Source: Aplysia californica (Eukaryota). From it: a stretch of 64,000 nucleotides of DNA. Each line of letters begins with the position of its first letter. Position 1 is the stretch's first letter. The stretch is taken from assembly GCF_000002075.1 (NCBI RefSeq), contig NW_004797451.1, forward strand, positions 388,853-452,852. The letters run 5' to 3'. Shown in pieces: positions 1 to 64,000 of this stretch. The notes below the pieces were generated by a model. That model was not told the origin of the DNA, searched no databases, and saw only the letters and a program-made list of their open reading frames with translations. A program made the translations under genes and the position numbers.

Positions 1-12619: not shown

Positions 12620-12765
12620 AAACTTTCGTCTTTGGGGACAACCAACTTCCTTTATTCCCTCAAATTGAAACATCAATTTGATAAGAACTAAAAGACCTTT
12701 ATGCCTCTACTTTGTGTAACAAAGAAAGATACAGAAGGTCATTTTTACCATCTATCATCCATTTA
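12620..12765 (+). mobile_element. Degenerate 3' fragment of the same LINE family as 48680-49712
   Basis: acaaagaaagatacagaaggtcatttttaccatc matches about 49423-49460. Confidence 0.55.
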
Positions 12766-12864
12766 ATTCTTTCCAATATTGAGTATTTTATTAAATTTTA
12801 TGTAGAAAAAACGCAAAAGGGAAGCTTTAACAATTACTGAGCCTATCTATAGAGCAATCATTAA

Positions 12865-13615
12865 GGGGGTTCGCGGGTCGGGTCTAGGGCCTCTGGGCCT
12901 CTGAACACTTTTTACTGTTGGTATGTTGGTATTTTCAGCCTAGATTATATTGACACTAGTCGCTGAGTGGTTAACATTAATAGAATTCAATTTTTTGGGG
13001 TTCTATGTTGTGTACTAACAATAACATTTTCTATGTTTAAACTTGTTTTTCTCAAAACACACTTTTTCACCACTTTTTGTTTGCATATATATGCCATTTT
13101 TTAAAATCCAGTATTTTTTAATTTTCAAACACAGAGACTTAAAATTTGGCATAGTTAGCTCTAGAGAAATGGTTTGTACTTGTAGTGGGCTGGTTAGTTT
13201 TTTACATTTTGCTTTAGAATTTGAAAAATGATTTTCTTTTCCTGCCAAAAATTTTTTAAAAAGATCAAATTCAATATCCCCAGCTTAGAGAACAATTTTT
13301 GATACTTTTACCATGCTTAGAAAGAATTTTTAAGTATGGTATAAAAAATCGAAATAGCCAGCTGCAAAGTCCTATTTATTTGTGACATTTTGCAAGTTAC
13401 AGAATTTTAAAAAGTTAGAAACTAAAAATTGTGGAAAAAAAGAAAATTCTATCCAATTTTCAAGACGGCCGCTGTTTCCATGACAACGGCTTACATAATC
13501 TAGTGTGTCAACAGTCGAACATGACTTTTTTTGTCTCATACTTACTGCCTCTGACAAAAGTTGTTTCAGGTTGTCTTTAGTTAAAAATGTTGTCCCGTAA
13601 GTATCGAGCCCCCCC
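12865..13615. mobile_element. TTAA-flanked non-autonomous DNA transposon (Kolobok-like)
   Basis: ttaa|GGGGGTTCG ... CGAGCCCCCCC|ttaa. Confidence 0.65.
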
Positions 13616-13860
13616 TTAAACTGTATAATATGGGTGATTAAAGAGTTACTACATGAAGTTGATTTTGGACCTAGTTGTCACACTTGTACCCCACATTTTT
13701 TGCAAAGGCTCAGTAAAAAATGATAGTTTGTACAGGTGATTGATTATCTTGGGCAGATGGTTGTTAAAGCAGCCTATTATTTGATCAATAATGTTATTAC
13801 TCTACTATAAACACCACGGTCAACCTTTTCAGAGTACAGTATAATAAAAACACATTATAT

Positions 13861-15051
13861 TGTATGGGGCATTGTGGTGAAATTAGGCGCTCATCAAAAT
13901 AATGAAATCGAAGAAATCAGCGGGGTTTTTTCTCTCCTGAAGAATTCAGCGTTTTTTTCTCTCCTGATTTTATAATTTAAAAAAAAAATCTACCTTTTGG
14001 CTCAACACCTTTTATATCCATTAAAATATACTCTGCTGTTTGGATTTTACTGAAAAATGTTGACTAAAGGCACAGAAAATGCAATTTTACAGTTTCCAAG
14101 GATTCTAAAACTTTGCTAGTCACTAAACTGTGGTGGCCATTTTCTTGTTAATTTTATCTCTGAAACCAGGTGACCCCTTACCTCCTTCAAATTGTCTGAC
14201 TTCTATAGAAAATAAATGGGTAATTTTTTTTGTCGAAAGCAAGAAAAATGAATAAGCTTTAAGATTATACCAAAGATTGACGAGCTCGGTGGCGAGGTGT
14301 AGTGAAGGGCTAAAGGGCTTGAGCCCCACCCACCCACAACTCTTTCCCTCCGTAAATGAATGTTTCTGCTAATAAACGAGATAATCAGCTGAAACCGTTA
14401 AAACTGTTTCAGAATCTTCCGCTCCGTCTTGCTCGGTTACCCAATCACTGTAGTCACCGCTTACAACGATAGTAACCTAACAGTCAATCAAATGTGATTA
14501 GGGCTCAGCAAAGGATGAGCCTATTCCTACAGTCCTCTCTGAATGAAAGTCTTCTTGAAAAAAGGTAAAAGAAACAAGCGAGACCCCAAGGAAAATGCTG
14601 TTAGACAGGGCTCATTCTCTGCCAGTCCAGACAATTGGGGGAAAGTTCATGACACACTTTCCTCAGAGACCCAGTAACCAAAACACGCTCATGAGACCAC
14701 GTTTTAGGAATGCCTGGCTTTCTGCGACCCCACAGCCTAATCCAGTCACTGTTGTTTATGTGCGTTTGCATATTTAATTTATTATTATTTTTTGGGGTAA
14801 TTATTTTACGCCGCTCGCAACTGCATAAGGTCATGTGAGCGCGTTTGCTTGTGAGTGTGTCAATGAAACATACTCGCGCGTTTGCGTGTCAGTGTGTCAA
14901 TGAAACATACTCACACATAGCTGAAATGTCCTCTGAACCAAGGAATTCAACCTTTGAATTCAACCTACCCTCATTTCTCAGCCCCTCCCAAATTTAGAAC
15001 CACGCACCGCCACTGGACGAGCGCCTGATTCCCCCTAGTCATGACACATAT
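13861..15051. mobile_element. MITE family C copy interrupted by a nested insertion
   Basis: Left end ggcattgtggtgaaattaggcgctcatc; right end gacgagcgcctgattcc...acacata; same family as 55069-55505, 7407-7806 and 9925-10341. Confidence 0.75.
14287..15015. mobile_element. hAT-like non-autonomous element nested in MITE C
   Basis: Ends CGGTGGCG...CGCCACTG; 8-bp TSD GACGAGCT/GACGAGCG. Confidence 0.75.
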
Positions 15052-16303
15052 TAATATATTATATGTAAAAATCACCATTTCCGAGGTTAGACTTTCCCAC
15101 CAGATTATGAGAGCTGCATTTCCAATCCTCATAATGAATAATGTCCACCTGAGAAAAGTCTGTTATATTCTTAAGCTTCTTAAACCTGTTTTTGGTTTTA
15201 AAAAATTAACATCTTGTCAAATGAGGCTCAGTGGTCAGAAGTATAATGCCAAACCATTGAAACGATTGATCTGTATTCATGACTGCCTGCTCACTGATGA
15301 CGGTATAATTCATCATCAACCCTTCCTCTTCACACAATTCAAGACCAAATTTTCCTTCCCATATTTTCTACCAATATGGGATCTAATTCTTCTAGTTTTG
15401 CTAATTATGAAATCTAATGTTCATATTTTCCTTGTAAAAATAAAAGTATATAAGATATTTGGATTTTGAATTTAGAATTTTTAACCACTTTCTTTGACTT
15501 TTTAAAGTAGAGGTAAAAGTTGTTACTTTTGGTTAAAGGGTAAAGGTTGTCACTCTTGGATGTGTGCTCAGGACCTTGTTTTGTTAGACTGTTGGTGGCA
15601 AAATGTGGCTGTTATCATTTTTACTCATTATTAATGCAGCTTAACTCAATTTGATTGTCGCAGTCAGCGAACGCTGTTGAAACACCTCTTCTGCTTCATT
15701 TTGATCATTAGTTTGTGTAGGTGTTGCTCGTCACACCTCAGTAAACACAGAATAAACTGTTTTATATATTAATTGTGAATGGAATACCATGCTGAGTCTC
15801 ATTTTCTTTGTTGTTAGATAGAGTGTGCTGTTCTTTTCCCATTCATGTCAAGGTTTACTGCCATGTGGTTTACTCTCATTCAAATCCCCACCTTAGCACA
15901 GCATTCTTTATTTTGAGTTTTAGAATGAGTTTCGATATTTCCTCACTCATTTGGCTTGCTTTAATTGAAGAGATGGATGTTGAGAATCAGTTGTCCTGCT
16001 TTTTAGCCTCTGACTGTGTTCTAAGTGATATACCCATATCATACAGGATTGTGAAAGTTAAATACCCATATTGTACTGAGTTTTGTTGGAAGTTTTATTG
16101 TTATAGTTATCATTTCTGCTTGTGAGCTTGTCTGATTGATCACTTAGGTTCAGTTCTCATGAGTTTTACTGTTTCATGTGGTAGAATGAGTTTTGAAAAC
16201 ACATCTCCTGTGGTGGTTTAATGGGAGAGTTATTTTTCATTCTGAGTCTGAGGGGATAATCTTGCATTGTCTGCTCCACCTGTGTTTCTGTGAACAGCTG
16301 TGA

Positions 16304-16305
16304 GT

Positions 16306-16366
<61 letters not shown>

Positions 16367-16383
16367 AAAGAGAGAGAGAGAGA
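16304..16383. repeat. (GT)n(GA)n microsatellite
   Basis: Direct inspection. Confidence 0.95.
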
Positions 16384-18387
16384 TCGAGTAGCAATTACCT
16401 GTATATGATGGTGCACATGAGTCAGAGTACATGTGTATGTGCTTGTGTGTACATTTGTGACATCCTGTAGTAATGTGCTTGCTTACTGTAACTGAAACCT
16501 GAAGTTCAGGGAGGTGGTTGAGGGTTGTCAACTTGTAGGTCCTATGTCGAGCATTAAAAGTGTTTTGGTGGTGAAAACTGTGATTCCTGATGTGTTGATT
16601 GCAAATGAAGTAGGTGTCACCGGACAGTCTGTAGTTGTTAGATCTTATACTTTTTGTCATCAAATGAAATGGAGCTACATTCTTGAAGGAATTCTGGTTT
16701 TTCTTATCAATGGGTATATAAATAGATCTGTCAATAGAATTTTATATGTGCATTTTGTAGCGCAAATCAATGGTGTGACCGGTGATAGACAACTAATACA
16801 GGTCTTCTTAGATCTTTGTTGTTAATCTTAGTGTGTGTTTCATGACATGTGACTCATCCTGTGTAATTTTTATCTGAAACTTCTCTGCCTATCTGATTTG
16901 CTTTCTATATCTGAAGAAGTCTTTATGCTGGTGGCAGATAATAAAAGACTGATACTTCATCCCAGTAATGTTGTGTCAAATAGCAGAAAGTGACTGATGT
17001 AGGCCTAAATTAAAATTGAACCTCAAGACTCTAAATACAAAAATGAATTCTAGCTGAAATTAGATGTACAATCATATATTTTTAAACATTCACACTTATT
17101 ATGTAATGCAATAAATGGATAACTATACTGTCAATTAGAATATGCTAACGACACTATTGCTCATCATCACAATACTCTGATATATATTTGAGCTTGAGTC
17201 GACATGTCTTGCTGGTGAATGCTCCTCTGTAGCCTTCTATTTAAAACCCTCAACCAGTACTGCTTGACACTGTGTTCGTAATAACAAGTGACTATTTAAC
17301 CACTGAGGCCTTCCATACAGTTGCTATCTATCTGTCTTTTTGTGTGCCTACTCCCTCTTTCCTGTCACCTGCTGGTGTTACATCATGTCTTGTGCCCTTC
17401 CCACATGCTGTGCTGTTATCAATTTCCCAGCACAGGCTGTTAATGACAGTTTAGCGTTTGAGTATTCATATTCCCAGCTCACGCATAACTTCCATTTAGT
17501 GAGCATGGTTAGATGGGTCTACACACTGATGTATTTCTGTGTTGGTTGGAAGTGGGAGGGGGGGGGGGGGGGTTAATTAGTCATGCTAATGAGTTCCTAT
17601 ATTTAAATGTGTTTTTTTTTCCTGTGTATCAATGGCACTGTCAGTTATTTCTTTGGATACTGAGGGGTCTTGGCTGATTGTAGTGATAAGCTTACTTCTT
17701 TCCCGTTTGCCACCTCTCTTCTGGTATCACTGTAGACTGCAGAGGGAGTGACCCTTGGAACATTATTCAACTTTTATTGTGTGACAAGTGTTTGTTTCAT
17801 GTCTCTCTGTTCATTTCTTTCACAGGTAGATGTTAGATTTCTGTTACATCCTTTAAAAAAACTTCCTGTGTTGAAACTGATGTTTACCACAAAACCAAAT
17901 ATTTCTAGATCTATACCTTATGATACAGTACATTCAAGGAGTTATTTCTTTCCGTCCTCTTTTCCAAGCACAATTGATGTACTTTTTTTTTTTTAGTATA
18001 TTGGCTCAGACTGCCAAATTCATAATTTTAGATTGTTATTCTTTTGGACACATCGGCTGTTATTTTCCAGATCATCTAATCTGTTGGTTATGGTTAACTC
18101 ACTGGAATAGAATGGGTTTTTTTTCTTTCTAATAGATTGTATGTATTTTGGCATTACTATGCAGTGGTGGTAAGCTTGAAAGGTGGCAGGGTACCTCATT
18201 AGATCTGATGTGTTGATTATGAATATTATAACAAAAGCAGTATACTGTATTCTATGTATTGAATCACTTTTGTGGGTGCGGTGTAACTGTTTGAATGTCA
18301 GCTGTTGTGAATTTTCAATGAGATGTGAATTTTTTTTAAAATCAGGAATTATTTGAGTTGGTTATTCGAATATTTGTATGTTCGATA

Positions 18388-18800
18388 TAGGGCTATTCCA
18401 CGGTAACTGACGGGACATTTTGACTATACTTTCTTACAATGATAACACTGTAATTCAATATCAGTTAATTTATTTCAACTTTAAATTATCAGACATTTGA
18501 AAGATACATTCATTAAGAAGCATATTAAATGCAGTCATTTGAAAGAAAAGAACAATATGCAAATTCTTTGACCTGCTTAGTGGCGGTAACCGACGGGACA
18601 ATTGAGGTAATTTCTCTGTCCTGTCTGTTACCGAAACTAAACACATCTCAGAATTTGCTTAAAGTACTTTTTTTTCAAACGACCGCATTTAATCTGAGTC
18701 TTAATGCGTCTTTCAGATGTTTTGATTTTTCAAGTTTTAGATAAATTAATTGGTATTGAATTACAGTGTTATCATTGAAGTGAATGTTATATCTGTTGGA
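18388..18800. mobile_element. Foldback (palindromic) MITE
   Basis: caatgataacactgtaattcaatatcagttaatttat (~18436) is the reverse complement of ataaattaattggtattgaattacagtgttatcattg (~18741); inner ggtaaccgacgggaca/tgtcctgtctgttacc hairpin. Confidence 0.65.
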
Positions 18801-19304
18801 CGCATGTGTAACATTTCACTATTTATCTAGGACAACCCATAGTCAGAGATAAGACACATCTGTCCAGTCAGCGAGGGACACACCCACTTCCCGGGGATCT
18901 TGTAGAACCTGCTATCAGACAGGTGCTGTCCACTCATTGACAGTAAGATGTTTATGGGGTTTTGTGGCTCAGGTGGGGGAGATTAAAGTCTTTTATCTGT
19001 GGGTGCTATGTTCAGGATGTTTAAGAAGTTTGAGGATGAAATAAATATTGGTCTGAAGGTGGATTACAGACAAAATCAGTTGGTTCAAATTTTGCATTTG
19101 TGGGGAGAGAGAGAGAGAGAGAGAGAGAGANNNNNNNNNNNNNNNNNNNNNNNNNNNNNNNNNNNNNNNNNNNNNNNNNNNNNNNNNNNNNNNNNNNNNN
19201 NNNNNNNNNNNNNNNNNNNNNNNNNNNNNNGTAGTAGTAGTAGTAGTAGTAGTAGTAGCAAAAAGGTGGAGACGAAAGCAAACGACAGAAAACGGTTCGA
19301 GAGC

Positions 19305-19425
19305 ATGAAAGGAGGTGAAACGAGAAAACGTCAGGGAAGAAAATTTTCCGTCACTGTCAGGTTACGAACCAGGAACCTATTGAATGAGAGGTGAACACTG
19401 TGCCTCTAGACGTCAAGAGCCGCCT
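19305..19425 (-). mobile_element. SINE family A 5' fragment
   Basis: Matches 230-347 (gaaccaggaacctattgaatgagagg). Confidence 0.65.
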
Positions 19426-19677
19426 ACTATCATTTTTCTTGGAATGGCACTGATATTCACAATCTTCTCTTTTAACATAATATTTTATTTAAGGTTTCGG
19501 ACTAATAATAAAAGGGAACTCTTAAAGTTGGAAACAGAAGTATGTTGGTGCAGTTATCTTCCCAAAACAATATTTTTCATTTAGATCTACTGAACATTGG
19601 TTATAAGCCCTATATGCATTTTTATAAGAATTTAGTTTCAGAAACTCCTTTTATCGATATTTCGCTTTCTAATTGAA

Positions 19678-19927
19678 GGATGCGGTGGTGGAGCGGTTAG
19701 TGCGCTTGTCTCCGAAACGGAAAGTCCAGGTTCGAGCCTCGGTTCAGACACGGGTCCCCCCCCCCCTCTTGCCCACCCAGCAGTAACGGGTACCTGACTT
19801 CGAGTTGGGGAAGTAAAGGCGGCGCTGAAAGGAACTGGCCACCTTACAACAATGTACCGAACGCCCAGGACGTTGTCTCACTAACAAACAATCCCCAATG
19901 TCGGATGCGGGAAAAATTACTTTAATT
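19678..19927 (+). mobile_element. tRNA-derived SINE family D (Meta-domain-like core)
   Basis: A-box TGGTGGAGCGG, B-box GGTTCGAGCC, core CACCCAGCAGTAACGGGTACC; three copies in the window. Confidence 0.8.
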
Positions 19928-21533
19928 AAAGTGTAAAAAATACATAACTCACCTTCAGTGGAGCAAACATTTTATATTGCCTCCTGTGATTTTCGCGGGA
20001 ATGCATGGTTAACAGAATATAGTCCTGTAATGAATCCCTTGCACTATACTTCGAATTTTTTTTAAAAATATTAAAAACTAGTGAAAGTAACTGCATAGAA
20101 TTCACCGGGTTTTCAAGCAAATCTAGAGGCCTTACAAATGAGAACAAAGTTCCCTCCGTCGGCCACTCATCTGCTCAATAATTAGTCATCTTTCCAACTG
20201 CACGTTTTATATTGCCCTTTTCACAGTCTGGCAAACACCCCGTGGGCATGGAAAGTACAAACATCAAAAGTATTGAAAGAGAATTTGTTCCGTTTGGAAT
20301 GTCGATAACTTTTCGTTTTTGATTTAATCTACCGCCTGTCAATCTGTGTTTCACAGTAACCCCTTGTACTTCTCTCTTTGAATATTGCTTTTGATTACTG
20401 TCAGATTTTTGTTACAAACAGCAATAAGACTTCGAAAATGTGTTTGAATATACAGAGTGTTTCAGTTTCGCTTTAAGAGGTCTGATACCTTAGACCAGGA
20501 CAGAACTCATCGCTGGCTCAGTGATTGACAGGGACGGGGACATAAATTATGGTTCGTCTTGTCCTGAATGATGGTGCACATGAGTCAGAGCTGTCCCTCC
20601 TGTCAGCCGGACACCAGCGGAACACGAACAGAGAGCGAAGAGTTGGCCGTTAGACTAACCTACAATTCTCAAGCTGAGAAGTGGAGAAGGAAATGGCACG
20701 GGGCGTGTCAAGAAAAGCAATAACAACTTTTTTGTTTTTTTGGAATTTTTCAGGGACGTCTACTTGTTTTCATTTTTTAAAAAGTTTTTTTATTTTGTTT
20801 TGTTCTGTCTTTTATTTTTTGTTTCAGTCAGCAGTCTCTGATGTTGGCCTGGAGGTTTGATTTGCATGTTTTGGGCCTTCTTTTGTTGTTTTTGCCAAAG
20901 TAATTCTTTTTAATGATTAGTGTCTTCATATGAACATGGATATATCCCTGTCCTCTGTCAACTTTCATTGTCTGTGTGTGTGTGGGGGGGGGGGCATTGG
21001 ATTATTAAAATGTTCTAACAATTTTTGAAGGGTTGGATGTCTATAGCCTGAAATCTTTTTGCGGGTGGTTGGCGGTGTTGCGTGGTGAAGGAAATTCAAA
21101 TTTTTTTTGGGTGTGTTGGTGTGTTTGCATGCATGGGGTGTCGGGATGGTGTATGTTGTCTTTTTATGGTCTTTCAGTTAAGAACTTAACCTTGTTGATT
21201 TTTACTGAACCCTTCGTGACCACCGCCAAACTCCTAAGACCGACTCACTGAACCCCTGGGGTCAGATTGAACCTGGATTAAGAAAAGAACCACTGGTTTA
21301 AGTTTATATTATCCTGAAGGTAGAGTTGTTGATCCCTGGTCAGGCACCCGGGGTTTGAGTTACCTTGTGTTGACTGTGTTGACTATAGGGGGGTCCAGTC
21401 TTGATCAGGGAATTGCAGAGCTAACCCTGTAACTTCTGCTGTACTCACAATCTGGTTTTTGTTTTTTTTAAATTCATTTTAATACGATATGTCGCAAACA
21501 GATCATTAAATTTTTTTGCTTCTTCTTTTTCAG

Positions 21534-21792
21534 GTTTGGAAGCAGCAGGAGCTAACTCAGTATTGGATTTTCACCCAAACTGGTGCTCACAGAATTTGAA
21601 GACATCTGGGATTCCTTGTTCCTTTCTCTTCCACACTTGGGCTTTTGGACTTTGCCAGCCTTAGGGACTCGGAAGCAAAGACAGCGGTAGAAGCCAGACC
21701 TGGTGTCAAATTTTCTGCCATTGGGGACATCTACAAAACTGATTCCCAAGAGGAAGTTGAATCTGTGAGGTGTGGTACGACGACCCGTTACC
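21534..21792 (+). other. Probable 5' UTR part of the first coding exon
   Basis: Pyrimidine tract and cag acceptor end at 21533 (tttttttgcttcttctttttcag). In-frame stops lie upstream of the ATG at 21793 (context accATGG). Confidence 0.65.
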
Positions 21793-21909
21793 ATGGATAC
21801 GTTACTCCGAGGAGAAGAGATGACCTTGTGTCAAATGTTCCTCCAGTCTGAGGCAGCCTACGCCTGTGTCTCAGAGCTCGGGGAACTGGGCTTGGTGCAG
21901 TTCAGAGAT
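21793..21909 (+). CDS. ATP6V0A1: V-ATPase subunit a coding exon 1 ([10 protein letters not shown]...VQFRD)
   Basis: 117 nt; donor GAT|gtgagt. Confidence 0.95.
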
Positions 21910-23014
21910 GTGAGTTCCTGAGTGATAAAACGTATGTTAGAAATATGAGACAGATTTATTCCACATGAAAAGATTCCAGAGTGAAATGTATGATAGACTG
22001 GTAAAAACTCATTTTGATTGTAAATTCATTACGTCAGTATGGACACTTTTCAGATCATCTTGGAGGTAGGCTACTGGGTACATACTTGCGCAACTGGAAT
22101 GAGGTTTTATTGTCCAAGAAAGTAAGATTAGAGTAATGGTTAGCTGTTTAATGAGTGTCAAACAGCTGACTATGTGTGTGATGTGGAGCCTTAGCAATCC
22201 TGGTTCGTATTTCTAAGGTGCAATACAGCTTCTTCTTTTGGGGAGTTTTCGTTGTTTTCAATGCACTTGACAAGGTCTTATCACATATAATGGCAAGCGG
22301 ACTTAAAGTTAAAAGAAATAGATGCCTGTTAAATATTCTTCCCATGTTGAAAGGGATGTAAAACTCCTACCAGGCTATACCCTATTGTAGTTAAAATATT
22401 GTATCAGAGTGTTCTGTTCTGTGCTGCACCATTGTGTACTTTGTGATCTCTGGTAACATTTATGCGAGAGACTAATTTGACCTTTCTCCCTTGACCTCCT
22501 CAGCTGAACCCTGATGTGAATGCGTTTCAGAGGAAATTTGTTAATGAGATCAGACGTTGTGAGGAGATGGAGAGAAAGCTCCGTGAGTTTGTCCTCTTAT
22601 TATTTTGTTNNNNNNNNNNNNNNNNNNNNNNNNNNNNNNNNNNNNNNNNNNNNNNNNNNNNNNNNNNNNNNNNNNNNNNNNNNNNNNNNNNNNNNNNNNN
22701 NNNNNNNNNNNNNNNNNNNNNNNNNNNNNNNNNNNNNNNNNNNNNNNNNNNNNNNNNNNNNNNNNNNNNNNNNNNNNNNNNNNNNNNNNNNNNNNNNNNN
22801 NNNNNNNNNNNNNNNNNNNNNNNNNNNNNNNNNNNNNNNNNNNNNNNNNNNNNNNNNNNNNNNNNNNNNNNNNNNNNNNNNNNNNNNNNNNNNNNNNNNN
22901 NNNNNNNNNNNNNNNNNNNNNNNNNNNNNNNNNNNNNNNNNNNNNNNNNNNNNNNNNNNNNNNNNNNNNNNNNNNNNNNNNNNNNNNNNNNNNNNNNNNN
23001 NNNNNNNNNNNNNN

Positions 23015-23057
<43 letters not shown>

Positions 23058-26000
23058 CCAAGCAGTCACAAATGTTTGCCTTTGGTTTTCTGAATTTCAG
23101 TGAACTCATATTTTATGAAACTGTTTTAGTATATTAGTTTAAGGTTTTTTTCCTGCTTCACAATGTTTCTGATACTACTCCCTGTCATTTCTTTTTCCTC
23201 TCAGTGTGTATGGCTTTGCCGTGTTGACGGGCTGCTGTTGTTCTCAGATGAGAACATTAATGGGCTTTTCAATAATAATACTATGCGCAGTGTTCAAGAT
23301 AATAATTATATAAGCGTAAAACTGTATAGAAGTATATGCACCCAATCATGAACTCACATCTAGAGACACACACTCCCATGCCCACATACACACATGCACA
23401 CACATGCACGCACGCACATACACACACACACATACACACTCATACTCACACACATACATGTGTTCATGCATACGTACATACGTACATACATGAATAGGGG
23501 TGTATGTTGTTATTATAAGTATGTATTGTAACTTATATTGGTTGCTTAAAATAGTTCTACAGACAAGGTAGATAGATAGATTGACTGGCTATATTCTTTA
23601 TATCTCCCTCTGTCACTCTCTCTGTCTCTGTCTGTCTGACTGTGTGCGTGTCTGTGTGTTTGTCTGTCTGTTTCTCTCTCTCTCTCTCGGTCTAGGTCAA
23701 TGTGGTGGTACATGTTTGTCTGATTTGTTTAACAATCCCAGAAACCTCCTTGCTGACTAGCTATGTGTGATATGAGACTGTGCCGTCGCTCATCTCAGAA
23801 AACCTTTGTAGGTGGTTGGAGGGTGCTCTGTTGTGTGTTTGTTACTCTCTTGTAACACCTCTAATCTTCGGCACTTATATGACCTTTTTGTGTTGCAAGT
23901 GCTGTAAAGCATGGAAACTAAGAAAACCTATTATGAGATGCTGCTCTTTAATTTGACTTGCGGCTGTTTTTCCCCTACCAGGCGACATATGAGAAGCTGG
24001 AGAACGAGATGAAGGAAGTCAACTCCAACTCTGAGGCTCTCAAAAGGAACTTTCTGGAGCTGACAGAGTTGAAGCATATCCTGAGAAAAACGCAGACCTT
24101 CTTCGACGAGGTAAGTCACTCTGGGCTTATCACATTTATTGAACTTCATTTGTATCAAACGTCTGAAGTCTTAACAATGCCAGATTTGTCTGTTGTAACA
24201 AAGGGTTGTGGGCTTCTGCTCTGAAAGGGACTGCACTCAATGCTATTTGTTCTTTGTTGACTTTGAACATTTTGGAGAACTATTTGTTTATCTTCAGGAT
24301 TCCAACGTTGAACAATGTCGAGTCATGCTAGTTGGAACCCATTGGCATTGACATAGTTGCATAGTTTGATAGTCTGCCTACCCTGATACATTTAGGTGCG
24401 ACTTTTTTTGTTGTAATTATAGTAGAGACAGATTTTGCTCACAAGTTTTTTTTCTCCACTTTTTCCTTTTTCCCACTTTTTGCCTTTTTTCCCCCCTTTG
24501 ATCTAAATGAACACCTTTTTAACGGTTGTCAAGATTTTTTTATAATGTCTCCCTTTTCACAGGGTTTTGATTATTTAATGCAGTCGAACCTGTCTTAACG
24601 GAATCTCCCCGCTCCTCCCTTGATATATTCCTCTTTAATTACCTATATAAAACGGAAACATGTCCAACACAGAAATGGAAAAAAATTCACTCCCTTCCAA
24701 GGGTTTTACCTGTCTAAGACGGAAAATGCTTTGCCCGCTCAGCCTTGATTTGAAACAGAACTCGTAAGTTTGGTTCCGCTGGCTATAAACTTAACACCAT
24801 GGCCATGCCGCTGGAGGAGGAAGGGGAGTAGGGGTGCAATTGAGGGTAGATGTTACCCCTTCATGTGAACCCTGAGCGATGCAGAGGATGAGGGTAGTGT
24901 GGGTGTGAAATCTCACGACTGCCTGTGAGAGTGCTCGAGTGGCGAGCCACTACGTAAACTTTCCTCGGTAGCCAGAAGCCAGAGGTGTGAAATTAGATTG
25001 ACCAATGCCTGCCACCCTGATCGTATGGCCAGCCCAGAAAAGAGTTCCTCAAATCATTTTTTCATGATGGCAGTGAGGGGTGGCACTGGTTGACTGTGCT
25101 TGTTACACCGATGGGTGGGGCTAAGGGTAGAAGCAAAAATGTTCATACGTTTCTGTTTTTAATAGGTCAAACTGTGGTCCTATGAAAGGCAAGCAGTGGT
25201 GGTGATTGGATAAGTAAGACTGACGCATGTCATTATGAGACGACAGGATAGCAATTGAGAGCTGTGAAGTTTTTACCAAGCTTGCTGATCAGACAAGCGA
25301 TCCTTGATCCCTCCAGCTGGGTCTTTAAAAACCCCCTTCATCTCCCCCTAAATTCCCCTGTCTAAGATGGAATTTTTTTCTGGCTCCCTAAATTCCCCTG
25401 TCTATTACAGAATTTTTTTCGGGCTCCCTTGGGATTCCGTCTTACACTGGTTCAACTATTTATGTGAATGTGTGCAAATGTATTTCGGGTGTATTTCCGT
25501 ATGAAGGTTAGTGTATATGTGCACACATGTATTTTATTTTGATTTTCTGTATGAGGGTGTATGTGTGTGTGTGGAGAAGTGTGTATTTGTTTAGATTTAT
25601 TTTTTCTCTATGTTTGTGAACATAATTAAAGTGTATGAAATGTGCAAATGTATGTATGCCCAGTCTTGCTTATGGGACTGCAAATTTAGGAAAAAATGCT
25701 CTCTTGGATAGTCTAGGCAAGGAAATCCTCAAGCCTTTACAACGTTCAATGATTGTGTTTTCTTCTTGTCCCCCTTCCCTGTCCCACTGTCTCTGATGTG
25801 TAAATCTCCGAACAACCGACCACATGTTACGGTCTGTGATGAATCATCATGGTTACTCAACTCATGGTGGGTTTGAGTTTGATTCTTGCCGTGTTAGCTG
25901 TACAGCCTTGCCTTGATTGTGTTTTTTGCTTTTCATACTTTTGTTTCACCCTTGTTCTTTCTTATTTGGAAAGAAAAATGTGTTAAATGGTATTTAATCC

Positions 26001-29000
26001 TTTCCCTGCCGCGCAATGTAGTGTAACTGCTCATGTGTATCTTACCTCCAAGAAAAGCTGTGGAGAAAACAGGGCAGGGGTTCACTATAAGCGTTAGGTG
26101 TGCCATACTGTTTATTGTAACCTCTCAGTTCTCCCGGCTGTCTCATTTTGAGTTCTCCACTTTGTTTGGAAGTATTTTGTCTCTTTAAGCTCAGTGCCGA
26201 CTGTAAAATCATATAAACTTTTCGACATCCGACGTCATGAAAAATCTACCTGTCAGAGACAGCTAGCTCTTTTGTGTTTCTGCCCTGATCTCTAGGCTAC
26301 TATTTTATTCTCGAAAAGTTGTGAGGTTTTTGTGAATGTCTGCACTGAGATTGACCCTGCATTGCTGTAGTTTGTACACTAGCTGACTCCTTTTCGCCTC
26401 TTGTATGGCACTGTGCAAACCTAAGTTGCTGCATGATCTGTTAGATGTAATTTCCTGTTTGTGAAGTCGCTGAGAGTATTCTGCCTTCTTGTGGTTTCCC
26501 TGCCTAATGACGTTGTATGTAAGTGCTTTCATTTGTCTCGGTTGTTGGCATTGATATCCTTGCGTTGTTTTGAATTCAAGCAAAGGAAGACCAGCATTGT
26601 GTACATCTGTAGAATGTCCGGAAAAATCCTAGTTTCATACAAGTGTTATGGAAATTAACATATAGTCAATATTTGAATATGTAAATTAAGGGAGATAGGA
26701 TGGTTAGGGATGGCTTGATTTAAAATGCCTGTATGCTGTTTTGTAGCTGTGAGTATTAATAATTTACTTTTTATTCAATGGCGACAAAGTTTCTTCATGA
26801 TTTTGATCAGGACAAGAATGTTTTATTTTACTACTTGTTCCTACCTATTCTTTTAAAATGTTTCTGTTATGAGACCTTTTGTTGCTCTTGGTTTTTGTTT
26901 TTTAAAAAATATCTATAGGTGCTTTTGATACTGATCCTTTTGGTGTAGTGAGCACTGTATCGGCTTTTCATATTTGCTGTTGTTAAGAAATCACACCCAC
27001 TTTTTGATGTTATGTGTATGTATGGCAGAAACACACCTAAAAAATGAGAAGCAGTATTTTGAACTTATCTCAACTCTTATCTCTCTGCAGTCAGAGGAGA
27101 TGTTTTATATTCTGCTAACTTGAACTTTGACCTGTCCTATACCTCTGCAGCTATTTTTGAAGGGAGTGAGTAGCACAAAAAAGTATTGTTTTCATTACTG
27201 GGAGGTGGAAAAATATTTACAGACCCTCCAAGCACTCCTTTTTTTTTTCCATGGAAGAACCCCATTCGATTTTTGCAATAAAATCTGATTTTTTTTCCTC
27301 GACGTCAGTTTCCGTCGTGAACATTTACAGATTTGCAATGTTTGCATGACTTATCATTACTGACAAGCCAATACACATCAGAATATGATGCTTTGATGAC
27401 AAAATAACAAGATGGCGTTAAGTGTGGGCATGGTTACCAGCAGGAAAGTCACATCGACTCCTTGACCATTTGAGCCCTAGCCACTGGTACGCGGGTGGCA
27501 CGTAAAATTGCCCGTATGCCTAGCATCTGGTACACTGGTCAGGGAGACCCTATCCCCAAACCAGCCCACCTGAGACAAAATGCACACGGATAATACTACA
27601 GAAACATGATTTGTTATTTTGAAGACCTTTCTGAATTAGATGCTGGTAAGGATGAGGGCTGCCCTGAGTGGGATATGGAATGGGATTCTTGTGATGATAT
27701 GAATAAAGGCGTGAATTGTTCAGGAGTTCAGGCAGGGGGGCAAGGTAGCCTCAGGAGTTCAAGGCTTAAAAGGTTAAAGCAAAATTGTGTCAAGTGCCAA
27801 AATAACCAAAATTGATGAAATCAAAATTAAAGGTTAAATTGTGAAAGACGGGATTTTACAACTTTACGAATACATCTAGCATAATAAGAAAAAGAAGAAA
27901 AATTTTCATTTTGGATTTTGTCAAAACTATAGTAAGGGCACTTAAAAAAATTTGGCTTTCATGGGTTGGCATTTATAGTGGAAAGATTCGTTTAATGTGG
28001 AAATTGTATATGACATTCCGGAAAAGGATTTTTATTGTGAAGTCCTCTAGAGCTTTTTTATATACTGCTCCGATATTAAGCATATAATTTTGTCTTTTTT
28101 CCTGAAATGTGGCGCTGAATGTTTGCCAGTTCATGTTTTTTTTCCACCTCCCACCATTTTACCTGTTGAGCTAAGCTATGAACCCTAGCAATGCATAATA
28201 ATGGAGGGCAATTTTTTTCTTTCTAAAAATATGGGATGTTATTTTTGTTTTCTTGTCTCCTTAGAGCAATCCCCTTCATTTTTTAAAGAAATCTGCCATA
28301 GTTGGATGATAAGTAGGTTTTAAATCGAGCTAGTGGTATTGGACTGCCTTCAGGTTTTTGTTATACCTCGATTATTTACACTCCACTAAAAGCATCAGCG
28401 TTTATCATATGATCCCCACTAACCATGTGTACACTACTGCATGCTTCCAACCTTGATGAGAGATACCGGAAATATTGTGTGTATCCTCAGCCAACTGATA
28501 AAAATATACTTCACCCAAAATGTTGACTTTTTTTTTTTTACAATTGCAGTTTTTTACTCTGTGTTATCATTGAATGTTCTTAAGAAATATTTGTGGAAGT
28601 ACAAATCCTACAGGGTGAAAAAGCAAGAAAAAATACATATATATATATATATATGCAAGTTCTGTTGTTTCAAGAATAAAACAGGGTTTTTTTTCTCTTT
28701 GCTGTGAAATTTTGCTCTCTTGGCATTGTATAATTTAAGAGCTTACTGACAATCTTCAGCTTTGTTCTCCAAATTGTGGCCAAATTATGAGGCAGTTATT
28801 GCAAAATTGTTTGGCAGGAGCTCAGGGCAAGAAAATGGAGGTATCTGGCTATTTGTTCCTACAGTTGAATTTTTCTCTTTCGGTACAAATTATATGTATT
28901 CTAGTGATGCACCAAAATCTTGTGGGTGGTTGACAGGTGCTCTGATGTGGTTTGCTCCTTCTTTCCTATCAAACATCTATCGTCCTTATCTCTCCTCCTT

Positions 29001-31959
29001 TTTTGCGTAGGTTACTGTATTGTAGCTCATCTATTCTTCGGCACTTATATGACTTTATTTTGTTGCAAGTGCCATAAAACTCTAACTAAAACTTTTTTTT
29101 AAATCCCACCAAAATCTAATTTTATATTTGCTCTAAAACCTGTAGTATTCTTCTGCACTGGAGAGAAACCCAGAATGTTAATTATACTTATTTGAAGTAT
29201 GAAGAGTGAGAATTTACTTTGGAGCGATTATTTCTCCCTTTTGCGTGCCACAATTTTTTTTTTTTTGGTGCATGTGCGTAGAATGATGAGAGTGCCTTCT
29301 TGTTCTTGTTTCTTNNNNNNNNNNNNNNNNNNNNNNNNNNNNNNNNNNNNNNNNNNNNNNNNNNNNNNNNNNNNNNNNNNNNNNNNNNNNNNNNNNNNNN
29401 NNNNNNNNNNNNNNNNNNNNNNNNNNNNNNNNNNNNNNNNNNNNNNNNNNNNNNNNNNNNNNNNNNNNNNNNNNNNNNNNNNNNNNNNNNNNNNNNNNNN
29501 NNNNNNNNNNNNNNNNGATCTTAGTTCAAAGGGGTAGTTAACTATTTGGGGGGTGGGGCGGGGGAGAAAGTGAAGATGAAAGGAGACAAAAGATCATGAC
29601 TCGTTGAACCTGGGACCTTTTGAATGAGAGGCAAATGCCATACCTCTAGACCACAAGAGCCCCCGTTTATTTTCTCTTACTAATAAAAGACAACTTTTAA
29701 AAAGTACAAGTTTTTCTCTTCCCCCCACCCCCCAACAAACCAAGGAAAATTTGAATTAAAATGGCATGTTCTACATATTGCAGACACAAATTCAGAAATT
29801 CTCCCTCTTCATATGATAGATAATGTAATGTTTCAAGACTCATATAACCTGCAAACTAATTCTCCAACACAATATTACAGGTTAGGTTGCTGCCATACAG
29901 CTTCTTTTTTTTTTTTTGCTGTGGTTGCTACATCTTACTCAGGGACAACCCCCCACCCCCAAACTAGTAACACATCTGAAATATGTATCACAGACGTTGC
30001 TTGACATTGTTTTTTAGCCTGTGGAAAAGAATGAGTCGACTCATTAGATAAAGCGATATAGATAGAAATACGCTATGGCTGACGCAAAAACAATGTCATC
30101 ACATTACAAAATACATGTAGATCAGTAGTCACCCCAGATTATGTAGTTGGTAAAAATGTTATAATATGGAGTGGTAATAATATGACATGATCACAGACGG
30201 TTTAGACCACAAATTAGCTGTTTAAAAAGATGAGCCTTCAGGCCACAAATTAGCTGTTTAAAAAGATGAGCCTTCAGGCCACAAATTAGCTGTTTAAAAA
30301 GATGAGCCCTCAAGCTCTTTTTCAATGTACCAAGGGTATTAAGCCACAAATATTTAGTGCTCCAGCTTTTTTATATATGTGGTCCTAGAGCAGTATACAT
30401 TGGTGTGTTTTAGAGCAGTACACATTGGTGTGTTTTAGAGCAGTACACATTGGTGTGTCTTAGAGCCGTAGAGCAGTACACACTGATGTTTCCTTGGGCA
30501 GTAGAGAGGTTCACATTGGTGTGTCATAGAGCAGTACACATTTGTGTGTCCTAGAGCAGTAGAGCAGGACCCACTGATGTTTCCTTGGGCAGTAGAGAGG
30601 TTCACATTGGTGTGTCATAGAGCAGTACACATTTGTGTGTCCTAGAGCAGTAGAGCAGGACGCACTGGTGTGTCTTTGAGCAGTAGAGAGGTTCACATTG
30701 GTGTGTCATAGAGCTGTACACACTGGTGTGTTTGTAGAGGGTTACAATAGTAGTACACATTGGTGTGTTCTAGAGCAGTAGAGAGGTCCACATTAGTGTA
30801 TCATAGAGCTGTACACACTGGTGTGTCATAGAGCAGTACACACTGGTGTGTCGTAGAGGGCTACAATAGTAGTACACATTGGTGTGTTCTAGAGCTGTAG
30901 AGAGGTTCACATTGGTGTGTCATAGAGCACATTGGTGTGTCATAGAAGGTTACCATAGCAGTGTACATTGGTGTGTCCTAGAACCGTACACATTGGTGTG
31001 TCATAGAGCAGTACACATTGACCGTAGCTTAAACTCGGAACTCTGGTCTTTGGTGGTCATCAGCGATGTGCTGCATTTTGTTTGGAAAATCATGATTGTA
31101 TGGTCTGTTCATAAATATCTGCATTTCATTGTGAAGCAAACATCCCTTTCAGGATCAATGAATTATTTTCTGTTTTACTCTTCTTTTTTGTTTCCCCTTG
31201 TAGAGCAAATGCTCAGCTGTGGTGACCACATTAATAAGTACCCTCTGTTGTAGCTCTCTGTGATAGGATAGCTCCATAATAGATGAAAGATATGAGGAAT
31301 GAAGTATTGATTTTTTCTATACAATTAATGTTATTTCCACCCGTTTTATCTCTCTTTTTAAAAAAAACTGGATGTTAAGCCATTGCTTTGTAGATAAACT
31401 TTTCTGTAATTCGAGCAAACACATATGCCCTCTTANNNNNNNNNNNNNNNNNNNNNNNNNNNNNNNNNNNNNNNNNNNNNNNNNNNNNNNNNNNNNNNNN
31501 NNNNNNNNNNNNNNNNNNNNNNNNNNNNNNNNNNNNNNNNNNNNNNNNNNNNNNNNNNNNNNNNNNNNNNNNNNNNNNNNNNNNNNNNNNNNNNNNNNNN
31601 NNNNNNNNNNNNNNNNNNNNNNNNNNNNNNNNNNTTTGGTGTACTGTATTTCAGTGAACTCATATTTTATGAAACTGTTTTAGTATGTTAGTTTAAGGTT
31701 TTTTTCCTGCTTCACAATGTTTCTGATACTACTCCCTGTCATTTCTTTTTCCTCTCAGTGTGTATGGCTTTGCCGTGTTGACGGGCTGCTGTTGTTCTCA
31801 GATGAGAACATTAATGGGCTTTTCAATAATAATACTATGCGCAGTGTTCAAGATAATAATTATATAAGCGTAAAACTGTATAGAAGTATATGCACCCAAT
31901 CATGAACTCACATCTAGAGACACACACTCCCATACACACACACACACACGCACACACAT

Positions 31960-31995
<36 letters not shown>

Positions 31996-32636
31996 CCACA
32001 CACACACAGACATGTGTTCATGAATATGTACTTAGGAACGTACATGAATAGGGGTGTATGTTGTTATTATAAGTATGTATTGTAACTTATATTGGTTGCT
32101 TAAAATAGTTCTACAGACAAGGTAGATAGATAGATTGACTGGCTATATTCTTTATATCTCCCTCTGTCACTCTCTCTGTCTCTGTCTGTCTGTCTGTGTG
32201 TGTGTCTGTCTGTTTGTCTGTCTGTTTCTCTCTCTCTCTCTCAGTCTTTGTCTACCACTCTCTTTCTCTCAGTCTGTCTGTCTCTCTTTTACGTCTTTGG
32301 ATTCTTTGTTTTCCTCTCTGTCAAACACATACAAATNNNNNNNNNNNNNNNNNNNNNNNNNNNNNNNNNNNNNNNNNNNNNNNNNNNNNNNNNNNNNNNN
32401 NNNNNNNNNNNNNNNNNNNNNNNNNNNNNNNNNNNNNNNNNNNNNNNNNNNNNNNNNNNNNNNNNNNNNNNNNNNNNNNNNNNACTCTCTCGTTCTTTCT
32501 CTCTGTCAGGCGGAACTCCATGCGCAGGCTCTACATGACCCAAACATTGCTGAGGAGCGTGTGGGACTTCTGGGAGAGGAACACATTCCCCGTACTGGTC
32601 AACAGATGAAGCTTGGGTCAGTTGAACTCACTGTGC

Positions 32637-32668
<32 letters not shown>

Positions 32669-35600
32669 CTGTATGTGTGTGTGTGTGTGTCTGTGTGTGT
32701 TCATGCACCCACACGTGCATGTGTCTGGTGCTTATTTTGTTAATATGCTTCTCTTTATCCTGAAAAACTGCTTTTTGTTGGCATATTGTGGGCTTTTTGG
32801 GGGGCTGACTTTGTCTGTCGTGAATTTCTCCTCAGCTTCCTTCATCTCACGGGATCATTCAAGTTATTTTCAATCTCTGTCTGTGGGTGGTTTGCGGGTG
32901 CTCTGGTGTGGTTTGCTTCTTCTTTCCTATCAAACATCTATCGTCTTTATCTCCTCTCCTTCTTTTTTGTGTTTGTCACTCTCTTGTAACACCTCTAATC
33001 TTTGGCACTTATATGTCCTTATTGTGTTGCAAGTGCTGTAAAACTCTTACTAAAATTAAAATCTCTGTCTTTGTTTTGGTTGGTGTTGTAATGGATCATT
33101 TTTGGGCACTACTTTTGTCAAACTGCCCCTTTTTTCCCTACACTAAATGCTTGCTAATCCATAGCTGTCCTCCTCTTTACTGTGAGTGGTGGTTAGAAGG
33201 CATCTCCTTCTTGTTTACTCTATCTGTCATTTCTGCCTGTCTGAATTTTTCCGTGCTCTAAATAGCACTTATTGTTTCAAAGTGCTTCTCTTTATGGCCA
33301 TACTGTGTTGCAGGTGCAGTACAACTCTTACTAACATTTAACTCTTTACTCTAACTTTACTGAAATCCTGCATTGTATGACTGTTAATGTGGAACTGTAC
33401 TTCTCTTTCGTAATAAAAAATTTGTTTGTGTTCAGGTTTGTGGCTGGTGTGATCCTAAGGGAGAGAATCCCATCCTTCGAGGTGATGTTGTGGCGTGTGT
33501 GTCGCGGCAATGTGTTCCTGCGTCAGGCTGAGATTGACTCTCCGCTGGAAGATCCTGTCACGGTATGTTGTATGAGCACACTCTTCATTCTGTCATGAAG
33601 ACTCATTCTTGAAATTACGTATGCATGAATATCTGTGCATGCACACGAACACACGCCTACACAGATGTACAGACATTCCATCATAGTGCATACCCCTGAA
33701 CACAAGTTCTGAAATTGTATAAATTTATGAATGCCACTGCTATCTTTGTACATCCCATACAGTGGTGTCAGTAGCCTAGTGGTTAGGCTACCAGACTCAT
33801 AATCGTTAGATTGTGGGTCCAGGGGTTCGAGCCTCAATTCGGTCCGATGTTGTGTCCTTAGGAAAGGCACTTTACACGAATTTCCCATTTGGCTCAGTTC
33901 TTATGGAGGTGGACATTGAACTTGGAGGTCCCACCTCTTGAATAACCTAATAGTGTTAACAGTGGAGGGGTTAAACCTTTACCATTTCACATTTCACATC
34001 CCAAGCAGTCATGTCCTTCTCTGTTCAAAACAAGTTGTTGAACGGCCTATATGGCAAGTAATACTTCCTTTTCTTTACCTCTGTTTTGTTGTCTCTGTCT
34101 GTCTATCATGCTCTTCCCAAGCATTTAATGACTTTTGTTGCATCAATAACCTTCTTTTTACTCACGCTGTATTCTAACTACTCAAACTTTCTGTTCACCA
34201 GGGAGATAGTGTCCACAAGTCAGTGTTCATCATATTTTTCCAAGGTGAACAGCTGAAGAGTCGCATCAAGAAAATTTGTGAGGGGTAAGTGGATCAACTA
34301 GATGTGAATGGTGCTTTAACTCTTTCTACCCTGCTAAATAAAACGAAAATGTTGTCACTAGTATCGGCGTCCGATGGGGAACTGGGTTATTACCGCTAGA
34401 TGCTCCCAGCATCGGATGGGGTTTAAAGAGTTAAATGTGCTTGTAGGTATTTAAAAAACTGTTCTCATCATGACAGGGGATTGTTCTTTTTACAAGTTTA
34501 TTATTGAAATCTTTAGACTTGAGAATTTTCGTTTGTTGATGGTAGGCTTGCCAATTGTCCTGAATTTCTCGAGACTGTGGTGGATTTTAGTTTTAGTTTT
34601 AGTAGAGGTTTTACGGCACTCGCAACTGCATAAGGTCATTTGAGCGCCAGAAGATTAGAGGTGTTACAAGAGAGTAACAAACAAACAAAAAAATGAGGGG
34701 AGATAAGGACGATAGATGTGTGCTGGATTTGACAATCTGGAATTTGAGAGTGTTATAACATACACTGCACCAAAACCAGGTCCACTTGATGTAGGTTTAT
34801 TTGTTGTTATATAATCTGATGTTGTAACAAAGGGTGTCACTGATTGGGTTTTGAAAAAGTTGACGAGACTGAAATACTTTGATGCTCTGTGTAACTAGAA
34901 GAAATAGATAAACTCTTTTTTTTTTTTTTTTGTTGCAACCATTGCTGAGGTTTGTCTGCGGGACTTCATTAAAGTAAAGGGACAGCATGCTCTGTAAACT
35001 ATGTAAAAGTACTATGGGCTTACTCTTGTGTCTTTTTCATCATTTTCGTAAGAGTGGATTTTTTGGGTGTGTTGACGCAATTTTCAAGGAACTAGGGACA
35101 CGATTAAAACATAATTCTAGATGTTGAAAGGTTCACACATGTTTAAAGGGAAGGTAGGTGCTAAATGGAAAATTATACTATCTTAAGCCTTGCTTTTGGA
35201 AATAGTAAAGTTGTTTCGCAATTGTAACTTTAAACTGTTTTCCATATGAGCAAAAAAACTTGCAAGCCTTATTTATAGTTACTTTAATATGTTTTTAAAT
35301 GGGCATACAAGGTGTTTAGCCAAAAGACAAAGATTCAGTAAAAATTGGCAAACGCGGAAAATGCTGATATCTTTTATTTCATTATTTTGAGGAGCTCCTG
35401 ATTTCACCATGATGCCTCCTATGTGGATATTCTATAGATAATAAATTACTGTGCAGGTACCGAGCCACTCTGTACCCGTGCCCAGAGACCCAGGCTGAGC
35501 GACGAGAGATGGCCATAGGGGTCATGACCCGTATAGAGGATCTCAATACTGTGAGTTTTTAGTTGCTGCAGTGCTAGGAGCATGAATGTGTGTGTGTGCG

Positions 35601-38600
35601 TAGTGGTGTTTGTGTGTCTTCATGTGTTTGGGTGTGTGTATATTCACGTGTGTACTTGTGTATGTAGGATGCATTTGTTGTTTCCTTCATATATATTAAA
35701 CTGATTTTGTGTAATGTCCATAGCATGGTTCTTTACACTCTTGGTTCATTAAAAAAATTGTCTTTTCTTTTTTTCTCTGCTAAATGACTTTTTGTGTCAA
35801 TCTGCTTCTCTGTACTCGATCAAACAAAGAAGCAAGCATTGCACAAGCTAATATTTGAAGCCAAGGGGTGTCGCCCCCCCCCCCCCCCCCCCACCTCGCC
35901 TCTTACTCCACAACCCCAACATTACCCCCCTCACCCAATGACTTAAGACCGACCTACTCCTAACATTACCCCTAACATCCATCCCCACCTACTTCATTAC
36001 TGATGGTCTTCCTTATCCTGGCCTACCTTTTCCCCTCCCCAACTTATGATCCTTTTTCTCCTCTATGTCTGACTCCTGTTTCCCCCTGCGCTCCCCCATT
36101 CCTTTCATTCCATGACTCGTGACCCATTTTCCACTTTTTCCTGGTTTAACTCCCCACTCCCCAACTGCCACCCCCAACACACATAACTCATGACCCGCCT
36201 CCTCCTCCTCTGTCTCTTTCATACCCCATGGGGCAGTGCTACTGACTGAAGTGTCTTATTCCCAGTCTGAAGTGCAGTAGAATTGTAAATGGGCTGATTC
36301 ATCTATGTCATACTCATAACTGTGCCTGAATTGCAACAGGGAACTGCTGCTTTGTTTCTTTCTTCATCCTTACTGTCTTCATTTTCTTCTACTTCTTTTG
36401 TATATTTGTCACACACTTGTGACCGGCTATTTCCGGGGTGCCTTGATAGTCGAAGCAGACTTTGTGCTGTTGAAGCTAGAGAGGTGAGCCGAGTAAGCCT
36501 GATTCCCTGTAAGGACTTCTCTGTTGACATCCACCTCTGGGTGCTCATATGATCTTATGCGGTTGCGAGCGGCCGTAAAACCTCTACTAAACCTAAAACC
36601 TCTCTTTCAGGTGTTGGGTCAGACCCAGGATCACCGACACCGCGTGCTGGTGGCGGCCGCCAAGAACATCAAAGTCTGGTTCATCAAAGTGCGCAAGATC
36701 AAGGCCATCTACCACATGCTCAACATGTTCAACCTGGACGTCACGCAGAAGTGTCTCATCGCCGAGTGTTGGTGCCCCGTGCCTGACCTCGACCGCATAC
36801 AGCAGGCTCTGCGACGCGGAACTGTGAGTTGTCCAACATTTTATGTGTCTAATTTTGTCGTGTTCTGACTACTCATGCATTTTGACTGCAACTTTGCATT
36901 TTTTGCGTCTTGGATTAACATTTTTCACTAAAATCCACACAGTAATGTGTTTCTAAATTAACATAAAACGTGTTGAGTTGGGGAAAAAATAGATAAAGAT
37001 TGTCCAAAGGAGTAGAAAAGTGGTGGTTTCTTGGATTTCTTTATTTTGAAGAGCGTCTGATTTCACCGCAATGCTACACATATTTGAAGATAGCCACTGG
37101 GTTTGACCTGGTAGTTTCTTGTCTTAATTTCTCATCGTATTGATTCAGGTAAAATTTCTGTTTGACTTTGCGGATGGTTTGATGGTGCCACTAGTAGGTA
37201 CTAGTTCTTTAATTTTCCTTTGTAGTTTGTGTCTGCCTGTCTTACCTTTCCTTCACTAAATGACCACTGTTGTTTCAATGGTACAGGTAGAGTAAGTAAG
37301 AAAAGAGGTGTCAACGTGTCTCTCTTTACTCAAACAAGTCCTTCCCCTGTTCTCCAGGAGCGCAGTGGCAGCAGTGTGCCCTCAATCCTGAACCGCATGC
37401 AGACCAAGATGGTGCCACCCACGTACAACCGCTGTAATAAATTCACTCAAGGTTTCCAGAACATCGTGGACGCGTTTGGTGTGGCTACGTACCGGGAAGT
37501 CAATCCAGGTCTGTGTTTGTCTGCTGGATCATGTCTGTGGGGCAATCTTTCAGTCTCATTTTGTTTCCAAATGGCTTTCTGAAATGGCTTTTTAAATATT
37601 TTTTTTGTCTTGTCTTGTGTTGCTGCTTGTTTTCTATTTGTCTATTTCTTTCTCTCTGTGTCTTGCTCTTTGCCTCTCATTCTCTTTCACTCTGTGCTGT
37701 ATTCATCATCATCAATAAAAGATAAAACCTCAAGTGCTGGACAACATCGGGCAGTTGCTATAGTGTTCTATGTTCCTTCTTTCCTATCAAATATCTGTCG
37801 TCGCTCGTCTCCAAAGCAGAAAGTCCAGGTTCGAGCCTTGTTTTGGACACAGATTTTTTCGCCCTCCTGCCCACCCAGCAGTAATGGGTACCTAACAATG
37901 AGTTGGGGAAGTAAAGGCGGCATGGAAAGGAACTGGCCACCCTACCACAATATGCTGAAGGCCCAGGAAGTTGTCTCACTAACAAGGCAATCCCCAATGT
38001 CCGGATCAGATACGGGAAAAACTTTACTTTTTACACTCTGGTTACGCCTCTTATCCTTGACCCTTATATGACGTATTTTATGTTGAAAGTGCTTTTAAAC
38101 TTTTACTTAAACGAAACCACAACTTGAACACAAATAGTGAAGAACACAATGGTTTTACAAGAATAACTCAAGGACAAGGTCATGCATCAGGGGTTGGCAA
38201 CTTTTTCGGCCAACTCGGCCGCATAGGAACTCAAAGAAGGCCCACTAGGCCTTTAAAGAAAAAAAGACTAAAAAAAAACACCCCGGAGTGTCAAAGAAAG
38301 GACTCTTGAATCATTTGAAATAGAAGTGTTTGTTACGACAACGGCAACTTTTAGTTATAAACCTACTTGTAAATTACCTTGATTTTATTTGAAATTTTGC
38401 CTTGGTCATAAGTATCAGTTTAAGTAGCAGTAAAGCTTATTAGGCCAGATATATGATGAATAATAAAATGTTCATCAGGCCTGACAGTAAACCTTATTAG
38501 GCTTGAACTGGTCTAAAGGCCAGAGATTCTCGACCTGTGCCAAACAGCAATAACAGCTGAATGACAAAGATAACTCTTTGACAATGACTTTGGGTGGCTT

Positions 38601-41600
38601 GCAGGTTCTCTGGTATGGTTTGTTCTTTTCTTATATCTCCTTTTTTTGTTGTGTTTATTACTTTCTTGTAACACCTCTAATCTTCGTCACTTCTACGACC
38701 TAATTGTGTTGCAAGTACAGTAAAACTTACTAAAAAATAGACTACTCAACAGAATACCTCAGTGACTGTAATTTTTCCTCAGCACCTTTCACGTGCATCA
38801 CGTTCCCGTTCCTGTTTGCCGTCATGTTCGGTGACATGGGCCACGGTCTCATCATGTTCCTGTTTGCCCTGTACCTGGTCCTGAAGGAGAAACAGCTGGA
38901 GGCCAAGAAGATACAGAACGAGGTGGGCACAGTGTGTGGCAACGCGACGACAAAATGAATCCCTCGTCACTTTCTGCTGTTTTGAAATATGGAGCAATTT
39001 GTTGGACAGTTTTGCAGCCTATGTGGGATTTTTCCCTTGTCAAGAGTGGGTGGTTGATGGGTGCTGTAGTTTGTTGATTCCTCTTTTTAAAAATTTCTTT
39101 TCAGTTTTTCTATTAACCTCTCCTGTTCTTATAAAAAGTAGGATAAAATTATAATTGTTTTTATGAATTGTGTTATTTGTTCCTTTTACTCAACAGCTAT
39201 AATGATTTTGTTCAGACTCATGTATAAGATAATGTGTATTGGAATTCAAGTGTCATGTAGGACTAATGGCTTGTTACCTCTTTGTACTAAGTCGTATATT
39301 GGGTTTCAATAGTTTAGGTAAGTGAAATAATGCGCTATTTATTATTGACCTCCAGATTTTCAACACATTCTTCGGTGGTCGCTACATCATCCTGTTGATG
39401 GGTGCGTTCTCAGTGTACACGGGCTTCATCTACAACGACATCTTCTCCAAGCCTCTCAACATGTTTGGCTGTCAGTGGAATATACCCACCACGTAAGTTC
39501 AGGGGTCAAGGGTGGATGTGTGGAACATACCCACCACGTAAGTTCAGGGGTCAAGGGTGGATGTGTGGAACATACCCACCACGTAAGTTCAGGGGTCAAG
39601 GGTGGATGTGTGGAACATACCCACCACGTAAGTTCAGGGGTCGTGGTATATACGGGTCACGGTTTTATCCCCACCATATGAGTTCAGGGGTCAAGGTCAT
39701 GGTGTATACCCACCATCTCACATGAGTTCAAGGGTCAGGGGGTAATGGTTTTATACTCACCACGTGTGTTAAGGGGTCTGTAGGTTGTGGCATGTACCCA
39801 CCATTGAGTTCAGGGGTCAGGAGATTGTGGCATATACTGATAAAGTGAGTTGAGGGATCATGGTTCATGGAGTATACCCACCACATGAGTCAAAAGAATC
39901 AGGGGTTGACGTGTGGAATGTATTCATCCTGTAAGTTCAGGGGTCAGGGGTCGATGTATGTAATGTTTCCTCCTTGTGAGCTCAGGGGTCAGTACGAGTG
40001 CAACACTTCAAAAATTATCTTTTGCTCAAAATCTGGTAAACTGAAGACTGGGCAATTGACAGATTTTCTTGTGTGGTATGCTTCCTCTACTTCGTTTCAG
40101 TATTGTATTTCTAGTGTACAGATGAGTAGCTGGAGAAATGTGAACAATGTGAAACCCTCCCACCATATGCTACATTTCAGGGACAGCTGATTTTCTGAAT
40201 GTGATGACAGCACCCATCCCCCGATGATTCAATTGTATGGGTATTGTGAGTTTGGAGGTTAAGAATTGTTCTGAGGAACGACATCCTTAAAAAGGGTCTG
40301 TTGATGGAGGCGCACATGCCCACTATATTTAAAATGCAGAGTTCAGGGGTCAGTCAGTGGATTAGAACCTCCTTATGAGTCTTGGGGTGTCTAAAAAAAT
40401 AAACTACCACAGTCATAGCACAATTGCCTACTTCATATTTTGTCGTTTTGAGAAAACTTAAAGAAACAGTGCTTATGTAAGTCAATTTATGACTTGCGCA
40501 ATATCTCAATAAATGAGTATCTACAGCATGAAACAAAGTACTGGGGTGTGGAGGATACGAAATAAGCAACAGGCATTTTTACTGTACCATTACCTAAAAA
40601 TTTTCTTTTAAAAATGGCCCGCACATCTGTGTCACAAGTGCTGTGAAATGATCTTGAAAGAGTGAAAGTAAGAACTTTGGATTAAGCGATTGTCTGTCCT
40701 CTGCAGGGACCCCCGATACAATAACGTTTCACTGGCCAAGCATGACAAGATCAAACTGGACCCTGCGGCCACTTTCATGGACTCTCCCTACCCTATGGGA
40801 GTGGACCCGGTCTGTATTAGTTCTCTTTAAAAGTTTACTTTGGTATGTCTGTCTTTGGTCTGCTGTCAGACTTTCGTTTTACTTTACACAAAGTGAAAAC
40901 AATTTACGGCTATTAACTACAGTTGTTGGCTTTGTCTGAGTGTTTTTTATGTGAAGAAAAAATAATCTGCTTTGGGGCAATTGTCACACAGCTTCTAAGA
41001 TTATCGAAGGAAACATGTACACAGGCTTCTCAATTTGTCTAATTTATTGTTCTTTCTTTTCTTTTCGAACTGTGGAGTAGAGAGTAGTGATCTCACTTGC
41101 TGATCTTATATTGTTATTTTTTGCAACTTTTGAGTCAAAGCTTGTCTGTCTTCTTAATTTATCTGTTTTAAAATGTTGGCATCGGTAGTCTAGTGGCTAG
41201 GCTACTGGACTCGTAATTGTGAGGTTGCGGTTTCGGGGGTTCGAGATTCAAACCTGATATTGTGTCCTTTGGAAAAGTACTTCCTCACTTCACCCAGGTG
41301 AGAATGGATACCTGGCCATAGACAGCTAAAGATCTTGTCAAAGTATGTTAATGTTTTATCATCTCTAGAAATGGCAATTTGCACTATGTGCTTCCCAGGA
41401 AGTTTGTTTCAGAATTCTACTAGAGATGAAAATTTATCTTAAAAATCAAGATTATTATGTGCCTTTTGACAAAGTAACTTAAACTCATCCTTGTAAAATT
41501 TTCTTGAGCTTTTCCCTTGTTGCAAAAATATTATTTTGTCACCTCAAGAAACAATGAGTTTTTCTGGACTAATCTTCATGAGTGATTTTTATTGCTTTTT

Positions 41601-44600
41601 TTGTGTTCTCAGATTTGGATGCTGTCTGACAACAAGATTGCCTTCACGAACTCCCTCAAAATGAAAATGTCTGTCATCCTAGGGATTGGCCAGATGTTTT
41701 TTGGCATCTCGCTCAGCTTACTCAACCACAGGTTTGTCTTTCACACATATATATATAATATATCCCTGTGCACACACACTGAGGATGAAAAAAGAAACCC
41801 ATAAATAGTGGCATTTGAACTTAATTAGTCATTTAACAAGACACTGAATTATTATGTCTGAATAGAGATGAATGCCTGTGACAGATCATAAAAAGAACAA
41901 AAATGGAATAGAAGGGAACTGTGAGTCCAAAGGTTATTGCCAGTGCCACTTGTTTCTAACGTCACAAGAGAAAGAAAAAGGTAAAGTAAAGCCATTTGTC
42001 TCCTACAATACAAGAGAAAGAAAAGGATAAACTAAAGCCATTTGTCTCTTACAATACAAGAGAAAGAAAAAGGTAAACTAAAGCCATTTGTCTCTTACAA
42101 TACAAGAGGAAGAAAAAGGTAAACTAAAGTCATTTGTCTCTTACAATACAAGAGAAAGAAAAAGGGTAAAGTAAAGCCATTTGTTTCTAACAATACAAGA
42201 GAAAGAAAAAGGTAAACTAAAGTCATTTGTCTCCTACAATACAAGAGAAAGAAAAAATTAAACTAAAGTCATTTGTCTCTTACAATACAAGAGGAAGAAA
42301 AAGGTAAACTAAAGTCATTTGTTTCTAACAATACAAGAGGAAGAGAAAGGTAAACTAAAGTCATTTGTTTCTAACAATACAAGAGGAAGAAAAAGGGTAA
42401 AGTAAAGCCGTTTGTTTCTAACAATACAAGAGGAAGGAAGAAGTGAATAAAAGCCATTTGTTTTGTGCACAGACACTTCAAGCGACCCCTGAATATCATC
42501 TTTGACTTCATCCCTATGGTCGTGTTCCTGTTCTGCATGTTTGGATACCTCATCATCCTTATCTTCCACAAGTGGGTGCACTACACCTCGAAGGAGGCCC
42601 ACGATGCTCCCAGTCTACTCATAGGTAGGTCATTGGTCATGGAGAGATGCACAGTATGACCCTAGGTGGTTGGTGGGTGCTCTGGTGTGGTCTACTCCTT
42701 TCCTATCCAACGTTTATCATCCTTATCTGTCCTGAATTTTTTTCTGTGCATGTTGCTCTCTAGTAACTTCTCTAATCTTCGGAACTTTTATGACATTTTT
42801 GTGTTCCAAGTGCTGTAAAACTCTAAGTTTAAAATGAGAAAAAACAGCAACTCGTATTCGTTAGTTTTTCTGGGTTAAGATAATATTTGATTACAGGATT
42901 CAAGCTCAGAGAACTAAAGTTCGATGTCATGATTGGGGGGAAGTAATGCTTTGACTGACACAATAGTAGTTCTCAGTTTTGTGGATCAAGTAATCTTGTG
43001 TCATTTTTATGTTTATCTCTCTTTCATAGTCCATCCAGGCCCCCTACAAATTCTGAGTCTTATAACTTCATGTGTACTCATTTAAATATTTTGAATTACA
43101 TTTTTATAGAGACTATGTTTAGGATAAATGACAGTGACATCCGCGATAAACGTAAATAAATTGTCCTTTATGTTCCTACAATGGAATTTTCACATAGCAG
43201 GAAAATCTTTCTGATCTCTGCTTGTAGATTGATGTTTATAATGGCTTATACTGTTGTAATGTTTCTCAAAACCATAACCATTGTGCATACACTTAGATTT
43301 GGTTGAAATATAGAGATAAGCTCACATCTGAACCGATATTTGAAGTGTCATGGGTTAAAAATATTGGACTTATTATGTTTTGGCTGATTTGAAAAAAATT
43401 GACGTCTCTCTTTCCTTTTCTTATGGGGGCTTGGAGGACACCACTGATGGATCCTGATTCTTTATTTTCTTTCATTTGTCTCTGTTGTCTGTCTTACCAT
43501 TTTCCCTACCCTTAAATGAATGAATCTGTGTCTTACTACAAGCAAACAAAGGAACAATTGCCTTGTCTCTTTTCCAGGTCTGATCGACATGTTCCTCTTC
43601 AACTACGGGAAGCATCCTCTTATCTACAGTGGTCAGGTGAGAGCTTGGAAGGCTCAAGCTGAGTCAAGTAGTCAGTACTGTGCAACTATTATGTAAAAAG
43701 GTTATTCCCTCATCCGATCCGGACATTGGGGATTGCCTTGTTAGTGAGACAACATCCTGGGCCTTCAGCATATTGTGGTTGGGTGGCCAGTTCCTTTCCA
43801 CGCTGCCTTAACTTCCCTAACTCGAAGTCAGGTACCCATTACTGCTGGGTGAGCAGGAGGGGGCAAAAAGATTCTGTGTCCGAACCGAGGCTCGAACCCG
43901 GACTTTCTGCTCTGGTGGCAAGGGCACTAACCGCTCCGCCACCGCACCCTCTACATATTATGTATACAGTGGAGGTTGTCTGAGACAAGTGGACGTTGTG
44001 GACTGTCATTTTGACAAAAATAAAACATGGGGGGGGGGGGGGGGGGAGTGAGAAGTTGTTGTTTGTACGAGTCTTTGTCTTGGACAGGTGGCCATTAAAG
44101 TAAGTGTGACTGTATTTTGAATATAATTTATTCAAAGTACAGTTGAACATGTTCGTACATAATTCAATTGTGAAAGCAGCAAGAAGTCCAATAATTATAA
44201 TATGAGAAAATAAAGAAAAATAGGTTGTGGAGAAGCCTAAACACACATCAACAAAAAAGCGTCCTTGCGTTGAGGCTTTTCTAAGTTTTTTTTGTTTTTT
44301 AAAATTTATTCAGGTCTATTTTGAATTATTAGTTAAGTAAGGGACTGATCTCCCTCAAGAAGATTCATGCTCATACTGATCAGCAGAAGTACTGGATTTG
44401 CTGCTGAACCCCAGTCACTATGTTATGTGCTCATAGGTGATGATACAGATTCAGTGAAAGACAGTGAATGCTATTTCCACCATGGTGTATAAGGTAACCT
44501 AAAACTTAGGGTTAAAAGAACCTAAAACCTCAATCCCCAAAAACAGTTTCTCTCTTTCTTGTCTTCAGAAAGGGTTCCAGAGTTTCTTGGTGGTGCTGGC

Positions 44601-47600
44601 GGTGCTATGTGTGCCATGGATGATGTTTGGGAAACCGATGTACCTGCGCTACCAAACACGTTACGGACAGGTGAGTGGAGGCGCCGCTTTTGACCGCAGA
44701 GTCAAAACAAGAAAGAAAGGAGACGGAAAAAATGCGACTGTTCAGTTAGTTTGTGTTGAAAATTTCGTGATAAATGTATACTGGAGATGCAAAATAGCAT
44801 TATTTCAAAAGAAAGTAAGAAATACCATTCAATGAGTGTGTGTCATTAATTTCCCTTCAACATAATGTTCACATATATATAGAAATTACTCTCCCACTAT
44901 ATATATCAATTCCCCTCTACATTTATAAAACAAATTCCCAAAATACTCATACATATGTCACGGGGATTTCATGGCTCCCAGCATTTTCATTGTTCGTTTG
45001 TGTTTATTTTTGGTGATTGTGTGTATGTGTGTTTTTCTCATCATACAAGCCCTCCCAACCCTCGAGTACTAACAGTTTGAGTGGTGACTGTCATTTCTTT
45101 TTGGGCCTGGCTCTACACTTACCTTGAAGGGGTGATATGTTGACCCTCAGCAGCCCCACCAGGATGTCTAACCACTGCTGTGGTGGAATAACACACACTA
45201 ACATCAGATGAGCATTCATGGATCTACTTTGATGTGTCATATCTCTGTCTTCTTTCCTTCCTCCTCCTGTCTTCTGTACCTTCTCATCTAGGCTGAGTGC
45301 TTCATCTGTGTGTGTTAAGGTGTATGTGTTTATGCAAGTGTGAATGTACCTGTTGATATCTGTCGTGGAAAGGAAAATTTGTCATTTGTGCAGCATTAAA
45401 TTAATTTGAGTAGAAAAATCAATAGTTGTCTGGGCTCTACACGAGGAAGGCCAAGAGGAACACCTTCAGTTTTCCTTCAAGTTTCGTATAAATGATTTTG
45501 GAAAGCTCCTCTGAGATGTATGGGTAAACCAAAGATGATTTTGTAAAATGTCAGTTGCTCCACGGAGCTGAGTAGCAGGTCAACGGGAACAACAATGCTA
45601 ATCCAGGGTGATCTAGAAGTATTGTATACTGTCGCTGTCACTCGAAATAAGTAACTCCAACAATTTTTCACACACCTTATACTATAAGACAAGGTCATGG
45701 TGCTTTGGCGTGTTTGCTCCTTCTTTCTTTTCAGGCATCTATCATTCTTATCTCTCCTCTTTCTTTCCTTAATATGTTACTCTCTTGTAACACCTCTAAC
45801 TTTTGGCACTATTATGACCTACATATCTTTGGCGTTGGCCAGATGACAAGGACACGTAGTTACTTGAGGGAGGCATTGCGCTGTCAAGAGCGAAATGGTC
45901 GCAGCTAAAGGGATTTGAAAACAACAACAACATGACCTACATGTGTTTGCAAGTTCTGTTAAACTCGTACTCAAACTGAACTCAAAGCAAGGTCAAACAG
46001 AGTCACTCATTTTTCTTGTGACAGCGACAATATCCTTGTGTCGTGTTCTGGTGCTCAGTTACATCAGCTGATGTCTGTGCTTGACTGTGTAGTGGACGGC
46101 CTTGGTTTGATTCCCCAGAGCAGCATTCCCGGGCGTGGTTTGTGCGAGGGGTTGCCACTGTTCTCCTTCCCCTTGGCTTGATTGTATTGGAAATGGACGT
46201 TTGACCAGTTTTTGCTCCTCTGCCCTTTTCCTTGTAGTTCGACTTACAACTGTATACTCTCAGTCTTACAAGTGCATGCCTGGATCGATTACCTGTTATT
46301 ATTACCTGTCCTGGGCAACAACGTCATTGCATACCGGACAGGTCCATAAGTGCTCAGTTTCCCCCAGCACCAAAGCCTGGATCGATAACAACAAGTGAAG
46401 TGCTGTGTTGTGAAAGCGACTCGCATGTTTTGTTTGCTGTGTGAAAATAGCCTAGACTTTTTAGAACTGCTATGGTGGCCAATTTAATATGTCCCAAAAA
46501 AAATTAACAAATGGGCCTAGATTTTGTGAGTCCACCATAAGAGTAATCTCACTCCAATCCTTGACCCATGCAATGTCAGTGAAGGAAAAATGTGCAACTT
46601 TCCTGTGAAGCCGGAAAACCGTTCCAGAAAATATACTTTTTGCTTTTGACGGACCATTTTGAATTTATGTTCACTATCTTTCTTAAACATTATTGGGCAT
46701 ACTGTGAAAGGTTTTTGACGCTGCTTGTAGTTAAACTCTAATAAGTTTCACCCGACGTACAATACGAATTGATGAATGTGTTGGACAAGAACAATCAATA
46801 GAACAAATAAACCTCCACAGAAAGATATTACAGATTTGTATTGTGGGGAAAATTGGATGAAAAACTTTCATTTACTTGGATTTTGCCATTGGAATTTAAG
46901 AAGTATAAAAGATTATTAATTTGTTTGAACAAAAGATTTGCTCTTAGTCTTAGAGTCATGGACTAATGCACTAACCTTTTGCATCAGAAATTTTTTTTTT
47001 ATTGCATATCATTTTTGTAGTCTTAATACTGTAATAATTTTCTTTGCAAGCATGATAGCAGACGTTACACACGTTGACCAACTACTGTTGTTCCTTCAGT
47101 TTTGTATGGCAGTTTTGTTACAGCGTAGTTCACCTCAAGTCAGTGCTTGGTTATTTCTGAGTTGCATTTCACATGTCTAGATGTTGTGTTTGTTTATGCG
47201 TATGTATGGAATGTGTGTATGTACGTGTATGTATGTCTGTGTCTGTATCATGTGTATGTATGAGCTTGTGTGCACATGCGAGTGCACACATTAGTGAGCC
47301 TGTGTGTATGTGTCTGTATGTATGTGTGTGCATGTCGTGTTGATGTATACTCATATCTATGGCCTATATGTGTGTGTATGTGTATGTCTATTTCTGTGTT
47401 AGCGTGCTTGCATATGAGCATGTATGTGAACACGTATGTTTGTATTGACACACTACAGCCTTGGCAGTCTTGCTGACTTGTTCCCGTGTCTATGGCCTTG
47501 TTTTCAGCAACACAAGTTTCAGTCCCTGCACAGGGAGGAGGAGGAGGAGGAGGAGGAGGATGGGGAAGAAGTAATGTTTCTCAATATGAGTAGCCCTAGG

Positions 47601-50600
47601 GTGCCTGCTGCCAACTCGGCTGCCAGTAACTCTAACTCTGGCTCGCCTTCTAACAGTAATTTCCATGAGGTGACAGTTACCTGCCCTTTGCCTGGTTTCT
47701 TTTTACCTGCACGCCTAACCCATTTATCGTCTGGGTTGACCAGTCTCACTTTCGTTTCGTTCTTCCTCTTTTGGTATTTCTGACTTACTCAAGCAAATTT
47801 GCCGGCTAGTGTATGTTCTTACCTTTTCTTTACAGTATTTATGGTTGATGGGTCTTGATTTTGATCTCATGCCCTTTGCACTTTTCATGAGCATAGAGGG
47901 TTAGTGACTGTTCATTGTACCGTAAGGCCCGGGGCTATGGGTATCATTTGTAAGTTAGCATCTTGTATTTTTTGCTTTTCCTTAACTTTCTCACCTGAAA
48001 GGTGTTGTTAGTTGGCACGCTGTGTACCATGCACAGGTGTGGCTGGCTCTGTCTGCTTCTCTGGGGGTTTTTTCTGTTGTTGTTGTCGTCCAGATGTACT
48101 GCTTGCCTCTTTTCATAACAAGTCAATTCAGTAATGATACAACAATACTAGAAATCTAAAGCTTATTCTATTACTCTTCATGTCGTTCATATGACATCAG
48201 ACCGTAATGTAGGTTTATCAAACACCTCTCTCTGTCTGCTGGGATGCTGTCTGTCTTCCACTGAGCCCAGGTTGGCCCTGACGTTCAGGGATGAACCACT
48301 TTGCCTCTTAAATTATTTAAAGTGTGTTATTAGGGGTGTAAAACACATACAGCTTCTTTTGAAAACATTTTTTGATTGTTATTAAACAAAGTGATAAAAT
48401 ACTATAAAACTTCAGTAGTGTGTGTCTGCGATGTCATAGTAATAAGTACGCCTTAGGTTTAAGGCTGTCCAGCTTAAATATGAAACGACTTTTTGGAAAT
48501 AATCTTTGATAGAATTCACCAGTTTAATCCAAATTCTGACACTGAACAGGCATTCATTTTTCCTGATAGGTCAGAAAATTTTTTAACCTCTGTGCTGTTT
48601 GATGGATGGGCTGCTTTTCTGGGGGGGGGGGGGGGGGTTTGAAGTCTGTTACGTCTGGTGTGATTGGGCGCTACTCTGTGGCGACCGGGTGTGTTCACTT
48701 TGATACAGGGGCCCCTCAAGGATGTGTTTTGTCACCCGTTTTATTCACACTATACACGAACGATTGCCAAATAAACAACAGTAACATCAAGTTGATAAAA
48801 TTTGCTGATAATTCAACCATAATTGGGCTAATTCAGGCTGACCATAACAAAACCGTTAACCGGAATTTTGTACTTAACTTTTCTGAATGGTGTGAAAATC
48901 ATAAGCTGCTTTCAAATGTAAAAAAACCCAGAAGATCTAGTTGTTGATTTTAGAATAAAGAAACTGCCCCTGCAACCACTCGAAATTAAATGTGAAAACA
49001 TCGAGCAAGTATCAGACTATAAGTATTTGGGTGTTACAATAGACAACAAACTCAACTGGCGTGTCCACACTTCTCTCCTTCATAAAAAAGTGAACAAAAG
49101 ACTATTTTTTCTAAGGAGGATAAAGTATTTTAAAATTGATAAAACGATGTCCATATTCTACCATTCAACCATAGAAAGTTGGATCGCCTTTTGTATAACA
49201 GCATGGGCCGGGAACATAAGACCCCCAACAAGATAAAGAAACATTAAATCGATTAATACAGAAAGCATGTAAAATTTCAACATCTACATTCCCCTACGTG
49301 GATGAACTGTACATAACAGCTTGCACTAAAAAAATTAATTCCATCTTTTTAGCCAACAAACATCCCTTGTTCCCTCTAATAAAAACATCAGTCAGAAGTA
49401 AAAGACCTTGGCTTCTGATTTGTACCAAAGAGAGATATAGAAGGTCATTTTTACCATCATCTATCAAAATGCTTCCATCTTAACCATCTTGTATAAGTAT
49501 ACTTATGACCTTAGAGTATGCATCATTTAACATTGAGTTTGTATATCTTAAGATTATTATTGTTTATATCGCTGCTCATTTATATTATTCATCTGATTGT
49601 AAGCCAATGTGTGTGTGTGTGTGCGTGTGTGTGTGTGTGTACATGTGGTGAAATACCAAACCAATGTGCCAGAATCTGGACTATAAAGATGTATTTTTAT
49701 CTTATCTTATCTTCTTTCCCTGTTTTACTGTTACTTTTGTCATGATCTCTTTGCGTCAAAACATTGGAAATATTCAAAGTGCAGTTAAGTACTAACCTTC
49801 TTAAAAATACAAGACGTTACTTTCTTATTTTTCCCTCATCAAAGTCATACTTTTTTCTGTTCCTTGATGTTGAACGACCTTTAACCCTTTCAGCCCGAAC
49901 CCCNNNNNNNNNNNNNNNNNNNNNNNNNNNNNNNNNNNNNNNNNNNNNNNNNNNNNNNNNNNNNNNNNNNNNNNNNNNNNNNNNNNNNNNNNNNNNNNNN
50001 NNNCCCCGCCCTGAGCATAGAAAACTCTTCCATAATGGCCGAAAGGAGAGGATTGCCAGGGTTATGCTACGCTCACTCTCTGAGGAATGTGTTAGTTTGC
50101 AGAAAGTTGAAAATAGAGCTCTCTGAGGCTTGCAGTCAGGCCTGTTGGGTGAACAGGCCTAAATTATACTAGGTGATATTTGTTATGTCGATGATGTTAG
50201 ACTCTATCAATGATCAATGTGTGGCTGGTTTTTGAAAGAAAACCCCACAACCTCTTCTGATTTGATTGATGAGAAGACAAAAGTTAGGCCCTGGTACTTT
50301 GCTATCAATGATAGTACATGTTGTTGACTCCTGATTTTTACTGAGGACTCACAGATCAATGTCGACAATGGTTATAGAAAGAAGTTTGAGTTCACCTGTT
50401 TCTTCCGATTACATGATCTGAGCTTAACGTCATCTGTAATATGTGTCTTTGCTAACAACTCAACATGTATTCTTCCTTCGAGAGCTTCTGGCTATGGGAA
50501 AGGGCAGTACTCGTGTATGTTATGTTTTTATCTGTTCATACTTCAAGCATGTGACCACTGACTTCTTGTACAATTATTGCTTGCACCAATACTTGAGACT

Positions 50601-53245
50601 TTATTCATCTGCATTCTTCGGACTGCTGCCACAGCTTTCATGTTTTCTCAACTAATTGTTTCCATTTTTTGTAAAATCAGCTAAATTAGAATACAAATTT
50701 ACTTCATATGTGAAATTTGCACTGTCATAGTCTTTTATTGACATTTTTACCAATTTGACAGTTGATTGTTTTTACATGATCGAGTTTTAGTTCAATGAAC
50801 ATTGGGCTTTGTTGAGCTTTTTTTTTTGACTGAGTCCACCGTCTGATTTCTATGACTATTTGTCCTGGAACGTTGCAACTCAGATGTTCCATGGGCTGAT
50901 GGTGATAATACTGAATACATTTTTTCGCTCATCTGAACAAATTTCCGGGTTTTTTCCCATCTTTTTATTTTTTCCCATGAATTTTTTTTTTCTCTTTTTT
51001 TTGATCCATGCACCTGTATTTTACAACGTTATCCCACCATACAAGGCATGTGAGGTTTCCAGGGGTTCTGGTTTGTGCACACAGTGGTTTTGGCATGTTG
51101 TTTTAGTTGATGTTGAGAGCAGGTCTATATCTGTCTGTGGTGAGTGTCCAGGCTGACTACACTGATAGAAGGACATCGTCTCATTAGGGGATCTTGTAAG
51201 GCTGCTTTTCTGTTGTCTTCTCTCTTTTATCCAAAGCAGCCATTATCTCTNNNNNNNNNNNNNNNNNNNNNNNNNNNNNNNNNNNNNNNNNNNNNNNNNN
51301 NNNNNNNNNNNNNNNNNNNNNNNNNNNNNNNNNNNNNNNNNNNNNNNNNNNNNNNNNNNNNNNNNNNNNNNNNNNNNNNNNNNNNNNNNNNNNNNNNNNN
51401 NNNNNNNNNNNNNNNNNNNNNNNNNNNNNNNNNNNNNNNNNNNNNNNNNNNGGGGCATCTTGTATGGTGTGTCCCAGGTGTCTCAAATCTCAAATTTGTC
51501 AGAGATTTTGTCGCAACTGCTATTGACTCTATTCTTTGCTTGGGGAACAGTTTAAAACTCAGGAAAACTTGGCAGCTTCTTCTCTGACTGAATGATAATA
51601 TGCGACTTCAGTACTTTTCACTTCCTATCCCTTTGGTGGCACTGTGATCAAACAAATCATTTGATAATATATACCTCACCCCGCTCCCCTCCTCTCCCCG
51701 CCCCCCCTCCCCTTCCTGGTATGGTCTGTCTCGTTTCAACATGTGGATAAAGCCCATCCTGGGTGTGCAGCTAGCTTGAGACATGTGATAGAGAGGACAA
51801 GAGTGAAAAACTTTTATGCACGTTCTCCTTTGCTGCTGTTCATTTTGAAGTAATAAATGCACAGAAATAAGTGGTGAATACAAATTCTGTAAAGTGTTTG
51901 AAACTTTAATTTTTTTTACGGTAGGATAAAGCTCAAAACAAAACAAAAGGTAGGATATTTTTCAAAAGGACAATTTTCCAACTTGTTTCATCATCTCATT
52001 ACTAAATGTATTGCTTTGCCCAACTGTGCCGCAGATAGTCTAATAGCTAGACTAACGGACTTATATAATCCTGATATTGAGGGGTAGGGGTTTCAAGATT
52101 GAGCTTGATGAGATGTGTCCTTGGGAATTTTCTTATTTGGCTCAAATTACCTAGGAGATGAACATTAAATGCAGAGGTCCTGTATCTTAAATAACCTTAC
52201 CCTGTTGCAAGAGGCTTTATACCTGTACAATCTGGCAATTGTATTGATTGCCCACTACTGAGCTTGCAGCTTATCCAGTTTAGTGGAATTTTTGTTTCAA
52301 ACATCATTCTCTACTTAAATGTATTGACAGGAGAAGTTGATAATTAATCAATGTGAAGAAAGAAATGGTGTGTTTAATGGTACTTTTTAAGTTATAGCTT
52401 TTTATTTGTCATTTGTTTGTGTGTTGCTGATTGTTTTTTGTGGTACATTTTCGGAAGTTTACAATGTTTAGTTTTCAATCTGAGAAATTGACACGAATTC
52501 TCTAGATCTTCATGAAATGAAAGAACTATTTCTCTCGTGCATATGTAGCATAAGGTTTAGGCTTTTTTGGGGGTGTTTTTTTTGTTTCTTGGTTTTCAAC
52601 TTGTTCAGCTCTTTGAGGAGAAGTCCACAGACTGACCTGTGTGACATCACTGGTTGCAAACTTGACCAGCTGGTGGAAGATCAGGTTCTGATTTAATATC
52701 TCATTCTTCCTTTCAACTCTACTTTATGATTGGGACAAAATTTTAATGTCCTGCTTTTGAAATGGTGAACATTGCTTCTAGAAGGACTATGAACTAACTT
52801 TAACAGAAATAATTAGACCCTTTTTTGCATTATTTGAAGAATTCTATGAATTTCTTGAAATAGGGCTCATTCCAGACTTTGGCCTTCTTGTAATATAGTC
52901 AATGGGTGTGTTCAAACGAGCGGCTGTTGTGTTGATGTGTTTCTCTTTATTTCTACAAAGCAGCAGAAAACTTTCAAAGTGTCAACTCATTATCCCAGTG
53001 CGAGACGAGATTCTCTACTTTCTCAACTACTCTTTGTATGTCCAGTAGTCTGTTGAGCTCATTCCGAATGGAAACTTGTCTGTTTCAGTTCAAGCACCAG
53101 CCTCTGTCTGTGAACAGTGGAGACGTCCTGGGCGGGGAGGAAGTGGTGCACAACTTGGAGAGTAACGGACTACACCAACAGGAGGAGAGTGGCGGGGAAG
53201 ATGAGGTGAGTGGGGGGGGGGGTGGGGGGGAGGGATTTATAGAAA

Positions 53246-53290
<45 letters not shown>

Positions 53291-55888
53291 AGGGAGAGGG
53301 AGAGAGAGAGAGAATTGTGCCCAAGTAATGGACTGTTGATAACATGGAGAATCTGAAATATAGTTGGATTGGAGAGAGTAGGGAAATGGGAAAAGCTCCT
53401 CAGTGTTCTTCTAGTAAGATTTCTTTCTCTCCTTCCATGAGTAGGCTTTGGGATTTAACAAATATTCCTGTTTCCCCTCTAAAGAGGGGCACACCTTCTG
53501 TTTATGTTAGGTGCCTGTCACACGCCACAACTTTTCTGAGAAGGAGGGTGACGTATGTTCTTTGCACATACTTTATGATTTGTCCTACTCTCTTTTGGAT
53601 TGTGCTTTTGGCCATGGGTCACCAACGTCTGTGGTATAATTGTTACGCTCTTCGTTGTTGTGTACAAAAGATGTGAGTTTGATTTCCACGAGCGAGTGAG
53701 GAAGTTTTCACTCAAGCACCTCTGTTTGCCTGCCGAATGCTGCATACAGCCCAGCCTGGGTTGGCCCTGACAGACTGTCGAAGTAGGTGCCATTCCGCTG
53801 GACCTGAATTGTGCCAATAGGGGTATAGATCCTTTAAGATTTTTGCAACCACGGGCCAGTGCCTGAAAAAAAAATGCAGCCTCATTATAGTTCTTACTGC
53901 GTGTCTCTCCATGTTCAAGTAAAGTGCTGTAAGTAAAATTATTTACTTGCGTAGTCTTTATTTATTTTTATTTCTTAATTATCGCGTGCAAATGATGCAT
54001 TCTGCTTTGTAAAATAAGGTGAGGATCCCCTGGATTCTTATGAGATTTCTCTTTCCGGACTAGTTGGGTGTTGTTCGTTCTTATGTTTTTGAATTTTTAC
54101 AAGTTTTCTCTGTTTGTCTTAGAATTACCTTATCTAAGAATTTTAACGAGTTCTCTCTCTCCTGTGTGAGAATAAAGTGAAATTATGATATTTTTTAAAA
54201 CAAATTCTCATTCCCTATCTTAGAATAAACTTCTCCACTTGTAAACAACACACAGAAACAATATATTATAATGTATATATCTCATGCATATCTCTGTTCT
54301 GTTCCCCAGCAGCACGACTTCAGCGAGATGTTCATCCACCAGGTGATCCACTCCATCGAGTTCTGCCTGGGCTGTGTCTCCCACACCGCCTCCTACCTCC
54401 GGCTCTGGGCTCTCTCACTGGCTCATGCACGTAGGTTATCATTATCTCATCGTGGTGTTTGAGCTGTCACCTCTTAGTGCTAAAGATATTTTACATTCTC
54501 TCTCCCCCCTCTCCCATCCCCAACCTGCCAGGTTGGTTTGATAAATATGTTTCCCTCCCCACCCCAACGAAAAAAATTGGGGGGCAGGGGGATGGATGGG
54601 ATGGTGGTGTTAAGCCTGTGACTTCCTGTGTTGAAATATGATGGGTGGGTGGGACTCCACCGCTGTCTGTATTTTATCGTTAAAAAGAGCCTAAAATAGT
54701 TACTATTAGTAATGGTCTGTGTGCACTTTCTCTCCTCAGAGCTGTCGGAAGTGCTGTGGCAGATGGTTCTCCGCATCGGCTTCATGCCGGGAGGCTGGGG
54801 CTTCATCGCCCTGTTCATCATCTTCCAGGTGTGGGCCTGCATGACCGTGGTCATCCTGGTGCTGATGGAGGGACTGTCTGCCTTCCTGCACGCCCTCAGG
54901 CTCCACTGGTCAGTACTGTCTTGTCAGGGAGAGTCGTTATGGTGGTAGCATAGATGCCAACCAGAAAAATATGTTTAATATTTTTTGGGAGTCTGAGTAC
55001 GGAAGTCCATTTTTTTGTATAAAAGAGTACAAATTCTGTTTTCTTTATGCTCTTCACTAGCCCCTTATTTTGTGAGGCATTGTGGTGAAATGAGACGCCC
55101 GTCAAAATAAAGAAATCAAAGAAATTGGCATTTTTCTGAGCGTTGGGCAATTTTTTTCTAATTTTCTTTTTTTGGGTCAACACTTTTTATACCTATTTAA
55201 AAACACATTTTTGTTTGGATTTTACTTAAAAACATCGATTAAAGGCACAAAAAAAGTCAATTTTCAGTTTCCGAGGACTCAGGCTATGGAAATTACCTAA
55301 CTTTGGTGGCCATTTTGTCGCCAATTTCACCTCTGAAACCTGGTGGCCTTGACCTCCTTCAATCACAAATATTTAGATTTCTATTCAACATGGATAGATA
55401 TTTCTTCACCAAAAGCAAAGCAAATGAACAGGTTTGAAGATGATAGAAATAAACCTATATGCCCAAAAATTGACGAGCGCCTGCTTCCACCACGTCGCGA
55501 CACATTTACTCCAGTTTATTTTACAATGTTTGTGATCAAGCCATAGGTGTGAAATGTTGGATTATTTTCAAAACGCCTAAAGTTTCTTACTTTACTTAAA
55601 AACTGTATACCTTTGTTTACTGCTTTTAAACAGTAATGCTGTGTTAGAAATAAAGATAACAAAAAAACCCAATGATATTGTAACACCTCTAGTCTTTGGC
55701 ACTCGTATGACCTTATTGTCTTGCTAGTGCCAGGATAATACTCTTACTAAAGCTAATTAAACTCAAACACACACCAAAAAAACTTGTGTTTCAGGATTGA
55801 GTTCCAGTCCAAGTTCTACGACGGTCTGGGTCACAAGTTTTCTCCTTTCTCGTTTGGTCACATTCTGGATACAGGCGTTGAGGAGTAA
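21793..55888 (+). CDS. ATP6V0A1: V-type proton ATPase V0 subunit a (116 kDa subunit), spliced gene; 20 canonical coding exons visible, one inferred in a gap, plus candidate alternative exons
   Basis: Spliced translation gives family motifs [118 protein letters not shown] (essential Arg) and [23 protein letters not shown]. All junctions are GT-AG with matching phases. The exact paralog (a1 versus other a isoforms) is approximate. Confidence 0.97.
22504..22582 (+). CDS. ATP6V0A1: V-ATPase subunit a coding exon 2 ([26 protein letters not shown])
   Basis: 79 nt; cag| acceptor; C|gtgagt donor (phase 1). Confidence 0.95.
23982..24110 (+). CDS. ATP6V0A1: V-ATPase subunit a coding exon 4 (ATYEKLENE...TQTFFDE)
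   Basis: 129 nt; ccag| and GAG|gtaagt. Confidence 0.95.
24581..25458. mobile_element. Tc1/mariner (pogo/Tigger-type) MITE
   Basis: TIR CAGTCGAACCTGTCTTAACGGAATC / GATTCCGTCTTACACTGGTTCAACT; internal ctgtctaagaYggaa repeats. Confidence 0.7.
27151..27165 (+). CDS. ATP6V0A1: Candidate 15-nt alternative microexon (LFLKG)
   Basis: ctaac branch-like site at 27115-27119, pyrimidine tract, ctgcag|CTATTTTTGAAGGGA|gtgagt; frame-preserving in a phase-0 intron. Confidence 0.45.
27466..27773. mobile_element. piggyBac-like MITE remnant
   Basis: ttga|CCATTTGAGCC ... GGCTTAAAAGG|ttaa. Confidence 0.45.
29550..29665 (-). mobile_element. SINE family A 5' fragment
   Basis: gaacctgggaccttttgaatgagagg...agagcccc matches the family A head. 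Confidence 0.65.
30207..30313. repeat. 36-bp tandem repeat x3
   Basis: ccacaaattagctgtttaaaaagatgagccttcagg at 30207, 30243 and 30279. Confidence 0.9.
30385..31020. repeat. ~25-bp minisatellite with a 91-bp higher-order unit
   Basis: tagagcagtacacattggtgtgtc units; ctgatgtttccttggg recurs at 30483 and 30574. Confidence 0.9.
31635..32242 (+). repeat. ~600-bp direct duplicate of 23081-23688
   Basis: Identical 62-aa spurious ORF at 23163 and 31717; differences mainly in the microsatellites. Confidence 0.9.
32510..32616 (+). CDS. ATP6V0A1: V-ATPase subunit a coding exon 5 ([12 protein letters not shown]...QMKLG)
   Basis: 107 nt; tcag| and GG|gtcagt. Confidence 0.92.
32885..33058 (+). mobile_element. 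Dispersed retroposon-tail repeat family B (representative copy; others at ~23811, 28921, 34587(-), 36535, 38592, 42665, 45700, 55678)
   Basis: Shared ggtgctctggtgtggtttg..ttcctatcaaacatctatcgtc..ctcttgtaacacctctaatctt..gtgctgtaaaactcttactaaa sequence; same tail as SINE family A. Confidence 0.8.
33436..33562 (+). CDS. ATP6V0A1: V-ATPase subunit a coding exon 6 ([10 protein letters not shown]...LEDPVT)
   Basis: 127 nt; GT-AG; conserved motif. Confidence 0.95.
33762..33960 (+). mobile_element. tRNA-derived CORE-like SINE
   Basis: A-box TAGCCTAGTGG, B-box GGTTCGAGCC, then tgttgtgtccttaggaaaggcacttt; relative at 41178-41410. Confidence 0.7.
34202..34284 (+). CDS. ATP6V0A1: V-ATPase subunit a coding exon 7 ([28 protein letters not shown])
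   Basis: 83 nt; GG|gtaagt. Confidence 0.95.
35457..35550 (+). CDS. ATP6V0A1: V-ATPase subunit a coding exon 8 ([18 protein letters not shown]...EDLNT)
   Basis: 94 nt; GT-AG. Confidence 0.95.
36611..36823 (+). CDS. ATP6V0A1: V-ATPase subunit a coding exon 9 ([13 protein letters not shown]...ALRRGT)
   Basis: 213 nt; [10 protein letters not shown] and CLIAECWCP motifs. Confidence 0.96.
37358..37508 (+). CDS. ATP6V0A1: V-ATPase subunit a coding exon 10 ([12 protein letters not shown]...YREVNP)
   Basis: 151 nt; PPTYNR and FQNIVDAFG motifs. Confidence 0.96.
37805..38032 (+). mobile_element. SINE family D copy (5'-truncated)
   Basis: Matches 19705-19927. Confidence 0.8.
38783..38922 (+). CDS. 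ATP6V0A1: V-ATPase subunit a coding exon 11 ([21 protein letters not shown]...IQNE)
   Basis: 140 nt; first transmembrane helices. Confidence 0.96.
39356..39492 (+). CDS. ATP6V0A1: V-ATPase subunit a coding exon 12 ([16 protein letters not shown]...QWNIPT)
   Basis: 137 nt; AC|gtaagt donor is the first of four identical donors. Confidence 0.95.
39475..39995 (+). repeat. 45-bp minisatellite spanning the exon 12 donor site
   Basis: gtggaaYatacccaccacgtaagttcaggggtcaagggtggatgt; GT at 39493, 39538, 39583 and 39628; degenerate units continue to about 39995. Confidence 0.95.
40707..40809 (+). CDS. ATP6V0A1: V-ATPase subunit a coding exon 13 (DPRYNNVSL...PYPMGVDP)
   Basis: 103 nt; PYPxGxDP motif; N-glycosylation sequon NVS in the lumenal loop. 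Confidence 0.93.
41178..41410 (+). mobile_element. tRNA-derived CORE-like SINE
   Basis: gtagtctagtggctaggctactggactcgtaa, ggttcgagattc, ttgtgtcctttggaaaagtactt. Confidence 0.65.
41613..41731 (+). CDS. ATP6V0A1: V-ATPase subunit a coding exon 14 ([24 protein letters not shown]...LNH)
   Basis: 119 nt; NSxKMKMSVI motif. Confidence 0.96.
41945..42472 (+). repeat. 46-bp minisatellite (~11 units) abutting the exon 15 acceptor
   Basis: caagagaaagaaaaaggtaaactaaagccatttgtctcttacaata; caag at 41965, 42011, 42057 and onward. Confidence 0.95.
42473..42624 (+). CDS. ATP6V0A1: V-ATPase subunit a coding exon 15 ([14 protein letters not shown]...APSLLI)
   Basis: 152 nt; GT-AG; FGYL and APSLLI motifs. Confidence 0.95.
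43578..43636 (+). CDS. ATP6V0A1: V-ATPase subunit a coding exon 16 ([19 protein letters not shown])
   Basis: 59 nt; phase consistent; CAG|gtgaga. Confidence 0.92.
43697..43950 (-). mobile_element. SINE family D copy
   Basis: Reverse complement of 19678-19927. Confidence 0.8.
44569..44670 (+). CDS. ATP6V0A1: V-ATPase subunit a coding exon 17 ([23 protein letters not shown]...YGQ)
   Basis: 102 nt; CVPWMxxxKP motif. Confidence 0.95.
47508..47669 (+). CDS. ATP6V0A1: Candidate alternative exon 18a ([25 protein letters not shown]...SNFHE)
   Basis: 162 nt, open, phase 0-0; ttttcag| acceptor and GAG|gtgaca donor; acidic/Ser-rich loop-like peptide. Confidence 0.65.
48680..49712 (+). mobile_element. 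5'-truncated, frameshifted LINE (Rex1/Babar-like) RT fragment
   Basis: [62 protein letters not shown]; ends in a (TCTTA)n tail. Confidence 0.88.
53089..53205 (+). CDS. ATP6V0A1: V-ATPase subunit a exon 18b ([12 protein letters not shown]...ESGGEDE)
   Basis: 117 nt, phase 0-0; tttcag| and GAG|gtgagt; gives a family-typical total length of about 836 aa. Confidence 0.85.
54310..54430 (+). CDS. ATP6V0A1: V-ATPase subunit a coding exon 19 ([11 protein letters not shown]...[17 protein letters not shown])
   Basis: 121 nt (118 with the second AG of cagcag); carries the essential Arg motif. Confidence 0.97.
54740..54908 (+). CDS. ATP6V0A1: V-ATPase subunit a coding exon 20 (LSEVLWQM...[15 protein letters not shown])
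   Basis: 169 nt; GT-AG. Confidence 0.97.
55069..55505. mobile_element. MITE family C, full copy
   Basis: TIR tgtgaggcattgtggtgaaatgagacgcccgtc / gacgagcgcctgcttccaccacgtcgcgacaca. Confidence 0.75.
55795..55888 (+). CDS. ATP6V0A1: V-ATPase subunit a last coding exon ([20 protein letters not shown]...VEE*)
   Basis: EFQxKFYxGxGxxFxPFSF C-terminal motif; TAA at 55886-55888. Confidence 0.96.
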
Positions 55889-56558
55889 CTGCTCTCCCGT
55901 GTAGGAGGAGACGGAAAGAGGACATCGGCAAGATATGAAGACCAGAAGAGAATAATAATATGATGATGCCCTCTGAAAGGAATGAAGGATTAAAAAAAAA
56001 AAATAGTAGCAGAGATGTTGTTGTACCTTCACCCACCCAAACACTGTGTGCTGCTTGTCAGTGGCTGCCTCATTCCAGACTGTAATATTGTTTCTGAATG
56101 TTGTTTAGAAGTGGAGATGTTTTAGCTTCTACATTTATCTTCGTGGTGGATTTTACAAGCATTTTCTTGTGTGTTCATTCAATCAAATTGCCGTTGCTGT
56201 GTCGGAATTTTTTTTTGTTTCTTAAATTTTTCTTTTTTGGGGGAGGGGAGAGGTAGGATTTGAGAAAATTTTGAAGTTTTCGAAATTGAACACATTATTA
56301 ACATTTTATGATGATGTTCGTATGCGCCATCATAATTGAAGACATTTACTCTAGCTTAAGTCAAGCACATTATTGTGATTTGTACATTGGAGATGTACAC
56401 GCACCTTTGCACACACAAACAACACACCTGTCTTCTTCTCACTTTATTGTCGTAAAGTGTTGTAATGTGCAAAATGATTTGACGCATTTTTGTTTTGAAA
56501 CGTGCACACAGGCACACACATACACACACACCCACACATATCCATACACTCCCAAACA

Positions 56559-56589
<31 letters not shown>

Positions 56590-57024
56590 GTGCACTAGTA
56601 CATACACATGCCCCTCTTCATCTCACTTAAGTATTTAATTGTGCAAAATGATTTGATTTTGATGAATTGTTTGATTTTGAATGAAGTTACAAAGTAGTAT
56701 TCGCTGAGTTTTTTTGTGCTCTTTATTGCTTTTATTTGTGGTGTTTTTATTTATTTCATTTCAGTTTTGAGGAAAAAAAAGAAATTGTTTTAGCATATAC
56801 TACACGATATCGTACATGACATAATGGCTCGGAGAAAGATCTGTGTACAGTTCACGTTGTTCATTATTTTGGTTTTGTTTTGTTCTACTCAGTATTTTAG
56901 CGGACACGTTGGAGTAAATTTACGGCTGCTTTGATGAATTCTAATTCCTCCCTCTCCATCTAGTACATTGATGTACATGCCCTGGTGCAGATGTGTTGTG
57001 AGGTGTTCACAGAGCTGTGAAGTG

Positions 57025-57073
<49 letters not shown>

Positions 57074-59985
57074 ATTGGTATGTTGTTTTGGTTTGTTGGG
57101 GTTTTTGTTTTCCTGTTCAAGATTTTACTCTTTCCCCCTCATCCTTTTGTTACTCAGTTTTTTCAGGGAGGGGGGGGGGGGGGGGGGTAACTTGTGCATT
57201 TCTCGATTTGTGAAATGTGCTGACAAAATGAGTTGCTTTTTGGATTCAAGCCTTAAGGAAATAGATACATCATGCTTATAGGTGAAGTTTTTTACAGTTT
57301 AAAAGTTTGAAATAATAAAAGCCATGTTATAGTTAAAGAATATGGCATCAAAACAAAACTTGTAAATTTAACCCTAGTGTCAATTTTTGGCCAATATCTT
57401 CATTTGTGGACTGCAAGAAGTAACTCATTTTGTCAGCACACCTCACATTTCTCCTATCTCTGTCTGGTTTTTCTGAAATTTTTTATTTTCATTTCTCTCA
57501 TCCCTGTCATATGGACTTTTCTCTTTTTGTAAGGTAAAGAAAAGAACCGCAACCACACTTTAATTTTCCATCTTTTCTTTTTCGACTCGTTGAGATAAAG
57601 AAAAATTGAAAATTTACTCTTGAACTTTCAAAATAAAACAAGATACGAGTCAGTGGGAAAGAGTGAGCTACCTGGAAATGGTTTTGAAGCACCTGAAGCT
57701 GTTTGTTCATTTCTTGTCCGTTCAGAGTCCAAATTGGGGGGGTTCTTTAAACTATGGATTTCCCTGTCTAAGTCGAAAGCTGTCAGGAGATTTCATTATA
57801 ATTTTTTTAATTCTGCTTCTTCCATCTCCATCAAGTTTCTGAATTTTTATATTTTCCTCTTCTCACCTTTCTCATATGGGCTCTTTTCTTTTTGAAAGGT
57901 AAAGGAAAGTTCTGTCCCAGCAACTTGTTTTCCGTCTTTTTTAAAAACTCTTTGAGATGACTGTCTGTGGCACCTGTCTGAGACTTCCAGCCTTCTCATA
58001 ACACCCATCATTGCACACTGCAGCTTCGTTTTTGTTAATGTCTATTCTAGAATGTGAATTCGTGTATATGATTGGACATGATACTGACACCACTGTCAAA
58101 AGACAATCTGTGAAGAGATCAAGTGAAATAGTCCTGGATGTATGAGACTGATCACTCTATCGATTTTGTGCAAGTTCGGTGTAAAAGCTTTAACTATGAT
58201 TCAATGGTTAAAGATATTCTTTGCATGCCTTTGGCTTTTGTAGGGAATAAAACAATTAGAATGCAGTTGTTATTTTGGTTGTACCATAAGAGTTTTTCGC
58301 TCAGAAGTGATGTGTAGCTGAAAAGGGAATATCGTTACTGACTTAAGGAAATTGAATAATTATGTTTGACCCCTTTTACAGGGTGAGCAATTAAATAGTA
58401 TGGAGTCAAGAATTTTTCTTGCAATGATGACATGTATAAGTCTGTATAATAGTTCTCTGTGAAAACACATCAAAACGGAAGTGCTGTAATTTGTAGAGTG
58501 TCACTAGACATTTCCACTGTGTGAACTCCATTCTGAAAGTGAAAGAGAAGAGAACATAACTGGAGTCAATACTGTGGGCAAGTTGTTTTTAGGAAAAAGA
58601 ATTGTTGCTGAAGGTGGCTGAGAACATACCTATGATAAGCCAGGTCCATGTGTGGAAGTATGGGATAGTCTCCAGAATTTCCTGAATGTCCAGTGTGGGT
58701 TGTCAAAAACTACTGGTTTGATGGTTTTAAGTTACAATCAATCAAAATGCTCACAATGGAGTTATACTATGTATTGAGTGAATTCCAGGTGTTCGTCTGT
58801 AGCATTTGTATCTCTATCACACGTTTAAGCCATATTGAAACATTTTTCTTGTCCCTGACCTAGGTATGACTGTTTTTTGTTGTTTCTTTTGCATTGCTTA
58901 AACACTTTTATTTTGTTTTTAGTTGTTTTTTTTTGCTTAGAATTTTGTTTCAGCATATCATTGCCAAAGATCTCCACTCTTATTTGGCTTTTGTTTTTAA
59001 ATCTTCTAGAAATTTGATGATTCTGCCAGCCCCTGTAGTGCAGTGGGCTTGGAACATGGTCTGCTGTGCGGACGATGGATTGTAGAGTTTTAGAAGGACT
59101 CAAATTTCCTGTATATCTAGGAATATTTCTTCTTGGCCTGGTGGAAAGAGGAGTCAATGCTCCTGCTTTGGAATGATGCTAAAGAGTTTTAGGTTAGACC
59201 CCCCCCCCCCCCCCCCCCACTTTAATGATTCCCTGCTTGTGTTCAAAAGTAAAGTTGTGTAATTCTCTAAGTTATGGACAGAACTGAGAGAGATTAAGGT
59301 AGAAAAAAAGAGGAAAGAACGACAGGACTGTTGTATTCTTGTCTCTGTTCCAGGTTTTTTTTTGGTGTGTTTTCAAGCATTAATTATTCGAACTTTAGGA
59401 GTAAAGTTTTATCAAATACCCACAGCCATTGTACCACATAATAATGTATGAGTCATGAGCAAATATTGTGTTTGAGCCATTACTGAATCCGTTCCCTGTG
59501 TTGTGTCTATGATTTTCATCACTGATTATGTATCTTGGGTGTCCCATTTAGGGCTTTTCTTTCTTTCTGTCCTTTTTTTTAACTTTCACTTTGAGTTCAT
59601 TTTTGTGGGCTTGCCATGTTTTCTTTCTTTCCTCCTCTCCCGCGCTGCGCTGAGGGAAAAAGGTCATGTTGAGATAATCTGTGGAACTGATATTTTAGAG
59701 GACTTGTGCAATGACTGTATCCAGAGTTTCAGTTATTTTTTTGTCTCTTTTGTTTGTTCACCAATGCACTTCTCGTGATACTGATGGCATAGTTTGCCAG
59801 CTCAGTAGAGACCATGTGCGTGTGTTGATCATAATTAACATTTTTCGTTTTCAGATTTCACCCCGCAGACTGTTACATTTTGAGGTTAACAAAATTCAGC
59901 ATTATGGTTCCACCGTCTTGACATTGCATTGTGGAAATGTAGAACGTTTCTTGTTATGTGTTGTCTTGTAAAATTAGGAAGATGG

Positions 59986-59987
<2 letters not shown>

Positions 59988-60057
<70 letters not shown>
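59988..60057. repeat. (TA)n microsatellite
   Basis: Direct inspection. Confidence 0.95.
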
Positions 60058-62211
60058 TTAATTTATATCGGGTGTATTTCTGGAGATATAGGCAATGTAA
60101 ATACCTGCTCAATGTCAAGGACACCTCCATGACTCGACAAGGCCTACTCTGAGCAAAGCAGGCTGTATCAATAGACTCAAGTAATAATTAATGCTTGACG
60201 TGGTCCTTGTCTTAAAAGTTTCTGCTTGTGTTAGTACTACTACTTTTACACCTGTGTTACTACCACTACTTTTACCACTTTTTTGTCCCTTTACGTTTTG
60301 CCTTTGGTGTCTTTGTCAGTAGCTGTGTGGTAAATGTAAGCATAGCTAGCTCCAAATCTCTCATGTTGTACTCTTCTCCTGTGAGAGCTATTTATTCTTT
60401 CTCTTTAATTTATTATTGTATTCTTATTATCAGAAACTCTTGTGGTGCCAACAATACGTAGGCCTGCGCGAGATGGGTAATGTCTGATTGCGGTAAGATT
60501 TAATGTTCAGCTCACTCACAGCCTGTTACAGTTTGTCCTGTAGTGTTGAATGTGTTGTGCCAGACGACACATAGGGGAATGCAGAGTTATGTAAATAGAG
60601 AAAAAGGCTCATGGCATATTATACTTGTTTACCAAAAGTGAAAGTGAAAAAGGCTGACTGAATAGACCAATGTGCCCCTCAAGGAGGCTTTCATTTCCTA
60701 CCTGTTTAGCAGTTTGAAAGTGTTGAGTTCGAAACTTTGTGCCACTGACCTGTCTTGTGGTTTATAGCTACCAGTCTTTTTGTCTTTTACATGCTCTCGT
60801 TGAAATCCTGACATTACTTTATTGCCAAGAATAAAGATGTGCGGAGAGGGTACCGGTATCAGGGCTACATCCAATGGAAGATTACGGGAATTTTTATAAA
60901 GAGCTATTATTGTGAGGGAAAAGTGATCCCAGTCATGTTTATGAAGGAGATCTTTATGATTTAAATTCTGGAGCTTGTATGTAAGCAACTAGGGATTTTT
61001 CTTTTTTTCCTTTTTTTTTCATCACATAAATGATCCTTTCCCTGTACACTTTTTGCCAGTTTTTTATTTTATAATGTTCTTCCTTCACCTCTAGGAACTT
61101 GAGATTTCATCGACTATTTTAATCCTTTTTTTTTTCCCACCATGTTTAGCCAAACTTTTAATTTGTACTAGCTACAAGGCACTTATAGGTTAAGAAATGC
61201 CTCGCACTGATTTCACATACACAGAGTGATTATGAGCACTGCAAATTGTCCAATTCTCCGTTCCTGACACGTGTGTAGAGTCAGTACTCAGTTGTAATGA
61301 GGGCCTCCTGTGTAGTAGTTTTTTGCTGTTGTTGCAGAGGGTGTCTCAACTCAAAATACAAGCATATATTAAATTATTGTTCTTGTGTGGAAAACTGGGA
61401 TCAAAATGACTGTGTTGGACAAACTTGTATTTTGCAACATGTTCAGAACTGAGTTTGACCGTGCTTCTGTTTGCTAACGCTGTAGATTCTGGATCGAACT
61501 GGATTTTTAAGACTGCTGCACACAGACAGTACTGTATGTAGTGGGAATCAAGGTTGGATAAACTTATTATATCCGAGTGCTAAAACAGACTGGGACTCAG
61601 TTGTCTAACTCAAATTACTTTCTGCAACTTTCAGGTTGTTTAAGTTCATTTATTCCATTTTCGTGGTAAACACAAGAGTAGTACGAGGGGCTAAGTAATG
61701 CGTGCTTCGGGATAGATTGGTTTTCCTTTTTTGTCTGGTTTCCTAAACCGTTCTTAAAGAAATTGAACAATGATTTATTTCCTTCGTAATGGAAAAGTTT
61801 CCATTCTATTACAAAATGTTAAACAAGGATATTTTGAGTCTCAGATTTTCCCACCTTGGACCAGGTGCCATCGATATGCTATCTTAGTTTCATGTCCTTT
61901 TATGAGATAGGGGTTGTTCTGCTATTTGATCATAAGTCAGTTTGATTGTCTTATCGGGGGACTGTTATGTCTTGTCGCCGCCTGCAATTTGTCACCTTGA
62001 TCACAGACTGAGGGGATAGGAAGATTAGTGAGCTATCTATCACTTTTCTTCACCATGTTCCGACAAGTAGAGGAAAACTTTGGTTTATGTGAATGCTTTT
62101 TGTCTGGTGTGAGAGCTCCTGTGGTGAGATGTTTCTCATCGATTGAATTTACCCGTACTACTGTAGCAGCTGGATGTTTAGTACTGGATGTTCAGGCTGT
62201 TTTGTGGTTTC

Positions 62212-62217
62212 AATAAA
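62212..62217 (+). terminator. Candidate distal polyadenylation signal
   Basis: AATAAA followed by GT/T-rich downstream sequence; other AATAAA near 57314, 58246 and 60830 are alternatives. Confidence 0.4.
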
Positions 62218-63444
62218 GTTTGGTGTTACTCTACACTCTCTTGGTTGTCTCTCTTGCCCAGATCATCAAACTATTTGAAGTTTTTTGAGCCGACTTGTAC
62301 ATGATCTCAAGCATGTTGAGCCCCCTCATGCCGATCAGAAATTCATCACATAATAATATCATGCACGCAATTTATTATAATGATGATAGGCCGATTTTGG
62401 AATCAGAATATATGCCCCCTTCTCATACTCAAGGTTGCGTTGTAGGCCAGTACATAACATAATATTCTATTTCTCACATAATGAAAAGTTTTGTCAGTGA
62501 CAAAGTATCATAGAGATCTATTTCGAGTGTCTCAGATTTTTCCCACTTTGCTCACGATGCCAACAATATGCGGGATGGGTTCTCTTTCACTTAAGAGATT
62601 TATTTTTAAAATGTTTTAAAATTTTGTTGGGGGCTGCATTTTGATTATGGGTAACTTGCATTATCCTTTTATCGGGAGGGGGGGGGGGTCCTCGCTATCA
62701 CATGTAATTTATTGAGATCACCAAATACTGGGAAAATTTGAAGATAAGAAGCTAGAGGCTATCGCTGGAGGGAAAAAAACATTGAAAGTGCTCAAAGCAA
62801 AAATAAATTGGACAATCAATTGAACATGACCCTTGTTTCCACAACTTCACCCAAATTTCTCAAGGAACATTTGAAAGTGTAACGCTTTACTATACATGTA
62901 CTATAAGACTGCGTGCTTCCCAGGAAGTTGAGATTGTTTCAGAATGCTGTCAGGTCTGCTGGAGTAATAATAATATAGATTCTAAAGCGCATGGAGTTAA
63001 AGCTTGCTGTTGACGGGAAATTTGCAATATACAAAATTAATGCTATCTATCTATTAGGTCTATTATTAATATTATTATTATTAGAAGACTTGTGCCAAGA
63101 TGGAGCACAGCACGGGGCTGACTGGGATACAAATAACATCTTAAGCAGACAACAACAAACTTTTCCTCTGTCGTTTATCGAACTCACGCCTTCTACGTGT
63201 GCGATGGCGAAGAGTCTAATAATATATTTGCCACAGAAGCTATCCCCAGAAGTTTATGAGCTCAGGCCCACAATGATGTCTAGCATTTTATTTCCGTAAC
63301 ACGGTGCTTCGATGGGTGGTAACTCGGCACAATTGACACCAACATTCCAACAATTGCGGAGTTGCTGTGTAAGGACAACAGTCTATAAGTTAGGTTATTC
63401 TTTATTAAACTAGATACTGGCAAACTGGTTTGGTGTTTTGTCAC

Positions 63445-63539
63445 ATACACACATGCGCGGGCGCGCGCGCACACGCACACGCGCACACACATTCGCACCC
63501 ATGCACCAACCCCAATGCATTCAAGATTGTTGATCACCG

Positions 63540-63606
<67 letters not shown>

Positions 63607-63634
63607 GCGCGCGCGCGCGTGTGTGTGTGTGTGT
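63445..63634. repeat. Compound (CA)/(GC)n - (CT)n - (GC)n(GT)n microsatellite
   Basis: Direct inspection. Confidence 0.9.
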
Positions 63635-64000
63635 TCGTGCGAGCAGTTGCGAAAGCTGACTCGTTTGACAGGGTAAACAGATACAAAGAACAACACAGAG
63701 ATGAGACCACACATGAAAAGCTTTCCCACAGTGACAATAGGAACATAATTTACACTTTTTATTCGAGGCGCCTTCACGGAGTTGTGAATGAAAACAAACC
63801 CTGAATTTCTTGTTGTGTATTCACCACCAAAATGTTCTAGAAAATATCTTACTTATCATGCTTATTCTCATTTTAGGCAAAACGTAAGTATTAACTTGTA
63901 ACATGAGATACCAATATTATTCGTCGCTAGATTTTTAACAGTAAAATTGACTAAGATGTGAAACTCAAATTGAAGGCAAAGAAGCAGAGATGATATTACT

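Follow-up and report, generated by a model that had tools for sequence, protein, structure and literature searches.

A minisatellite spanning the exon 12 donor of an Aplysia californica V-ATPase a-subunit gene multiplies a splice donor of which the later copies are probably silent

The window analysed here is a stretch of 64,000 nucleotides of Aplysia californica contig NW_004797451.1 and carries a gene for the a subunit of the V-ATPase. Protein P0002 (836 aa; NCBI label V-type proton ATPase subunit a1, Aplysia californica) is placed on 20 exons in the window, while its residues 67-98 were not found in the window's readable letters; the name "coding exon 12" counts these residues as one exon, by analogy with a paralogous gene. 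Coding exon 12 (39356..39492, plus strand, 137 nt) encodes residues 447-493 with 100% identity to P0002 and ends in phase 2, and its donor pairs with the acceptor at 40707 of coding exon 13 (40707..40809, plus strand). Pfam family PF01496 gives exon-by-exon matches both on this contig and on the paralog on contig C753 (stretches L009, G000:C753:206500-215500, and L031-L033; minus strand), which has matching exon borders. The host gene, exon and acceptor named in the initial annotation of this DNA agree with the recorded protein, with an exon count that uses the paralog analogy.

A minisatellite lies at the border between exon 12 and intron 12, and is called by Tandem Repeats Finder as 3.7 copies of period 45 with 99% matches (39475-39642), followed by weaker pieces at 39752-39837 and 39899-39992. 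The junction word CCCACCAC/GTAAGT, in which the slash marks the exon-intron border, occurs in 4 copies at 45-nt spacing, and the GT of the GTAAGT that follows ACCCACCAC falls at 39493, 39538, 39583 and 39628, just as had been described initially for a 45-bp unit with identical CCAC/gtaagt donors. Eleven exon-side letters are common to all four perfect donors. Unit 1 (39475..39519, plus strand) joins the exon end to the authentic donor CAC/GTAAGT, with its GT at 39493; units 2-4 (39520..39642, plus strand) are intronic copies, identical to one another, that carry the pseudo-donors at 39538, 39583 and 39628, the use of which would lengthen the exon to 182, 227 and 272 nt, respectively. A single synonymous difference, T in unit 1 versus C in units 2-4, is found at 39481.

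Overall, the array counts 12 units, the 4 with perfect donors and then 8 decayed ones (units 5-12, 39667..39991, plus strand), in keeping with the earlier remark that the units degrade with distance. The decayed units have 29-35 of 45 letters alike and score 32-50 when the unit is aligned along the intron, where none of 986 control windows exceeds 27; by the same measure, a possible lone remnant at 40300..40352 (plus strand) is borderline, with a score of 29. The initial annotation had composed the unit of the last ~18 exon nucleotides and the first ~27 intron nucleotides; the anatomy is right, while the exonic share of the copied piece may be about 27 nucleotides instead of 18, as suggested by exon-like letters that extend to 39466 across a 2-nt gap, a likeness that could be due to chance. 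A dispersed or mobile repeat is ruled out, since a 23-nt junction word searched with up to 2 mismatches in the 927-Mb genome has 4 matches, all of them at the array (0 for the reversed control). An in-frame protein repeat, which the 45-nt spacing could suggest, is likewise ruled out, because the exon frame hits a TAA within donor 1.

The array is genuine and not an assembly artefact. In run X5, an independent sample that is probably DNA, contigs end at 39511 and resume at 39613, and a separate 71-nt piece (39572-39642) has a depth of 120.8 versus 38-49.7 in the flanks, corresponding to a ratio of 2.4-3.2 on the repeated 71 nt where 3 is expected. Both the breaks and the 3-fold multiplicity match the prediction made from the 31-mers of the window. 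An over-expansion of the repeat in the reference could be read from the identity of units 2-4, but it is scarcely credible in view of these breaks and of the roughly threefold depth, and mis-assembly cannot yield eight diverged units. Moreover, X5 has a net gain of 25 nt near 39653 (39653-39695), within the decayed part, which indicates that the array differs from one sample to another; X5 and the reference look alike in the number of perfect units. In the same run, a latent GTAAGT of intron 12 at 40477 reads CTAAGT (G>C), indicating that donor-like sites arising by chance in this intron are gained and lost from sample to sample.

As for the origin of the array, an old tandem duplication of the junction, taking in about 27 exon and 18 intron letters, would have started it, slippage or unequal crossover would have enlarged it, and the far units would have decayed, while the near end would have been recently re-copied from one unit. 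The recent re-copying is suggested by the identity of units 2-4 and by the C that they have in common where the exon has T (39481). Gastropod relatives retain QW-x-I/F-P at the end of the exon, and this conservation indicates that the exon was the source and the repeat the copy. The exon-intron border is itself a CpG (C/G), and 6 of the 8 old units have CA, TG or TA in its place, changes of the kind that methyl-CpG decay would give. At the donor place, GT is retained in 4 of the 8 decayed units (39764, 39845, 39931 and 39976) and lost in the other 4, which carry AT, so that the T at +2 is present in 8/8. The loss of donors in the old units may hence be ordinary CpG mutation, and the decay pattern needs no selection for or against spare donors.

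Donor-spanning minisatellites are known from other genomes. The 37-bp VNTR of human F7 intron 7 has a first unit that spans the exon-intron border and repeats identical donors (Borensztajn et al. 2006, PMC1557585; the VNTR is also treated in PMC6627357). In F7 minigenes, only the functional site lying most upstream is used, the downstream donors being functional yet unused, and 5'-to-3' scanning was shown, in mammalian cells and not in a mollusc (PMC1557585). Like F7, the Aplysia array has several identical donors for one acceptor, later sites that would lead to aberrant transcripts, and the upstream-most donor in the normal product. In contrast, the F7 unit copies 4 exon nucleotides and the Aplysia unit 18-27, 5-9 near-perfect units are present in F7, where alleles are known, and 4 perfect plus 8 decayed ones in Aplysia, and the choice of donor was established with 50 constructs in the mammalian case, while it is deduced in the mollusc. 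In human CBS intron 13 (31-bp VNTR) and 6-16 intron 2, two extra donors are used besides the real one, whereas in the human LMNB2 100-bp and PDGF intron 4 81-bp minisatellites the real donor alone is used (PMC1557585). In all of these, as in Aplysia, a junction-spanning minisatellite has multiplied a donor, although the use of the extra copies differs among the precedents; the CBS unit is mostly exonic, with 24 exon and 7 intron nucleotides according to its notation c.1444_1467+7(16_21) (PMC2630376).

Tandem copies of exon-intron borders in an invertebrate are also known as the amphioxus "mirages" (Adh3 and the globins BflGb6 and BflGb9), which occur on either side of an exon, have units of 10-160 bp, in many but not all cases keep the AG/GT, are length-unstable and locally homogenised, and appear not to disturb splicing (PMC3087553). 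They belong to another phylum and, for Adh3, somatic instability is reported. Furthermore, the Aplysia pseudo-donors resemble the latent 5' splice sites that are abundant in mammalian introns, unused donors preceded by in-frame stops (PMC3510495; such sites are also covered by PMC1524910), in that they lie 3' of the real donor, would give a stop if used and are probably silent, as latent sites normally are; ordinary latent sites are chance matches, whereas the Aplysia copies are exact and include the exon-side context. The first unit of the Aplysia array spans the real border, its donor is repeated exactly in three further copies, and the array derives from its own junction, as in the F7-type arrays and the mirages. 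By anatomy, it belongs to the known class of donor-spanning minisatellites, to which it adds a mollusc example. No paper on this locus was found in the Aplysia V-ATPase or NMD literature among the matches listed, a weak negative, with subscription papers mostly missing there.

The exon frame across donor 1 reads ...WNIPTT followed by a stop, with ACG TAA at the border, and the in-frame TAA (39494..39496, plus strand) would be kept if any later donor were used. It would then lie 41-131 nt ahead of the new joins, with 7 introns further downstream. The stop announced in the initial annotation, in the reading ACC ACG TAA, is therefore present. The "poison donor" reading attached to it finds no support, since the paralog, which is free of the repeat at that place, shares the phase-2 intron together with its AC/GTAAGT and ACG TAA, and the donor at 34285 of the same gene also reads straight into a stop. 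These two cases indicate that the stop is not special; it is what any GTAAGT donor gives in a phase-2 intron (xxG TAA), and not a design. An immediate stop follows 2 of the 19 mapped donors of the V-ATPase gene, and a stop within 50 codons follows 17 of the 19. The sole unusual trait of exon 12 is how many equal donors follow it, with 3 within 500 nt downstream versus one such site at 2 of the 18 other donors. The donor is also a good one, with a rank of 5 out of 19; both the rank and the count use a matrix trained on the same 19 donors, and the count is a rough guide. Of the features of a regulated poison donor (AS-NMD), the premature stop upstream of later junctions is there; the array is absent from the paralog, and the bare stop is the one such feature that the locus shows.

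The sequence QWNIPTT-DPRYNN is found in both full-length proteins recorded for the cluster (P0002, 836 aa; P0121, 890 aa), a reading that corresponds to a phase-2 joint between donor 1 and the acceptor at 40707, and the loop has an equal length, within a few residues, in 14 other gastropod proteins. No truncated product is present among the 120 matches listed of 869, where only P0002 is 100% identical; transcripts cleared by NMD would be under-counted, and they would be missing from the recorded proteins. Among the 20 runs on record as containing the stretch, none is listed as RNA, a blank that speaks neither for nor against expression. Four of the 24 listed runs were compared with the window, including X5 and three raw poly(A) RNA runs, which yielded 37-44 reads per run, the majority coming from dispersed repeats at the edges. 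The depth on exon 12 in these RNA runs is 0-1.04, no read fits two places, and no splice joint reaches the threshold of three reads at this depth of about 1 or less. The bin 39449-39555 has depths of 0.40 and 0.42, equal to 43 and 45 letters; by arithmetic, X22 and X23 each have a single read, which stops at about 39492. Two such reads are compatible even with a large leak to later donors, and NMD would hide the stop-bearing forms. The copies share the same 9-mer score, and folding predicts the four donors to be similarly accessible, copies 2-4 being unpaired with a probability of 0.65-0.70 at span 70. Silencing of the later donors by RNA structure is ruled out by this similarity and by the fact that the region shows no stronger folding than its shuffles (z = +1.0). 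Donor 1 is the likely choice on the basis of the recorded proteins and of the precedents, the direct evidence being thin.

Taken together, the first donor is probably the one used, and the later copies are likely to be silent pseudo-donors that have no selected role. Exon definition from the upstream acceptor, or an F7-like 5'-to-3' scanning, would commit the transcript to the first good donor, and a rare slip to a later one would retain donor 1's TAA and be removed like any other splicing noise. This coincides with the second of the alternatives offered in the initial annotation, a strict choice of the most upstream donor, which the two recorded proteins (2/2) and the F7 precedent favour; the accompanying premise that competing donors split usage, given there as established, lacks that standing for this geometry, since the identical downstream donors of F7 are functional but unused, even if two additional donors are active in CBS and in 6-16. 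It is on CBS and 6-16 (PMC1557585) that one would model a leaky and unselected array, in which a measurable share of the transcripts, at least several per cent, goes to donors 2 and 3, the products end at Thr493 and are degraded or persist as a non-functional half-subunit at a tolerated cost, and the number of copies has little effect, since competition involves the nearest ones only. The equal 9-mer scores, the similar predicted accessibility and the ordinary size of the longer exons (182-272 nt) are in line with such a leak. Nevertheless, it is considered unlikely, as F7, LMNB2 and PDGF have the first site alone in use, the listed protein matches lack the truncated form, and the RNA depth is 0 from 39556 to 40625, over the body of the array, in 3/3 raw runs, although depth on the exon itself is about 1 or less.

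A further proposal of the initial annotation was that the number of perfect units sets the NMD-bound share of the transcript and thereby tunes, from animal to animal or with conditions, how much V-ATPase a subunit is made. The array is mutable, as the 25-nt gain in X5 demonstrates; the CBS 31-bp junction VNTR is reported to be associated with reduced activity, and stress activates latent donors in human cells (PMC3510495). Against this stand the stop, which predates the array, the paralog, which lacks the array, and the presence of a similar array in an unrelated neighbouring gene (serine hydroxymethyltransferase, SHMT); in addition, the only length change seen falls in the decayed part and leaves the perfect-unit number of X5 apparently unaltered, and the downstream sites of F7 do not compete (PMC1557585). 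Tuning is thus unsupported and very improbable. Its mechanistic premise, that the mollusc spliceosome lets identical donors compete and that each perfect unit diverts a fixed share of the mRNA into the stop-bearing form, is deemed quite improbable as well. If it were true, the array would act on a proton-pump subunit as a rheostat set by copy number, and arrays born at junctions, which affect two donors and one acceptor within about 40 kb, would be a recurrent source of heritable expression differences in this genome; the array would matter more only with a large leak that follows copy number. The T/C difference, 12 nt before the cut, tells donor 1 from the later copies in spliced reads, and with this marker existing deep RNA data could test in a mollusc the "first donor wins" rule of F7.

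With regard to the frequency of such arrays, 36 minisatellite loci (34 with the three pieces of the present array taken as a single locus) with a median period of 33.5 were found in 412,042 readable bases, a non-random sample made up of the window and 41 neighbouring or paralog-flanking stretches. Random placement would put a minisatellite on about 0.2% of donors, or on 4% of genes with 19 donors; donor-spanning arrays are therefore uncommon per gene and expected many times per genome. Among the 25 loci outside the window, one touches an exon end detectable by Pfam (122 flanking frames scanned; Pfam misses many short exons), versus a random expectation of about 0.1 of 25 under the rough assumption of about 0.2 donors per kb. 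An enrichment of minisatellites at splice sites is not supported by 1 locus in 25. The locus in question, by which the kind is no rarity here, is a second donor-spanning minisatellite, with a unit of about 27 nt, which follows an exon of the SHMT gene, closest to mitochondrial SHMT (L010:7603-8056; G000:C181, about 467603-468056), about 15 kb beyond the window. It offers 16 donor-like places, many of them CTAG/GTGAGG, the first being at L010:7615 in phase 1. A second weak match, to zf-C4 in stretch L013, is below the family cut-off and was set aside because it looked non-coding; beside it, at L013:146-345, 100 nt are duplicated exactly and in tandem within DNA that appears to be non-coding.

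Within the V-ATPase gene, a second minisatellite of 46 nt in about 11 copies (41945..42461, plus strand) occupies intron 13 and runs at its end into the pyrimidine tract of the exon-14 acceptor, a tract to which its units are similar; five of the units carry CTAAC. No CAG or TAG occurs in the 46-nt units, the only one being the real one at 42470, so that the units provide no spare acceptor of the usual type. A long intron of the same gene houses a complex compound minisatellite (30386-31020) with periods of 25, 33, 58, 91 and 119 nt, away from the mapped exons. Lastly, the sole minisatellite of the paralog stretch L009 (5875-6032, 53 nt in 3 copies) is intronic and lies away from the mapped exon ends.
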